A stretch of 64,000 nucleotides of DNA from Bacteroidota bacterium (GTDB taxonomy: Bacteria; Bacteroidota; Bacteroidia; Bacteroidales; WCHB1-69): contig JAGDMF010000002.1 in assembly GCA_017860455.1 (NCBI GenBank), positions 51,814 through 115,813 on the forward strand. Direction: 5' to 3'. Below, one piece after another: positions 1-64,000 of the stretch. Under the pieces are notes generated by a model. It did no database searches. It had not been told where the DNA came from and was given only the letters and a program-made list of their open reading frames with translations. A program made the position numbers and the translations under genes. How positions within the stretch are numbered: position 1 is the stretch's first letter; each line of letters begins with the position of its first letter.

Positions 1-985
1 CAAAATTATTTTGTTTTGTAATTTTTAAAGTATAATGATCTTTATAAATCAATTCTAATTTATTGGTCAGTTGATCCAGTAAGATCTGTTTTTTTACTTT
101 TCCGGGTTTGTCTGGAATTGAATTTGAAATTTCTAATTTTATTTGATTTGATTCAACAGAAATAATCAACTCAATGTAAGGAATTGAACCTAATCCCTGA
201 CTTCTTTCAATGGCAGCCTCAATCACAGGTGTCAATAGAAATGGGGGTAAGGTATAATCCATATTTTTAATTTTATTTACATAGTTCAATCTCAGGCGTT
301 CTCCCATTTTATACTTTTCAATAGCCAGATAGTTTTCGATATAGGAAAGTTCATCGGTAAGTGGAATGGTTTCTTTTCCAATCATATTATGATAAAACCG
401 CATCATATCAGAAAACTTGTGGGTATAATCCAAAGCAATGTTTTTATCCATCATAATAGTGGCATAAATATTATTAAGATTATTGAACAAAAAATGAGGA
501 CTAAGCTGATTTTTTAGGTTTTCCAGTTCAGATTTTTTGATTTCTACTTCATCTTTGCTTTTATTAAATTTTTCAAAAATGCTATTTAACTGAAAATAAC
601 CGGTTGCAATAGAAAATATATTGATAAATGTAAAAACCCAAATATAAATACGGGTCATCCAATGTTCAGATTTAAATAGGCCAATATCAGCAATTTGAAC
701 TAATGTTATGTATGAAATAAAAAATAGAATAGTAAAAAGAATCCACAATAGCCATTTGAAATTGAATTTAAATATTCTATAAAACAACCATGAAAAAAAA
801 CAGGTATTAAAAATCATTCCAATAGATGTAAAAAAGAAAGGTTTAAAATTATCCGTTTCCAGTGACATTTCGATCTCCCACAATAGCGTTGTATATAAAG
901 TAAGGAAAAGTGCAGAAATAAAAAGGATGTAATTAACGGGTGACTTTATATGATTTTTTTTATTTTTCATCCTTAGAAAGTTCAT
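1..985 (-). CDS. LytS/YehU-family membrane sensor histidine kinase (runs off the window start; ATP-binding motifs look degenerate)
   Basis: Translated by hand, absent from the ORF track. ATG at 985 or 970, N-terminal TM helices, H-box LKNQLSPHFLFNNLNNI, IPLTDELSYIENYLAIEK; frame stays open to position 1; lies directly downstream of a LytTR regulator. Confidence 0.85.
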   Translation of the reverse strand, partial: MNFLRMKNKKNHIKSPVNYILFISALFLTLYTTLLWEIEMSLETDNFKPFFFTSIGMIFNTCFFSWLFYRIFKFNFKWLLWILFTILFFISYITLVQIADIGLFKSEHWMTRIYIWVFTFINIFSIATGYFQLNSIFEKFNKSKDEVEIKKSELENLKNQLSPHFLFNNLNNIYATIMMDKNIALDYTHKFSDMMRFYHNMIGKETIPLTDELSYIENYLAIEKYKMGERLRLNYVNKIKNMDYTLPPFLLTPVIEAAIERSQGLGSIPYIELIISVESNQIKLEISNSIPDKPGKVKKQILLDQLTNKLELIYKDHYTLKITKQNNF

Positions 986-998
986 CAAAAATTATAAA

Positions 999-1742
999 CT
1001 ACCGATTTAAAGCATTTTGAATGGATTGTCTATAAGAGATCCCAATAGGAATTACATTAGAAATCACCACAACTTCTTTTTGATTCCATGAAGTTACATA
1101 ATCTTTGTTGATCGTAAAAGATTTATGAACTCTTATAAATTTTGAAGAGGGCAACATGTCCAATAATCCCTGAGTAGAAATACTGGCCAAAATCATTTGA
1201 TTATGAGTAAAAACTTTGACATAATTTCCCCAACTCTGGAGATAAATGATGTCATTAATATTAGCTGTAACAGATTCACTTCCAATAGGAATATCAATGG
1301 AAGTAGGAATTTCAGTGATGGGAAGTGGATTTTTAACAAGCTCCGCATTCATTTTATCAATAGCTCTTTGGACTGCTCTTTTAAAATGATTTTCTGTGAT
1401 TGGTTTTAGTAAATAATCAATCACATTATATTCAAAACTTACAGCTGCATAAGCTGCATAAGCGGTTGTAAAAATGACAGGAGGTTGAGAGTTTAATGAA
1501 TTGAGAAAATCAATTCCGCTAATTCCCGGTAAATTTATATCTAAAAACAAGAGGTCAATATCATTTTTTTCAATGATCTCTTTAGCTTCTTTAGCATCAC
1601 TGGCAATAGCAAGTAAATCTAAAAATTCATTTTGTTCAATAAAAAATTTAAGCACCCATTGAGCGGGTTGTTCATCTTCAACAACTAAACATTTTAATTT
1701 TTTATAATCTGTGACAGTCATATCAATATCGAAAAAGTTCAA
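999..1742 (-). CDS. LytTR-family response regulator
   Basis: REC domain (VVEDE, LFLDINLPG, FTTAY, YLLKP) plus LytTR domain (FIRVHKSF); likely ATG at 1721. Confidence 0.92.
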   Translation of the reverse strand: MNFFDIDMTVTDYKKLKCLVVEDEQPAQWVLKFFIEQNEFLDLLAIASDAKEAKEIIEKNDIDLLFLDINLPGISGIDFLNSLNSQPPVIFTTAYAAYAAVSFEYNVIDYLLKPITENHFKRAVQRAIDKMNAELVKNPLPITEIPTSIDIPIGSESVTANINDIIYLQSWGNYVKVFTHNQMILASISTQGLLDMLPSSKFIRVHKSFTINKDYVTSWNQKEVVVISNVIPIGISYRQSIQNALNR

Positions 1743-1856
1743 CGAATGTATGCATAGGGTACTATTTAGTTTTTCATATAAATTGTATTTGCAAAGATAT
1801 AAAAAAATGACAAATTCAACTCATAATTTTTATTTTTATTTTTGAAATAAATTAAA

Positions 1857-1866
1857 TATCTTTGCA
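1857..1866 (+). promoter_or_regulatory. Bacteroidota sigma-A -7 promoter element (TAnnTTTG)
   Basis: tatctttgca upstream of the DUF3078 gene; the same motif precedes many genes (about 13754, 15575, 18833, and on the minus strand about 1790, 7840, 9565, 21835). Confidence 0.6.
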
Positions 1867-1931
1867 AGGCATATTGTTTAATTTCCAAAAATGAAAGAAT
1901 TAATTCAAATTTTAACTAAAAATCTTTAATT

Positions 1932-2864
1932 ATGAAAAAATCAATTCTACTTTTTTTTATTTCATGGATTTTTATATTCCAATCATTCTCACAAATTACT
2001 GATAATGAAACGGTTTTAAGAAAAAATGAAAAAGATACCTTAACAGGTTGGAAAACAGGTGGTATCTTTGCCATTACAGGCTCTCAAACTTCTTTAACAA
2101 ATTGGGCAGCAGGTGGTGAAAACTCGGTTTCTTTAAATGCTTTACTCAGCGTTTTCGCCAATTATAAAAATGGTAATGGTGCATGGGACAACTCTCTTGA
2201 CATTGGGTACGGTTTATTGAAACAAGGATGGGGAAAAGAGATCCCATTTTCAAAAACAGATGACAAAGTAGATCTTTTGTCCAAATTTGGATATAAAGCT
2301 TTTAAAAATTGGTACTATGCGGCCCTTTTTAATTTCAAAACTCAGATGACTCCCGGATACAAACTACCTACGGATACAATTAAAATATCAAACTTTTTAG
2401 CCCCTGCTTATGTAATTGCGGCTATTGGGATGGATTATAAACCAAACAATCATTTAAGTATGTTTATAGCCCCTTTTACAGCAAAATGGACCATTGTAAA
2501 TGATTCCATTTTATCAGCAGCCGGTGCATTTGGTGTTGAATCCGGGGAATTTTTAAAATCTGAATTTGGGGGTTATATTCGATTTATTTATTCAAAAAAT
2601 GATTTTAAATCTCCATTTTTGAAAAATATTTCATTTACCACAAAATTGGATTTATATTCTAACTATTTAAAAGAACCTGAAAAAATTGATGTCAACTGGG
2701 AAGTTTTAATTGCCATGAAAGTAAATAAATATATCACTATTAACCTTACTACCAATTTGATATACGATTATGACATCAAATTCCCCAGCGATTTAAATGC
2801 AGCAGGAGTGGATAAAATTCAATTCAAAGAGATATTTGGAGTAGGATTTTCTTATAAATTTTAA
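1932..2864 (+). CDS. DUF3078-family outer-membrane beta-barrel protein
   Basis: Signal peptide, NWAAGGE motif, F.TQ..PGY, FLAPAY, C-terminal GFSYKF barrel signal. Confidence 0.8.
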   Translation: MKKSILLFFISWIFIFQSFSQITDNETVLRKNEKDTLTGWKTGGIFAITGSQTSLTNWAAGGENSVSLNALLSVFANYKNGNGAWDNSLDIGYGLLKQGWGKEIPFSKTDDKVDLLSKFGYKAFKNWYYAALFNFKTQMTPGYKLPTDTIKISNFLAPAYVIAAIGMDYKPNNHLSMFIAPFTAKWTIVNDSILSAAGAFGVESGEFLKSEFGGYIRFIYSKNDFKSPFLKNISFTTKLDLYSNYLKEPEKIDVNWEVLIAMKVNKYITINLTTNLIYDYDIKFPSDLNAAGVDKIQFKEIFGVGFSYKF

Positions 2865-2887
2865 TAATAATTTAAAAAACTTGTATT

Positions 2888-3304
2888 ATGGGAATGTTAA
2901 AAGAGTTTAAAGATTTTGCCATGAAAGGCAATCTTGTGGATATGGCAGTAGCTTTCGTAATGGGTGCTGCATTTGGAAAAATTGTTTCCGCTTTTATCAA
3001 TGGTATGGTGATGCCAATCGTTGGTGTTTTAACAACCGGTATCGATTTTAAAGATCTTAAAATTGTACTATCAGAAGCGCAATTAGATGCCGCTGGAAAA
3101 GTTATAAAACCGGAAGCTGCCTTGATGTATGGTGATTTTATCACTGTTTTCATTGATTTCGTTATTGTAGCTTTCGTGATGTTTTTAGTGGTAAAAGCTA
3201 TGATAAAAGCAAAGAAAAAACAAGAAGAAGTGCCAGCTGCACCTCCTGCTCCTACCAAAGAGCAGGAACTTTTATCTGAAATTCGGGATTTGTTAAAAAA
3301 ATAG
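2888..3304 (+). CDS. mscL: Large-conductance mechanosensitive channel
   Basis: MLKEFKDFAMKGNLVDMAVAFVMGAAFGKIV...LLSEIRDLL signature. Confidence 0.97.
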   Translation: MGMLKEFKDFAMKGNLVDMAVAFVMGAAFGKIVSAFINGMVMPIVGVLTTGIDFKDLKIVLSEAQLDAAGKVIKPEAALMYGDFITVFIDFVIVAFVMFLVVKAMIKAKKKQEEVPAAPPAPTKEQELLSEIRDLLKK

Positions 3305-3331
3305 TGTTGATTATCAACCTGTTTACTTTCC

Positions 3332-3373
3332 AAAAAAAGGTGTAATTTTGCAATATAAATGACACCTTTTTTT
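3332..3373 (+). terminator. Probable intrinsic terminator after mscL
   Basis: aaaaaaaggtgt...acaccttttttt inverted repeat with a T-tract. Confidence 0.55.
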
Positions 3374-3380
3374 ATTCTTC

Positions 3381-3944
3381 ATGCTTTTATTGGTTGATAA
3401 TAACGATTCTTTTACTTATAACATAGTGGAAGCGATTCGCTCTGTTTCTAATGTGCCTATTGTTGTAAAAAACAGTGCGGATATTCAAATAGAAGAAGTG
3501 GAACAATATCAAATGATCATTTTTTCACCTGGCCCCTCCCTACCGGACGATTATCCCATCATGAAACAGATTTTAAACCAATATTGTGCAACCATTCCCA
3601 TTTTAGGAATTTGTTTAGGACATCAGGCCATCTGTTCCTATTTTGGGGCTCAATTAGTGCAAAGTGATTCAATAATCCATGGTTTTGATTCTTTAATTCA
3701 AACCAATTCCCAGTCATTATTATTTAAAGGTGTTTCTGAAATGATTGTCGGGAGATACCACTCCTGGCATGCCATTCAAATACCTGAATCGTTATCTATA
3801 ACCGCTCAGGACAAGTATGGTATCGTTATGGCAGTAGAGCACAAACACTATCCGGTTTATAGCGTTCAATTTCATCCTGAATCTTATATAACCAAACAGG
3901 GAAAGCAAATTTTTAAAAATTTTATCGATGCAGCTACTTCCTAA
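3381..3944 (+). CDS. pabA: Aminodeoxychorismate/anthranilate synthase component II (glutamine amidotransferase)
   Basis: DNNDSFTYN, SPGP, GICLGHQ, RYHS and QFHPES class-I GATase motifs; overlaps pabB. Confidence 0.88.
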   Translation: MLLLVDNNDSFTYNIVEAIRSVSNVPIVVKNSADIQIEEVEQYQMIIFSPGPSLPDDYPIMKQILNQYCATIPILGICLGHQAICSYFGAQLVQSDSIIHGFDSLIQTNSQSLLFKGVSEMIVGRYHSWHAIQIPESLSITAQDKYGIVMAVEHKHYPVYSVQFHPESYITKQGKQIFKNFIDAATS

Positions 3945-4914
3945 AAATCAAATCATTGCAGAAATGAATTGTTTGGGGTGTACTCAAACTCCTTTCCTTT
4001 TTCTTATTGATTTTAAAGGAGAAGAGGGATATTTGATTCCCGCTGATCAATTGAAAAAACACCATATTCAGGTTTCATTTCCAAATTTCAAATGGGAATC
4101 CAGTGATCAAACAATTGATTTTCTGTCTTATAATCTCACACCCAACCCAATCTCTGAATCAGAATATCTGGAAATTTTTAACAAAGTTCATAAAGAAATT
4201 TTATTTGGAAACAGTTATTTACTGAACCTCACTTTTGCTACGTATTTGGATGAAAAATTAGATTTCAAGTCGATTTATCAACATGCCATAGCCCCTTACA
4301 AATTGATGTTGGAAGATCAGTTTCTATTCTATTCCCCTGAATCATTTGTTAAAATTGAAAACGATACAATTTACTCGTATCCTATGAAAGGTACCATTGA
4401 TGCGTCTTTGCCTGATGCTGAAAAACAACTTACCCAAAATAAGAAGGAATTGTATGAACATTTTACTATTGTAGATTTGATTCGCAACGATCTTTCGATG
4501 GTTTCAACTCAAGTTGAAGTGACTCGTTTTAGATTTTTTGAAAAAATTGGAACACAAACAGGTGCTATTTTGCAAACTATTTCAGAAATTTCTGGAAAAC
4601 TGAGTTCAGACTGGAAAACCCGACTCGGGGATATCCTTTTTCAATTGTTACCTGCCGGTTCTATTTCGGGAGCTCCCAAAAAGAAAACGATGGAGATCAT
4701 CACCAAAAATGAAACGACAGAAAGAGGATTTTATACAGGTGTAGCGGGATTTTTTGATGGTGAAACCCTCGATAGTTGTGTCATGATCCGCTTTATTAAA
4801 AAGGATCCTGATGGGAAATGTTACTATCACAGTGGAGGAGGTATTACAGCCTTAAGTGAAGGAATTGATGAATATCATGAATTAAAATCCAAAATTTATG
4901 TCCCGGTTTCTTGA
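3928..4914 (+). CDS. pabB: Aminodeoxychorismate synthase component I
   Basis: SPESF, PMKGT, VDLIRNDL, LPAGSISGAPK, RGFYTG and SGGGIT chorismate-binding motifs. Confidence 0.9.
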   Translation: MQLLPKNQIIAEMNCLGCTQTPFLFLIDFKGEEGYLIPADQLKKHHIQVSFPNFKWESSDQTIDFLSYNLTPNPISESEYLEIFNKVHKEILFGNSYLLNLTFATYLDEKLDFKSIYQHAIAPYKLMLEDQFLFYSPESFVKIENDTIYSYPMKGTIDASLPDAEKQLTQNKKELYEHFTIVDLIRNDLSMVSTQVEVTRFRFFEKIGTQTGAILQTISEISGKLSSDWKTRLGDILFQLLPAGSISGAPKKKTMEIITKNETTERGFYTGVAGFFDGETLDSCVMIRFIKKDPDGKCYYHSGGGITALSEGIDEYHELKSKIYVPVS

Positions 4915-5485
4915 AACAATTGCGATTATTGACAAAATTCCACAACATGTGGAATCTCATCAAAAAAGGATGGAAAAATGCTCTTTGGTACAATTGAATC
5001 CTTTTTTAAACCTGATTAAAGTTCCAACTTTTAGACAATATAAATTATCCATTCTTTATAATGAAACTCAAATTGAAAAGTTTCAACTTTCTCCCTACTC
5101 TCCATCTACAATCAATAAATTTAAAGTATTAATAGATAATGAAATAGATTATTCTTTAAAGTATGCTGACCGTTCCCGGTTGGAACAATTGAAATCTAAG
5201 GCTCAAATGTGTGATGAAGTGATTATTGTCAAAAATGGGGAAGTGACGGACACTTCATTTTCCAATCTTCTTTTTTGGGACGGGGTCAAATGGATCACAC
5301 CGGAAAATCCCTTACTGAAAGGAACCTGTAGGGAAAGACTGTTACAAAACGGGATCATTTCTAGCCAAAAAATAAGCGTTAACCAACTCGGTACTTTTTC
5401 CAAAATGATGTTGATTAACGCGATGTTAGATTTTGATGAAGATAGGGCTATCCCTATTGATTCAAAGACCTTTCAATTCGATTAA
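4898..5485 (+). CDS. pabC: Aminotransferase class IV / 4-amino-4-deoxychorismate lyase
   Basis: YSLKYADR, DTSFSN, LLKGTCR, INAM motifs; third gene of the pab cluster. Confidence 0.8.
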   Translation: MSRFLETIAIIDKIPQHVESHQKRMEKCSLVQLNPFLNLIKVPTFRQYKLSILYNETQIEKFQLSPYSPSTINKFKVLIDNEIDYSLKYADRSRLEQLKSKAQMCDEVIIVKNGEVTDTSFSNLLFWDGVKWITPENPLLKGTCRERLLQNGIISSQKISVNQLGTFSKMMLINAMLDFDEDRAIPIDSKTFQFD

Positions 5486-6537
5486 AATCCAAATTTATCC
5501 GTGATATTTAACATATCCTCTTTTGATTTGGCCGGATTAAAGATGTACATAATGTATAAATCTTTGTCCGGGTAGGAAACAATAATGGCAGAACCGTCAG
5601 GAACATCACCGTAGTAATGACTTTTTCCGTTGTGATTAAAAGATTCGAAAAGGGTCAGATCGGTTGTTTTTGTAAGTTCACTTTTAGAAGTTCCCAATAT
5701 AGTCAAAGCTCCTGTAAATCCAACAAACATAGCATTATAGTTAGTGGTGTTATCTTTTATACTCAACATTCTATAACCGGGAATTTTAGAACTGTTAATA
5801 ATGGTTTCAAAAGTAGCATAAGTACATTTCAAAACCGGAGTTGTTGTTGTCTGTTGCACTGGTTTTGAGGTATTCACTTCTGTAGATGTTGTAACGGGAG
5901 CTGTTGTAGGAACTTCAATTTTTCCAATATCTTCATATTTCACACCTGGATAGGGTTCAAATTTGACAGCAGGAACTGTTATGTTCTGATCAAATTTAAC
6001 GGCAGTTTCGGTGATTGTAATTCCGAGAATTGAAGCTTCTGTTTTTAGGGCAATACCTTTATAAACCCAACTTTTAGCACCCATAACAGAGATAATGTCA
6101 CACTCATATCCCATAATAGTCTCTTTCCCAATAATAGAACCACCATATTGATCCAACATCTGTTTTTCAAAAGCTTTCTTTTCAGCTGGAGTCATATTTT
6201 CGTAAAAAGCCAAATTTTCTTCTATATCATAAATACCGGTTTGGTAAACTTTTTCAACGAGGTTGGCATTCCAGAATTGATTTTTCTTGGTTACGTTAAC
6301 GGTTTCCTCTTTAGTTTCGTTAGTGATGCCCAATATTTTGGTTACAGTGGTGATATTTGATTCTGTTCGTGATTTATTTCCGTAGTCATCCCACCACATT
6401 TTTCGGGATCCGGTAGAATTTCCGGAAACTTTATACTCGATATAGCCACTTTTAATGGTATAATGTTGATACTTTTGCTGAGCATACAAGCCACTGATTG
6501 CAAGCAAGATGAAAGTTAAAATGGTAATTTTTTTCAT
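5482..6537 (-). CDS. Secreted two-domain hypothetical protein with a P/T/V-rich linker
   Basis: Signal peptide, GKETIMGYEC motif (DUF4412-like), low-complexity linker; 351 aa. Confidence 0.6.
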   Translation of the reverse strand: MKKITILTFILLAISGLYAQQKYQHYTIKSGYIEYKVSGNSTGSRKMWWDDYGNKSRTESNITTVTKILGITNETKEETVNVTKKNQFWNANLVEKVYQTGIYDIEENLAFYENMTPAEKKAFEKQMLDQYGGSIIGKETIMGYECDIISVMGAKSWVYKGIALKTEASILGITITETAVKFDQNITVPAVKFEPYPGVKYEDIGKIEVPTTAPVTTSTEVNTSKPVQQTTTTPVLKCTYATFETIINSSKIPGYRMLSIKDNTTNYNAMFVGFTGALTILGTSKSELTKTTDLTLFESFNHNGKSHYYGDVPDGSAIIVSYPDKDLYIMYIFNPAKSKEDMLNITDKFGF

Positions 6538-6627
6538 GATTGTTTTGTATTATTTATCTATTTTTATTGAATGTTATATGGAAGTACAAATATAAGAAAA
6601 AAGTGGAAAATGGGATTCATTTCTAAA

Positions 6628-6666
6628 CAAAAAAAAGGATCAAAAATAAATTTGATCCTTTTTAAA
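6628..6666 (-). terminator. Intrinsic terminator of rpsF-rpsR-rplI
   Basis: aaaaaggatcaaa...tttgatccttttt hairpin with A/T tracts just past the rplI stop. Confidence 0.75.
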
Positions 6667-6683
6667 TGTATTTGAATTGGAAA

Positions 6684-7133
6684 TTATTCAGCAATAACTT
6701 CTAAGTTTACAGTAACTTTAATATCTTTATGGATATTGATTTGAGCTGTATAGTTTCCTAATTCTTTAATATGTTCGCTGGAAAGAATGATTTTCTTTCT
6801 ATCCACTTCGATATCATGTTGTTCTTTAAGAGCTTGAGCAACTGCGATATTAGTAACTGATCCGAAGATTGTTCCTTTTTCAGAAGCTTTAGTTCCAATT
6901 TTTATTGTTAATCCTTCGATTTTACCAGCTAAGAATTCTGCTTCTTTTCTGATTTTTTCTAATTTGAAAGCTCTTTGTTTCAAAGTTTCGGCTAACATTT
7001 TTCTATTAGGTTCAGTTGCTTGAATTGCCAATCCTTGAGGGATTAAATAATTTCTTGCGTAACCATCTTTAACTTTTAAGATGTCATCCGCATAACCTAA
7101 TTTTTGTACGTCTTGTTTTAAGATTATTTCCAT
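6684..7133 (-). CDS. rplI: 50S ribosomal protein L9
   Basis: MEIILKQDVQKLG..VKDGYARNYLIPQG, FGSVT. Confidence 0.98.
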   Translation of the reverse strand: MEIILKQDVQKLGYADDILKVKDGYARNYLIPQGLAIQATEPNRKMLAETLKQRAFKLEKIRKEAEFLAGKIEGLTIKIGTKASEKGTIFGSVTNIAVAQALKEQHDIEVDRKKIILSSEHIKELGNYTAQINIHKDIKVTVNLEVIAE

Positions 7134-7148
7134 TATTGATCCTCCTCC

Positions 7149-7424
7149 TTATTGATTGGTTTTTAAATTGTCGGCAACAAATGGTAATAATGAGAGGTGA
7201 CGAGCTCTTTTTACCGCTTGAGCAACTTTCTTTTGGAATTTTAAAGAAGTTCCGGTTAAACGTCTAGGTAAAATTCTACCTTGTTCGTTTACAAATCTTT
7301 TCAAAAATTCACCATCTTTATAATCGATGTATTTAATTCCGCTTTTTTTGAAGCGACAATATTTTTTTTGTTTGATATCAACCGCAATTGGGGTCAAATA
7401 TTTAATGTCTGTTTGTTGAGCCAT
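7149..7424 (-). CDS. rpsR: 30S ribosomal protein S18
   Basis: [32 protein letters not shown]. Confidence 0.98.
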
Positions 7425-7438
7425 TGTAAATCCTCCTT

Positions 7439-7789
7439 TTAATTGTTTTGTTCTTTTGCTTTTCTCAAATTACGTCTCTTTTCGCTGTATGCGATAGCGT
7501 GTTTGTCAAGGGCTACAGTTAAATATCTCATGATTTTTTCATCACGGCGAAATTGTAGCTCGAATTCAGCAACAACGTGAGGTTCTGCTTTGAACTCAAA
7601 TAAATGATAGAATCCGGTGGATTTTTTTTGGATTTGGTACTCAAATCTGCGTAATCCCCAGTTTTCCTGGTGAATAATCTCCGCGCCTTTTTCAAGGAGA
7701 ATATTCTCGAATTTTTTTACCGTTTCCTTCATCTGTTCATCAGACAAAACGGGAGTCATAATGAAAACGGTTTCATACTGTTTTAACAT
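7439..7789 (-). CDS. rpsF: 30S ribosomal protein S6
   Basis: [25 protein letters not shown]. Confidence 0.98.
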
Positions 7790-7901
7790 AATTTTAATTG
7801 TTTAATTTTTAAAACTTTTAATTATTTTTAGGGCGGCAAAAATACAAATTTATTTTGAATTATGCAACCTCTTTCCCAAAAAAAATCAAAAATAAAATAG
7901 T

Positions 7902-9545
7902 TTACTTTTTTTGAACTTTTTTTAGATTCAACATATTGGTCGGTGGCATATCTAATCCATTGATACTCTTTTGAGTAAAGCGGATGATCTGATCATAAAA
8001 AAGAACCACAACCGGAGCATCCTCCATCAACAAAGAATCGAGTTGGGTGTAGTAATTATTTCGAATTTTTTCGTCAAATTCCTGTTGTGATTTTTCAAAA
8101 ATCTGATCAAAAGCAGGATTTTCAAAATGGGTATAATTGGATCCGACCGGCTGGAAATTTTTGGAATAAAATAACGATAAGTAGTTTTCTGCATCCGGAT
8201 AATCGGCAATCCAGGAACCTCTGAAAAACGGCAACTGATAATTGCGCATCATCTGTCTTTGTTGAGCTGCCTGTTGCACATCCAGCTGCAAAGTGATCCC
8301 AATCTTGCTCAACTCATGTTGAATATATTGAGATAGATCTAAGTATGCCGCAGAAACCGAAAGTGAAATAGGTGGCAACCCTTTTCCACCTGGAAAACCT
8401 GCTTGAGCGAGCAATTGATTCGCTTTAACCGGATCATAATGGTACCCTTTTACACGGGAAGTATCAAAAGAGAGCATCCCTTTTGGAATAAAACCGGAAG
8501 TGCCGGCATATCCAATCCCATTACGCAAATAACGGATCATCTTCTCCCGATCAAATCCGTAATTGATCGCTTGTCGTACCTCTTTGATCAACAATGGATT
8601 ACTTTTATCTTTCTTTTTATCCAACAACAGAAATCCCAAATACTCGGTATTCAGATAGGGTCCGGTTTGCAATTTAATCTGATCCCTGTATTTTGGGTTG
8701 AGTTTTCCCTCTTTGGTCAATAATGCATCTTTGTAACAGGGGTCGATGCCCGACATAAAATCGAGATTTCCTTTCATAAACTCCATAAACATCGCCTGTT
8801 TATCGATGATAAATGAGATCGCAACTCCATCTATATAAGGCAATTGAACTCCCTTTTCATCTTTCTCGAAATAGCGTGGATTTTTACGAAGCACCAGTTT
8901 GATCCCTTCCTCCCACATCTGAAACTGGAATGGCCCAGTTCCCACGGGATGCTTTCTAAACTCTTTTCCATAGTGTTCTACCACTTCTTTAGGAACTACG
9001 GAGCAATATTTCATAGCGAGTATCGACAAAAAGGGAGGAAATGGAGCACTCAAACGAATTTCAAAAACGGAATCGTTGATAGCGGTGAATGCAGGTTTAC
9101 CGTTAGCATCTCTGGCTACCTGAGCAAAGATCCAGGCTCCCGGGGAAGCCACTTCCGGATCCAGGATACGCCCAAGACTGTATACGAAATCATGTGCATC
9201 CACGCTTCTCGGTTTTCCGAAAGCAAATTGTTTGGTATCATGAAAATACACATCGTTTCTGAGCAAGAAAGTGTAGGTTTTTCCATCCTCAGAGATGGTC
9301 CAGCTTTTCGCAATCATGGGGATCACCTGAAGGTTTTCATCGAGATCCACCAGCCCGTTATAGAGCATATTACAGGGCCAAAGGGCAGCTTGTCCGGAAG
9401 CATAAGCCGGGTCAAGCGACTGAATACCAACAGATTCGTTATATTTAAAGATGGCTTTATTTTGATTCTTATTTGTATGATTACAACTAATCAAAATAAG
9501 GAAAAACAAAGTGTAAACAATAAAACGGATACCAGAAAAATTCAT
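7902..9545 (-). CDS. ABC transporter substrate-binding lipoprotein (family 5, peptide/nickel)
   Basis: Lipobox LISC, SLDP, AKSWTISEDGKTYTF.LR, PVGTGPF, WIADYPD. Confidence 0.9.
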   Translation of the reverse strand: MNFSGIRFIVYTLFFLILISCNHTNKNQNKAIFKYNESVGIQSLDPAYASGQAALWPCNMLYNGLVDLDENLQVIPMIAKSWTISEDGKTYTFLLRNDVYFHDTKQFAFGKPRSVDAHDFVYSLGRILDPEVASPGAWIFAQVARDANGKPAFTAINDSVFEIRLSAPFPPFLSILAMKYCSVVPKEVVEHYGKEFRKHPVGTGPFQFQMWEEGIKLVLRKNPRYFEKDEKGVQLPYIDGVAISFIIDKQAMFMEFMKGNLDFMSGIDPCYKDALLTKEGKLNPKYRDQIKLQTGPYLNTEYLGFLLLDKKKDKSNPLLIKEVRQAINYGFDREKMIRYLRNGIGYAGTSGFIPKGMLSFDTSRVKGYHYDPVKANQLLAQAGFPGGKGLPPISLSVSAAYLDLSQYIQHELSKIGITLQLDVQQAAQQRQMMRNYQLPFFRGSWIADYPDAENYLSLFYSKNFQPVGSNYTHFENPAFDQIFEKSQQEFDEKIRNNYYTQLDSLLMEDAPVVVLFYDQIIRFTQKSINGLDMPPTNMLNLKKVQKK

Positions 9546-9575
9546 TTAAACAAAATTTAATCGCAAAAGTACGAA

Positions 9576-9636
9576 ATAATAAGCTAATGTGATAATGTGA
9601 TAATAAGCTAATATGATAATAAGCTAATGTGATAAT
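9576..9636. repeat. 8-bp tandem repeat array (taataagc/taatgtga)
   Basis: About 7 degenerate 8-mers; the same family occurs at 10184-10222 and, inverted, at 55914-55953. Confidence 0.8.
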
Positions 9637-9695
9637 TATGAAATTAAATATTATACTTTTTTTATTTATAAAAAATTAATGGATTATAAAAAATT

Positions 9696-9868
9696 AATGG
9701 AACGCGGATGACGTTGATGCTTCGCATTACGGATTTATACGGATTTAATTTATCTATAATTATTTAATGTTTCTTCTTGTTTGAATAAACTTATAAATAT
9801 TAATATCCCTTATAATAGAATCAGTGTTAAATCAGCGTTTGAAAATCCGTTTGATCCGCGTTCCAATT
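9696..9868. repeat. Inverted-repeat cassette (ggaacgcggat...atccgcgttcc), MITE/REPIN-like
   Basis: Left arm atggaacgcggatgacg..gatgcttcgcattacggatttatacggat and right arm gaaaatccgtttgatccgcgttcc around an AT-rich spacer. Confidence 0.8.
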
Positions 9869-10001
9869 GTTAAAACTCAAAAGTGGTAAAAGGTGGTAAA
9901 GAAATGACAACAGACTACGGACAACAGACTACAGACTGTAAATATCTCATTTTCATTAATATAACAAAACTCTTATCTCTTATCTTTAAAACCGAAGGTT
10001 T

Positions 10002-10182
10002 TTCGCATTAGGGATGTGGAGGGCACCGAAGGTGGTGCGAGCTGGAACGAGCGCCGCTTCTCATTTGATATTTGGAAGAAGTTAGTTTAAGTGAAGTGCA
10101 GCGAAGCACGGAAGCGAAGCGGACCCCGGAACAAGCCCGACGGCGTGGGTGGAATTGTGGGTTGGGAAAGCCGGAATGCCCT
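10002..10182 (+). ncRNA. GC-rich structured repeat/RNA element, copy 1 (resembles the Flavo-1 motif)
   Basis: Starts gcattaggg, ends ..gcccgac..ggaatgccct; terminal GCATT/AATGC pairing; GC-rich island in AT-rich intergenic DNA; relatives at 55955 and 57730. Confidence 0.5.
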
Positions 10183-10222
10183 GATTAATAAGCTAATGTG
10201 ATAATGAGATAATAAGCTAATT

Positions 10223-10257
10223 AGGCGAAGGGCAAAGGGCGAAAGGCGAAGGGTGAA
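10223..10257. repeat. 7-bp tandem repeat (ggcgaag)n
   Basis: aggcgaagggcaaagggcgaaaggcgaagggtgaa; the reverse complement family is at 63471-63517. Confidence 0.75.
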
Positions 10258-10449
10258 AACCTTTATTTATCATTTTTCATTTTTAATTATCTCATTTGCT
10301 TATTAACTCATTAGCTCATTAATTTTCCGTACTTTTGCCAAATATTTGAAATAGTCCGCTGATTTTCAAAACTATTTCAAATTCAATTAATGATTATTCC
10401 TACATGACAAGTTTTGTTGACAATATTGGGTAGGAAAAAAAGTGTAAGA

Positions 10450-11721
10450 ATGCAATTTAAAGAATTAGGAATTATTGAGCCGATCCTTAAGGCTCTTCAA
10501 GAGGAGAACTACTCAGAACCAACATCCATACAGGAAAAAGCGATCCCTGTCATATTAACCAAAAGAGATGTATTAGGCAGTGCACAAACCGGAACCGGTA
10601 AAACGGCAGCGTTTGCAATCCCTATTTTGCAGCATCTGTATTTAGATCGTCAAAAAAACCATGGCCCTAAGAAAATAAAGGCATTGGTGATCACTCCAAC
10701 CCGTGAGTTAGCGATTCAGATTGGGGAGAGTTTCTCCGTTTATGGAAGACACACCGGCATCAAAAATACTGTGATTTTTGGGGGAGTGACTCAAGGAAAA
10801 CAAACAACAGCCTTAAACCATGGTATCGACATCCTGGTTGCCACACCGGGAAGATTGTTAGATCTTTATAATCAAGGATTTGTGAAACTTAAAGATATCG
10901 AATACTTCGTGTTGGATGAAGCTGACAGAATGTTGGATATGGGATTTATTCATGATATCAAAAGGATTATCACCCTTTTACCTCATCAACGTCAATCGCT
11001 GTTCTTCTCTGCAACTATGCCTCAGAGTATAGTGGAATTATCTCAGAAAATCATACACAATCCGGCAAAAATAAGTGTTACGCCAATTTCCTCCACCGCT
11101 GAAACGATCAACCAATATCTATATTATACCAACAAATCTACTAAAAGGGAATTATTGTTGTATATCCTGGATAAACATAAAATTAATCAGGTTTTAGTCT
11201 TCACTAAAACCAAACATGGAGCTGATAAAATTGTCACCTATCTCAAATCCAAGAAGATAGATTGTGCTGCGATCCATGGTGATAAGGCACAAAATCAGCG
11301 TCAAAAAGCACTTTCTCAGTTTAAAGATGGAGAGATTCAGGTGTTGGTTGCTACAGATATTGCTGCTCGGGGAATTGACATTGATAAACTCAAGTTTGTG
11401 ATCAATTATGATATCCCCAACATCTCCGAAACCTACGTACATAGGATAGGTAGATCAGGGCGTGCAGGAGATGAGGGCAATTCAATCTCTATCTGTGAAC
11501 CTGAAGAAAACAGCTTTGTAAAAGATATCGAAAAACTGATCCGTTTAAAAATTGATGTGATCAAGGATCATCCATTTCCACAGACAGATGCTCCGATGAC
11601 AACTGCAGAAAAGCGAATTTTTGAAAAAGAGAAGGTTGAGAAGAAAAAGGAGTTTTTCGCAAATAAAAACAAAAAACAGGCTCGTCCTGCTAATCCAAAG
11701 TTTTCCCGTAATCGGAAGTAA
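10450..11721 (+). CDS. DEAD-box RNA helicase (RhlE-like)
   Basis: Q motif, AQTGTGKT, PTRELA, TPGR, DEAD, SAT, ARGID, HRIGRSGR; ATG at 10450. Confidence 0.95.
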   Translation: MQFKELGIIEPILKALQEENYSEPTSIQEKAIPVILTKRDVLGSAQTGTGKTAAFAIPILQHLYLDRQKNHGPKKIKALVITPTRELAIQIGESFSVYGRHTGIKNTVIFGGVTQGKQTTALNHGIDILVATPGRLLDLYNQGFVKLKDIEYFVLDEADRMLDMGFIHDIKRIITLLPHQRQSLFFSATMPQSIVELSQKIIHNPAKISVTPISSTAETINQYLYYTNKSTKRELLLYILDKHKINQVLVFTKTKHGADKIVTYLKSKKIDCAAIHGDKAQNQRQKALSQFKDGEIQVLVATDIAARGIDIDKLKFVINYDIPNISETYVHRIGRSGRAGDEGNSISICEPEENSFVKDIEKLIRLKIDVIKDHPFPQTDAPMTTAEKRIFEKEKVEKKKEFFANKNKKQARPANPKFSRNRK

Positions 11722-11770
11722 TTTTAAAATTATTTTTTTTAATTAACATATTATCTGTATTCCTTAAAAT

Positions 11771-11868
11771 TAATGGAACGCGGATGACGTGGGTGCTTTG
11801 TTTGAAAATCCGTTTGATCCGCGTTCCAATAAATCAGATGGAACGCGGATGAAGTGGGTGCTTCAAAA
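11771..11868. repeat. Inverted-repeat cassette of the ggaacgcggat family between convergent genes
   Basis: atggaacgcggatgacgtgggtgc..gaaaatccgtttgatccgcgttcc plus a second left arm abutting the selO stop. Confidence 0.8.
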
Positions 11869-13332
11869 TCAGGTTCCGCAATAGGTTTTGTAGTCGGTTC
11901 GGAAATCCTCGATACCATGAAGATAGCGGTTATCAACATCCTGCAATTCGTAGGGGTTTTTAAGAATTTGTAACCATAATTTCAAATCGCTTAAATCACC
12001 TTTCACTGCCTGATCTAACACTTGTTCAACGATATGATTTCTGGGAATGTAGATTGGATTTTGGGTTTTCATCAATGATTTTGCTGCCTCAAATCCACCT
12101 TTTTGATTGTATATCCTACTTTTCCATTGTTCAACCCAACTGATTCCGGATTCTGAATGAATTGGGTGTAACGGGAATAAATCGGGACGTAATAACGCTA
12201 TAAAACTATTTGTATAATCCGCTTTATTGGTATGAATCCATTGTAAAAATGAGTCAATAAATGGTTTATCACTTTTCTGAGGGTCAACAAACCCTAGTTT
12301 TTTAGAGATCATTTGATCCCATTTTTCTAAAAATTGGTTCTGTAATGTGTGAAGCACCTCTTTCACAATCACAACACTTTGGTAAGGATCTTTATGAATA
12401 AGAGGTTGTAAAGTATCTCCTAAGACTGAAAGATTCCAGAAGACGATATTGGTCTGATTCTCAAAAGAATAACGACCATACTGATCAATAGAACTATACA
12501 CCGTTCTTGGATTATAGTTATTCATAAATGCACAGGGACCATAATCAAAAGTCTCCCCTGAAATACTAGTATTATCGGTATTCATCACTCCATGAATAAA
12601 CCCAACACGCATCCAATCCAGTATTAAATCGATCTGTTTTAGAGCGACCGCTTTTAGGAGTTCCAATGGGGGATTTTCTGAATTCTGTAATTCAGAATAA
12701 TGGCGTTGGATCACATAGTGGGTTAGTTTTTCCAGATCTTGTCGTGTACCATAGTGAGCAGCATACTCAAAAGTTCCGATTCTGATATGGCTTTTCATTA
12801 CCCGAGTTAAAACAGCTCCCTGATGAGTCTCTTCTCTTTGCACCTCATCCTGAGATGCCACTACTGCTAATGATCTGGAAGTGGGAATATTCAGATAAAA
12901 CATCGCTTCACTCATTAAATACTCTCTCAACATGGCCCTTAAAGTAGCTTTACCATCTCCTCTTCGGGAATAGGGTGTTCTCCCGGAACCTTTGAGTTGA
13001 ATATCAAAACGTTTTCCGGCTGGAGTGATCTGTTCACCCAATAAAATGGCTCTGCCGTCACCCAGCATGGTAAAATGTCCATATTGGTGGCCTGCGTAAG
13101 CCTGAGCAATCGGCTGCGCACCCTCAGGCGTTAAATTTCCGGAAAGTTCTAGGGTAGTTTGATCCATATTTTTATCCAGAAACTCTAATCCCAGTGAATT
13201 TGCCAAAGGCGTATTAAAAAGTACCATTTGGGGTGAATTCACCATTGAGGGATTTTGAAAACTATAAAAAATGGGGGGCAATGTCAGATAGGAGTTATCA
13301 AATTGCCATTTGGGGGATCTATTTGTTGTCAT
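11869..13332 (-). CDS. selO: Protein adenylyltransferase SelO (YdiU family)
   Basis: YAGHQYG, LGDGRA, QLKGSG.TPYSRRGDG, REYL.SE, HGVMNTDN, DYGP, C-terminal CGT. Confidence 0.93.
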   Translation of the reverse strand: MTTNRSPKWQFDNSYLTLPPIFYSFQNPSMVNSPQMVLFNTPLANSLGLEFLDKNMDQTTLELSGNLTPEGAQPIAQAYAGHQYGHFTMLGDGRAILLGEQITPAGKRFDIQLKGSGRTPYSRRGDGKATLRAMLREYLMSEAMFYLNIPTSRSLAVVASQDEVQREETHQGAVLTRVMKSHIRIGTFEYAAHYGTRQDLEKLTHYVIQRHYSELQNSENPPLELLKAVALKQIDLILDWMRVGFIHGVMNTDNTSISGETFDYGPCAFMNNYNPRTVYSSIDQYGRYSFENQTNIVFWNLSVLGDTLQPLIHKDPYQSVVIVKEVLHTLQNQFLEKWDQMISKKLGFVDPQKSDKPFIDSFLQWIHTNKADYTNSFIALLRPDLFPLHPIHSESGISWVEQWKSRIYNQKGGFEAAKSLMKTQNPIYIPRNHIVEQVLDQAVKGDLSDLKLWLQILKNPYELQDVDNRYLHGIEDFRTDYKTYCGT

Positions 13333-13408
13333 ATTTGTTTTCAGTTATATAAATTGTTGACTCATTTTTTGAAAAAAGGTTATTTTGAAAAGAAATTTGA
13401 AATTATTA

Positions 13409-13667
13409 ATAGAACACTAATGACACAGATTGAACAGATGACCACAGATTAACTATAATCTTAATATTCTATTTTATCTTAAAACAAATTTGTTGTCTTT
13501 ATAAATCACAGATAATCAAAGTGTAAAAAATGGTTTCACAGTGTTTACTGTTGAAAATTCAAACTGAAATAAAACTGTCTAACTTTGTGAAAACTTTGCG
13601 AAACTTAGTGTCCCAAAAAGAATCCGTGTAAATCCGCGTTTGAAAATCTGTGTCATCAGTGTTCTAT
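13409..13667. repeat. Inverted-repeat cassette (atagaacact.atgacacagatt arms) without a gene
   Basis: Left atagaacactaatgacacagatt and right aatctgtgtcatcagtgttctat match 22/23 as inverted repeats; inner 9-nt periodic acagat/acggat units. Confidence 0.8.
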
Positions 13668-13782
13668 AAGGCTAAAGGCAAATAATTTAATGTGAAATAT
13701 AATTACTTTTAAAATAAAATAATTATCCTCTTGCATTTTAAGCATATGTTCATTATCTTTGCAGCGAACAAATGTTTACATT

Positions 13783-14208
13783 ATGTCACCACGAAAATTA
13801 ATACCTCGTAAAATTTCATCAACACCAAAAATCAAAGGATTTAAACCTTATGGAGTTTCTGAAGACCTTGAGAATTTGGAAGTGATTGCCTTACATTTTG
13901 AAGAATACGAAGCTCTGAAAATGTGTGATTATGATCTTTTAAATCATTGTGATGCTGCGGAAATTATGAATATTTCGCGCCCTACATTTACCAGAATATA
14001 TGCCATTGCCAGACAAAAAGTGGCCAAAGCGCTTGTGGAAGGTTCTCAAATTTGTATAGAAGGAGGAGAAAATTACTTTGATAGCGACTGGTATCAGTGT
14101 TCTTCTTGTCCATCTTTATTCGACAATCCGAACAAAGATACAGAATCGGATATTTGTCCCATTTGTTGTTGTAAAAAAATTCGGAGATTTAATAATGGAC
14201 AAGAATGA
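13783..14208 (+). CDS. DUF134-family HTH DNA-binding protein with a C-terminal Cys (zinc-ribbon) motif
   Basis: FKP.G, EEYEAL...DY, AA..M.ISRPTF.RI...AR.K.A.ALVEG, CxxC...CPxC. Confidence 0.88.
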   Translation: MSPRKLIPRKISSTPKIKGFKPYGVSEDLENLEVIALHFEEYEALKMCDYDLLNHCDAAEIMNISRPTFTRIYAIARQKVAKALVEGSQICIEGGENYFDSDWYQCSSCPSLFDNPNKDTESDICPICCCKKIRRFNNGQE

Positions 14209-14254
14209 AATAAAAATTGCATAAAATTTTATAAACCATAAAAATTAAAATAGG

Positions 14255-14632
14255 ATGAAAATTGCTGTACCAGTTACTCAAAGTAACGAAATTGATGCTC
14301 ATTTTGGACATTGTTCTTTTTACAATGTTTACACCATTTCCAATCAACAAATTACAGATATTGAAAAGATTGATTCTCCACAAGGTTGTGGTTGTAAATC
14401 TAATATTGCCAATGCATTAGCTTCCAAGGGAGTTACACTGATGTTAGCCGGGGGAATTGGAGAGGGAGCAATGAACGTTTTATATTTCTCTGGAATTGAA
14501 GTTATCAGAGGGTGTAGTGGAAATGCCACTGAAGTTGTAAAACTTTATATTGAAGGTTCTATTCAGGATAGTGGCTCCTCTTGCCAACATCACCACGGGC
14601 ATGGAGATCATGAACATAGTTGTCAACATTAA
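14255..14632 (+). CDS. NifB/NifX-family (dinitrogenase FeMo-cofactor domain) protein with a His-rich tail
   Basis: MKIAVP, HFGHC, GCGCK, GGIG.GA, HHHGHGDHEH. Confidence 0.88.
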   Translation: MKIAVPVTQSNEIDAHFGHCSFYNVYTISNQQITDIEKIDSPQGCGCKSNIANALASKGVTLMLAGGIGEGAMNVLYFSGIEVIRGCSGNATEVVKLYIEGSIQDSGSSCQHHHGHGDHEHSCQH

Positions 14633-14646
14633 AAAATAAATACGAT

Positions 14647-15444
14647 ATGGACTTATTAAATCCAAAGATTAATCTCGATAATGTAAAACACGTTATCATT
14701 GTAGCTTCCGGTAAAGGGGGCGTTGGTAAATCTACCGTTTCCGTTAACTTAGCGATCTCGTTAGCGCGACAAGGACAAAAAGTAGCTCTTGTTGATGCTG
14801 ATTTATATGGTCCTTCCATTCCTAAAATGATGGGCGTTGAGGATATTCAACCTGAAGTGACCATGATTGGCGATAAAGAGGTGTTTTTCCCTGTTGAAAG
14901 ATATGGAATCAAAATGATTTCGATAGGATTCTTTGTATCGAAAGAGCGTCCTTTGATCTGGAGAGGCCCGATGGCTTCAACTGCTATTACGCAACTATTA
15001 GAAAATACCGAATGGGGAGAGATTGATTTTATGATCATCGATTTTCCTCCGGGAACAGGAGATATTCAGTTAACAGCAATCCAAAAACTGAATCTTTCAG
15101 GTGCAATCATTGTTACCACCCCTCAGGAGATTGCAGTTAACGATGCGCGCAAAGCAGCATCTATGTTTGAAGACCCTCATATGAATGTTCCTGTATTAGG
15201 TATTGTCGAAAACATGTCATGGTTCTCCCCTGCTCCCCATCCTGATGAAAAATATTTCATCTTTGGTAATGGTGGCGGCAAAATGTTAGCGGAAGAATAC
15301 CATACAAAACTATTAGGACAAATCCCATTGGTTATGGAAGTGGGCGAAATGGCAGAAAAAGGATTATCCATTTTCAATCAAAGCGACAAGATTGTTGTTG
15401 ATGAGTTTGAAAAAATGGCACAAATCCTTCTAAATTCTTTCTAA
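14647..15444 (+). CDS. mrp: Mrp/ApbC/NBP35 Fe-S cluster carrier ATPase
   Basis: SGKGGVGKST, DADLYGPS, WRGPM, DFPPGTGD, VTTPQ, VENMS. Confidence 0.92.
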   Translation: MDLLNPKINLDNVKHVIIVASGKGGVGKSTVSVNLAISLARQGQKVALVDADLYGPSIPKMMGVEDIQPEVTMIGDKEVFFPVERYGIKMISIGFFVSKERPLIWRGPMASTAITQLLENTEWGEIDFMIIDFPPGTGDIQLTAIQKLNLSGAIIVTTPQEIAVNDARKAASMFEDPHMNVPVLGIVENMSWFSPAPHPDEKYFIFGNGGGKMLAEEYHTKLLGQIPLVMEVGEMAEKGLSIFNQSDKIVVDEFEKMAQILLNSF

Positions 15445-15535
15445 AAAACAAGAATTATTATGAAATAATTGGATTAAAAGTTCATTACAAATGATTTTAT
15501 TCAATTATTTTTCAATACTTTATAAATTTTTTAAT

Positions 15536-15571
15536 AAATTTCCATTGGAATTATTTTCCATTGGAAATTTT
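15536..15571. promoter_or_regulatory. Tandem palindromic operator (tttccattggaa x2) just upstream of a -7 element
   Basis: aaatttccattggaatta and ttttccattggaaattt immediately before tatctttg; the operon ends in a MarR regulator gene. Confidence 0.55.
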
Positions 15572-15603
15572 TATTATCTTTGCATCGTCAAACTGATTAA
15601 AAA

Positions 15604-15849
15604 ATGAACTCAAAAATTAAAAACTTATTCCATAAAAACAAGCTCACTTTATTGGGTGTTCTGGTTGGAGCAATCGGAGGTTATCTATACTACCGGTTTG
15701 TTGGGTGTGAATCAGGAGCATGTGCTATCACTTCCAGTCCTATCAACAGTACCATATATGGAATGTTACTAGGTGGATTACTTTTCAACATGTTTAAGAA
15801 AGAAAACAAAGAAACTACAACATCTCAAAACAACAAATCCGATGAATAA
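15604..15849 (+). CDS. Small membrane protein (DUF6132-like)
   Basis: GAIGGYLYY.FVGC..G.C.ITS.P..ST.YG motif. Confidence 0.8.
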   Translation: MNSKIKNLFHKNKLTLLGVLVGAIGGYLYYRFVGCESGACAITSSPINSTIYGMLLGGLLFNMFKKENKETTTSQNNKSDE

Positions 15850-16081
15850 CATATTCAAGAACTGGCATTTTACAAGAATCATCCGATTAATAGCCGGGAT
15901 AGGATCATTAATCTACGGTATTACTACCCACGATCAAATTTTTCTGATTATTGCTGCTTTATTTTTAGTTCAATCATTTTTCAATTTATCCTGTTGTGGT
16001 GCCAATGGCTGTACTACAACTAAATCATCAGATAACAAACAAGTATACAAAGATATTATAAAACCTTTAAAATTAAAATAA
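15842..16081 (+). CDS. Small membrane protein with a CCG..GC motif
   Basis: ATG at 15842 overlaps the previous stop; W.F.RIIRL..G, two TM helices. Confidence 0.7.
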   Translation: MNNIFKNWHFTRIIRLIAGIGSLIYGITTHDQIFLIIAALFLVQSFFNLSCCGANGCTTTKSSDNKQVYKDIIKPLKLK

Positions 16082-16085
16082 TACA

Positions 16086-16448
16086 ATGAAAGCAATTCAA
16101 TTAACCAAAGCTGACTTTTTAAAAAGAGTCGTTGACTATGAAAACTCTCCTTCCGAATGGAACTATTTAGGGGACAAACCTGCCATTATAGATTTTTATG
16201 CTGACTGGTGCGGACCATGCAAACAAGTTGGCCCAATTTTAGAAGAGTTAGCAGAAGAATATGAAGGCAAACTTTATATTTACAAAATCAACACTGATGT
16301 TGAACAAGAATTAGCTGGAGCATTTGGTATTCAAAGCATTCCTACTCTTCTTTTTGTTCCTCTGAATGAGCAACCACAAATGGCTATGGGAGCACTTCCC
16401 AAAAGCACGCTAAAAGATGTGATTACAAACGTTTTATCTGTTAAATAA
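16086..16448 (+). CDS. trxA: Thioredoxin
   Basis: DFYADWCGPCK, FGIQSIPTL. Confidence 0.95.
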   Translation: MKAIQLTKADFLKRVVDYENSPSEWNYLGDKPAIIDFYADWCGPCKQVGPILEELAEEYEGKLYIYKINTDVEQELAGAFGIQSIPTLLFVPLNEQPQMAMGALPKSTLKDVITNVLSVK

Positions 16449-16467
16449 ATTATTAGGGATTCTTTAC

Positions 16468-16839
16468 ATGAAAACACTCTGTAGAATAAGGGATATTTAT
16501 CGGGCTATTTCTGAATTTGAAGTACAATTTCAGCACGAGCATAATCTTAATTTGAATGAAGGTATGTTACTGTGCAGTCTGCACACTAATGGGGTCTTAT
16601 CTTCGGGAGAGATTGCAAATGTGTTGGGTCTTACACCTTCAAATGCCTCCAAAGTGATCACATCTACTGAAAAAAAGGGGCTTATAAAGAGAGAGTTTGG
16701 TAATGCTGATAAACGTCAGATGTACTTTTCACTTACAAAAGCAGGGGAACAATCCATCACGGCTATTGAATGTGATAAAGTAAAAATTCCTGAGATGTTA
16801 GAAACTTTCATCGAAATGGAAGACGCTGATTTGAAATAG
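16468..16839 (+). CDS. MarR-family transcriptional regulator
   Basis: Winged HTH; LTPSNASKVI...EKKGLI.R...DKR.MYFSLT..G. Confidence 0.9.
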   Translation: MKTLCRIRDIYRAISEFEVQFQHEHNLNLNEGMLLCSLHTNGVLSSGEIANVLGLTPSNASKVITSTEKKGLIKREFGNADKRQMYFSLTKAGEQSITAIECDKVKIPEMLETFIEMEDADLK

Positions 16840-16862
16840 AAACCTTATTTTACCATCTTTAT

Positions 16863-16898
16863 AATGACCGTCATAACCATGAACGGTCATTTTTTTTG
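16863..16898. terminator. Hairpin between the convergent MarR and S41 genes
   Basis: aatgaccgt...acggtcattttttt. Confidence 0.55.
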
Positions 16899-17903
16899 AG
16901 TCATCGTATGAATTTCTCTAACTGCAGCGTCAATAATTTCATCTTTAGTCATATCATTCCAGTTAAAATATGCTGTAATATCGGGTGGAACGCCCGCTTC
17001 TGCATAATTATTACCATTCAGATCAAGTAATTGAGAAACACTAAAACGATAAAACCAACCATTTGGAAGTTGACCGCCATTAGGTATTCCGCCACCTCCA
17101 CCGGTATAATCTCCTACTAATTTAATTTGGTCAAAAGCTTTAGTGATAACTGAGAAGAAAGTTGAGGCACTATAAGAATACCTATCAATTAAGACCATAA
17201 CCGGTTTTGTATAAATTGTTCCGGTTCCTCTCAAGACTTGAATGGGTTCTTTTTCTCCAAAATCATCATGATGGGGCCCATTTCTATTTATGGAATAAGC
17301 CACCAGTTTAGATTCACTACAAAAAGCTTCTAAAATGATAAAAATATTACTTATAGAACCTCCCCCATTGGCTCTTAAATCTAGAATCAGTCCGTCTGTA
17401 TTTTGGTAATATTGAGTTAAATAGTTCATCTGATCAGGGGTTACTTCAGACATAAAACTATCGTATCTAATATAACCAATCCTTCCATTATCAATAAAAT
17501 CATGATGAAAAGGACCAAAAGTTTTAAAGTTGGGAATATAATAGCGGTTAACAACATGTTCACTATAGTTGGAATTGTTTTGAATTCTAATATTATATCT
17601 TGAAATATTAAATGGAGAGATCAAATTGGAATGATCATCACGAAGTTCATCCATCATATTACCCAAAACATCAAAGAGTTGTTCCTCAGACATACCTTCA
17701 AATATTTGTGCCCGATAGGTCTCTCTAATCTGATCCCAATTAATATTTTTGTATTCAAAGTAACTATATTTCTGATCGATTTGATTCCACAGGTAATCAA
17801 AATTAACAAAAGGATCCGTACTGGCTTTATTTTCATCAAACAATAATTTCTCGCATGAAGAAAACAAAATGATAAGAGTTAGGAATAAAAATATTTTTTT
17901 CAT
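16887..17903 (-). CDS. S41-family peptidase lipoprotein
   Basis: Lipobox FSSC, L.DDH, ILDLRANGGG, SYSA, GDYTGGG, GVPPD. Confidence 0.9.
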   Translation of the reverse strand: MKKIFLFLTLIILFSSCEKLLFDENKASTDPFVNFDYLWNQIDQKYSYFEYKNINWDQIRETYRAQIFEGMSEEQLFDVLGNMMDELRDDHSNLISPFNISRYNIRIQNNSNYSEHVVNRYYIPNFKTFGPFHHDFIDNGRIGYIRYDSFMSEVTPDQMNYLTQYYQNTDGLILDLRANGGGSISNIFIILEAFCSESKLVAYSINRNGPHHDDFGEKEPIQVLRGTGTIYTKPVMVLIDRYSYSASTFFSVITKAFDQIKLVGDYTGGGGGIPNGGQLPNGWFYRFSVSQLLDLNGNNYAEAGVPPDITAYFNWNDMTKDEIIDAAVREIHTMTQKK

Positions 17904-17905
17904 GA

Positions 17906-18772
17906 TTATCTTTTCTTATTGTTGATTAAAATAGTGTATTGCAATTTATGGGTTGCCATATCGAAAGGTTCAAAAGAGCCGGGGGCATGAGCTACATCCC
18001 AAATATAGGAAATTCTTCTTCCGTTACCTGAAGGATAAAACCAGGTATAATCAATTTGGGTTCCTATTCTCCAACCATTTAGTTTCCATTTATATTCTTT
18101 TAACAATTTATCTAAAGATAAGGCTGTTCCGTATATGGCTCCCAAATAAACGTAGTTATAGGTGGAAGGTCTGGAATTAAAGTTTAATACTCCGATATTC
18201 ATTTGAAATGAAAGCATCCTTTTACCCGGTTTTTTAGTTCCTTTTATAAACCAGCATTTAAAAGGTTTTGGTTGACTTACAGAAAGATCCCGGGATATTT
18301 TTCCAACCAACATCAAATTTGTAAAAGCTTCATAACCCACCTGAGCATTTTGCAAGGAACTATTTATTCTTAAATTCTGAGTCATGAGTAGAGCTCCCCC
18401 AACCTTAAGATTCCATTTTGGACTTTTTAAAACAGGTAAATTACGCAAAAAATGGTAATAACCATTAAATTGAAAAAATTGTTCATCCCACATATAGATA
18501 CCACCATCCAGGTCAAACCGATTTTCGGTATTGTCAGTATGATAAATCCCGGAAAAGGTAATTCCTAAACCCGGTAATTCATAAAACAATGGAGAAGTGG
18601 AAAAGTCCCTATAAACACCACTCCCTGTGTGAATGGATAACCCCATTAATTTTCTGGATTCATTGAAAATGGTAGGTTCGTTTTGTGCAACCAACTTATA
18701 ACCAAACAGGTTAATAAAGATAAACAATAATTGAAACCCTAAAAACGTTCGTTTACTCTGAAATTTTAACAT
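17906..18772 (-). CDS. Hypothetical outer-membrane protein paired with the S41 peptidase
   Basis: Signal peptide, YRDFSTSPLFY motif, beta-strand pattern. Confidence 0.65.
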   Translation of the reverse strand: MLKFQSKRTFLGFQLLFIFINLFGYKLVAQNEPTIFNESRKLMGLSIHTGSGVYRDFSTSPLFYELPGLGITFSGIYHTDNTENRFDLDGGIYMWDEQFFQFNGYYHFLRNLPVLKSPKWNLKVGGALLMTQNLRINSSLQNAQVGYEAFTNLMLVGKISRDLSVSQPKPFKCWFIKGTKKPGKRMLSFQMNIGVLNFNSRPSTYNYVYLGAIYGTALSLDKLLKEYKWKLNGWRIGTQIDYTWFYPSGNGRRISYIWDVAHAPGSFEPFDMATHKLQYTILINNKKR

Positions 18773-18854
18773 TATACTGAATTTTAAGTCTAATAGGCAA
18801 AAATAACATTTTTTTCCATTAGTATAAAATTTTATCTTTGCAAAAATAAATTGA

Positions 18855-19988
18855 ATGAAAAAAATCGTCTTGCTATCCCTCCTTTTAAGCTCATTACTTG
18901 TTTATTCACAGGTTGATTCAATAAAAAACATAGAACAAGACTCTCTTAAATGCATTAGAGTATCAAACCAGGTTCAGGATTCGTTGGTTTTTCAATTTTC
19001 TCATCAAAAATTTGATCGATTTTTCCCCATAATAAATTACTGGATAGACTCTTGCGGATATTTCGAGCCCACATTACGTTCAATAATTATAGAAGAGATC
19101 ATTACAGGAAATCCTGTAGATTTAGCCATTCAGGATTATTTTGAGGTTGGATACTATGACATTTTTCAAAACAGAAGAACTGATGCTCAGGAGTATAACT
19201 ATTATGATTTTTATATGGATAATGTAGTTTATTACGGATTTATTCCTTTAAATTCAACACTAGATTCAGTTATTCAACAAAGAGCTTATGAATGGAAAGA
19301 TTCCACTTTTTTAACAACAGATGAGCGTCTAATGTGTTTACTTTTCTCAGGGGATCAATATGAATTTGAACAATTAGCATTAAAAAAAGAGAATAAAAAA
19401 TCAATTATTGGGAAACAGATCCGTCACCAATATCGTACTGAAAGAGATCAATATATTGCCTTGATTTTTGGTACCGGGTGGTCATTCCCCACAGATAAAA
19501 AGAATGTTTTAGGAGTTAATCAAAGCTTAAAAATAGGTCTATCATCGTCATTATCTAACAGATGGATTTTTGATTTGCTTTTAGATTTAAAAATTAATTA
19601 CAATCCAAAACCTTTTGATTTTTATGCATTGGATGTCATTAATGAAGTAAAACCTACTACCATTTTTAATATTGGAGGATTCATAAACTATCGGTTATTT
19701 GGAATTCGATGTGGATTAAATAAGATTTTTATTATTCCCAAAGCCGGCTTTGGATTTGATTTTATTTCAACAGGAATATTTGAAGAAGTGGGACAGGAAG
19801 AATACAATTATTACAATCCAACAACTATCAATATCTCTTTAGGAATCAATACGTTAATTCCATTATTAAAAACAAGTTATTTAGGAATAGGGATCAATTA
19901 TCACTATATTCCATTCAATTTGGACAAAAGAGTAAAAACACCATTAGAATCTCATTTTATCAGTGGAGAGGTGTTTTGGAGACTTTAG
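18855..19988 (+). CDS. Hypothetical exported protein with a C-terminal beta-barrel-like region
   Basis: Signal peptide, 377-aa ORF, aromatic C-terminus. Confidence 0.6.
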   Translation: MKKIVLLSLLLSSLLVYSQVDSIKNIEQDSLKCIRVSNQVQDSLVFQFSHQKFDRFFPIINYWIDSCGYFEPTLRSIIIEEIITGNPVDLAIQDYFEVGYYDIFQNRRTDAQEYNYYDFYMDNVVYYGFIPLNSTLDSVIQQRAYEWKDSTFLTTDERLMCLLFSGDQYEFEQLALKKENKKSIIGKQIRHQYRTERDQYIALIFGTGWSFPTDKKNVLGVNQSLKIGLSSSLSNRWIFDLLLDLKINYNPKPFDFYALDVINEVKPTTIFNIGGFINYRLFGIRCGLNKIFIIPKAGFGFDFISTGIFEEVGQEEYNYYNPTTINISLGINTLIPLLKTSYLGIGINYHYIPFNLDKRVKTPLESHFISGEVFWRL

Positions 19989-20044
19989 TTTCTTATATTG
20001 CTTTAATTAAAAGGAAGATAAGATATCAAAAAACAGAAAGCTAA

Positions 20045-20686
20045 TTATTCTGCAAACACTTTCATGGCAATATAAGCACAAGCTTCTGCATCAGCTAGTG
20101 CATTATGATGATTGGTCAGGTCATATCCACAATGAGCGGCCACGGTATTTAATTTGTGATTTTCAAGATCCGGATACACTTTTCTGGAACCCTGACAAGT
20201 ACAATGAATCGGATAATTGGGATAATACATTTGATACATCTGATGAGCCGCTTTCAGACATCCTCTTTCAAAAACATTATTGTGAGCGACTAATGGCAAA
20301 TTGCCAATTTTTTTATCAATTTCTGTCCAGACCTCTTTAAAATTGCGGGCATTTTGAGTATCCTTATCAGAAAGGCCATGAATTCTTGTATTAAAATAAT
20401 TATAAAACTCGGGTTCCGGTTTCACCAAATGATAAATTTTATCAATTATTTGACCATCTTTTACAATTACAACACCAACACTACAGATACTGGTAGGGTA
20501 TCGGTTTGCTGTTTCAAAATCCAAAGCAGCAAATTCCTTTAAAACAATTTTTTTGGGTTCTCTTGTTTTTCTGACCTTTTTAATTTTTTGGTGAATTTGT
20601 TTTTTAGCAGCATCATCTTGAATAAAAACCACTAAATCATCCCCATTGACAGGTTGAAACTCTTTTTTTTCCTCTTTTTTCTTCAT
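20045..20686 (-). CDS. DEDDh 3'-5' exonuclease (DNA Pol III epsilon-like)
   Basis: ALDFETAN, VAHN..FE, HHNALADA. Confidence 0.9.
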   Translation of the reverse strand: MKKKEEKKEFQPVNGDDLVVFIQDDAAKKQIHQKIKKVRKTREPKKIVLKEFAALDFETANRYPTSICSVGVVIVKDGQIIDKIYHLVKPEPEFYNYFNTRIHGLSDKDTQNARNFKEVWTEIDKKIGNLPLVAHNNVFERGCLKAAHQMYQMYYPNYPIHCTCQGSRKVYPDLENHKLNTVAAHCGYDLTNHHNALADAEACAYIAMKVFAE

Positions 20687-20718
20687 ATCCCACGGCACAT
20701 TCTGCCAAAACTAATAAA

Positions 20719-21813
20719 TTACAAATCCCAATACTGATTTACGAAATCATCCACTTCCTCTTTAGAGTAGTTTAAAAAAGTCACATGACCCATTTTGGAA
20801 TCTTCGACGATATCAGATTTCAAATAATCATGGACAAAAACACGTGGTAGAGATAATTTTTCCAATTCTTTCACCCCATTGATATGTTGACCAAAAAAGC
20901 TCACTGAAATTGCAGGGTGAAGTAAATCTGTATTTTCAAGTGGAAGGCCTGTAATAGCACGAATATGTTGTTCAAATTGACTTACATTACAAGCTTCAAT
21001 AGTATAATTTCCTGAATTATGAGGGTGAGGAGCCATTTCGTTAAAGATTACTTCCTCATCAAGCACAAACATTTCAATAGTCAGAGTTCCCACAAATCCT
21101 AAATTTCTCATTATAGTTTTAGCCATCAACTCAGCTTTATGAGTTACCTCATCCGAAATGGAAGCAGGAACTATACTCATCAATAGATGAGTTCCCTTGT
21201 TGATATTCTGAGCAATCGGAAAAGTAGTGATATCGCCGAAAATACTACGGGTAACAACAATACTGATTTCCATATCAAAAGGTACATATTTTTCCAAAAT
21301 ACAATGGCTTTTTTCAACAATTCTGGAAGCTTCAGGAAACTGATCTGCACCTTGAAGGACAACATATCCTTTATAATCAAAAACATTGCATGTTTTTAGC
21401 ACACATGGATAATCAATAAGTCGCACTCCTTCAATCAATTCGTAAGTATTATTCACAGGAATATATTCCGTACAAACGGCTCCAGCACGGGTAGCAGAAA
21501 TTTTTTCACGTAATCTGTGTTGCGCAAGAAATAGAGGCATCTCACCTTGTGGAATATTGTATAATAATCCAAGTTCTTTTATCGATGTATAAGGAACATT
21601 TTCAAATGCATAGGTTACTACTTCTGTTTTCAGGCACAATTCTTCCATTTTTTTAACATCGTTAAAATCCGCAACGATCTGTTCTTCTGCAAATTGCGAA
21701 CATGGGCAGTCGGGTTGAGGATCAAGAACTACGATTTGCATCCCCATTCGATGGGCAGCCTCCGCCATCATCATTCCCAAATTACCACCACCAATTATAC
21801 CTATCTTTTCCAT
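20719..21813 (-). CDS. purK: PurK-like ATP-grasp protein (N5-CAIR synthetase family, divergent motifs)
   Basis: IGGGNLG, FENV, EKYVPFDMEIS, EMF, NEMAPHPHNSG, SQFEQHIRA, KMGHV. Confidence 0.75.
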   Translation of the reverse strand: MEKIGIIGGGNLGMMMAEAAHRMGMQIVVLDPQPDCPCSQFAEEQIVADFNDVKKMEELCLKTEVVTYAFENVPYTSIKELGLLYNIPQGEMPLFLAQHRLREKISATRAGAVCTEYIPVNNTYELIEGVRLIDYPCVLKTCNVFDYKGYVVLQGADQFPEASRIVEKSHCILEKYVPFDMEISIVVTRSIFGDITTFPIAQNINKGTHLLMSIVPASISDEVTHKAELMAKTIMRNLGFVGTLTIEMFVLDEEVIFNEMAPHPHNSGNYTIEACNVSQFEQHIRAITGLPLENTDLLHPAISVSFFGQHINGVKELEKLSLPRVFVHDYLKSDIVEDSKMGHVTFLNYSKEEVDDFVNQYWDL

Positions 21814-21940
21814 TCAATAGTATTTTAAAACGCAAAGATAACTAAATTCAGTTTATGTTTCTCATTTTTTAAATGAAAAGGGCATTTAATTATGTCAAAT
21901 TTTCATTATTTTTGTAAAAAAAATAAAAACTTAACGATTT

Positions 21941-22393
21941 ATGAGAGTTGTCGTTCAAAGAGTAAAAAGTGCTTCGGTGGTAGTTGAGCAAAACGTCACT
22001 GGATCGATAGGAAAAGGGCTTTTAATACTACTAGGAATTGAGGAAGCAGACACCATGGATGATATTGATTGGCTCAGTGCAAAAATTGCTCGATTAAGAA
22101 TTTTCCCTGATGAAAAGGAAGTGATGAATTTATCGGTAACAGATATAAAAGGTGAACTATTAGTTGTAAGTCAATTCACTTTACATGCAGCCACAAAGAA
22201 GGGGAATCGGCCATCCTATATCAAAGCGGCACCTCCGACAATTGCTATTCCACTTTATGAAAAATTTGTTGAAAAACTGGAAGCAGAAACCGGCAAAAAA
22301 GTAGAAGAAGGGATTTTTGGAGCCATGATGGATGTCAGTTTAGTCAACTGGGGTCCAGTAACAATCTGGATAGATACTAAAAATAAAGAGTAA
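21941..22393 (+). CDS. dtd: D-aminoacyl-tRNA deacylase
   Basis: MRVVVQRV, SQFTL, KGNRPS, FGA.M.V.L.N.GPVT. Confidence 0.97.
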   Translation: MRVVVQRVKSASVVVEQNVTGSIGKGLLILLGIEEADTMDDIDWLSAKIARLRIFPDEKEVMNLSVTDIKGELLVVSQFTLHAATKKGNRPSYIKAAPPTIAIPLYEKFVEKLEAETGKKVEEGIFGAMMDVSLVNWGPVTIWIDTKNKE

Positions 22394-22470
22394 CCCCAGA
22401 ACTTTCATCTATTCCAAACTTAGTCAGTTCAGTCATATATTTTTACCCCAGAGAACTCAAAGATTAATTA

Positions 22471-22845
22471 CCACAGTGGACTCAGTGGTTATTTACCACA
22501 GTGAACTCAGTGGTTATCTACCACAGTGAACTCGGTGGTTATCTACCACAGTGGACTCAGTGGTTTTCTACCACAGTGGACTCAGTGGTTATCTAGCACA
22601 GTGGACTCAGTGGTTATCTACCACAGTGGACTCAGTGGTTATCTACCACAGTGGACTCAGTGGTTATCTACCACAGTGAACTCGGTGGTTATCTACCACA
22701 GTGAACTCGGTGGTTATCTACCACAGTGAACTCGGTGGTTATCTACCACAGTGGACTCAGTGGTTATCTACCACAGTGGACTCAGTGGTTTTCTACCACA
22801 GTGGACTCAGTGGTTATTTACCACAGTGAACTCAGTGGTTATCTT
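22471..22845 (+). repeat. Tandem array of 15 x 25 bp (ccacagtggactcagtggttatcta)
   Basis: Exact 25-bp period from 22471 to 22821 with few variants (gg/ga, a/g); no unique spacers. Confidence 0.95.
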
Positions 22846-22950
22846 TTTTGGAAAGTTTAGAGTTTTTTGATAGAAAAATTTCACTAAATTATTGATTATG
22901 TAAAAATTAGTTTGTACATTTGTACTCTATTATTAACTCAAAAACTCAAT

Positions 22951-23334
22951 ATGATGAATGAAGAACAACTTAACAACTTGACTAGACAAATCATTGGATT
23001 TTCTTTTGATGTTCACACTGCTTTAGGACCTGGCTTGCTCGAATCGGCTTACAAAACTTGCTTGTTTTATAAAATTCAAGAATCAGGTTTATATGTAGAA
23101 AAGGAGAAACCGATTCCGGTTGTTTACAAAGGAGTAAAATTAGATTGTGGATACAGAATTGATCTATTAATTGAAAACAAATTGGTGTTGGAAATTAAAA
23201 GCGTTGAATCCCTAAGCAATTTACATCTGGCACAGATGCTAACTTATTTAAAATTAGGAAATTTTGAATTAGGATTGCTTTTAAATTTTAATGTCTTAAG
23301 AATGAGAGAAGGAATTAAAAGAGTGATTAACTAG
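22951..23334 (+). CDS. GxxExxY protein (PD-(D/E)XK nuclease superfamily)
   Basis: VH..LGPGLLESAY, YRIDLLIENKLVLEIKS, AQ.LTYLK, GLLLNF; ATG at 22951. Confidence 0.93.
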   Translation: MMNEEQLNNLTRQIIGFSFDVHTALGPGLLESAYKTCLFYKIQESGLYVEKEKPIPVVYKGVKLDCGYRIDLLIENKLVLEIKSVESLSNLHLAQMLTYLKLGNFELGLLLNFNVLRMREGIKRVIN

Positions 23335-23357
23335 TTGTTAATGAACAATGTAATAAC

Positions 23358-23580
23358 ATCTCAGTGTCCTCTGTGGTAAAAATCTCAGTGTCCTCTGTGG
23401 TAAAAATACTTTGGGTTCTCTGGGGTAGTAACTATCAGGGTTCTCTGTGGTAAAAATCTCAGTGTCCTCAGCGGTAAAAACACTTTGTGCTCTCTGTGGT
23501 AAAAGCACTTTGGGTTCTCTGGGGTAGTAACTATCAGGGTTCTCTGTGGTAAAAACACTTTGGGTACTCTGGGGTAAAAA
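23358..23580 (-). repeat. Tandem array of 9 x 24-25 bp (ctcagtgtcctctgtggtaaaa / ctttgggttctctggggta), inverted relative to the upstream array
   Basis: Reverse complement accacagaggacactgag aligns with the upstream unit accacagtggactcagtg. Confidence 0.88.
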
Positions 23581-23604
23581 CGAATTAATTTAAAAAAAAT
23601 AATT

Positions 23605-24750
23605 ATGAATAATTTTACTTTTCAAAACCCTACAAAACTGATCTTTGGATCAGGTACAATTGCAAAATTGACTAAAGAGATCCCTTTAGACAAAAAAATA
23701 ATGATCACTTTCGGAAGTGGCAGTGTTAAACAAAACGGTGTTTATGAACAAGTTAAAGAAGCTTTAAAGGGACATAACGCTATCGAATTCTGGGGTATTG
23801 AACCTAATCCAACTGTTGAAACTCTTCGAAAAGCTGTTGCTATTGGAAAAGAACAAGGGATAGATTTCCTTTTAGCTGTTGGGGGTGGTTCTGTTTTAGA
23901 CGGAACAAAATTGATCTCTTCAGCTATTCCTTTTAATGGTGACGCTTGGGAATTAGTATTGAATCCTTTACTAATAAAATATATGATCCCACTTGCTTCC
24001 GTTTTAACATTACCGGCAACAGGGTCTGAGATGAATCGGGGTGCAGTGATTTCAAATCACGCTATACATGAAAAAAGAGCATTCTATTCTTCTCATCCTC
24101 AATTTTCAATTTTAGATCCATTAGTTACATTTTCTTTGCCGGAATATCAGGTTGCTTGTGGAATTGCGGATACTTTTGTTCATGTAGTGGAACAATATTT
24201 AACTACACCAGGACAATCACTGTTGATGGATCGCTGGTCTGAGTCAATATTACAAACACTGGTTGAGATTGCTCCAAAAATTAAAGCTGATCCTCACAAT
24301 TACGATTTGATGTCGCAGTTTATGTTATGTGCAACTATGGCTTTGAATGGATTCACAGCAATGGGAGTTACACAAGATTGGGCAACTCATATGATCGGAC
24401 ATGAAATTACTGCTTTGCATGGTCTGACACATGGTCACACTTTAGCTATTATTCTTCCCGGAACAATGTCTATTATGAAAAACCAGAAATGGGATAAAAT
24501 TTTACAGCTGGGAGAACGGGTTTTTAAAATTTTAAATGGAGATGAAGCTTTAAGAGTGGAACAAACAATTATAGAAACGGAACAATTTTTCCGTTCTTTG
24601 GGGTTAGAAACCAAATTGCATGAAGTTGGTATCGGTGAAGAAACCATTTTAAAGATTAAAAATCGCTTTTTAAAAGAGGAAACCGTTTTAGGCGAAGCTC
24701 AAAATATTGATGGAAATATTACCGAACAAATTTTGAGACAAGTGCTTTAA
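23605..24750 (+). CDS. Iron-containing NAD(P)H-dependent alcohol dehydrogenase (YqhD/BdhA family)
   Basis: NPTKLIFG, IEPNP, AVGGGSVLD, LPATGSE, DWATHMIGHE, HGHTL. Confidence 0.93.
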   Translation: MNNFTFQNPTKLIFGSGTIAKLTKEIPLDKKIMITFGSGSVKQNGVYEQVKEALKGHNAIEFWGIEPNPTVETLRKAVAIGKEQGIDFLLAVGGGSVLDGTKLISSAIPFNGDAWELVLNPLLIKYMIPLASVLTLPATGSEMNRGAVISNHAIHEKRAFYSSHPQFSILDPLVTFSLPEYQVACGIADTFVHVVEQYLTTPGQSLLMDRWSESILQTLVEIAPKIKADPHNYDLMSQFMLCATMALNGFTAMGVTQDWATHMIGHEITALHGLTHGHTLAIILPGTMSIMKNQKWDKILQLGERVFKILNGDEALRVEQTIIETEQFFRSLGLETKLHEVGIGEETILKIKNRFLKEETVLGEAQNIDGNITEQILRQVL

Positions 24751-24770
24751 AAGTTGTAAATGTTTTTAAA

Positions 24771-25520
24771 TTATTCCAAGAAGAAAACAATTGTACTGAC
24801 AACTCTTGCTTTTTGAAGATATGGTTCTTCCGGTTGGGCAACATCTTCTTCATCATAAGAATAGTTACCGGCAATTGAGATTTGTCCTTGTGATGCAGTT
24901 TTAATTTTGCCCAATTTAGCTTTTGAATCATTTGCAAATTGTTCACCTGCTATTCGGGCATTTTTTGTACTTTCTGCTATCAATTGTGGTTTGATAGTAT
25001 TCAATTCAGGAAAAACATATTCTGTTGATATCGTACATGTTAAATCTTTACTTATCAAATCAAGTTCCATCATAGAAGCATTGTCTTTCATTTTTTCGAC
25101 ATCTTTTGTTTCAATGGTAATCACTTGAACAACAGTATATCTATCAATTTTAACTTTCACTTCTTGTCCATTTCTCCATTCCATTTCATAGTAATCTTCA
25201 CGATCAGTCACCATAATATTTTCAACCTTGATATCCTGATCTGTTTTACCGGTACTTTTTAAATACGCAATAACTTCATTTTTTTTGTTATTTGTTTTAT
25301 TGATAACATCTTGTAAAATGTCTCCTGAAAAGGAAAATTTCAATCTGACGGTAGCAGAAGTTGCTTTTAAATTCATCTCTGCTAATCCTTTAACCGTCAC
25401 AACCCGGTCTTTATCGCTAAAAGTTTTAAGTCCTTTAAAAATAAAAAACCCTAATAAGATAAGTCCCAACAATATTGAAACTCCTAAAATCATTGATTTA
25501 AATATTGACTTGCTTTCCAT
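24771..25520 (-). CDS. SIMPL (DUF541) domain protein
   Basis: N-terminal TM, RVVTVKGLAE, KNAR..GEQFA.DS...LGKIK.ASQGQ.SI. Confidence 0.88.
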   Translation of the reverse strand: MESKSIFKSMILGVSILLGLILLGFFIFKGLKTFSDKDRVVTVKGLAEMNLKATSATVRLKFSFSGDILQDVINKTNNKKNEVIAYLKSTGKTDQDIKVENIMVTDREDYYEMEWRNGQEVKVKIDRYTVVQVITIETKDVEKMKDNASMMELDLISKDLTCTISTEYVFPELNTIKPQLIAESTKNARIAGEQFANDSKAKLGKIKTASQGQISIAGNYSYDEEDVAQPEEPYLQKARVVSTIVFFLE

Positions 25521-25541
25521 AATAATTTGAATAATAAATGA

Positions 25542-25985
25542 TTAATACGTTTCTTCTAATAATCTTGTTCGTTTTATTAAATTACCATTAAAAGAAGACA
25601 ACTTTCTTTCCAATTTTTTTATTTTTAAATCAGGTAATTTTGTAGTATTATCTCTTGTCAAAACGATCCGACCAAAAATATAATAACCTGAGAGATTATC
25701 TTTCAATACATCTATACTTCTGTCAATTTGTTCAATAGCACGACTAATATCTGAACCTTTTAATTCTATAAAAAAAGAGTATTTTCTATTGCAATTTAAA
25801 AGTAAAAAATCACATTTCGCACTAGAATCACTAATAAGTCCTCCATCTACTTTATACTTAGAAATGAAGTCTAGACTTTCATTATTATACTTGTATGTTA
25901 CTGAACCTCTATCTGAACATGTTACAATGCTTCTTCGTTCATGTTGAAAATCAAAATGATGATTAAAGACTTTACAATTACACAT
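25542..25985 (-). CDS. Small hypothetical protein with PD-(D/E)XK-like motifs
   Basis: KVDG, KCDFLLL..FIELKG.D...A.EQI; overlaps the stop of the upstream ATPase. Confidence 0.65.
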   Translation of the reverse strand: MCNCKVFNHHFDFQHERRSIVTCSDRGSVTYKYNNESLDFISKYKVDGGLISDSSAKCDFLLLNCNRKYSFFIELKGSDISRAIEQIDRSIDVLKDNLSGYYIFGRIVLTRDNTTKLPDLKIKKLERKLSSFNGNLIKRTRLLEETY

Positions 25986-27156
25986 GATCCTTCTCTGTTA
26001 GTATATTATATAGATAATCAAATTCTTCATTGATCAATTTTGATACGGAATCAATTTGTTCTATCGGAATCATCTCAAAATCTTTATCAATTATTTTTTC
26101 TACTGTTCCGTCTTTTACAAATCCTGCATAAACATTTTCGAAATCTAACCACAACTGTTTATTCACTTTTGTTTCAACATCTTTAAATGAAGTTCCACTT
26201 GCTTTTTTGGCTAAAATCATGTTATTGATTGTAGCTAAGACATAAGGGCTGTGAGTTGAAATTATAAGTTTGTTATCTTTATTCAAATTACTAATTGAAA
26301 CTAAATGTTTAATCAAATTCATTTGTGTTACCGGAAACAAATTTTGTTCCGGTTCCTCTACTATGTTAACAAAAGCCTTTTTATTAAATTTATTTGAAAG
26401 AGTAGATATTGCAATCTGTTTTTGTTTTTCTGATAAATTATTGTTAGTTATTATACTACTGATTTCATCTTGAAAAATTCTAATATCGCCACTTGACATA
26501 GGTATATTATCTTTATTTTCAACAAGTTTTGCTAAATATTCGGTGACAATATACAAAGGTATCAAAGATTGTAAACCACTTGCAGCTTCTGTTATCTTAA
26601 TCTTATAGTTCTTGTTTTTTACATACAGCATTTCATGCCTTTTGTTATATTCTATTTCTAAACTAGATATTGGTAAAGATAAAGATCCTTTCAAATTATT
26701 TGTTGCATTAAAGTATTCTCTTTCAAAATCTTGCAAAGCTCCTTCAGATTTTAAATCTTTAGTTGATCTAAGATAAGTAAGAAAATTCCTTTCGGCTGGA
26801 ACATACATTAATTGAGGTAATTGGTAATCATGAACATCTCGTTTTGAAATTGTTATTTTATTTTGAAAATATTTAATAATGGATGCTTCCCCATAATATT
26901 CAATCAGTGTATCAGTTTTAAGATAGTTCTCAATTCTATGATAACTAAGAAACGTATTTTTAAATCGATTTTCTTTTTCAAGCCAATTAATGTCAGAACC
27001 TCGAAATACTGATTTTTCAATCCATAGAAATGTTGAAATAAGCTTAATAATTGTACTCTTACCAACTGCATTTTCTCCAATAAGTAAAATAATTTTTTTT
27101 AATTCAATTTCCGCACTTGAAATTGATCCAAAATTTTTAATTATAATACGTTGCAT
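25978..27156 (-). CDS. AAA_15/AAA_21-type ABC-like ATPase
   Basis: IKNFG.I, Walker A GENAVGKS, YVPAER, ASG.Q signature, Walker B IVEEPEQNLFP, STHSPY. Confidence 0.88.
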   Translation of the reverse strand: MQRIIIKNFGSISSAEIELKKIILLIGENAVGKSTIIKLISTFLWIEKSVFRGSDINWLEKENRFKNTFLSYHRIENYLKTDTLIEYYGEASIIKYFQNKITISKRDVHDYQLPQLMYVPAERNFLTYLRSTKDLKSEGALQDFEREYFNATNNLKGSLSLPISSLEIEYNKRHEMLYVKNKNYKIKITEAASGLQSLIPLYIVTEYLAKLVENKDNIPMSSGDIRIFQDEISSIITNNNLSEKQKQIAISTLSNKFNKKAFVNIVEEPEQNLFPVTQMNLIKHLVSISNLNKDNKLIISTHSPYVLATINNMILAKKASGTSFKDVETKVNKQLWLDFENVYAGFVKDGTVEKIIDKDFEMIPIEQIDSVSKLINEEFDYLYNILTEKDHV

Positions 27157-27240
27157 ATTTTTTGTTTTTAAAGATGTACAAAAATAAACTTTTTATTTAA
27201 TTAAAACACTAATTTAAAATGATTAATATCAATAAATTTT

Positions 27241-27810
27241 TCAGATCAATTTTCGATCCCGGAGTTCCCAGAAACATTTGGCTGTTGCCCAAATATCAAC
27301 GGCTGCATTATGAGCTTCATCAAATCCTGTTTTGAACAATTTGTAGTGTAATTCACTCAATTTAGGCCATTTGGGACCGTAAGGCCCCATTATTGCGCAA
27401 AAATCAACAGTTGAAGCCATTGTACAGATCTTATTTTTGTTAGAAATGATATTTTTCATCCCTAATCTCAGAAATTCTGCTCCCATAATTTTTTCATCAA
27501 AAGCCATATTATGAGCGATTAATGTATCTGATTCACTTATAAGATTGGAAAAATGGAGTAAAACATCATATAAATTCTCACCCTCAGTTAACGCTCTTTC
27601 ATGGGAAATACCATGAATTTTTGATGAGTCAGAAGGAATGATAAAACCATCAGGTTTAACAATAAAATTCCCTTCTGAAATCTTATTTCCAAATGGATCA
27701 TATTGCAAATATGCTAATTGCACCAATCTGGGCCAATTGTTTAAATCTGTAACCGGAGCTTTCCAATTTTTGGGGAGACCTGTCGTCTCGGTATCAAAAA
27801 ATAAATACAT
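27241..27810 (-). CDS. DnaQ-like DEDDh 3'-5' exonuclease
   Basis: FFDTETTGLP, AHNMAFD, AHNA..D. Confidence 0.9.
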   Translation of the reverse strand: MYLFFDTETTGLPKNWKAPVTDLNNWPRLVQLAYLQYDPFGNKISEGNFIVKPDGFIIPSDSSKIHGISHERALTEGENLYDVLLHFSNLISESDTLIAHNMAFDEKIMGAEFLRLGMKNIISNKNKICTMASTVDFCAIMGPYGPKWPKLSELHYKLFKTGFDEAHNAAVDIWATAKCFWELRDRKLI

Positions 27811-27815
27811 GATTA

Positions 27816-28532
27816 TTATTGGGTTTGAAAATCTTCCCATTTACCCATATCTTTCCAATCATCCTGATTATGAAGATATCCGTAGATGGGGTATTTTTTG
27901 GTTAATTCTAAATATAATGGGGTAAAAGATAATTTTTGATTTTCGGGGATGAAGTTTAAAATTTCGGTATTCACAATATGGATTCCACTAAACCCAACTA
28001 ACTTGGGTTTTTGTGTTTGATGACTCCAAATTGTATCCCCGGTTTTAGAGTTGTTCCAGCCGCAAAGCTGAAGAGAATCCTGATCAAGAATGAAATGGCG
28101 TGTTGTATCTCTCTCTTTAACGGCTAAAGTAGCTAAGTGTTTCTGGTTTAAATGTTCAGAATATAAATTAGAAAGATTGATATTTGAGATAATATCAACA
28201 TTGTACAACAAAACATGTTCACTATTTTTAAAAAATGGAGCTGCTTTTCTAAAACCGCCGGCTGTATCAAGTAACAATTCAGTTTCGTCAGAGATCTCAA
28301 TATGCGCATCAAAAGAATGAGATTGAACAAAATCGAAAATTTGATCAGCAAAATGATGAACATTGATCACAATATGATGGATATCTGAAGAAATTAATTT
28401 TTGAATTGCATGTTCCAATAGTGTTTTCCCCTGATATTGAACCAAAGCTTTAGGTTTATCCGCAGTTAAAGGATAAAGGCGGGTTCCAAGACCCGCCGCG
28501 AAAATCATGGCACTAATGTTATCCATTGACAA
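27816..28532 (-). CDS. Sugar-phosphate nucleotidyltransferase (MurU-like)
   Basis: AMIFAAGLGTRL.PLT..KPKAL, LLDTAGG, YNVDI, W.DMG. Confidence 0.88.
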   Translation of the reverse strand: MSMDNISAMIFAAGLGTRLYPLTADKPKALVQYQGKTLLEHAIQKLISSDIHHIVINVHHFADQIFDFVQSHSFDAHIEISDETELLLDTAGGFRKAAPFFKNSEHVLLYNVDIISNINLSNLYSEHLNQKHLATLAVKERDTTRHFILDQDSLQLCGWNNSKTGDTIWSHQTQKPKLVGFSGIHIVNTEILNFIPENQKLSFTPLYLELTKKYPIYGYLHNQDDWKDMGKWEDFQTQ

Positions 28533-28557
28533 TTTTTCTGCAAAAATACAAAATAAT

Positions 28558-28716
28558 GTAACAGGTTACAGGTAACAGGTAAGAACTTAAAGGTACCTGT
28601 TACTTGCTACCTGTTACCTGCTACCTGTTACCTGTTACCTGCTACCTGTTACCTGCTACTTGTTACCTGTTACCTGCTACCTGTTACCTGTTACCTGCTA
28701 CCTGTTACCTGCTACC
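28558..28716. repeat. Head-to-head heptamer arrays: (caggtaa)x3 then (ttacctg/ctacctg)x~17
   Basis: Read directly; the long arm abuts the vWA gene stop at 28717. Confidence 0.92.
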
Positions 28717-29880
28717 TTATTCATATCCTTTTATTTTTGCAATCTCTTTAATCGAAGTCGTGATCGCCAATCCAAAATCATCTTCCGTTTTTTCCTCTTT
28801 CATTTTTTGATCGATGTAGGCTTGTCTTTTGATCGCTAAATCCTGAATCTCTTTTTGGATTTGCTCCCTTTCCTTGATCTTATTTTCGATCTCTTTTTGG
28901 AGTTGTTCTGTTGTTAGATTCTGATACTCTTTAGGAAGTGTTTCTTTATCCACTTCTTCTAGAAACTTACTATTTTTCTTAACATTATCAACTACGTCCC
29001 AGGATGAATTATCATACACCTCTTTTTTAGATTTGGAAACAGTTCTTTCTACTACATTAGCGGTTGAAAACTGTGCAGCATTCTGGTCTTGTTGGGTTTG
29101 ATTCGAATAATAAGCAGTTCCCGATGTTCCGTAATAAATATACGTGTTGTTTAATCTTACATTACATTGTGAAATCATGTCATCATAGGGGGTTATAATA
29201 TAACGAATCTCTTTATTGGAATTGATGCTAAAATATTTTCCATTTCCACGAATAGCAGCATCTTGCCAAAAACCGGAAATCCCCTCTTCATGTGTTCCAC
29301 AGTGGATCGTATTTACAAAAACTCCTTTTTCTACTGCATTTCCAACAGCATTTCTATAGTTTACACTTCCTTGTGTAAAAGGCTCATTACCTGCTATATA
29401 GATTAGTTTCATACTTTTTTCTGATTTGTCCCAATCTAAATGATCTAAAGAGTGTTTGATGACGGTTCCACAAAATTCAGATCCTCCATAAGTAGTGATA
29501 CTGAATAATTTTGCAGAAATAAGATCTAAATCTCTAGTGAAAGGAAGGATTTGACGGATATACCCTTCGGAAGAGGGCAATCCGTCATTTCCATACATAT
29601 ATAAAGCGATCTCAATAGTGGGTGTTTTGTTATTGAATTTCAGAGTAGTTAATGTGTTTACAATTCCCCAAAGCCTGGCTTTTGCCTGATTAATTAAACC
29701 ATCCATACTATTGGAAGCATCCAGAAGAATGGCAACCTGAATTTTGGGAGTTTCTTCTGTTAACTGGGATTGAGTGTGTTGATCCGATTTTTGATCTGTT
29801 GTTCGGTTTTCACATTTTGCAAAAACAAAAAGGGTACTGATCAGTACCACGAAAATTGATTTAAGAAGTGTTGTTTTCAT
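28717..29880 (-). CDS. vWA-domain exported protein/lipoprotein
   Basis: MIDAS LLDASNSM, YIAGNE, signal peptide from ATG 29880, coiled-coil C-terminus. Confidence 0.85.
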   Translation of the reverse strand: MKTTLLKSIFVVLISTLFVFAKCENRTTDQKSDQHTQSQLTEETPKIQVAILLDASNSMDGLINQAKARLWGIVNTLTTLKFNNKTPTIEIALYMYGNDGLPSSEGYIRQILPFTRDLDLISAKLFSITTYGGSEFCGTVIKHSLDHLDWDKSEKSMKLIYIAGNEPFTQGSVNYRNAVGNAVEKGVFVNTIHCGTHEEGISGFWQDAAIRGNGKYFSINSNKEIRYIITPYDDMISQCNVRLNNTYIYYGTSGTAYYSNQTQQDQNAAQFSTANVVERTVSKSKKEVYDNSSWDVVDNVKKNSKFLEEVDKETLPKEYQNLTTEQLQKEIENKIKEREQIQKEIQDLAIKRQAYIDQKMKEEKTEDDFGLAITTSIKEIAKIKGYE

Positions 29881-29946
29881 AAAATTGATTTTAAAGTTTT
29901 CTGACTGCAAATCTATATGTAGTATAGAAACGCGACCGTTACAAAT

Positions 29947-29974
29947 GGGTGAAATGGGTATTTGAAAGGGTGAA
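29947..29974. promoter_or_regulatory. Putative LytTR operator (gggtgaa direct repeats 21 bp apart)
   Basis: gggtgaa at 29947 and 29968, upstream of a minus-strand TAgaTTTG element for the vWA gene; adjacent to a divergent HK/LytTR pair. Confidence 0.5.
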
Positions 29975-30029
29975 TACCTCATAATCCTATTGTTTTTTTA
30001 TGTTACTTTGTACTCTCAAAACTGAATAC

Positions 30030-31832
30030 ATGAAAAAAGATTTTTTTAAATATATTCTATTGATATTTTTAATATTATATGTTCCATTTTTGGGATGGTC
30101 ACAGTCAGATACAATCCAAAAGAAAACCAAAAAAATGACCTCTTCAAGTGCAGTAAATAGTGCTTCTGAACAAATTGAAAACACGATGAAAAGAGGAGGA
30201 AGTAATTCGGAAATTGCAGAATCTTATTATCTTTTAGCTTTGGAACTCATAAAATCTGAATCGTGGGTAAAAGCTGAATTTTATTTAAAAAAGGCTATTC
30301 AATTAATTGAAAATGAAAAAGATAATCCTAAACTCGCCATCTATTACCGGGAGTTGGCAAAAGTTCAGGAAAAAATGAATAAGAATGAAGATGCTATTTC
30401 TAATTTTCAGAATGCTGCCAGTAATTCGATTGATAAGAATACAAAAACATATAACTTAAATGATCAACAAAGGGTTCAAAATAGTGCTAATCCTAGTACG
30501 CAACTCGAATATCTGACCCAGAATAATAAGATCCTGATGGAAACAGGAAAAGATTTTGAGATTGCTGAAAATTTTGAACAAATTGGGAATGTGAATCTTA
30601 AACTCAATCAACCACAGGTTGCTTTGGATAACTACGAAGAAGCCCTAAAGTATGTTAAGCAAAAACCTGAAAAAGAGATTCCGATTCTGCAGCAAATGAC
30701 CCAAATTTATACGGAAACTAAGGAGTTTGATAAAGCAATTTTGTTGCAAAAAGAGTTGATAAAAAAAGCAGATAGCATTGGAAATTTCGAAATGCAAGTG
30801 ATTCAATTAAGAGAATTAGGGATCATTTATATTAAATCAGGAGAAAAAGGAAAAGGAATATCTATTATTAAACAGGCCTACCAAAAAGCATTAGATTTTC
30901 ATTTGGTAAGAGAGGCAAAGAATACTCTTCTGCTATTAACGCAATTTGAATCTAATCAGACAACTCTAAAATTAATGTATCAGTTTATGAAACAATTAGA
31001 TACATTAATTGCAAACGATAACACATTAGTTGATAGCCGTTTATTTGAGATATCGGAAGAAAAAATTGCCCAACTTGAAAAAGAGAAAATTTTAAGTCAA
31101 CAATTACTTTCACGTAAGAACAGATACAATTATTTATTAGGTGGATTAGTTGTTATAATTACTCTTGTAACATTAATTATTTTATGGTTTTACAGGAGTG
31201 TCAAAAGAAAAAATTATAAAATTGCTTTACAGTCGCTCCGCCGGGAAATGAACCCCCATTTTATCTTTAACAGCTTAAATAGTGTCAATCAATATATTGC
31301 AAACAATAATGAGATGGAAGCAAATCGGTATTTAACTTCCTACTCTCAACTCATGCGAAAAAGTATGGAAAACTCTAACCTTGATTTTGTTTCGGTTGCA
31401 GATGAACTAGAGATGATTACCCGATATTTAGAGTTGGAAAAACTCCGGTTTCCTGACATTTTTGAATATAAAATTTCTATCTCAGATAATATTGATCAGG
31501 ATACAGAGATGATTCCTAATATGTTGATCCAACCTCATCTGGAAAATGCGATATGGCATGGATTGCGCTATAAAACCGATCCTGGTTTTTTGCTTCTTTC
31601 AATTCAAAAAACTGATCAGAAAATGGTCATTACGGTGGAAGATAATGGAATAGGAATTCAAAAAAGCAGAGCATTAAAAACGGAAAATCAAAAAAAACAT
31701 GAATCCCGTGGATTGAAAAATGTAAAAGAGAGAATATTCTTATTGAACAAGTTGTATCATAAGTCAATACGGTGTGTTGTGGATGATAAACAACCGCCTG
31801 AATCAGGTGTTATTGTAAAAATTGAGTGTTAG
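30030..31832 (+). CDS. TPR-containing LytS-family histidine kinase
   Basis: Periplasmic TPRs, TM helix, EMNPHFIFNSLNS, QPHLENAIWHG, EDNGIG. Confidence 0.92.
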   Translation: MKKDFFKYILLIFLILYVPFLGWSQSDTIQKKTKKMTSSSAVNSASEQIENTMKRGGSNSEIAESYYLLALELIKSESWVKAEFYLKKAIQLIENEKDNPKLAIYYRELAKVQEKMNKNEDAISNFQNAASNSIDKNTKTYNLNDQQRVQNSANPSTQLEYLTQNNKILMETGKDFEIAENFEQIGNVNLKLNQPQVALDNYEEALKYVKQKPEKEIPILQQMTQIYTETKEFDKAILLQKELIKKADSIGNFEMQVIQLRELGIIYIKSGEKGKGISIIKQAYQKALDFHLVREAKNTLLLLTQFESNQTTLKLMYQFMKQLDTLIANDNTLVDSRLFEISEEKIAQLEKEKILSQQLLSRKNRYNYLLGGLVVIITLVTLIILWFYRSVKRKNYKIALQSLRREMNPHFIFNSLNSVNQYIANNNEMEANRYLTSYSQLMRKSMENSNLDFVSVADELEMITRYLELEKLRFPDIFEYKISISDNIDQDTEMIPNMLIQPHLENAIWHGLRYKTDPGFLLLSIQKTDQKMVITVEDNGIGIQKSRALKTENQKKHESRGLKNVKERIFLLNKLYHKSIRCVVDDKQPPESGVIVKIEC

Positions 31833-32582
31833 ATGAAAATAAAAAGTATCCTTATTGAAGATGAGGTTTCTGCCAGAGAAGCACTAAAATCTTATCTAGG
31901 TAAATATGTTCCACAGGTGGAAATTGTGGGTGAAGCTACAAATGCCAAAGAAGCAGTAGAGATGATCCATCTTATGAAACCACAGTTGTTATTTTTAGAT
32001 GTGGAACTCCCTTTCGGAAATGCATTTGATATTCTCGAACAATGCCAGGATCTCCATTTTGAGACCATTTTTGTGACTGCTTACTCTGAATACTCAATGA
32101 GAGCTTTAAATTTAAGTGCAGCCTATTATATTCTGAAACCGGTTAGTATAGAGGAACTCATTGTTGCCGTCAATAAAGTGCAGGAGATTTTGGAAAAAAA
32201 GATTTTTTTTGACCGCAATAAGATGGTGATTGAACATTTCAGAAGCACTGATCCTGAAAATAACAGAGTAATTTTACCTACAATTGAAGGTTTTGAGATT
32301 TTAAATATGAAAGAGATCATCAGATTACAGGGAAATGGCAATTTTACCGATATTTTTATGACAGATGGCTCCAGAAAAATGGCGTGTCGGTTTTTAAAAC
32401 ACTATGAAGAGAATCTCCCCTACCCTTTTGTTCGGGTTCATAAATCTCATATTATCAATTTGAATTTTGTAAAATCTTACAGTAGGACTGATGGAGGATT
32501 TATTGTGATGCAGGATAAAAGTGAAATTTTAATCTCCCCAACTTACAAGGAACAGTTTTTAAACCATTTCAAGACGAAATAA
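31833..32582 (+). CDS. LytTR-family response regulator
   Basis: IEDE, FLDVELP, FVTAY, ILKP, FVRVHKSHIIN. Confidence 0.93.
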   Translation: MKIKSILIEDEVSAREALKSYLGKYVPQVEIVGEATNAKEAVEMIHLMKPQLLFLDVELPFGNAFDILEQCQDLHFETIFVTAYSEYSMRALNLSAAYYILKPVSIEELIVAVNKVQEILEKKIFFDRNKMVIEHFRSTDPENNRVILPTIEGFEILNMKEIIRLQGNGNFTDIFMTDGSRKMACRFLKHYEENLPYPFVRVHKSHIINLNFVKSYSRTDGGFIVMQDKSEILISPTYKEQFLNHFKTK

Positions 32583-32589
32583 CGGAACT

Positions 32590-33198
32590 ATGAAAAATAA
32601 TAAATTAATCCTGATTTCACTCTTTCTGTTTGGACTCATTATATCCGGAATCAACCCACATGATTATTTTACATGGTTTCTGGAAGTATTACCTGCACTT
32701 TTAGGATTTGTTTTTTTAGTTTTAACTTATAAAAAATTTCAATTTACTTACTTCACATATACTTTTATATTGATCCATTCTTTTATTCTATTTTTGGGAG
32801 CCCATTATACGTATGCTGAGGTTCCTCCATTTGATTGGATCAGGGAAATTTTTCATTTTAGTAGAAATAACTACGACAAATTAGGCCATTTTGCTCAGGG
32901 TTTTGTCCCCGCTCTGATCATCAGAGAATTATTTATTCGAAAAGAGATTGTTAAAACCAGATCGTGGTTAAATTTTATTGTTGTTTCTATCTGTTTAGCG
33001 ATTAGTGCTTTATATGAATTGGTAGAATGGATGGTTTCCATTCTCACTAAAGAAGCTGGTGATTCTTTTTTAGGAACTCAAGGGTACATTTGGGATACAC
33101 AATCCGATATGCTTTTTGCAACAATAGGAGCAATCAGTATGTTAATATTTGTTTCTAAATGGCATGATAAAAAAATTATAAATCATAATTACTGTTAA
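32590..33198 (+). CDS. DUF2238 (YjdF-like) membrane protein
   Basis: TW.LE..P, GAHYTYAEVP, RNNYDKLGHF.QG, YE..EW, FLGTQG..WD.Q.DM. Confidence 0.88.
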   Translation: MKNNKLILISLFLFGLIISGINPHDYFTWFLEVLPALLGFVFLVLTYKKFQFTYFTYTFILIHSFILFLGAHYTYAEVPPFDWIREIFHFSRNNYDKLGHFAQGFVPALIIRELFIRKEIVKTRSWLNFIVVSICLAISALYELVEWMVSILTKEAGDSFLGTQGYIWDTQSDMLFATIGAISMLIFVSKWHDKKIINHNYC

Positions 33199-33215
33199 AA
33201 AAATAGATTTTTTTA

Positions 33216-33941
33216 ATGAAAATGAAATCAAGCTACTTTATCTGGATTTTTATGATTAGTTTTTCTAATCCTCTTTTTTGTCAAATGGAATCCATTCAAA
33301 CCGATTCACTTGCCTGGAAATTTGTAAAACAACATTGTTGTAAAAAAGACTACATCATTACTAATCACGATTTAATTTGCCCTGATTCCATTTATATATC
33401 TCCCGTCACTAATTCTTCCAATTATCTCATTCAAGTTTATTTTGAAAGTTTTGACGATATTGGATCGGAGGTTTTTTTAGTAAATTTCAATCAAAATACA
33501 TTTTTTATTTTGGACTCTATTGTATTTTATCAGCACGACTATCTATTTATACCCAGAAATATTGTATATATTGATTCTGTTGACTGGTTTTATGGGTATA
33601 GTGAAGGATGGGGATCGGGATTTTATGCAGAATGTAAACAAATTTTTAAAATTGAAAATGATCAAATCATTACATTGTTGGAATTCCCTGAGTACAGCAG
33701 TCAATTAGACTTCGAATGGCATAATTGGTTTGCAACGGATTTATCGGTTCAAGAAATCTATATTTCAAAAGACAGCATTGAACTCTTATTGATTCAAAGA
33801 GAAGATTTTGTACTTTTCAATAGATGTTTTACCTATAAAAAAACAAAACAAAAACTTCGATTGGTATTTGACCATGTAACCAAAAAATTCAAAGAGATTG
33901 ATCCAATAAATCCCAATATATATATGTGGATGAATTTATAA
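33216..33941 (+). CDS. Hypothetical exported protein
   Basis: 241-aa ORF with a signal-like N-terminus. Confidence 0.55.
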   Translation: MKMKSSYFIWIFMISFSNPLFCQMESIQTDSLAWKFVKQHCCKKDYIITNHDLICPDSIYISPVTNSSNYLIQVYFESFDDIGSEVFLVNFNQNTFFILDSIVFYQHDYLFIPRNIVYIDSVDWFYGYSEGWGSGFYAECKQIFKIENDQIITLLEFPEYSSQLDFEWHNWFATDLSVQEIYISKDSIELLLIQREDFVLFNRCFTYKKTKQKLRLVFDHVTKKFKEIDPINPNIYMWMNL

Positions 33942-34005
33942 TGTTTTATTTTAAAACATTTATTTGTTTTATTTAAAAACATTTTGTATTTTTGCAAAAA
34001 ATAAA

Positions 34006-34794
34006 ATGATGGAAACAATAACACCAAAAAAATTAGGAGAAAGAATCGCTTCCCTTAGAAAAAGTAAAGAGTTTTCTCAGGAAGATCTTGCTAAAATATT
34101 GAACATTTCCAGATCATCTTTAACTCAGATTGAATTAGGAAATCGAAATATTTCGGTCTTGGAATTGCAAAAAATCTCTGAATGTTTTTGCATGTCTATT
34201 GATTTTTTGTTATCACCCGATTTTAAATATGATGAAACAATTGTAAGCAGTTCCAAACATATTGATGAACCCAAGATTAGAATTTCTGTACCTAGATTAA
34301 AAATTGAAAAATTCAAAAATATTCTTTTATATATTTTGGAAAAGTGTGCCGGAAAACCCAATGTTGGAGAAACACTTTTATATAAACTTTTATATTTTGC
34401 TGATTTTAATTACTTTGAAATATACGAAGATCATTTAAGCGGTGCTGAATACAAAAAACTACCTTTTGGACCTGTCCCTCAAAAAATGGATTCAGTTATT
34501 CAACAAATGATATCCGCTAATCAAATTGAGCGTATTAAAACCGAATACCATGGATATCCTCAAACCAGATATCTTCCTTTATTGAAACCAAATCTTGAAC
34601 TTTTAAAAGCAAGTGAAAAAGAAGTAATTGATAAAGTAATCGATCAGTTTTCTGATTGGTCGGCTTCAAAGATAAGTGATTATTCTCATAAAGATATCCC
34701 TTGGTTAGCTTCAAAAGATGGAGAAATCATTGACTATGAACTTGCTTTTTACAGAGAATTTCCTTTCTCAGCTCGAAATTATAATGAATTTTAA
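34006..34794 (+). CDS. XRE-HTH fused to a Panacea (DUF4065/SocA-like) antitoxin domain
   Basis: LGERI..LRK....SQEDLA...ISRS.L.QIE.G.R; L.KLLYFADF, Y.KLPFGPVP, SH.D.PW. Confidence 0.87.
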   Translation: MMETITPKKLGERIASLRKSKEFSQEDLAKILNISRSSLTQIELGNRNISVLELQKISECFCMSIDFLLSPDFKYDETIVSSSKHIDEPKIRISVPRLKIEKFKNILLYILEKCAGKPNVGETLLYKLLYFADFNYFEIYEDHLSGAEYKKLPFGPVPQKMDSVIQQMISANQIERIKTEYHGYPQTRYLPLLKPNLELLKASEKEVIDKVIDQFSDWSASKISDYSHKDIPWLASKDGEIIDYELAFYREFPFSARNYNEF

Positions 34795-35141
34795 TGATGA
34801 TTTTTGAGGAAATTGAAGAATTTAATAAAGATCTCAAGCGGTTAAAGAAAAAATATTTAACCATAAATGATGATATTGAAGTAGTTAAAAAAGTTTTATG
34901 TGTTTATCCAGATGAAAGAGCACCATTTAGTTATAGAATAGATAATTTAGGGATTGAAACATGTATCATAAAAGTTAAAAAAATTGCAAGTAGATCATTT
35001 AAAGGAAAAGGGATTCAATCAGGATTTAGATTAATTTATGCACATTTTGAAATTGAAGAAAAAATTATTTTAATTGAATTATATCATAAATCTGATAAAG
35101 AAAATGAAGATAGAGAAAGAATTTTGAATCATTTTAAATAA
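34794..35141 (+). CDS. RelE/ParE-like toxin
   Basis: F.KDLKRL.KKY, GKG.QSGFRLIY, LIELYHKSDKEN; translationally coupled to the antitoxin. Confidence 0.75.
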   Translation: MMIFEEIEEFNKDLKRLKKKYLTINDDIEVVKKVLCVYPDERAPFSYRIDNLGIETCIIKVKKIASRSFKGKGIQSGFRLIYAHFEIEEKIILIELYHKSDKENEDRERILNHFK

Positions 35142-35225
35142 AATTCATTCAAAATTCATTCTCATTTTTATTGTTTTTTTTATTAATTTTGCACCCCTTT
35201 CTATTTCAAAAAGGGGTGTTTAAAA

Positions 35226-36482
35226 ATGGGATTTCACATGAAAAAAAATAAAAAACTACTTGCTATATATCTTATTATTATTGCTATTTCTTTGTTGTCA
35301 TTTCATCTGATCCAGGCTTCTATTGCCAAAATTAATAGTCATAACAAACTTATAGCTCACACCAATGATACTATTAGAATTCAAATTGGTTTTGTTGGAG
35401 ATATCATGGCGCATCTGGCTCAGCTGGACGCACAAAAAACAGATAGTGGCACGTACGATTTTAACGATAATTATAGGTTGATGCAGCTCTTTTTCCAGTC
35501 TAACGATTTGATGATTGGAAATCTGGAAACCACTTTTACCGGAAAAGAGAGAGGATATAGTGCTTATCCCCTTTTTAATACACCTGATCCATTAGCCGAA
35601 GCACTTAAAAATGCAGGATTTGACCTTTTATCCACCGCCAATAACCACATGTATGATCAGGGAACAGATGGTCTTATGAGAACCATGGAGGTGTTATCCA
35701 AAAATAAATTGTTGTTTACAGGGTCGAGAAAAAACGTACGTGATAAAAATTACATCGTTTACAATGTCAATGGGATCAGAGTTGGAGTGATCGCCTACAC
35801 TTATGAAACAACACCCGACTCTTCCGAATTTATTACCATTAACGGTCTTAAAATTAAAAAAGAGGATCAAGCACTTATCAACTCATTTGACCCGAGTAAA
35901 CCGGCTGAAACCGTTGCCAAATGGAGATCTGATGTGACCCGCATGAAAAAGGATAGTGCTGATTTTTTGATCACAATTATACATTGGGGAAATGAATACC
36001 AGTTGAAACCTTGTAGTTATCAGGTTGCTTTAGCCGATAGTTTGAATAAATTAGGGATTGATATCATTTTTGGGAGCCATCCCCATGTAGTGCAACCGAT
36101 CGATATTATTGTCGATTCCGTAAGAAATCATACTACTTTTGTATCATATTCATCCGGGAATTTCATCAGCAATCAAAGATTTGAAACCCTTCAGAATTAC
36201 AACACCGAAGATGGTCTTTATTTGGAAGTTAAGATCATGAAAATCAAAAACCAAAAGGCTCAGATTCAACACATAAAGACGATCCCCACCTGGGTAAACC
36301 GATATCCCCGAAACGGAAAGTTCGGCTATGAAGTGACTCCTTTGCCTCTGATTTTGAACAATCCCAATGAAAAAAACAATTATACCGAAGAACAGTGGAA
36401 TCGCATGACCGAATCCTTCAACAGAACTAACGAACGGATTAAAATGGTCGATAGTCGATGGTCAATAGTCAATAGCCGATAG
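35226..36482 (+). CDS. CapA-family (PGA_cap) metallophosphatase-fold protein
   Basis: VGDIM, GNLET, TANNH..D.G, IHWG.EY, GSHPHVVQ, YSSGNF. Confidence 0.9.
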   Translation: MGFHMKKNKKLLAIYLIIIAISLLSFHLIQASIAKINSHNKLIAHTNDTIRIQIGFVGDIMAHLAQLDAQKTDSGTYDFNDNYRLMQLFFQSNDLMIGNLETTFTGKERGYSAYPLFNTPDPLAEALKNAGFDLLSTANNHMYDQGTDGLMRTMEVLSKNKLLFTGSRKNVRDKNYIVYNVNGIRVGVIAYTYETTPDSSEFITINGLKIKKEDQALINSFDPSKPAETVAKWRSDVTRMKKDSADFLITIIHWGNEYQLKPCSYQVALADSLNKLGIDIIFGSHPHVVQPIDIIVDSVRNHTTFVSYSSGNFISNQRFETLQNYNTEDGLYLEVKIMKIKNQKAQIQHIKTIPTWVNRYPRNGKFGYEVTPLPLILNNPNEKNNYTEEQWNRMTESFNRTNERIKMVDSRWSIVNSR

Positions 36483-36550
36483 TCAATGGTCGATAGTTCC
36501 GAATGCTCAGAATGCTCGATTGCTCAGATTGCTCGATTGCTCGATTGCTC
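36444..36550. repeat. Composite repeat: (atggtcg/atagtca) heptamers then (gattgctc/gaatgctc) octamers
   Basis: The heptamer array starts inside the capA-family CDS and supplies its last codons and stop. Confidence 0.85.
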
Positions 36551-36642
36551 CCTTTTATCTCTTTTTTGGATGATATAAAAAAGAAAAAAAAAGGATTGTG
36601 AATGAAATTAAATCTATAAAATAATTTTAAAAATTAAGAAAA

Positions 36643-37248
36643 ATGAAAATTAAAATTTTAACTACTCTCCTCCTATTTACCGCAACACTGGGATTCTCGC
36701 AAAACTATATGGAAGAAATTGCCATAAAAGCATGTGATTGTTTAAATAAAGTTTCTGACACTTTAGAAACCGATAGATTTAATATGGAACTCGGTTTATG
36801 CATGATTGAAGCAGCAAGTCCTTATAAAAAACAATTGTTAAAAGATTATAAAATTGACTTAAATAAAATTGATGAACAGGGAGAAGAATTAGGAAAATTA
36901 ATTGGATTTAAAATGGGATCTGTATGTCCGGAAGGATTGTTGAAAATAGTCAATAAAGTTAATAAAATTGATAATAACAAACCTATAGAAAATGTTATTG
37001 AGGGACAGATAACTTCAATTCTTGGTGAGAAATTTATTGAATTTTCAATCAAGGACTTCTTAGGTAAAGTCTCAAAATATTATTGGCTTACATTTATTGA
37101 GTCTAATATTGACTTAATAAATGATTATAAAACATTGATTGACAAAAATGTACGGATCACTTTTTCAACTCAGGATTTTTTTGATGCCAGAATTGGAGAG
37201 TATAGAACCATTAATATTATTCAAAAACTTGAAATTATTGAAAATTAA
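36643..37248 (+). CDS. Hypothetical exported protein with a CxC motif
   Basis: Signal peptide, ACDC, 201 aa. Confidence 0.6.
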   Translation: MKIKILTTLLLFTATLGFSQNYMEEIAIKACDCLNKVSDTLETDRFNMELGLCMIEAASPYKKQLLKDYKIDLNKIDEQGEELGKLIGFKMGSVCPEGLLKIVNKVNKIDNNKPIENVIEGQITSILGEKFIEFSIKDFLGKVSKYYWLTFIESNIDLINDYKTLIDKNVRITFSTQDFFDARIGEYRTINIIQKLEIIEN

Positions 37249-37437
37249 ATAGTGTTTATTTTTTAATCACTACATTTCAGTTAGTAACTCCTGTTTGAAG
37301 AATCACAGATGGGTTGTTTAATGAGTAATGATAAAAAACTAACAATCCATAAATTCAATATGCTACATCAATTTTTTCAATATAGAAGGTAACTAATATT
37401 TGTTTATCTTTGTTGCATAATTTAAATCTAAATTATT

Positions 37438-37965
37438 ATGAAAACAAAAAATAGTGTTCTTATGTTGATCATTGCCTCGCTTATTTTGAGTTCTTGTGCT
37501 CAAAATACAACTGTGACAACCGTACCTAATGTTGATTTAGATAAATATTTAGGGAAATGGTACGAAATTGCAACCATTCCTCAAAGTTTTCAGAAGGGGT
37601 GCAACTGTACTACTGCTGAATATTCATTGAGTGATAAAGGGTATGTAATTGTTAAAAATAGCTGCAATAAGGGATCGGTAACCGGGGAAAGGACAACTGC
37701 CGAAGGGAAAGCTTTTGTGGTAAAAAACACTGGAAATGCGAAATTAAAAGTTCAGTTTTTCTGGCCTTTTAAAGGTGATTACTGGATTATTGATCTGGCG
37801 AATGATTATAGTTATGCAGTGGTGGGTGATCCTTCCAAAAAATATCTATGGATTTTAAGTAGAACACCTCAAATGTCCGAAACAACCTATCAGGAGATCC
37901 TTACACGTATAGCTGCAATGGGTTATGACCTCTCAACTCTTGTAAAAACCAAACAGTGTGAGTAA
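37438..37965 (+). CDS. blc: Bacterial lipocalin lipoprotein (Blc/ApoD-like)
   Basis: Lipobox LSSC, YLGKWYEIA, LKVQFFWPF.GDYW, YLWILSR. Confidence 0.9.
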   Translation: MKTKNSVLMLIIASLILSSCAQNTTVTTVPNVDLDKYLGKWYEIATIPQSFQKGCNCTTAEYSLSDKGYVIVKNSCNKGSVTGERTTAEGKAFVVKNTGNAKLKVQFFWPFKGDYWIIDLANDYSYAVVGDPSKKYLWILSRTPQMSETTYQEILTRIAAMGYDLSTLVKTKQCE

Positions 37966-37968
37966 TCC

Positions 37969-38400
37969 ATGAGAATTTGGTCACTTCATCCAAAATATTT
38001 AGATACTAAAGGTCTTACTGCTGTTTGGAGAGAAACACTTCTTGCAAAGCATGTTTTAGAAGGGAAAACAAAAGGATATATTCACCATCCTCAGTTGAAT
38101 CGTTTTAGGTCTTGTGAAGAACCTCTTATGGCAATAAATTATTATCTTTCTGAAGTTTATAAAGAAGCTGTTGCACGTGGATATCATTATGACTCTTCAA
38201 AATTTGAAATTTCTAAAAATCCTCCTCAAATTAAAGTTACTTCAGGACAATTAGCGTTTGAAAGAACCCATCTTCTAAATAAATTGGAAAAAAGAGATCC
38301 GGTAAAATGGGATCTTTTGAACTCTATTTTATCATTTGAACCTCACCCTTTATTTTATGTTATTGAAGGTGATATTGAACCTTTTGAAGTGATTTCTTGA
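37969..38400 (+). CDS. Pyrimidine-dimer DNA glycosylase / endonuclease V family protein
   Basis: MRIWSLHPKYLD.KGL.A.WRE.LLA, GY.HHPQL.RF, EA..RGY. Confidence 0.85.
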   Translation: MRIWSLHPKYLDTKGLTAVWRETLLAKHVLEGKTKGYIHHPQLNRFRSCEEPLMAINYYLSEVYKEAVARGYHYDSSKFEISKNPPQIKVTSGQLAFERTHLLNKLEKRDPVKWDLLNSILSFEPHPLFYVIEGDIEPFEVIS

Positions 38401-38481
38401 GGAACCCGATTTTTTACTAAATTTGCCCTTGATTTCTTTGTATTTCAAAAAGTAAATTTATTATTAAAAAATGATCCCGAT

Positions 38482-40902
38482 ATGACAAAAAAAAGAGGTG
38501 TTTTATATTCACTATTTATTGTTTTTTCATTATTATTCAGCAATAATTTTGCTATTTATGCTCAAAAAGTCACGATCAGCGGTTATCTCGAAGATGGATC
38601 TTCCGGGGAACGTTTGATTGGTGGTATTGTTTATGATACTCTATCTAAAATTGGAACAACGACCAATAATTATGGTTATTTTTCTCTTACTTTTCCTTCT
38701 TCAAAATTAGTAATGCGATTTTCTTATGTCGGGTTTGAAACTTTGGAACTCCCCATTTCGAATAAGAAAGATACCATTTTTCAAATCGGATTAAAAAAAT
38801 CTGCTCAGTTAAATGAAGTGGTTGTTACCGGTAAAAAAGAGTCTCAGGTAAAGCAGTCACAAATGAGTGAAATTGAGATTCCATTGCAAACGATACAGAC
38901 GTTACCCATGTTTTTGGGAGAACGGGATCTTTTTAAAGCGATTCAACTGTTTCCCGGTGTTCATTCAGGTGGTGAAGGAACCTCAGGTTTGTACGTTCGT
39001 GGAGGTGGTCCGGATCAAAACCTTATTTTACTAGATGGCGTTCCGGTTTACAATGCCGACCATTTATTTGGATTTTTCTCTGTTTTTAATCCGGATGCTA
39101 TCAACCATGTTTCTTTAGTAAAAGGAGGATTTCCTGCCCGTTATGGAGGTCGGTTATCCTCTGTTTTAGATATTCGGATGAAAGAGGGTAATAATAAATC
39201 GTATCATGGGGATGTGACAGTAGGCTTAATTGCTTCCAAAATTACAATTGAAGGACCAATCATAAAAAATAAAGCGAGTTTTATCATTTCTGCAAGAAGA
39301 ACCTATATTGATATTCTGGCACAACCCTTTATCTTGTTATATAATAAACAGGATCCCTCAGATGGAGGATCCACAGCCGGTTACTATTTTTATGATATGA
39401 ACGCTAAATTCAATTATACTATTTCTCCCAAGGACAGAGTATATCTAAGTTTTTATGGCGGACAGGACAGAGCGTATGTCAAATCGAAATATACCTATAC
39501 TTATGATCAAATAAAATATGACAATAATAATAATTTCGGATTAGATTGGGGCAATATTATCACTGCCTTAAGATGGAACCACATCTATAACAAACAGTGG
39601 TTTTCCAATGTTTCCCTTACCTATAGTAAATTTCAATTTGGGATAGGATTAGAAACAGAGTATATTGAAACAGAAAACAATACAGTTCGTGAATTTAGTG
39701 ATAAATTAAGCTATTTATCCGGTATTGAGGATTGGAGTTTTAAAGCTGACTTTGAATACCATCCTGATCCCAAACATCAGATATTGATGGGAATATCTGA
39801 TATTTATCACACTTTTATTCCCGGAAAAGCATCCTATTATGCCAAAGATCCATACTCACCCACTCCAATCGATTTAACTCTTGGAAATAAAAAAGTATAT
39901 ACGCATGAAATATCTATGTACATTGAAGATGAATTTACAATTAATTCTAAATTAAAACTGGATGGTGGTATTCATTTCAGTATGTTTCCCGTTGATGGAA
40001 AATTTTATTCTTCATTACAACCAAGACTTAACGGAAGATATATCTTTGCTGAAAATTGGTCTGTAAAAGGTGCTGTTTCCAAAATGACTCAATATATTGT
40101 TTTGCTTTCCAATAGTGGAATCGGGTTACCTACAGATTTATGGCTTCCTGTCACCAAAAATTTAAAACCTCAGGATTCTTGGCAATTTGCGGCCGGAATT
40201 TTTCATGATCTCAAATACAATATCGAAGTTGGAATTGAAGGGTATTACAAAACGATGACCAACTTAATTGAATACAAAGAGGGCTCCAGTTTTATGACGG
40301 CCAGTATCTCTGAATCCTGGGAAACAGAAGTGGAATCTGGCACCGGAAATGCTTATGGAATGGAAGTTTTGATCCGTAAAAATGAAGGAAAATTTACAGG
40401 TTGGATAGGCTATACCTTATCCTGGACCAATCGTTTGTTTGAAAATTTGAATTTTGGAAAACAATTCCCTTACAAATATGACAGAAGACATGACATTGGA
40501 ATTGCAGCGAATTACAAATTTAATGATCGGATTGATATTGGATTGGTTTGGGTTTATGGATCCGGCAATGCACTCAATTTGCCCATTGAAAGATATTCAG
40601 GGTATTCAGAAATGTACACCAATTTGAACCCGTGGATGCAACCAATCCAATACTACAAAGAAAGAAATGGCTTCAGAATGCCTTCTTATCATAGGATGGA
40701 TTTGGGAATCAATTTCCATAAAAAGAAAAAATATGGAGAGAGAATCTGGAGTATTAACATCTACAATGTTTACAATCGTCAAAATCCTTTTATGGTCACT
40801 TTTGAAGATTCTATTGATCAAAATGGAAACCAGGTTACCCGTTTGAAACAGATCAGTCTATTCCCAATCATTCCATCATTTTCTTACACTTTTAAATTTT
40901 AA
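38482..40902 (+). CDS. TonB-dependent receptor
   Basis: CarboxypepD-like N-domain, plug YVRGG.PDQNLILLDG.PVYN, GGRLSSV, C-terminal YTFKF. Confidence 0.92.
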   Translation: MTKKRGVLYSLFIVFSLLFSNNFAIYAQKVTISGYLEDGSSGERLIGGIVYDTLSKIGTTTNNYGYFSLTFPSSKLVMRFSYVGFETLELPISNKKDTIFQIGLKKSAQLNEVVVTGKKESQVKQSQMSEIEIPLQTIQTLPMFLGERDLFKAIQLFPGVHSGGEGTSGLYVRGGGPDQNLILLDGVPVYNADHLFGFFSVFNPDAINHVSLVKGGFPARYGGRLSSVLDIRMKEGNNKSYHGDVTVGLIASKITIEGPIIKNKASFIISARRTYIDILAQPFILLYNKQDPSDGGSTAGYYFYDMNAKFNYTISPKDRVYLSFYGGQDRAYVKSKYTYTYDQIKYDNNNNFGLDWGNIITALRWNHIYNKQWFSNVSLTYSKFQFGIGLETEYIETENNTVREFSDKLSYLSGIEDWSFKADFEYHPDPKHQILMGISDIYHTFIPGKASYYAKDPYSPTPIDLTLGNKKVYTHEISMYIEDEFTINSKLKLDGGIHFSMFPVDGKFYSSLQPRLNGRYIFAENWSVKGAVSKMTQYIVLLSNSGIGLPTDLWLPVTKNLKPQDSWQFAAGIFHDLKYNIEVGIEGYYKTMTNLIEYKEGSSFMTASISESWETEVESGTGNAYGMEVLIRKNEGKFTGWIGYTLSWTNRLFENLNFGKQFPYKYDRRHDIGIAANYKFNDRIDIGLVWVYGSGNALNLPIERYSGYSEMYTNLNPWMQPIQYYKERNGFRMPSYHRMDLGINFHKKKKYGERIWSINIYNVYNRQNPFMVTFEDSIDQNGNQVTRLKQISLFPIIPSFSYTFKF

Positions 40903-40907
40903 TCAAC

Positions 40908-41837
40908 ATGAAAAAATTAATTTATATCCTACTTATTATTGTGTTATTTGGTTCATGTGAAAAATATATAGATATTGAAATTCCGGATGAAGGTAGAAAA
41001 ATTACAGTGAATTGTTTCATAAACAATTCTGATAAACCCATATTAATGCTAACACGTAGCAAATTTATTCTGGATAATGGTTATGAGTTTACAATGATTG
41101 ATTCAGCAAAAGCGTACTTATATCAGGATGGAGTGCAGGTTGCTGAATTTTTCCAACAAGATTCATCGAATATTTCAAATCCAATAGAGATAGGATCATA
41201 TAAAGCAAACTATACTTGTCAACCCGGAAAACAATACACTATTAAAGTGATCAAAAACGGAGAAACGATCACATCCTCAACACAAATACCTAATAGCGTT
41301 ACGATTCAGTCCATTGATACCATGACCATTTTAAACCAGGATGGATATAAAAATTTAAGAGTAAAAATAACCATTAATGATCCGGCTAACATAGAAAATT
41401 ATTATCAATTTTCATTTAGAACCATCTCATTTGGATATGAACAAATCCTTTCATTTCCGGTGAATCAATCAGATTTTGGACTTACTGGTACAACTTATCA
41501 AAGTTATTTGATAACCAATGACAAATTGTTCAATGGACAGTCTAAAACTTATATTTTTGATCTGGATGCGGGCAATTTTTATGATATTGTTACCCCATTA
41601 AGTGTAGTGGTAAATGGGGTTTCTAAAGATATGTTTTTATACTATCAACAGCTTCAGAAATATCAAAATGCCCAAAATTCGTTTTTAGCTGAGCCGGTTA
41701 TGATGTACACTAATATTGAAAATGGATTGGGAATATTTGCTGGATATAGTTCTCATATTACAAACATTGATGTCCCTAGACTCACTGATGATATTATTAT
41801 TGAAGGAAAAAACAGTACTTATGATCATAAAAAGTAA
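40908..41837 (+). CDS. DUF4249-family lipoprotein
   Basis: Lipobox FGSC, DP...ENYY, EP...YTNIENGLGIF; follows the TBDR. Confidence 0.85.
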   Translation: MKKLIYILLIIVLFGSCEKYIDIEIPDEGRKITVNCFINNSDKPILMLTRSKFILDNGYEFTMIDSAKAYLYQDGVQVAEFFQQDSSNISNPIEIGSYKANYTCQPGKQYTIKVIKNGETITSSTQIPNSVTIQSIDTMTILNQDGYKNLRVKITINDPANIENYYQFSFRTISFGYEQILSFPVNQSDFGLTGTTYQSYLITNDKLFNGQSKTYIFDLDAGNFYDIVTPLSVVVNGVSKDMFLYYQQLQKYQNAQNSFLAEPVMMYTNIENGLGIFAGYSSHITNIDVPRLTDDIIIEGKNSTYDHKK

Positions 41838-42276
41838 AATCACACAGGCATTCGGTTCAACAGGCTCAACTACTGGGATTGTTTTCTTTGGGATTGGTGT
41901 CATCATGTTGTTTTACACATGGAAAACCTTTTTTTTAGTGATTATTGGCGCGTTTTTTGGGTTTACAAATGCTTTCTCCTATATTGATACCGATCGGAGA
42001 AGAGTGAAACTCACCGAATTCTATTTCGGAATTATTCCTATTGGAAAATGGATTCAAGTTGATGATTCGATGTCATTAGGTTACAAAATGACCGATGATG
42101 GATGGAGTGTATCCAGTTTATCCAGTCGCACTTTAGATATCCCGGACAGCCGATACACCATTATTTTATATGATCAAAATGACATGCCCATTATCTCTTT
42201 GATGAAATTAAAATCTGAAGAGGAGATGACTGAAAAAATGGAATTGATCGCTACTTTATTACATCTACCCTTATAA
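41821..42276 (+). CDS. Hypothetical membrane protein
   Basis: ATG at 41821; two N-terminal TM helices. Confidence 0.6.
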   Translation: MIIKSKITQAFGSTGSTTGIVFFGIGVIMLFYTWKTFFLVIIGAFFGFTNAFSYIDTDRRRVKLTEFYFGIIPIGKWIQVDDSMSLGYKMTDDGWSVSSLSSRTLDIPDSRYTIILYDQNDMPIISLMKLKSEEEMTEKMELIATLLHLPL

Positions 42277-42278
42277 TT

Positions 42279-43517
42279 ATGAAACTAAATCGTACCAAAA
42301 TTTTTATTTTGTTCCTCCAATTAATCTTGATTGGAATATGGAATCCAATATATTCTAATTCATTAATTTCTAATAAATTAAAAGACAGTACCAAAACTTA
42401 TTGTTTTGAAGGTGAATTGAAAGTGGGAAAAATCTCACCAACGAGTCCACGATTCGCTCCTTCCGGAACACTCTATTCATTGTTGTTTAGTTTTGGTGAA
42501 ATAAATCATAATTCAGAAAACCAATGGGCTCGTTTTCACAACTTTCCCATCACCGGAATCACCCTTGGTTTTACCAATTTAGGAAACCCTGATGTTTATG
42601 GTTATGAATGCAAACTGATCCCTTATGTCGAATATTGTATTGGTAAAAAATGGAGCTACAGACCCTCTGTAAAAGTGGGTTTAGGATTCAGTTATACCAC
42701 TCAATACTACAGAACCAATCCTTCAAATATTGCTTTGGGAAGTCCAATTAACTGGGCTTTTGAACTCACTTTTCGACAAAATATTCTGACTACACCTTAT
42801 GGGATTTTTCGTTTGGGTGTTGGGTATGTTCATAGTTCTGACGGACATACGCAATTGCCTAATATGGGCATTAACGGATTGGTAACTACGATTTCATTCA
42901 TGCATTTTCAACAATCCAATACTTATTCCTATAAAAATAAATGGAAAAAACCCGAAAAAGAGAATGAAATCTATTACTTTTTGCAATTCAATCCTATTTT
43001 GGGAATTCATGAGTTGGGTGGACCATTAGGTCCTGTGGGTGGACCTAAAAGGGGTGTTTATGGTTCTAATTTTATGGGTGGATTGGTTCTTAACAGAGGA
43101 TTCAAATTCTATGTTGGATTTGGGTATCGTTATTATGACCATTTTAACTATGTTTATCAACATGATCAACATCCAGATATTGAAAAATACAATTCAGGCG
43201 TTGCTTTTGCTTCCAATTTTTACATTTTAAATGGGTTAGAATTGATGTATGGTCATTTCGGATTCACTTTTGAAGGAGGGTTAAATCTATATAAGCCATT
43301 TTATAAAACCTATTGTGATCTATACAGCCCGGAAAATCCCACCAAATATATCCTCAAGAAATATCTCAATTCCAGAATTGGAATTAAAATATATCGTTAT
43401 AATATTAACAAAGGCCCCAAATTTAATTACTTCATCGGCGCTCATGTAAATGCCAATTTAGGTCAGGCTGATTTCACCGAATTCAGTATCGGGATTTTAA
43501 GAAATTTTATTCCATAA
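42279..43517 (+). CDS. Acyloxyacyl hydrolase / PagL-like outer-membrane protein
   Basis: N.ALGS..N, H.S.GH..LPN.GIN motif, terminal ADF.E...G. Confidence 0.7.
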   Translation: MKLNRTKIFILFLQLILIGIWNPIYSNSLISNKLKDSTKTYCFEGELKVGKISPTSPRFAPSGTLYSLLFSFGEINHNSENQWARFHNFPITGITLGFTNLGNPDVYGYECKLIPYVEYCIGKKWSYRPSVKVGLGFSYTTQYYRTNPSNIALGSPINWAFELTFRQNILTTPYGIFRLGVGYVHSSDGHTQLPNMGINGLVTTISFMHFQQSNTYSYKNKWKKPEKENEIYYFLQFNPILGIHELGGPLGPVGGPKRGVYGSNFMGGLVLNRGFKFYVGFGYRYYDHFNYVYQHDQHPDIEKYNSGVAFASNFYILNGLELMYGHFGFTFEGGLNLYKPFYKTYCDLYSPENPTKYILKKYLNSRIGIKIYRYNINKGPKFNYFIGAHVNANLGQADFTEFSIGILRNFIP

Positions 43518-43530
43518 AGAGTTTAACCAA

Positions 43531-44910
43531 TTACTGAACCAACTGATTCAATATTGGGATAATTTCTTTCGTAGAGGGTCTGGGTGCTGTTGCATCTATA
43601 AAGTTTCCATTTGCATCTATTAACATAAATGTTGGGATACTTATCAATTGAAATTTTTCTACCAGTTTAGGATCCCATCCGGTATGAGTTCTCAAATGAA
43701 CGATTGATTTTTCATTTTGAGTCATTTTTTTCCATTCATCAAATTTGTCAGGATCGTCCAAAGAGAGAGAAATAAAGACAATCTCTTTATTTTTATATTG
43801 CTTAGATAACTCCACAAAATAGGGTTTCTCCTCTTTACATGGGGTGCACCAGGTTGCCCAAAAATCAAGATAGATCACTTTACCTTTAAAATCACTTAAA
43901 TGGACCTCTTTATCATTGGTATCATAACAAGTAAAATCAAAAGCAGGTTTACCTTTAGCTAAATCCATCTTTTTGTTTAACATTAATTTAATCTGATCTC
44001 TGTAAGTATCATTTTTAAGTTCCTTTTCATAAGTTGATCTACACAACTCGAAACCTTCTAAACCTTCGTATTCAATCACCTGTTTGATGGCAGAAAAGTA
44101 CAAATACTCTTTTATTTTAACATTTTCAAATGTACTGATCACTTTTAGTTTCTTTGTAATCCAAACTTCCGGTTTTGCCTTGATGGTATCATTCATATCC
44201 ACTAACTGATCATTCAATAATTTTTCAGTATAATACTGTATAAACATTCTAAAATCCGGAATAGCCAAATATTGGGCATTATCTAATTCTAACGAATCAA
44301 TAAAATTATAAAAGCGGGGATCATCAATACCATTTTGCAAACCTAAAATGAGTTTAAGTGTAGCAGCCTTAAATTTACAATATTTGTTTTGAAAATTAAC
44401 AAAATTGGGATCCAGGTTTTTACCTTTGATCATTTTCTCAAAAGAGCTACTAAATTGATTAAAAATGGAATCTATATAAGTTATAATTTGATTTTTATCA
44501 ATTTTATCTAAGTATTCATAATCTATCTGATCAATTGATTGCATTATATTTTGCAACATATTATTCTCAATTTCACCTTTTCCGGAAAATTCAATTATTG
44601 GGGTATCCAAATTTTCAGGGAATGTTGTTTTGATATTCAAATCATAGTTAGGACCCAGAAAAATTTGTTTCATTTGATTTCCAACAACTAAAACATAATA
44701 TCCTGCATTTTCCATTTCAATTTTTTGAGAAAACTTGCCATTCGTGACTTTAATTGTATCCAAATGATCGTGTATGATTTGGTCTCCAAAAAGCACTACC
44801 GTACTATCGTTACCCTCGATTGTACCGCTAATTGTGGCGGTTTCGGGGCTACAAGAATTAAAAATAAGGATGAAAACAACAATAAAAAGGTAAAAAAGGT
44901 TTTTTTTCAT
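43531..44910 (-). CDS. TlpA/redoxin-family thiol-disulfide oxidoreductase lipoprotein
   Basis: Lipobox FNSC; LSDFKGK..YLDFWATWCTPC, IP.F.LID, APRPS. Confidence 0.9.
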   Translation of the reverse strand: MKKNLFYLFIVVFILIFNSCSPETATISGTIEGNDSTVVLFGDQIIHDHLDTIKVTNGKFSQKIEMENAGYYVLVVGNQMKQIFLGPNYDLNIKTTFPENLDTPIIEFSGKGEIENNMLQNIMQSIDQIDYEYLDKIDKNQIITYIDSIFNQFSSSFEKMIKGKNLDPNFVNFQNKYCKFKAATLKLILGLQNGIDDPRFYNFIDSLELDNAQYLAIPDFRMFIQYYTEKLLNDQLVDMNDTIKAKPEVWITKKLKVISTFENVKIKEYLYFSAIKQVIEYEGLEGFELCRSTYEKELKNDTYRDQIKLMLNKKMDLAKGKPAFDFTCYDTNDKEVHLSDFKGKVIYLDFWATWCTPCKEEKPYFVELSKQYKNKEIVFISLSLDDPDKFDEWKKMTQNEKSIVHLRTHTGWDPKLVEKFQLISIPTFMLIDANGNFIDATAPRPSTKEIIPILNQLVQ

Positions 44911-44956
44911 GGATTTTAAATTACTTAAATGAAAGTCATAAATATATTGGGTTTAA

Positions 44957-46123
44957 TTATTTTCTAAAATCTGCAATCTCTTTAATGGCCTGGATAGCAG
45001 CATCAACATGGTTTTCCAATGTAAAAGGTCCAATGCTTAATCTTACGGTTCCATGAATTAGATCTGTTCCTAAATGTTGATGAACAAAAGGAGCACACTG
45101 TAATCCTGTTCTACAAGCAATATTGTAATCAACATCTAACATAGTTCCCACATCACCTGATTCAAAACCATTTACATTTAAACTCAAAACAGGATTTTTA
45201 TTTTCTCTGTTTACGGCACAATAAGTGGTCACGTTTTCAATTTTTTGAATTTCAGAACGCATTTTGTCCCATAAATCCATCTCTTTACGATGTAAATTCT
45301 CAATTCCTTGTTCTGTAATCCATTTTACACCAGCATGTAATCCGGCAACTCCTAAAAGGTTAAGTGTTCCACACTCTAATCTGTATGGAAATTCCGTTAA
45401 ATGAGATCTTTGAGCAGAACGAACACCTGTTCCACCAAAACGAGTAGATTTTACAGGAACATCTTTCATTACATAAGAACCCCCAATTCCGGTAGGTCCC
45501 ATCAAACATTTATGTCCTGTAAAAGCAAAAGCATCGATACCCATAGCTTGCATATCCACTTTCACAGCACCGGCACTTTGGCTGCCATCAACAATAAACA
45601 AAATTCCGGCTTCTTTACAAATTTTTCCAACTTCGCCTACGGGTTGAACAGTTCCCAATACATTAGAACAATGGTTCATTACAACTATTCGGGTATTTTT
45701 CTTAATTCTCTTTTTGATATCATCAGGATCAATATAACCGGTTATTTTATCAAAAGGCACATAATCAACTTCAATTATTCCATCTTGCTCCAAATGATAA
45801 AGTGGTCTTAAAACAGAATTGTGTTCTACCATCGTTGAAATCACATGATCCCCTTTTTGAGCTAAACCATAGATTAACATGTTTAATGAATCACTAGCAT
45901 TATAACTGAAAGTCAAGCGATTAGGATCCCCATCTCCGTTAAAAAGTTCCATTAACATTCTTCTGGTTTGGGCAACCATCTCTTCCGTTTCAATAGCTGC
46001 ATCAAAACCTGTTCTTCCGGGACTAACCCCTTTAGTTCTGTAGAAGTTCATCATGAAATCATACACATCATCCGGTTTTGGGAACGATGTTGCAGAGTTG
46101 TCTAAATATATTAAATTGTTCAT
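44957..46123 (-). CDS. Cysteine desulfurase family protein (class V PLP enzyme, SufS/CsdA-like)
   Basis: YLDNSATSFPKP, EHNSV.RP, DGSQSAG, FTGHK (PLP Lys), RTGLQCAP (catalytic Cys); likely ATG at 46123. Confidence 0.92.
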   Translation of the reverse strand: MNNLIYLDNSATSFPKPDDVYDFMMNFYRTKGVSPGRTGFDAAIETEEMVAQTRRMLMELFNGDGDPNRLTFSYNASDSLNMLIYGLAQKGDHVISTMVEHNSVLRPLYHLEQDGIIEVDYVPFDKITGYIDPDDIKKRIKKNTRIVVMNHCSNVLGTVQPVGEVGKICKEAGILFIVDGSQSAGAVKVDMQAMGIDAFAFTGHKCLMGPTGIGGSYVMKDVPVKSTRFGGTGVRSAQRSHLTEFPYRLECGTLNLLGVAGLHAGVKWITEQGIENLHRKEMDLWDKMRSEIQKIENVTTYCAVNRENKNPVLSLNVNGFESGDVGTMLDVDYNIACRTGLQCAPFVHQHLGTDLIHGTVRLSIGPFTLENHVDAAIQAIKEIADFRK

Positions 46124-46145
46124 GTTATAAAAAATTATTGTTTTT

Positions 46146-47441
46146 CTAATCAAGGACTAAAGCATCAGCTACAATCTCAGCTAATGTTTTAATTTGTACG
46201 TTTAATTTGTAATAAGAGTTTAATTGAGTTAATTGGTCCACGCAATTGTGGCAGGGTGTAACCACAATCTGAGCTCCGGTATTTCTGATCTGATCAGCTT
46301 TCAATTTACCGGTTTTCATTCTTCTCTCATTGTATTCACTCATAGCCAACTGGCCGCCGCCACCACCACAGCAATAGTTGTCAATTCCATGTGGGGTCAT
46401 CTCTACAAAATCGGTTACAGTTTGAGATAACACATATCTTTGTTCTTCAACAATCCCACCGTTTCTCACTAAATTACAAGGATCGTGAAGCGTAACTTTC
46501 TGTTTTATAATATTTTTATTCACTTTTATACGACCACTTTTAATATAATCTGCTAAAAGTTCGATGGAGGTTCTGATATTAAAATTAAAATGGATTTTCA
46601 AATAATTTGGAGCTTCCCAGCGGAATGCACGATCACCATGCCCACACTCAGCCAAAATTAATTCTTTAGCGCCCAGTTTTTCCATCTCATTCATCATCCG
46701 GTGTGCAATGATACTGGCTTCAGCTAAATTTCCGCTAAAAAAAGCGTAGTTGGTTACATCATACATTTCAGTGGAGATAGTCCAACTCTCTTTAGCAGCA
46801 TGAAACACTTTAGCCATTGCAGAAATAGAAAGCGGAAAGAATTTGGGTTCCCGTGGATTGAGGGTGTACATCACATTTTTATCGGGTTGATTCAGTGGAA
46901 TAGAGGCGGTAGTGTCATTTAACTCATCCTGAAGATCCTCTTCCAACCACTGAATGGTATCCACAAACTCATCATAAGTGATTCCCATATTATTGCCGGT
47001 AGAAAGTGCAGCATTAACTGTTGATTGTAAAGTTGCAGGCACGAAACCCATTTCAGATAACATCATTCTGCCTGTTCGAACTAAAAAAGCAATATCCAGA
47101 CCAATAGAACAGTGAATATTACAACGGCTACACATGGTACAGGCGCCAAAAAACTTATCAACCATTTCAGGAATTAAATCATCATTCAATGATCTTGCTC
47201 CGGTAATTGCTGGAAATGTTTTTCCTAAAAATGTAAAATAGCGACGATAAATTGAGGCTAAAAGATCCACTTTGTTTGCTGGTGTGAGGGTTGGATCCTG
47301 ATCAGCTAAAAAGTAAATACAACTGGTTGAACACAATCCGCAATGCACACAACTATTGAGATGAGTCAGCAGCTTACTATTGTCCAAATTATTAAGTATA
47401 TCTAAACCTCTATCAATTTGATTTTGAGATAATGTAATCAT
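46146..47441 (-). CDS. DsrK/TmcB/HdrD-like Fe-S protein (two [4Fe-4S] motifs plus a CCG domain)
   Basis: CVHCGLCSTSC and CTMCSRCNIHC; TLNPREP; ECGH; HDPCN...CCGGGGG...PCHNC. Confidence 0.88.
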   Translation of the reverse strand: MITLSQNQIDRGLDILNNLDNSKLLTHLNSCVHCGLCSTSCIYFLADQDPTLTPANKVDLLASIYRRYFTFLGKTFPAITGARSLNDDLIPEMVDKFFGACTMCSRCNIHCSIGLDIAFLVRTGRMMLSEMGFVPATLQSTVNAALSTGNNMGITYDEFVDTIQWLEEDLQDELNDTTASIPLNQPDKNVMYTLNPREPKFFPLSISAMAKVFHAAKESWTISTEMYDVTNYAFFSGNLAEASIIAHRMMNEMEKLGAKELILAECGHGDRAFRWEAPNYLKIHFNFNIRTSIELLADYIKSGRIKVNKNIIKQKVTLHDPCNLVRNGGIVEEQRYVLSQTVTDFVEMTPHGIDNYCCGGGGGQLAMSEYNERRMKTGKLKADQIRNTGAQIVVTPCHNCVDQLTQLNSYYKLNVQIKTLAEIVADALVLD

Positions 47442-48064
47442 ATTTTAATGTTTTTTGGAGGCCAGGTTCCTCTCCAACCGTAAAAAAATCCTAAATGAAA
47501 GCGCGCAAAGAAAAAATAAACAACATGTTTTAATTTTCCGATTGGGATATAAATGAGTAAAATGGAACTCCATAGAAAATAGAACATTGGAATATCAAAA
47601 TGGAGCATTCCAATAGTCAAGATTTGAAACCCTGTAACTAAAAGGTTCGAAATATAATCATCAGGATTAGAAATCTCTTTTTGAACTTTATTAAACAAAC
47701 GTGCTACTAAAATGATTGCACCACAAATAGAAGTTATGGCTAAGCCTCCTGTTAGTCCCCAAACGAAAAAGGGCTCAGTGATATAGAATCCTGCTAAATG
47801 AATAAAAAACACTAAAACGGAAACAAAAGCACCGATATGAAATAATATGCCGGCACTATATTCAGGAAGATGTAAATAAGCAGATTCTTTGTGCGCAGGA
47901 TGCATTGCTCCTGTGAAAGAATATGGGATTGCTTTGGAAAGATCTCCGGCAGATTTTGAGTAATCTTTTGGTTTACCAAGTCGAATCAAGCGTATCAGAT
48001 GGAATAGACAACCTGAGATACAAATGATAAGTGCAAAAATTGCAACAATAATGTACCAACTCAT
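47438..48064 (-). CDS. DsrM/NarI-like integral membrane subunit (cytochrome b family)
   Basis: About five TM helices, FHIG, R......IS.PDDY, GKLKH motifs; overlaps the Fe-S gene start. Confidence 0.7.
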   Translation of the reverse strand: MSWYIIVAIFALIICISGCLFHLIRLIRLGKPKDYSKSAGDLSKAIPYSFTGAMHPAHKESAYLHLPEYSAGILFHIGAFVSVLVFFIHLAGFYITEPFFVWGLTGGLAITSICGAIILVARLFNKVQKEISNPDDYISNLLVTGFQILTIGMLHFDIPMFYFLWSSILLIYIPIGKLKHVVYFFFARFHLGFFYGWRGTWPPKNIKI

Positions 48065-48075
48065 AATGGGAACGA

Positions 48076-48393
48076 TTAAACGCAGCCGTCAGGTTTGGGT
48101 AACCCTGCAACTCTACACGCACCACGAGCAGGTCCTAATGGAAAAAGCTCATAAATTTCACGTAATTTAACACCTGTATCTTGACAAATACTACGAATCA
48201 TTGGGGCATTCCCTTTCTCTTCAAAGTTTCTGCGAATAAATCTCACAATTGCCCAATGTTTGTCTGTTAATTCAGTAAGTCCATCGTATTTAGCAAATAG
48301 TTGTGCTACCTCTTCATTCCAAATTTCAGGAGTTGCTAAAAAGCCATCTCCATCCACTTCGAATACTCTACCATCGATTTCTAATGTTGCCAT
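48076..48393 (-). CDS. DsrC/TusE-family sulfur-relay protein with both C-terminal cysteines
   Basis: VDGDGFL..PE.WNEEVA, LT..HW.IV.F.R, LFP.GP..GACRVAGLPKPDGCV; ATG at 48393. Confidence 0.93.
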   Translation of the reverse strand: MATLEIDGRVFEVDGDGFLATPEIWNEEVAQLFAKYDGLTELTDKHWAIVRFIRRNFEEKGNAPMIRSICQDTGVKLREIYELFPLGPARGACRVAGLPKPDGCV

Positions 48394-48505
48394 ATTAGTT
48401 TTAAGTTTTTTTAAATGTTTTGTTGAATAAAAATTTTCCGCCAATTTAAAGCGCGGCAAATATACAAAAAAAATGCAACAAAAGTTAAAAAAACTAAACT
48501 GTTTT

Positions 48506-49381
48506 TTATCGGTTTATGATCACTTTTTGAGTGGAATTTCCTTGGTCAGATTTTACAGTAACAAAATAGATTCCATTACGGAAAGACTCCATATTGATCA
48601 CTTGTTTTGATGCTGTTACAGGTTCCTGAAGTAACACTTCTCCCAAAATATTAGTCACCATATAGGTACTTTTTCCATCAACAGGAAATAAATGGTCAAT
48701 AGTGATTTGATTAGTAGCCGGATTAGGATAAACTTGCATATTATTTACAGAAGCCTCATCAATTCCCACTACATTACCTTGAAATGCTACATTGTCAACA
48801 TATAGATAATCATTAATAGTAGGTTCATCACCACTACTGACAAAGGCGATTATGCAAGTATCAGGAGTTCTGGCATCTAAATAGGTTAATGGTAAGGAAA
48901 AATTAGTCCAACTCATCGCCATTCCGGTTAAAGTATATTCTAAAGAAGCAATTAATACCTGAGATTGAGTTTCCACATCCCATTTGGTCAATTGCACTAC
49001 AACCAATCCCTGACTCTGTCCAAAAATCATGTGTTGCCATTTTCCGGTTAAGTTAGCAGGTCTTCCGGTAAAAGGAAAACCACTAAGAATTTCATTATCA
49101 ATATCCATAGAACCACACATAGCATAACCTGGAAGGACAGCTATATCCATCATGTTTTTACTAGTCAATTTTAAAAAGTAATTTCCTGGATTTCCCGGAG
49201 ATCCTTTTTCACAAGTATAAATGCCAAGTTCATCTGTCATAGCATTATAGCTAGTCCAGGAAACAGGTTCTTCGTAATTTCCAGTAGTGGTCCAATCCTC
49301 AAAACTTCCATTAGGAATTTGAGAAAATAATGAAATACTACAAATAGTGGTTAAAACTAAGGTAATGTAAAATTTTTTCAT
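48506..49381 (-). CDS. T9SS type-A sorting domain protein
   Basis: QIPNGSFEDW N-domain; C-terminal VYPNPA...GIYFV......KVII. Confidence 0.88.
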   Translation of the reverse strand: MKKFYITLVLTTICSISLFSQIPNGSFEDWTTTGNYEEPVSWTSYNAMTDELGIYTCEKGSPGNPGNYFLKLTSKNMMDIAVLPGYAMCGSMDIDNEILSGFPFTGRPANLTGKWQHMIFGQSQGLVVVQLTKWDVETQSQVLIASLEYTLTGMAMSWTNFSLPLTYLDARTPDTCIIAFVSSGDEPTINDYLYVDNVAFQGNVVGIDEASVNNMQVYPNPATNQITIDHLFPVDGKSTYMVTNILGEVLLQEPVTASKQVINMESFRNGIYFVTVKSDQGNSTQKVIINR

Positions 49382-49452
49382 GTTTTTGCTTTTATTAAAA
49401 ATAGATCGCAAAAATATAGAAAAAAATGATTGAAAAGTAGAAATGAATCTAG

Positions 49453-50346
49453 CTAATCAGAAGATTTGATATGGATTATAAAATACCCTAACTTGTATAT
49501 ATTAAATAAAGTTACTGAACTTCCCCCTTTGCTTAAACCAGCCCTAATTATCGGATTAATGAGTTTAAAAACCGGTTTTAAAAAGGGTGCTAAAGCTTTA
49601 AATCGGAAATAGGTATTTAACAATGAGATGTTATGTATTAGTTCTTTCTTTATTTCTGTAAACTTAAGAATCTGGATTATATTATCCATTCCTTCTTCCG
49701 TCTTTGTTAAAAAAACTTCATTGGTTTCAATATCACCATTCAAAACAGGATTCTCAATATGTGTTATTGAGATCCCCTTTTTGGCTAACTCTATTCCAAA
49801 AAGAGTATCTTCATGTCCATATTTCGTCAACCGTTCATTAAATCTTAGTTCTTGGAATAACTCCTTTTTAATCAAAAAGTTATTCGTCATAAATGAACGA
49901 TTAGGATCTTTTTTTCTTTCTTCAACTCTTTTACTCTCTCTTTGAATTCCGTATTTCCAACGCAGTTGATGCTCTTGATCCGGTTTTTCCAAAGGATACA
50001 CTCTTCCCCCACAAACTACATCCGGGTGTTCAGAAATAATCGAAATATAGTTTTGTAAAAAATCGGATTGATGAATGATCGAATCACAATCTAAAAAGAG
50101 AAGATAAGAGAATGTTGCATATTGCAAAAAAAGATTTCTAATCCTGGCACGGCCTACATTCTCTGGTAATTCAATGTATTGATGATCACCAACTATTGTC
50201 CTGTAATACTCTTTATAGGAATCATCTGAATGATCATCGATCAGTATTAACTCACACGGAATAGACAATTTTTCCATTTGTCTTTGAAGCTCGATAATCA
50301 AACCGGTGGCATCAAAATTAAACAAAGGAATACAAATCGTGATCAT
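49453..50346 (-). CDS. Glycosyltransferase family 2
   Basis: ICIP.FN, IDD.S, N.GR..IRN, FLDCD, YGHED. Confidence 0.9.
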   Translation of the reverse strand: MITICIPLFNFDATGLIIELQRQMEKLSIPCELILIDDHSDDSYKEYYRTIVGDHQYIELPENVGRARIRNLFLQYATFSYLLFLDCDSIIHQSDFLQNYISIISEHPDVVCGGRVYPLEKPDQEHQLRWKYGIQRESKRVEERKKDPNRSFMTNNFLIKKELFQELRFNERLTKYGHEDTLFGIELAKKGISITHIENPVLNGDIETNEVFLTKTEEGMDNIIQILKFTEIKKELIHNISLLNTYFRFKALAPFLKPVFKLINPIIRAGLSKGGSSVTLFNIYKLGYFIIHIKSSD

Positions 50347-51626
50347 TTTTGCATTTGAATAAAGGTGGATACCTGCTCTAATGGTTTTGAAATATCTTTT
50401 CCACTCGGTTGTTGGTAAATATCAAGATCAAAATAAAGAGCCGCAGCTAAAATGTGATCAAAAATGTTGGCTAAAATATCTTCGTAGGCTGCCCATTCTG
50501 TTGTACTGGTAAAACAATAAATCTCAATGGGAACACCCCTGTCTTCAATTGGCATCTGTCTGACCATCAATGACATATCTTTTCGAATATCTGCCCTATT
50601 GGTGATATAATTTTCAATATATTTTCTGAAAACTCCGAGATTGGTCATCCTTCTTCCATTGATCACTTCTGATGTGTCTATCTGATTTTGAATATTATAA
50701 AGATCAATCTCTTCCTGTCTTTCGTTAATGTAATCGGTTAAAAGGTGGATTTTCTTGTATCTTTCACGGGTTTCCTGATCAATAAATTTAACGGTATGCA
50801 CATTGATATAGACTGATCTTTTGATTCTTCGGCCCCCACTCTCTTTCATGGATCTCCAGTTTTTAAAACTTTCTGTCATAAAATGGTGTGTAGGCACGGA
50901 AGAGATCGTTTTATCCCAGTTTTGAATCTTAACTGTATTCAAATTAATCATGATCACTTCACCATCAGCATTGAATTTGGGCATTTCGATCCAGTCGCCC
51001 ACCCGAACGGTGTCACTGGTAGCCATTTGAACACTCGCTACCAAACCCAATATGGTGTCTTTAAAAATCAATAACAGAATGGCGGTCATCGCTCCAAATG
51101 CACCCAAGAAAACAGCAGGAGATTTTCCCAGAATAATAGATAAGATCAACACACCTGTAGCGATATAAACAATAATTCTGATCAACTGAAAATAACTAGA
51201 TATCGGTTTATCTTTGAATGCTGTTGTTTTTGACAATCCATACTCACTCACTTTTAAGAAAGAGTTAATGATGGTCACAAAAACAATGATTAAATAGGAG
51301 TCTGTAATTTTAATCACGTATGGAAGTCCAGCTTTAAAATCCTCAAAAATCATTTGCGCAAAACCCCGGACTATAAAAGCAGGAACCAAATGGGCTACAT
51401 TATTAAAAACCTGAAATTTGACCAAAGCATCGTCCCATTTAAAACTGGTTTTCAAAAAGAATTTATATATTCCTTTGATTACCAAGTGCTTCATGATCCA
51501 AAATACGATCAAAGCCAATAACCCAACAGCAACTAATAGGATCATTAACCGAAAATAGATTGCTGCATCAACACCAACACCCCATCTGTGGAGCAAAAAT
51601 TCTAACCAATGTTCAATATATTTCAT
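50343..51626 (-). CDS. MscS-family mechanosensitive channel (YbdG-like)
   Basis: GA..AILLLIFKDTILG.VAS.Q, GDWI.MPK..ADG.V, VK.QNWDKT, GGRRIKRS. Confidence 0.92.
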   Translation of the reverse strand: MKYIEHWLEFLLHRWGVGVDAAIYFRLMILLVAVGLLALIVFWIMKHLVIKGIYKFFLKTSFKWDDALVKFQVFNNVAHLVPAFIVRGFAQMIFEDFKAGLPYVIKITDSYLIIVFVTIINSFLKVSEYGLSKTTAFKDKPISSYFQLIRIIVYIATGVLILSIILGKSPAVFLGAFGAMTAILLLIFKDTILGLVASVQMATSDTVRVGDWIEMPKFNADGEVIMINLNTVKIQNWDKTISSVPTHHFMTESFKNWRSMKESGGRRIKRSVYINVHTVKFIDQETRERYKKIHLLTDYINERQEEIDLYNIQNQIDTSEVINGRRMTNLGVFRKYIENYITNRADIRKDMSLMVRQMPIEDRGVPIEIYCFTSTTEWAAYEDILANIFDHILAAALYFDLDIYQQPSGKDISKPLEQVSTFIQMQK

Positions 51627-51663
51627 AAATTAAAACTATTAATACGCAAAAATACGAAATAAA

Positions 51664-51902
51664 GTAACAGGTTACAGGTAGCAGGTAACAAATAATAGGT
51701 AACAAATAATAGGTAGCAGGTTACAGGTAGCAGGTAACAAATAATAGGTAACAAATAATAGGTAGCAGGTTACAGGTAGCAGGTAACAATTAAAATTAAA
51801 AATGAATAGTGAATAATGAATAATGAATAATGAATAATTGAGCACATGAGCACATTGAGAATTCGAGCATTCGAGCAATCGAGCATTCGAGCATTCGAGC
51901 AC
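51664..51902. repeat. Composite array: (caggtaa)n + (aatgaat)n + (gagcattc)n
   Basis: Read directly; 51800-51902 is the reverse complement of the composite at 55842-55912. Confidence 0.9.
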
Positions 51903-51913
51903 ACGATATTGTC

Positions 51914-53236
51914 TTATTTTTGGGAGATTAGGGAGTCTGCTTTTTGGATCACTTTTTGTTTGGTGTCACTGATGACATTGATAATTTGATACTTATTTCC
52001 TTTAAGTAATGTGTTTATCCGCCACTGAAACTGGGAAATAGTGGTCTCAGTTCCGGAGTCGTACCACCAGGCGGAGTATAAAACATGCTCCCCTTTGGTT
52101 AGCTCTCCAAAATAAACATTTTGATTTCCAACTTTTATAATCTCCTCTTTTTTAATTGTATAGCCACTCCCTTTCCAACATATAAGCGGCGTATGATCAG
52201 AGGAATAAAAAGGTCTGGATGGTTTGATGTAAATCAAATAATCAGCATTACTCAATTTTAAAACACCATGTTCTTCAACACTACAACTGAAATGGGTTGT
52301 CCATCCTGAAGGAATCTTCGCTTTTGTAAGAGTTTCATTTTCTTTCTTTCCGGGAATGATAACAGCCATCAAAAAAAGAACGGCTGTTATCATCCCAATT
52401 CCAAAGTGTATTTTTTTATTGACGTTTTTTATTGCTTTTTCTACCCTAAATGAATCCCGAAATGGAAATTTTTTAATGATAAACCAAAGAGGAATAGCAA
52501 CATACGCTATAAAACAGATGATCCCGATCAGATCATGAGAAAAAGTTTCCGGTTTGGATTGTAAAAAAGTGATCAATATAATTCTAAAAAGATTGGATAC
52601 AATATCTAAAATATAAGTGATCCCCAAAATGATGATAATCGCAATAAACGAGTAGTTATATTTTTTGATTCTGTGAAAATAGGTGATCAATAATAACGCA
52701 GTAAAAAAGGAGAGTATCACCATTTTAAGCCCCATACATTCCGGATCTACATGAAACTCCTTTTCTCCGATTAGGATTATATTACCGGAATAACTATATT
52801 GGGAATCAATAAGATGCAATAACTGAGCAGCCACTTTGGTGAGGGTTAACCGCAACTCAAACCCGACCACTTCTGTTAAAAAAATGACTAACGGCGAGAC
52901 AATCACCATCAAAAAAAGGGGCACCGAATTTAGCTTTCCGTAAAAGGATTCGAAAATAAAAAAAAGGGCACAAATAAAGGCAAAAAAGTATAGTGTACTA
53001 AATGAAAACCAAAAATAGAACCCTAAAAGTACAATGGACACAATGCCATATCTGTATGATTTCTGAGCCGACTCCCTGTAAATGACAAAAGGGAGTATCA
53101 TCAGTAACAGAATAAAATTTAAGTCAAATCTAAAATAGAAGGCTAATTTTGAAAAAGAGAGTAGTGTTAACACCCCTATCAACAAGAGTGTTAACACTAA
53201 TTTTTTCTCCAATATTTTGGGAATCGACACACCCAT
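51914..53236 (-). CDS. xrtN: Exosortase N
   Basis: Multi-TM exosortase with Cys (ECMG), Arg (NLFR) and His (HD) triad, C-terminal H.P..CW.GSGY domain; adjacent to a VIT/VPEP substrate. Confidence 0.85.
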   Translation of the reverse strand: MGVSIPKILEKKLVLTLLLIGVLTLLSFSKLAFYFRFDLNFILLLMILPFVIYRESAQKSYRYGIVSIVLLGFYFWFSFSTLYFFAFICALFFIFESFYGKLNSVPLFLMVIVSPLVIFLTEVVGFELRLTLTKVAAQLLHLIDSQYSYSGNIILIGEKEFHVDPECMGLKMVILSFFTALLLITYFHRIKKYNYSFIAIIIILGITYILDIVSNLFRIILITFLQSKPETFSHDLIGIICFIAYVAIPLWFIIKKFPFRDSFRVEKAIKNVNKKIHFGIGMITAVLFLMAVIIPGKKENETLTKAKIPSGWTTHFSCSVEEHGVLKLSNADYLIYIKPSRPFYSSDHTPLICWKGSGYTIKKEEIIKVGNQNVYFGELTKGEHVLYSAWWYDSGTETTISQFQWRINTLLKGNKYQIINVISDTKQKVIQKADSLISQK

Positions 53237-53238
53237 TT

Positions 53239-55749
53239 TTAAACTTTAAATGATTTACTCTTCACAAAAACAAAAATTCCTATTCCAACAAAAACCAAAA
53301 TTAAGGCCCATTCATGAGGTTCAGGAACAGCCCCTGAGGATTCCATTGACGCATTTTTTAGGCTATTTTTATTTTCATCAATTCCAAACCGATCATAATC
53401 ATTTTTGGTTTCTAAAACCACTAAGCTTGAAACCGGTGAAACAACGTAAGCTTCATTGGCCATAGAGATAAGATGTTGATTAAAAGCATACTCTTTATTG
53501 AGATAATCTTTTCCCAATTCCTGCATAATCTTATTATAGGCATACAATCTTAACAGATGGTCCGGTGCTTTGGAAACACCACAGTTTTCCTTAGATGAGA
53601 TGATCATTTGAGCATTTTCCAAAATTACCGTGTTACTATCCACTTTATTGATTCTAAAAGTTTGGTCATTGATCATTTGAGCTAATGTTGCCATATTCCC
53701 GGAATAAAAATGGAAAACCTGTAGCTCTTTTAATGATTTGATATAGTTTGAAGAGTTATTTCCCAATTGAAAAATGTTGATTTTACTCTCCTTATTTTTT
53801 AAATATGTTGCTAAGTTATTTAAAAATTTTGAATCTTCAAGATCATTCAGATTGGGTGAGTTTAAGGTTGATTTGGAGATCACAAGAGTATGAGCAGCGT
53901 TTGGAATTTTATAAAATGGGAATAACGAAAAGTTCTTTTTTACAAATTGATCAAAAATAGCAGCTTCATTGTCCGGCGTAATCTGAATAATTTGATCCTG
54001 AATAACAAACACTTTTTTTCCTTTTAAAAGTGTAACAACCTGATAATATTCATCTTCACTCCAGCTGCGATTCAAATCTAAAAATAGTGTATCCGGATGA
54101 AAGGGAATGATCTCTTTTGGAAGTTGAGAAACCGTATAGGAATGATCCTGAAATGAAAAGGGTTGACTAGATAATGGAGTCGCTTTACATTTCAATTCCC
54201 AGTACGGAATATAGGTTCCGGAATATAAATAATCGTTATTGATCTCTTTCTCAAAAGATTCAGGAAGTTGAATCTCTTTAACATCATGTTCAGATTCAAA
54301 CTCAATTTTTGTTGTTTCATCAATCTTCTTTATAGTGGGACCCTCAAAATAGATGTTGGGAAGTATTAAATAGCCATTTTCGTAAGTCAGAGGGGAAGTG
54401 ATTCCAATTTTAAACCTCCGATTTTCTTTAGGCGTACATGGAAAAACGGTAACAGTCAACCGATTTCCCTCTTGCCAGTGCATGATTGATGGATCTCGAT
54501 TTTCAACGCCAACAATTTGCACATAAGCACTATCTGCTTTCTCTTTTGAACTCAACCTCGATTTTTCCTCTTTTCCGTTAATCCACAATGACAACGATGA
54601 AGCCACAGATCCTTCCGGCAAATAAAAAGTGTACGCAGCCTCCTCATTTTCAAAATCATAAGAAGAATAATTTTTTACAGTTATAATTTTTTCCATATAA
54701 GCCATTCTATAATCGGGAAACACTTTAATATGATTTAAAACTTCAATGGTTCCTAAATCTTCACTTGACCACAACTTTCTTTGTGCCAGGTGGCGGGCAT
54801 CAAACTGAGATTTCAAAATTTTAATTCTGGTATTTTCATCCAAATTCAGATCTCCAAAAAATGCTAATCCAATATTTATCAATGGATTATGTTCTTTACT
54901 TTCCCCAAACAGGGTTCTATCAAATCCCCAAAAAGAGTTTTGAAAAGTTTCATAAAAAAGATCTCCTTTGATAATCGTTTGTGTAAAAGAATCATCAGAA
55001 ATATCCTGACAAAACAACACCCACTCGGGCAAACTGGTATCGGGTCTGGTAACAATCGAAGCCGATGATTTGGTGATCTCTTTTTGAACATCGCTCCATT
55101 GAAACAAAAAACCGGCGATGACGATCAGAGGAACCATAATTCCGGAATAAAAAGCCAGATGGTCGGTCCACGATTTTTTCATTCGAACAAAATAGTAAAT
55201 AATATGACCTGAGATAATCAAAGGAACTAAAAAAAGCATCCCTAATCCCAGCAATAGGATCGCAATTAACGCAACTAAATACCAGGGAGCCAGATAGATT
55301 GAAAAATAAAGCGTTAAAATCAGACTTACGCCTAAAATAAAAAACTCCACAAATCTAAGATAGGGATTCATTTTCTCAATAAAAAGGAGTCCGATCAGGG
55401 AAATAAACATGATCACAATTAACAGGTAGGTCCACCAAACAAAAGTTGCAAAAATGGGAATAGACAGGTTCAGGGTAAAGCAACAGATCGCAAAATGAAC
55501 TAAAGAGATGATCAGCAGTTTTTTATCGATTTTCAGAAACTTATAGAAGGGTGTATTCGAAAAAACAACGTTAATGAAATAAGTGAGAGAAAAAATAAAA
55601 GAAAAAATAGGAATAACGAGTGCTTCTTCGAAGTTGGGTCTGTTCGCTTTAATCAGGAAATGAATCACAAAAAAAACGATTAAAACCGGGATTAAGATCA
55701 ACCCAAACATAAATAATTTTCGGGGTCTTTGGTGTTTTTGATTCTCCAT
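53239..55749 (-). CDS. XrtN-system VIT domain protein with a PEP-CTERM-like sorting signal
   Basis: N-terminal TM bundle, VIT domain (EA.Y.F.LPEGSV.SSLSLWING, RDP), C-terminal VPEPHEW + TM + basic residues. Confidence 0.85.
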   Translation of the reverse strand: MENQKHQRPRKLFMFGLILIPVLIVFFVIHFLIKANRPNFEEALVIPIFSFIFSLTYFINVVFSNTPFYKFLKIDKKLLIISLVHFAICCFTLNLSIPIFATFVWWTYLLIVIMFISLIGLLFIEKMNPYLRFVEFFILGVSLILTLYFSIYLAPWYLVALIAILLLGLGMLFLVPLIISGHIIYYFVRMKKSWTDHLAFYSGIMVPLIVIAGFLFQWSDVQKEITKSSASIVTRPDTSLPEWVLFCQDISDDSFTQTIIKGDLFYETFQNSFWGFDRTLFGESKEHNPLINIGLAFFGDLNLDENTRIKILKSQFDARHLAQRKLWSSEDLGTIEVLNHIKVFPDYRMAYMEKIITVKNYSSYDFENEEAAYTFYLPEGSVASSLSLWINGKEEKSRLSSKEKADSAYVQIVGVENRDPSIMHWQEGNRLTVTVFPCTPKENRRFKIGITSPLTYENGYLILPNIYFEGPTIKKIDETTKIEFESEHDVKEIQLPESFEKEINNDYLYSGTYIPYWELKCKATPLSSQPFSFQDHSYTVSQLPKEIIPFHPDTLFLDLNRSWSEDEYYQVVTLLKGKKVFVIQDQIIQITPDNEAAIFDQFVKKNFSLFPFYKIPNAAHTLVISKSTLNSPNLNDLEDSKFLNNLATYLKNKESKINIFQLGNNSSNYIKSLKELQVFHFYSGNMATLAQMINDQTFRINKVDSNTVILENAQMIISSKENCGVSKAPDHLLRLYAYNKIMQELGKDYLNKEYAFNQHLISMANEAYVVSPVSSLVVLETKNDYDRFGIDENKNSLKNASMESSGAVPEPHEWALILVFVGIGIFVFVKSKSFKV

Positions 55750-55828
55750 ACGATATGATTTTAAAAGAATAATAACGGAATGAAAATTAAAATAGTTTAG
55801 GAATTTTTAAATTTAACTTTCTTTAATA

Positions 55829-55953
55829 TGTCGATAGTCGAGTGCTCGAATGCTCAATTGCTCGAATGCTCGAATGCTCAATTATTCATTATTCATTATT
55901 CATTATTCATTAATAATTAGCTTATTATCTTATTATCACATTAGCTTATTAAT
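55829..55953. repeat. Composite array: (gctcgaat)n + (ttcatta)n + (attagctt/attatcac)n
   Basis: Read directly; same module order as 57478-57560 and 63385-63470. Confidence 0.88.
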
Positions 55954-55954
55954 G

Positions 55955-56168
55955 AGGGCATTCCCCTTTGGCTTCGCTCAACCCAATCCAAAACCCATCG
56001 AATACAAACCCCGTCGCTTGCCAAAGGGTCGGCCTCCCGCTTCAAGTCCGCAGGTATAAGCCGAGTGACTACATGGTCGTAAAAGGAGCTCACAGGCTCG
56101 CTCTTTTACTCCCTGCATCACTACGGCTTCTACCTTTACGGGCTTTCTCGCTTCCGGCCTAATGCGAA
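55955..56168 (-). ncRNA. Structured repeat/RNA element, copy 2 (Flavo-1-like)
   Basis: Minus strand reads ttcgcattagg...cgaccctttggc..gccaaaggggaatgccct; homologous to 57730-57938. Confidence 0.5.
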
Positions 56169-56175
56169 CTTTTTC

Positions 56176-56368
56176 ATGGTGTCGGCGTTTCGATACGAAG
56201 CTATTTATTTCTTCGTTTCTTTAAGACATCGTTAGAGCGCTTCTACTCAACGACCTTAGAGGAGTGGGTATGTTGCTCAAATCCAAGGTCGCTGAGTAGA
56301 AACCGCAAAATAATACTTAATTTAAAAAATAAGACAAAACAGGTTTCGTATCGAAGCGCCGGTGCCAT
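56176..56368. repeat. Nested REP-like palindrome pair
   Basis: ggcgtttcgatacgaa...ttcgtatcgaagcgcc enclosing ttctactcaacgacctt...aaggtcgctgagtagaa. Confidence 0.8.
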
Positions 56369-56486
56369 CATTTATTTTTAACTGCCAAACTATTAACGAT
56401 TACCCGACGAAACCATCCCGCTCCAGAGGTGCGTTATATTTGTATGAGCATGTCTGCAGCCCGCCGACCGCAGTCCGCAGACTTTT

Positions 56487-57023
56487 CAACCTCGAAGAGG
56501 TTTCAGATTAGTAACCGTAGGTTGGCGAAGCTACCTGCGGCAAAATGAACTAGCCCGACAAACTACTACCTCGAAGAGGTTGCAGAAAGTAAATAAAAAT
56601 TCACTATCTTTGCCCCGTCATTTTTTGACTAACCACGTGATATGCGTGCGGGGGGCAAGCCTTTCGAGTAACTACCCCATTAAACCTTTACAAGTAAATT
56701 GGATTGTAGTTTCAGTGGGTGTTGTAGAGGTTTTTTTCATTATTATTAATCGTGTAACTTTTCTATTTTTTTCCATACCATTGGAGTGAAATGTATATCG
56801 AAACAGCTCCACACGAGCCATTGTACGACCCCGGCCGGGGTCGTACCGCTTTCCGTCGCCACATCATTGCTATAGACATGCAATCCCTCCGGGATTGGGG
56901 GCAATTTAAATAATTCTTCTTTTTTTCTGCAACCCCTTCGGGGTAGTAGTTAGTCGGGGGGGAACATCCATCCGTAGGTAGCTTCGCCAACCTACGGTTA
57001 TTCACATGCAACCCTTTGGGTTG
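56487..57023. repeat. Inverted pair of ~100-bp REP-like elements (56487-56588 and 56924-57023) with another palindrome (56791-56897) between them
   Basis: taaccgtaggttggcgaagctacct..gg..actactacc.cgaag.ggttgcagaaa present in both orientations; tacgaccccggccggggtcgta and caatccctccgggattg hairpins inside. Confidence 0.85.
56617..56737 (+). ncRNA. Candidate small RNA or leader bounded by a -7 promoter and a terminator
   Basis: tatctttg at 56605-56612; aaacctttacaa/ttgtagaggttt stem plus T-run at 56682-56737; no convincing downstream CDS. Confidence 0.4.
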
Positions 57024-57477
57024 TGCTCAGGGGCGTAGCTCTGGTATCTTCGTAGCAAGAGGGATTCACATCATATTCCAAAGGGGCGTTAGCCCTGATA
57101 TCTTCATTATTCATTACGTTTCGGAGCCAGTGCGTAGGCAAGGCCACAAATAATTTAACATTTAACATTTAACAATTGAAAGATCAAGTAACAGGAAACA
57201 GGTAACAGATAACAGGTAAGGGGGATCAGGTAAAAATATGTAATTAAATAAAATAAACGTTAAAAGAAGCCTCTAAATGCAATTATTTATACAAAGTCTG
57301 TACTCCATTGTCAGAACAGCCATTGATTTTTTGTTTCTTTTTGATCAAGCAAAAAGAAAGTAAAAGAAAAGAAAGATGCAACCCTGCGGGTTGTAAAGGT
57401 TGCGGTGGCATCATTCGTCCGTAAGCTGCGCAAGCTTGCAAATGAAAAAGACTACGGACTACGGACCACAGACTTTC

Positions 57478-57657
57478 AGAATGCTCGAATGCTCATGTGC
57501 TCAATGTGCTCATGTGCTCATGTGCTCAATTTTTCATTATTCATTTTTCATTATTCATTTATAAATAGAACACAGATGCCGCTGATTTTCAAACACGGAT
57601 TTAAATGGATCGGTTTTATCCGCGTTGCGAAAGCATCCGTTTTATCCGCGTTCCATT
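57478..57657. repeat. Octamer/heptamer composite followed by a ggaacgcggat-family IR cassette
   Basis: (gtgctcat/gctcgaat)n(ttcatta)n, then gaacacagat..tttcaaacacggat...atccgcgttcc. Confidence 0.8.
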
Positions 57658-57729
57658 TTTAAGTAATTACCGGCAAACTAAAAAAAAACTGAAACCTGAA
57701 ACCTGATAGCTGATAGCTGACAACTCCCT

Positions 57730-57938
57730 GCGTTAGCTCGAAGGCCAAGTACCCCACAGTTGGGACACTTAGCAGACCACCGGCAGATAGAGCGAGCTTG
57801 TGAGCTCCTATATGCCGGATGGACTGCTTGGTGGACCAGCGAGGAGTACAGGCCGGAGAGCGACCCTTTGGCTAGCGACGGTGTAAATAGAAAATTGACT
57901 GAGAAATTGGATTGAGCGCAGCCAAAGGGGAACGCCCT
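57730..57938 (+). ncRNA. Structured repeat/RNA element, copy 3 (Flavo-1-like)
   Basis: gcgttag...agagcgagcttgtgagctcct...cgaccctttggc..gccaaaggggaacgccct; terminal GCGTT/AACGC pairing. Confidence 0.5.
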
Positions 57939-58033
57939 GAAAAAAAGACGGCAGACAGCAGATGGCAGACAGCAGACGAACTGTCAATGCCTAAAAATGG
58001 TTGACCGTTTGTTTACTTGTTTTTGGCATATTA

Positions 58034-58930
58034 TCACTGGTTGAGTTGTCCTTGTTGGGGGAGCTCAGAGCTTGGTCTTGCTTGGGCTAGCCCAAGACCA
58101 AGCTCTGAGCTGGGTTCCAAAAATTTTGAAGATTTTTTTTCTTCGGGGTTTTGGTTTTGCAAATATATACTTTTTTCGAATGAAATTGGTGTCATCCTTT
58201 GTAGCTCAATATGAGGCTTGTCGTGGTTATAAAGGTACACTGATCGGTCAACTTCTTTCTCTAATGTCTCATAATTGGTGATCGTTCTAAAACGTAAGTA
58301 GTTGTTCTTAATCACACCATTAATTCTTTCTGCTTTTCCATTTTCCCATGGGGCAACACACATACTATGTTTGAAGTTTTTAGTCAGTTCTAAAAACTCT
58401 TTTGCATAGTACTGTCCACCACCATCTGAATGAAATATTAAATCACTTAGATCTTCCCCTTTGCGAAACTTTAATGCTTTTTTTAAAGCGGCTATTACAG
58501 TTTGTTCTGTCGTTAATCTCTTTGAAACAGAATATCCTACAATTACTCTTGAAAAAGCATCTATAATAAAAGTAATGAAGTAATAACGGCCATTTATGTC
58601 GTAGTAGGTGATATCAGATTGCCATACTTGATTAATCCTGGTTATCTCTAAATTTTCGATTAAATTATCAAAGCGGATTACTCCTTTACTATCAGTAGTA
58701 TGAATAAATCGCTTTTTTCTCTTGAGCATTAATCCTACAAGCCTACACAATTCTTCAAATTTATCTCGCCCTAGACAATAGGGAAGCTTTTTAAAATAGA
58801 TATCCCTTATACCCATACTGGGATGATCCTTCCTGACTTCGAAAACAATATTCTTTATAAAAAGAATATTCTCCTTTTTCATATTGTCTCGTTGAATGAT
58901 TTTATATACTGCTTGTTTGCTGATTTTCAT
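58034..58930 (-). CDS. IS3 transposase OrfB (rve/DDE)
   Basis: WQSDITY, IDAFSR.IVG, HSDGGGQY, ENG.AERIN...K; the frame is open upstream to the slippery site. Confidence 0.93.
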   Translation of the reverse strand: MKISKQAVYKIIQRDNMKKENILFIKNIVFEVRKDHPSMGIRDIYFKKLPYCLGRDKFEELCRLVGLMLKRKKRFIHTTDSKGVIRFDNLIENLEITRINQVWQSDITYYDINGRYYFITFIIDAFSRVIVGYSVSKRLTTEQTVIAALKKALKFRKGEDLSDLIFHSDGGGQYYAKEFLELTKNFKHSMCVAPWENGKAERINGVIKNNYLRFRTITNYETLEKEVDRSVYLYNHDKPHIELQRMTPISFEKSIYLQNQNPEEKKSSKFLEPSSELGLGLAQARPSSELPQQGQLNQ

Positions 58931-58947
58931 AGCTTTATAAAGTTCAT

Positions 58948-59364
58948 TTAGTGAGTGCGGGTATTCTTCTCTATGTTCTTGATAATGTCGGAAGGCTTCA
59001 TTTCGAACTTTTTTTTTATGTCTACATGATACATCTCTTCTGCTATTTCGATCATTTTATCCTTAAAATCAATTTGAATTTGCTTTTCAGCTAGCATCAT
59101 TTTCAGCATTGCAATTTCTTTATCTTTTGCAATGAGTTGCTTTGTGTCACTTTCAGTTTCTACTATTAATTTTTCTTTCTTCGTTGCCATATTACCATAT
59201 TTATTTAACCATTTATATACGCTACTTCGATGAGTATCATATTGTCTGCAAAGTTCGGCAATTTTTGTTTGTCCTGATTCTATCTCCTGGACTTTTTTTC
59301 TCTTGAAGCTTTCACTGAATTTTCTTCTTTGTCTCTCTTCTAATGTTAAACTAATTTCTTTCAT
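58948..59364 (-). CDS. IS3 transposase OrfA (HTH)
   Basis: RRKFSESFK.K.V, HTH, SVYKW..KY, coiled coil, DIKKK frameshift window. Confidence 0.9.
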   Translation of the reverse strand: MKEISLTLEERQRRKFSESFKRKKVQEIESGQTKIAELCRQYDTHRSSVYKWLNKYGNMATKKEKLIVETESDTKQLIAKDKEIAMLKMMLAEKQIQIDFKDKMIEIAEEMYHVDIKKKFEMKPSDIIKNIEKNTRTH

Positions 59365-59424
59365 AGGTTCACTTTTTTGTTTAATTTGTTTTAAAAAGTG
59401 GTCAACCTATTTCAGGCATTGACA

Positions 59425-59481
59425 TCCCGTCACCAGTCTCCTGTCACCAGTCTCCCGTCACCAGACTCCCGTCTCCAGTCC
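59425..59481. repeat. Heptamer array (cccgtca/ccagtct)n abutting the IS end
   Basis: Its reverse complement (agactgg/tgacggg) resembles the (agacggc/agacagc)n array at 57946-57977 on the other side of the IS. Confidence 0.8.
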
Positions 59482-59501
59482 GTTATAGATCATTGCGAGC
59501 C

Positions 59502-60038
59502 TCAGACCTGATACACTTGCTGGTGTATCTCCCTGACAATCTGAGGAAATTCGAATGGATTGATTGGATCAGGATAACTCATGATCTGGAGTGGAATTGG
59601 TTTATTTCCGGGATGATATGGGGGTTGAAAATAGGGATATTGATTCAAATGAAATCCTGATTTTTTGTAAAAAGCGATCCGCCGAATTGCATCCGGAGAG
59701 GATCTTTCCGGTTCCACTTCTAAAATGATGGGAGTGTGTTGTTTTTGAATCATATTTGATAATCCCTGCTTTCCGATCCCTTTTCCCCTCATTTCAGGAA
59801 TGATCGCAAAGTGTTCAATAAATCGAAAACTACCGAGCTGCCACCAGAAGAGAATCCCTGTAAACTTTTGATCTTTCTCTACTATTTCCGCATGAAAAAA
59901 GGGATGATTCAGGACTTGTTTGAGTTGCTCAACCGATCGTCTTTCAAATACCGGAAATGCACTTTCATATAGTTCCCGGGCCCTCTCAAAATAAAGATCC
60001 CGGGAATCTTCTATTCTATGAAAAGAGATCAATGCCAT
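59502..60038 (-). CDS. GNAT-family N-acetyltransferase
   Basis: LYESAFP..ERR, IEHFAI.PE.RGKGIG, ILEVE, RRI.FY...GF, Y.QPPY. Confidence 0.9.
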   Translation of the reverse strand: MALISFHRIEDSRDLYFERARELYESAFPVFERRSVEQLKQVLNHPFFHAEIVEKDQKFTGILFWWQLGSFRFIEHFAIIPEMRGKGIGKQGLSNMIQKQHTPIILEVEPERSSPDAIRRIAFYKKSGFHLNQYPYFQPPYHPGNKPIPLQIMSYPDPINPFEFPQIVREIHQQVYQV

Positions 60039-61684
60039 TACTGAACAATCACTTGTTTGTCTTTTGGATATTTTACGGAATATTTAATGATCACCGTTTT
60101 GGTTTCGTTCGGTTTTAATTCCAGTTTCCAGGTTACTTTTCCGGTTTCTGCTTCAACAACACCATTGGAAAAATCCAAAACTTCCACCACAATTTTGCTG
60201 TCTGTTGAGATCGGAATTTGATCAAATACAGATGTGGTTACCGGATACGATTTGTTATTTCTGATCGTGATTTTATATCCGACGGTCTCTTTGATATTGG
60301 ATCCGGCAAATGTTTTTTCAGAGAAAGTGGTCACTTTTTCCCTTTTTATAGAGAGGTTATTGTCAACACCAAACGACAAATCTAATGTGTCTTTAAACTG
60401 GGTGGTATTGATAAAAGATTTTCCAACATAGCTGTTTTCTAAATACAATTTGGCAATACCACTATTCAGATCTGCATTGTTCCAGTCTTTAATCTGTGCA
60501 ATCAGATACACATTTTCCCCTAATTTTGGTATGGATTGATAATCATAGGAAGCATTTAAAGTTCCTTCTCCGTAAGTAACGGTTGTGTTGGCATTTTTTG
60601 CAGGTATAGTTTGGGGATTACTCACAACGTACTCCTTCACCGTTTCCAATGCAGGGGTGTAAATGGTGTTTTCTCCGGTTGATCTGGAATCTTTTACCTG
60701 AATCGCTTTAGATTCAATGGTTGTTGGAGCATAATAACCATACGACAAATCAGCAACGCCTTCTGCTGCAATTACAGCAGCTTTAACTTGTCGTCCACCT
60801 GCTGCAGCTGGTTTATAGGGAGTATAGTATCCTAAATAGAATGGATTTAAAAAGGGAATTTGAGCAGATATGTTCATTTTGGCTGTAGATAGTATGATCT
60901 CCACATTTTCCCAGTTGATATCGGTGTTTTGTTTGATATTGGCAAAATAGGTGATCTCCAACGGTTTATCAAATCCTAAAAAACGGATGTCATACGTTGG
61001 ATACCAGGAGGCATCATACACATAGTAGGTGAATCCCATTTTTCCGGTTTTAACCTGTTTTCCGTCTATGGTTACTTCAATCACTCCGGAAGGGGTTCCC
61101 ACATTATTGATCACTTCTGCTAATTGATTATTAAGTTTTTCGAGTTCATTTTTATAGTTCTCAATGGTTCTTTCTCTTCTAAGCTTTTCTAAGGAAAGCG
61201 ATTCAAAATTGGATCCATAGATTTGATTAAGTTCTGTAAATGCAACGGGTGAGATCGATTCATTTTTTCCGGAGATCTGTTTGTTTACTTTTAAAAATTC
61301 CAGTTTTTCATTGATGATTTTGATCCAGATCTCTTCATCTCCCACTTTGGTGTTCAATTCTTCGATTTTGGATAACAATTTTTCTGACTCCGCATCTTTA
61401 TCCAATTGATTGATGTAATCAATTTTATATTGAACATTTAGAATCGTAAAACTGCCATCGCTGATGATTCTGACACTTTCAGCATTCACTTTTGAAGTTA
61501 ATCCGGTTAAAATGATTTTCATGGGTCCTTTCTGAATGGGGATAGAAACTTCACTTTCAATTTGGGCACCGATCGGATAAACAACCACTTTTTTAGGTGT
61601 TGAGGTGATCTTTTTTTCCACTTGTCCCATAACTAAAATGGGAAGCATCATGAAAATAACGAGTATATAAGATATAATTTTCAT
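60038..61684 (-). CDS. DUF4140/DUF4139 domain protein
   Basis: Signal peptide, VVVYP.GAQ, coiled coil, ASW.P.YDIR, Q.T...W..V...LST, DQIPIS. Confidence 0.88.
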   Translation of the reverse strand: MKIISYILVIFMMLPILVMGQVEKKITSTPKKVVVYPIGAQIESEVSIPIQKGPMKIILTGLTSKVNAESVRIISDGSFTILNVQYKIDYINQLDKDAESEKLLSKIEELNTKVGDEEIWIKIINEKLEFLKVNKQISGKNESISPVAFTELNQIYGSNFESLSLEKLRRERTIENYKNELEKLNNQLAEVINNVGTPSGVIEVTIDGKQVKTGKMGFTYYVYDASWYPTYDIRFLGFDKPLEITYFANIKQNTDINWENVEIILSTAKMNISAQIPFLNPFYLGYYTPYKPAAAGGRQVKAAVIAAEGVADLSYGYYAPTTIESKAIQVKDSRSTGENTIYTPALETVKEYVVSNPQTIPAKNANTTVTYGEGTLNASYDYQSIPKLGENVYLIAQIKDWNNADLNSGIAKLYLENSYVGKSFINTTQFKDTLDLSFGVDNNLSIKREKVTTFSEKTFAGSNIKETVGYKITIRNNKSYPVTTSVFDQIPISTDSKIVVEVLDFSNGVVEAETGKVTWKLELKPNETKTVIIKYSVKYPKDKQVIVQ

Positions 61685-61699
61685 ATTTTTATTTTTTTC

Positions 61700-63307
61700 T
61701 TATTGAACTTTAACTTGTTTATCTTTAGGGTATTTAACGGAATATTTGAGGATAACCGTTTTGGTTTCATTGGGTTTCAGATCCAATTTCCAAACCACTT
61801 TACCACTCTCCTTGTCAAATTGTCCTTCTGAAATCTCCAACATCTCCACTTTGATATTTTCATCTACAGAAATAGGGATCTGATCAAATACAGAGGTTGT
61901 AATCGCATAAGATTTGTTGTTTCGGATTGTAATTTTGTATCCAACCGTCTCTTTGATGGTGGAACCGGCAAACACTTTTTCAGAGTAAGTAGTCACTTTT
62001 TCTCTTTTAACGGTCACGTTATTATCCACCCCGAAGGAGATATCCAAAGTATCTGTGAAATGGCTGGTATTGATGTTAGATTTTCCTACATAGCTGTTTT
62101 CCAGATACAATTTGGCCAGTCCAGTATTGAGTTCTGCATCTCCCCAATCGCTGATTTGAGCAATCAAAAACACATTTTCAGAGAGTTTTGGAATGGAACG
62201 ATAATCGTAACTGGCATTAAGAAGTCCCTCTCCATAAGTGACAGAAGTGAAATTGGTGGAAGAAGGTATCGATTGTGGATTTTCCACTTTATACTCTTTA
62301 ATAGTTTCTGTTGAGGAAGTAAAATCAGTTAATGTAGGGGTGTAACTATAACTTTCAGGTATTCCTCCTGTTTTAAGACGTAGTGTATCCCACATAAATG
62401 TACTTACATCACTTTCAAAATCATAAGCTACTTCTATTACATTATCTTGATACGCTAAATAGTAGGGATTCAAGAAAGGGATCTGAGCTGAAACCTGTGT
62501 TTTGGCAGTGGATAGCGACAATTCCACATTGTTCCAGTCGATACCTGTAAATTGTCTGATATTAGCAAAATAGGTGATCTCCAAGGGTTTATTAAAACCG
62601 GTAAACCGAATATCGTAAGTGGGAGACCAGGATGCGGCCCAGGAGAAGAAGGAAAATCTCATTTTTGCGGTTTTGGCTTGTTCTCCATCAATAGTAACCA
62701 CAATCGTTCCGGATGGGATGCCGGTATGGTTTGAAACGGTTTCTAACTGAGCATTTAGCTTGATCAGTGTTTCGTTATACTCTTGAATTTTCCGTTCCCT
62801 TTTTAAAACTTCCAGATTCAGCGTTTCGTAATTTGTGCCATAAATCTGATTCATGGTTTTGAATGTTTCAGCATTTACCCCTTCGGTTTTGCCGGTAATC
62901 TGACGATTTACATTTAAAAAATCGATTTTCTCCCTGATGATTTTCAAAGCCAGTTGTTCATCTTCCACTTTATTTTTTAAATCATCAATTTGATCCACCA
63001 GTTTTTGGGTTTCTGCACCTTTATCCAGATCGTTCAGATAATCAATGCTATACTGTACATTTAAAATGGTGAAACTCCCATCACTGATGATTCGGATACT
63101 CTCTTCGTTGAGTGTTGTTGTCAAACCCGGAAGTTTAATTCTCATGGGTCCTTTTTGTATTGGGAAAGTAACTTCACTTTCTAATTGGGCGCCGGCTGGA
63201 TATACGATCACTTTTTTAACAGTGGACGGGATCACTTTTTCGGGCTGTGCCGCTATAAAAAGAGGCAAAAAGAGGAACATTATTCCTACATAAAACAGTT
63301 TTTTCAT
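61700..63307 (-). CDS. DUF4140/DUF4139 domain protein (tandem paralog)
   Basis: Same motifs and colinear with the downstream gene. Confidence 0.88.
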   Translation of the reverse strand: MKKLFYVGIMFLFLPLFIAAQPEKVIPSTVKKVIVYPAGAQLESEVTFPIQKGPMRIKLPGLTTTLNEESIRIISDGSFTILNVQYSIDYLNDLDKGAETQKLVDQIDDLKNKVEDEQLALKIIREKIDFLNVNRQITGKTEGVNAETFKTMNQIYGTNYETLNLEVLKRERKIQEYNETLIKLNAQLETVSNHTGIPSGTIVVTIDGEQAKTAKMRFSFFSWAASWSPTYDIRFTGFNKPLEITYFANIRQFTGIDWNNVELSLSTAKTQVSAQIPFLNPYYLAYQDNVIEVAYDFESDVSTFMWDTLRLKTGGIPESYSYTPTLTDFTSSTETIKEYKVENPQSIPSSTNFTSVTYGEGLLNASYDYRSIPKLSENVFLIAQISDWGDAELNTGLAKLYLENSYVGKSNINTSHFTDTLDISFGVDNNVTVKREKVTTYSEKVFAGSTIKETVGYKITIRNNKSYAITTSVFDQIPISVDENIKVEMLEISEGQFDKESGKVVWKLDLKPNETKTVILKYSVKYPKDKQVKVQ

Positions 63308-63384
63308 ATATGTGTTTTAAAAAAGGTTAGATCAATAAAACCGGCTCAGGTTAAACCGGAAAAAGAAAGAACGTATATTTTTTC

Positions 63385-63517
63385 AATGTGCTCGAATGCT
63401 CGATTGCTCGATTGCTCGAATGCTCGAATGCTCGAATGCTCATTTTTCATTTTTCATTTTTCATTTTTTTGCCTTTCGCCTTTTGTCTTTCGCCTTTCGC
63501 CCTTCGCCCTTCGCCCA
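63385..63517. repeat. Composite array: (gctcgaat)n + (tttttca)n + (cttcgcc)n
   Basis: Read directly; abuts the stop codon at 63518. Confidence 0.9.
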
Positions 63518-64000
63518 TTACAAGTATATCAGTTTCCCCACCACTTTCTGATACCCCATTTGCATTAATTTAGAGCAATATAAATCAATCTGTTCCTGAT
63601 GTTTAGGTAGTGGAGCTCCTGTTTTATAATCGATAACGACCACCTCATCTTCTAAAAAAATCACTCTATCGGGTCGCAACAGAGTGCCATCTGTGGAGAT
63701 GATGCTGGTTTCATTGAGTACAGATAAATCATTTTTAAAATAGGGAGCATATTCGAAATCTGTAATGAGTTTTATCAATAGTTTTTTCAAATATTCCTGA
63801 TACATTTCAGGTGTTTCCTGTATTAAAAACTCCACTTCTGCTTCATTTTCAGGAAATCTTTTTAACTCTGACAAAAACTGATGTATAAAAATCCCCCGTT
63901 CTTGTTCTTCATTCCAGCTTTTTTGAAAATCAAACGCTAAAAAAGCTGAACTCAATGTAAATGGAGAAACAAAAACCTGAGATACAGCAAGATCTGTTTT
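63518..64000 (-). CDS. C-terminal PD-(D/E)XK nuclease domain, probably of an AddA/UvrD-type helicase-nuclease (partial)
   Basis: G..IH..L, NE..I, RPDRV, VIDYKTG, H..Q...Y; the frame is open to the window end. Confidence 0.8.
   Translation of the reverse strand, partial: KTDLAVSQVFVSPFTLSSAFLAFDFQKSWNEEQERGIFIHQFLSELKRFPENEAEVEFLIQETPEMYQEYLKKLLIKLITDFEYAPYFKNDLSVLNETSIISTDGTLLRPDRVIFLEDEVVVIDYKTGAPLPKHQEQIDLYCSKLMQMGYQKVVGKLIYL

Follow-up and report, generated by a model that had tools for sequence, protein, structure and literature searches.

A four-gene set joining DsrC to a cysteine desulfurase in many anaerobes without sulfite reductase: a likely route from cysteine sulfur to H2S

DsrC proteins with two C-terminal cysteines and DsrMK-type complexes are treated as belonging to DsrAB metabolism; where DsrC/DsrMK-type genes occur in the absence of DsrAB, marker tools score them as false positives (PMC8477390). 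In sulfite and sulfate reducers, DsrMK or DsrMKJOP is a menaquinol:DsrC-trisulfide oxidoreductase (PMC10861901; bioRxiv 10.64898/2026.08.25.746951). Cys329 of DsrK, in its ECGH motif, has been proposed as a sulfur relay, and a DsrC Cys103Ala variant still supports growth (both bioRxiv 10.64898/2026.08.25.746951). In NarI and DsrM-1, the quinol-oxidising site sits at the periplasmic heme. Mycobacterial EtfD (EMO; PDB 9ojn; PMC13083937) is a fused, ETF-fed chain without a sulfur carrier, in which a NarI-type domain, carrying one heme and a menaquinone site, is combined with a CCG Fe-S domain and electrons flow towards quinone; an EtfD-type one-heme domain has been read as menaquinone exchange "without energetic coupling" (bioRxiv 10.64898/2026.08.18.745454). 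The TmcBC and HmcEF pairs of Desulfovibrio-type Tmc and Hmc complexes likewise have one CCG domain and an ECGH motif. On the sulfur-donor side, a cysteine desulfurase supplies a DsrC-family carrier in the IscS-TusA-TusBCD-TusE-MnmA relay of E. coli, while DsrC of A. vinosum is persulfurated solely at its terminal cysteine after treatment with IscS together with cysteine, or else with sulfide (PMC3397948). Here we describe a gene set that bears on the question of whether DsrC-DsrMK could have existed apart from DsrAB. A literature search found no prior description of this four-gene route, the main DsrC review and some supplements lying outside the scope of that search.

The set lies in a window of 64,000 nucleotides (the whole stretch of DNA analysed) from a Bacteroidota genome. 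The initial annotation had described four packed, co-oriented genes, and these are indeed four minus-strand ORFs within 44957-48393 (Table 1), with, going from dsrC to the desulfurase gene, a gap of 11 nt, an overlap of 4 nt and a second gap of 22 nt. A survey of synteny, which the annotation had proposed, found all four genes in the same order at 75 of the 80 top-ranking genome loci, the 5 others ending near the match, so that the arrangement is not a product of chance. Promoter and terminator scans of the locus gave signals no higher than in shuffled sequence, and no match to a Bacteroidota promoter pattern was found upstream of dsrC (elsewhere, 3 matches against 6.5 expected). A TlpA-like thioredoxin gene downstream (43531-44910) was rejected as a member of the set, as 2 of 80 loci have it behind the operon.

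Table 1. Genes of the set (gene product, position in the window, strand, length, basis of assignment or main features)
DsrC-family sulfur carrier (dsrC)	48076..48393	-	105 aa	PF04358, TIGR03342 over cut-off
NarI-fold membrane anchor	47438..48064	-	208 aa	predicted single proximal heme b (H76, H180)
DsrK/TmcB/HmcF-like Fe-S protein	46146..47441	-	431 aa	two ferredoxin motifs and a single CCG (non-cubane cluster) domain
dedicated PLP cysteine desulfurase-family enzyme	44957..46123	-	388 aa from ATG	TIGR01977

The carrier scores 117 bits on PF04358 (cut-off 24.9) and 98 bits on TIGR03342, remains below the cut-off of the TusE model NF008562 (64 versus 191 bits), and has Dsr-linked DsrC chains as its nearest solved structures (2xsj_C, 1ji8_A and 2v4j_C). 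Both C-terminal cysteines reported initially are present: C93 and C104 form a CX10C pair within GACRVAGLPKPDGCV, as in the DsrC of DsrMK systems, and C70, C93 and C104 all occur in 77 of 77 type I DsrC rows. The tail reads KPDGCV, with the KPDGC motif in all 141 type I and type II copies, and the KPD/EGC tail of the cassette differs from that of DsrAB-linked DsrC (KPTGC; KPTGCV in full). C93 is also lost in one clade, being replaced by Ala in 8 of 64 distant (type II) DsrCs, two of which still adjoin the desulfurase gene. Because of this replacement, a persulfide on Cys104 would fit better than a trisulfide as the DsrC-bound form of sulfur; the persulfide half of the "per/trisulfide" first proposed is thereby retained, while an obligatory trisulfide is not. 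Two other ideas about this protein were set aside. Cys70 is invariant in 141 of 141 copies but occurs also in the DsrC of the dsrAB-bearing genome G410, and so was dropped as a cassette-specific residue; monophyly of the cassette DsrC was not supported by a quick tree, which required 2 changes and had weak support.

The Fe-S protein combines the two ferredoxin motifs of the initial annotation (C31/34/37/41 and C101/104/107/111) with a single C-terminal CCG domain (PF02754, residues 316-404, with C322, C357, C358, C397 and C400), also as annotated, and with a DsrK-type ECGH cysteine, C266, absent from that description. These are the motifs by which DsrK is defined in PMC10861901, and the cluster cysteines, C266 and H268 are invariant in 80-81 rows; the last cluster ligand is Cys, not the Asp of DsrK. 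The best NCBIfam scores are 297 bits for HmcF, 293 for TmcB and 257 for DsrK, all below cut-off (750, 735 and, for the DsrK model NF045796, 400), though NF045796 is strict, since the DsrK-like protein of G410, to which the window protein is 33% identical, also fails it at 275 bits. The sole PDB sequence match is EtfD/EMO (9ojn; E 7e-13), which shares with the cassette the NarI-type domain, the single proximal heme b and the CCG domain, whereas the cassette has separate subunits and a catalytic ECGH cysteine.

The membrane protein has no Pfam match and no PDB sequence match, and its best profile scores are weak (TmcC 26 and HmcE 25 bits, far below cut-offs of 240 and 275). For its predicted structure (pLDDT 91.7) the top fold is NarI (Foldseek E 0.02, TM 0.44; VIA Z 10.7, rmsd 6.0, 166 aligned), followed by one-heme EtfD (VIA Z 9.9, rmsd 3.7, 191 aligned); these scores are moderate for a helical bundle, and the NarI-type assignment is backed by the weak HmcE and TmcC matches. 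The annotated FH and KLKH histidines are H76 and H180, conserved in 105 and 103 of 105 aligned proteins, and Tyr162 lies exactly 18 residues before H180, as had been noticed. Across the alignment position 162 is F, L, Y, W or M, whereas the DsrM-like protein of G410 has His there. Tyr162 itself was rejected as a heme ligand, as distant members mostly have Phe or Leu and there is no conserved His partner; His89 of the window's copy is common to 4 of 79 rows. The subunit retains the proximal heme His pair alone, the distal heme ligands being lost, and is predicted to bind one heme, unlike DsrM with its two His/His hemes. This loss makes a periplasmic quinol site of the NarI/DsrM-1 type, with its redox loop, unlikely, and with the entire distal heme site missing the DsrMK-style "respiration" of the initial annotation was not upheld.

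The fourth protein exceeds the TIGR01977 cut-off (409 versus 377 bits) and falls below those of SclA (NF040779, 305 versus 525) and SufS (242 versus 475). Its PLP lysine (Lys205) and catalytic cysteine (Cys343), both recognized at the outset, are conserved together with an extra C302. In a quick tree with long-branch outgroups, the window enzyme and opposite-strand copies form their own clade (SH-aLRT 95). Of the 8,000 candidates from a homologue search with the desulfurase alignment, 7,683 scored E<=1e-100, a measure of abundance that carries no genomic context.

The distribution of the four genes ties them together. Among 48 near-complete relatives (completeness of 90% or more), the whole set is present in 24 and no part of it in the other 24, which include G452 and G455, losses inside the window's own genus; because of this all-or-none pattern, the desulfurase, DsrC, membrane anchor and DsrK-like protein are, as far as genome comparison can tell, one functional unit. 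The desulfurase is co-inherited even when unlinked: 7 of the 24 full carriers keep an unbroken operon, and in the other 17 the genes are found at 2-3 separate places; in G491 the desulfurase gene directly adjoins dsrC while the membrane/Fe-S pair is elsewhere. Loci of the Aminicenantes/Zixibacteria type have the desulfurase gene on the opposite strand, and distant metagenome loci have dsrC upstream in 52 of 57 cases; in 26 of 31, a desulfurase from that clade is encoded downstream on the opposite strand. Two genomes, each 99% complete, that have the membrane/Fe-S pair without DsrC are also without this desulfurase, and dsrE2-tusA precedes the pair in its place. A dsrE2-tusA-mvhD-hdrA-hdrA-qmoC-like module was rejected as an obligatory electron partner, with QmoC-like proteins in 2 of 24 carriers versus 6 of 24 non-carriers (single query).

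DsrAB, and with it DsrJOP, is no part of the cassette. The genome search suggested by the initial annotation found dsrA in 0 of 26 carriers of the family, most of them >90% complete and one, from the window's genus, a single contig that is 97% complete, with G410 as positive control; it was likewise not found in 48 of 50 other carriers, a set that overlaps the 26 in part, and both counts leave out the Aminicenantes and Zixibacteria carrier genomes. No dsrAB was found in the window's own genome (G000, 65% complete). In G041, one of the exceptions, dsrAB lies in a block of ~62% GC within a contig of ~40% GC and is therefore probably foreign, while G043 has a dsrA fragment beside a separate KPTGC-type dsrC, in addition to the four-gene set. 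From the proposal that the desulfurase replaces DsrAB as sulfur donor, the absence of DsrAB and the co-inheritance of the desulfurase with the other three genes are thus supported, and neither of the two matching grounds for refutation named at the outset, a dsrAB elsewhere or a desulfurase not conserved with its neighbours, was borne out.

We consider the set a likely route from cysteine sulfur to H2S, serving as an electron sink. For the specific reading that DsrC is loaded with cysteine sulfur, which the DsrK-like subunit then reduces to H2S without a proton redox loop, we put the probability at about 0.5. By analogy with known families, the desulfurase would convert cysteine to alanine and an enzyme persulfide, and the sulfur would pass to the terminal Cys104 of DsrC, again as a persulfide. 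The DsrC arm would then dock on the Fe-S subunit, with relay via C266 and reduction at the non-cubane cluster; where C93 is present, a C93-C104 disulfide could form and release HS-, to be reduced in turn by the same enzyme. Electrons would enter through the single membrane heme, probably from quinol, direction and donor being the least secure steps. With heme on the cytoplasm side alone the step would move no charge. Energy, if conserved at all, would be conserved upstream, with Na+-NQR as one example, and cysteine would then act as a Stickland-type electron acceptor. The net outcome without DsrAB would be cysteine to alanine plus H2S. Relative to the cysteine-DsrC-membrane sequence first put forward, this keeps the tied desulfurase and the absence of DsrAB and gives up DsrMK-type respiration and the obligatory trisulfide.

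The electron donor is the weakest point of this reading, as a quinone donor is not evident across all carriers: 6 of 22 have neither NqrA of Na+-NQR nor a clear MenA. NqrA was found in 10 of 24 carriers, but also in relatives without the set (G452, G455 and others); MenA exceeds its cut-off in 10 of 22, the 99%-complete G463 has no MenA match at all, and none of 5 carriers gave a MenB match above cut-off, some having no match. The window's genus has Na+-NQR but, as regards MenA, only a MenA-like gene at 51-67 bits versus a cut-off of 102. One of its members, G454 (97% complete), combines cytochrome bd and NqrA with the lack of a b558-type fumarate reductase anchor, and so may be without an ordinary anaerobic quinol sink. 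The potential of menaquinol (~-70 mV) lies below that of Cys/Ala+HS- at 1 mM sulfide, which we estimate at ~-17 mV (~-106 mV standard). The persulfide step, estimated at -42 to -127 mV across the non-standard cases tried, would be near equilibrium or uphill from menaquinol.

Of the alternatives, the one that survives best, though we think it improbable, is an anabolic relay in which desulfurase and DsrC supply sulfur for cofactors, clusters or tRNA and the membrane/Fe-S pair merely resets or tunes the DsrC thiols. TusE, a DsrC homologue, serves this role in E. coli (PMC3397948), and the set persists in genomes of 1.8-2.4 Mb, some without a clear quinone system; the dispensability of C93 in one clade and the dsrE2-tusA variant also point this way. 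However, no acceptor gene accompanies the set in the 80 + 80 + 38 loci inspected, half of the near-complete relatives do without it, and a heme-bearing membrane subunit exceeds the needs of a relay. Elsewhere in the genome lie SufS-like and IscS-like housekeeping genes, along with two copies of mnmA, and TusBCD is not evident in G001, where one weak DsrE-family match reaches 27 bits. The cassette also differs from the Tus relay in the paired C-terminal cysteines of its carrier, where TusE has a single terminal one, in its TIGR01977 enzyme in place of IscS, and in the membrane redox pair that belongs to the set.

Slightly less probable still is operation in the oxidative direction, in which the non-cubane cluster would oxidise DsrC thiols or a cysteine-derived persulfide, the electrons passing by the single heme to menaquinone and cytochrome bd, as an sHdr-like sulfur or thiol disposal. 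Such transfer from thiol to menaquinone is downhill, one-heme EtfD runs towards quinone, and all 5 carriers checked for cytochrome bd have it. Some loci adjoin genes for type III Sqr, DsrE2, TusA or single-Cys DsrC, but each in no more than 9 of 80 loci. Against this direction, neither DsrAB nor another partner forming or removing sulfite was seen, the window DsrC is nearest to reductive-type chains, and the host carries ORFs that on visual reading resemble PFOR and hydrogenase, enzymes of fermentation. The sHdr complex itself is encoded by an HdrA/B/C-like gene cluster with lipoate-binding proteins; the 65%-complete G000 gave two CCG matches, neither of them HdrB.

Selenium handling, with the PLP enzyme acting as a selenocysteine lyase in a module that moves or reduces selenium, is very improbable. 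SclA (EF2568 of Enterococcus faecalis), a class V PLP enzyme of the same TIGR01977 subfamily, prefers selenocysteine (bioRxiv 10.1101/2020.02.07.939272), the cassette enzyme gains its 305 bits on that model, and 36 of 50 carriers have a selD match above cut-off. The cassette enzyme nevertheless misses the SclA cut-off and forms a separate clade tied to dsrC, and selD is not required, being missing from G001 (a single-contig genome of the window's genus) and 13 other carriers; the annotated recurrent neighbours include no selenium genes, save an Sqr fragment resembling a selenoprotein subtype in 4 loci. That the set is an accessory or remnant of dissimilatory sulfite reduction, its dsrAB overlooked in an incomplete window genome or recently lost, is already largely refuted, as the dsrA matches in 2 of 50 carriers are those of G041 and G043, family carriers have none, and active-site residues are invariant across carriers.

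The cassette also differs from the Tmc and Hmc complexes in that no periplasmic cytochrome genes are among its recurrent neighbours and its hosts are not sulfate reducers. If true, a cysteine-fed DsrC cycle without DsrAB would open a new way into DsrC chemistry; in anaerobic amino-acid fermenters it might act as an electron sink and as an H2S source so far overlooked. More tentatively, and in our view doubtfully, cysteine respiration through a desulfurase-fed DsrC cycle, with Na+-NQR coupled to H2S release, may be widespread in fermentative Bacteroidota, Ignavibacteria, Aminicenantes and Zixibacteria; it would then constitute a sulfide source invisible to dsrAB surveys of guts, digesters and sediments.

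All-or-none inheritance of the four genes is the strongest result of our analysis. When 60 relatives were searched with each gene of the set (dsrC and those encoding a NarI-fold membrane protein, a DsrK-like Fe-S protein and a TIGR01977 PLP desulfurase), the 48 relatives that are at least 90% complete divided into 24 with all four genes and 24 with none, once a 380-bit desulfurase (genome G508), weak DsrC-family matches (G475 and G501) and a second DsrC-family copy (G509) had been excluded as non-clade. The only discordant genomes among the 60 were three that are 57-86% complete. Related genomes are not independent in this tally; the set has nonetheless been lost in several genera, including in two genomes from the genus to which the window belongs. 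Linkage is not the cause of the pattern, since the operon is whole in only 7 of the 24 carriers, while in 17 the genes lie at two or three places with unrelated neighbors (for two of these, G468 and G485, the split could be a short insertion at a contig break). In G491, which is 82% complete, the desulfurase immediately precedes dsrC and the membrane pair lies elsewhere. The grouping of the desulfurase with the other three genes, proposed in the initial annotation, therefore holds even where the genes are unlinked. At three loci (G488:C68:334974-335666, G503:C19:10211-10830 and L067) the membrane gene is in two pieces, which may be an assembly error or a real split, and the other three genes are apparently intact.

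Within the window the genes are tightly packed in one orientation, and all motifs previously read from their four proteins were confirmed. The Fe-S protein additionally carries an ECGH cysteine (C266), a feature described in passages of PMC10861901 as a mark of DsrK, TmcB and HmcF; the protein scores below the cut-offs of all three of these models. The PLP enzyme exceeds the TIGR01977 cut-off and falls below those of SclA, SufS and IscS, and the same genome encodes SufS-like and IscS-like genes separate from the cassette, plus two mnmA copies. Elsewhere in the window, at 22469-22844, a 25-bp unit is repeated 15 times in an intergenic tandem array (94% matches). Close by, at 23358-23581, is a degenerate array related to it, and there are many 7-8 bp intergenic arrays.

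Coordinates of the four cassette genes in the window
Gene or product	Position	Strand	Length	Basis
dsrC	48393-48076	minus		window ORF
Membrane protein	48064-47438	minus	208 aa	window ORF
Fe-S protein	47441-46146	minus	431 aa	window ORF
PLP enzyme	46123-44957	minus	388 aa	window ORF

The Fe-S protein had 370 relatives in a scan of one genome per species. The analysis kept the best 80, which share 61-97% identity and, by record title, come from Bacteroidota or Ignavibacteria MAGs in all but three cases. The full set of four genes stands in order at 75 of these 80 loci and the remaining five stop near the match, although best matches are biased toward similar loci. Three of 400 near-complete genomes sampled independently from the phylum had the membrane gene, and of those only the one also having DsrC had the dedicated desulfurase (>700 bits); two further TIGR01977-like matches, at 365 and 298 bits, were classed outside the dedicated clade. 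The set is thus patchily distributed in the phylum, and the Fe-S gene occurs in 26 of 36 genomes of the window's family. A profile search brought up 460 clusters of the membrane protein, with Chloroflexota, Planctomycetota and Marinimicrobia among those named (as proteins alone).

Several neighbors recur at the 80 loci. An ~82-aa protein with five conserved cysteines lies directly upstream of dsrC at 39 of them (L069:4764-5012 and 38 others); it has no Pfam or NCBIfam match, its Atlas matches are unnamed Bacteroidota clusters, and neither the window's genome nor the distant type II loci described below have it. A second class V PLP enzyme (~490 aa, GCxCAG motif) flanks the cassette at 24 (L035:3274-4749 and 23 others), is also present at L137, and was not found in the window's genome. 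A Crp/Fnr regulator is adjacent at 17, and at L032, L040, L046 and L079 such a regulator adjoins together with a type III sqr-DUF1641-single-Cys dsrC-dsrE2 operon.

The initial annotation had described a system lacking DsrAB, and this was borne out: dsrA was missing from all 26 family carriers, with the dsrAB-bearing control G410 scoring 588 bits. PF01077 had no match in the window's own genome (only 65% complete), five further carriers lacked dsrA (one weak 55-bit match), and 48 of 50 genomes from among the 80 loci had no match; these searches cover carriers of the window-like (type I) form. In G041, an Ignavibacteriota assembly, dsrAB sits in a ~62% GC block that is probably foreign DNA within a contig of ~40% GC; the rise just ahead of dsrAB (C9 near 1,010,000; L084, L085) suggests that the contig is chimeric. 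In G043 a dsrA fragment is accompanied by its own KPTGC-type dsrC. Together with the absence of dsrA elsewhere, these cases indicate that the set is able to coexist with Dsr and does not depend on it. Passages of the literature record DsrMK without DsrAB in some assemblies (PMC10504309) and treat two-Cys DsrC without DsrAB as exceptional (PMC3397948).

More distant forms were recovered as 80 metagenome loci (type II) using a distant sub-alignment. Here dsrC is upstream in 52 of the 57 loci having enough flank, and 26 of 31 have the desulfurase downstream, encoded on the opposite strand; proteins from Aminicenantes and Zixibacteria are among the members of the DsrC clusters. Type II desulfurases score 590-645 bits against the type I (window-like) profile, and a quick tree places them together with type I (SH-aLRT 95). 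A third form is a dsrE2-tusA-membrane-Fe-S operon (L091:7094-9983 and L092, in G250 and G330). Whole-genome searches of these two genomes (99% complete) found neither DsrC nor the dedicated desulfurase, so that carrier and donor appear to have been swapped together.

Cysteine desulfurases make persulfide, and C104 is universal in the DsrC copies compared, in keeping with the persulfide part of the per/trisulfide originally proposed. The trisulfide part fares less well, as 8 of the 64 type II copies, including two that have the desulfurase adjacent, carry Ala in place of C93. In passages of PMC3397948, A. vinosum DsrC takes up sulfur on the terminal Cys only, in a legend that merges IscS and sulfide treatments. 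All 141 of the type I and II copies have a KPDGC tail, and KPEGC occurs in 5 of 30 copies from the family, whereas three solved DsrC chains have KPTGC.

The membrane protein proved DsrM-like in part. Its predicted model (pLDDT 91.7) best matches NarI and the one-heme EtfD, and H76 and H180 vary little or not at all across 105 diverse sequences, but the distal-pair positions are hydrophobic; the DsrM-like protein of G410 has a His 18 residues ahead of its last His. His65 is conserved in 97 of the 105 sequences, and His89, which the copy in the window carries, is common to only 4 of 79 rows. Since passages of bioRxiv 10.64898/2026.08.25.746951 place the quinol site of NarI/DsrM-1 at the periplasmic heme, a DsrMK-type redox loop is unlikely here. 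EtfD, in passages of PMC13083937, shows that menaquinone can sit 4-5 A from a single proximal heme.

Electron supply was considered across the carriers. G454, of the window's genus, has NqrA, cytochrome bd and a MenA-like gene; no b558 fumarate-reductase anchor was found in it. By calculation, the overall couple lies at about -17 mV at 1 mM sulfide and the persulfide step at -42 to -127 mV. On these values quinol could drive the overall couple, and the persulfide step would leave no energy for a redox loop, consistent with loss of the distal heme. NqrA occurs in only 10 of 24 carriers and a MenA match over cut-off in 10 of 22; in 6 of 22 there is neither NqrA nor such a MenA. An HdrA/QmoC-like module was rejected as a universal partner, as it does not co-occur with the cassette across relatives. 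With quinone evidence patchy and this module not universal, quinol is one candidate donor and reduction one candidate direction of electron flow. An anabolic sulfur relay in place of an electron sink is a doubtful but real rival; oxidative electron flow, also a real rival, is rather improbable. Selenium use is unlikely as the core role, since 14 of 50 carriers, G001 of the same genus among them, lack selD.

The window's genome, which lacks dsrAB, has a dsrE2-tusA-mvhD-hdrA(GltD-like fusion)-hdrA-qmoC-like operon (G000:C34:25559-33016, L187), and such an operon adjoins the cassette at 8 of the 80 loci (L012, L015, L022, L028, L032, L046, L052 and L070). The genus's sole UbiA-family gene encodes a divergent MenA-like protein and overlaps a 297-aa gene that by eye resembles a radical SAM enzyme (L199:1459-3353, in G001).

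No description of the four-gene set was found in the searched literature, whose coverage leaves out Venceslau 2014, or in passages of PMC10504309, PMC8477390, PMC10579422, PMC9774590 and bioRxiv 10.1101/197269, 10.64898/2026.08.18.745454 and 10.1101/2020.02.07.939272. The set is made of known parts in a new arrangement, for which we infer the mechanism, and it constitutes a real and conserved DsrC module that is independent of DsrAB and has its own dedicated desulfurase.
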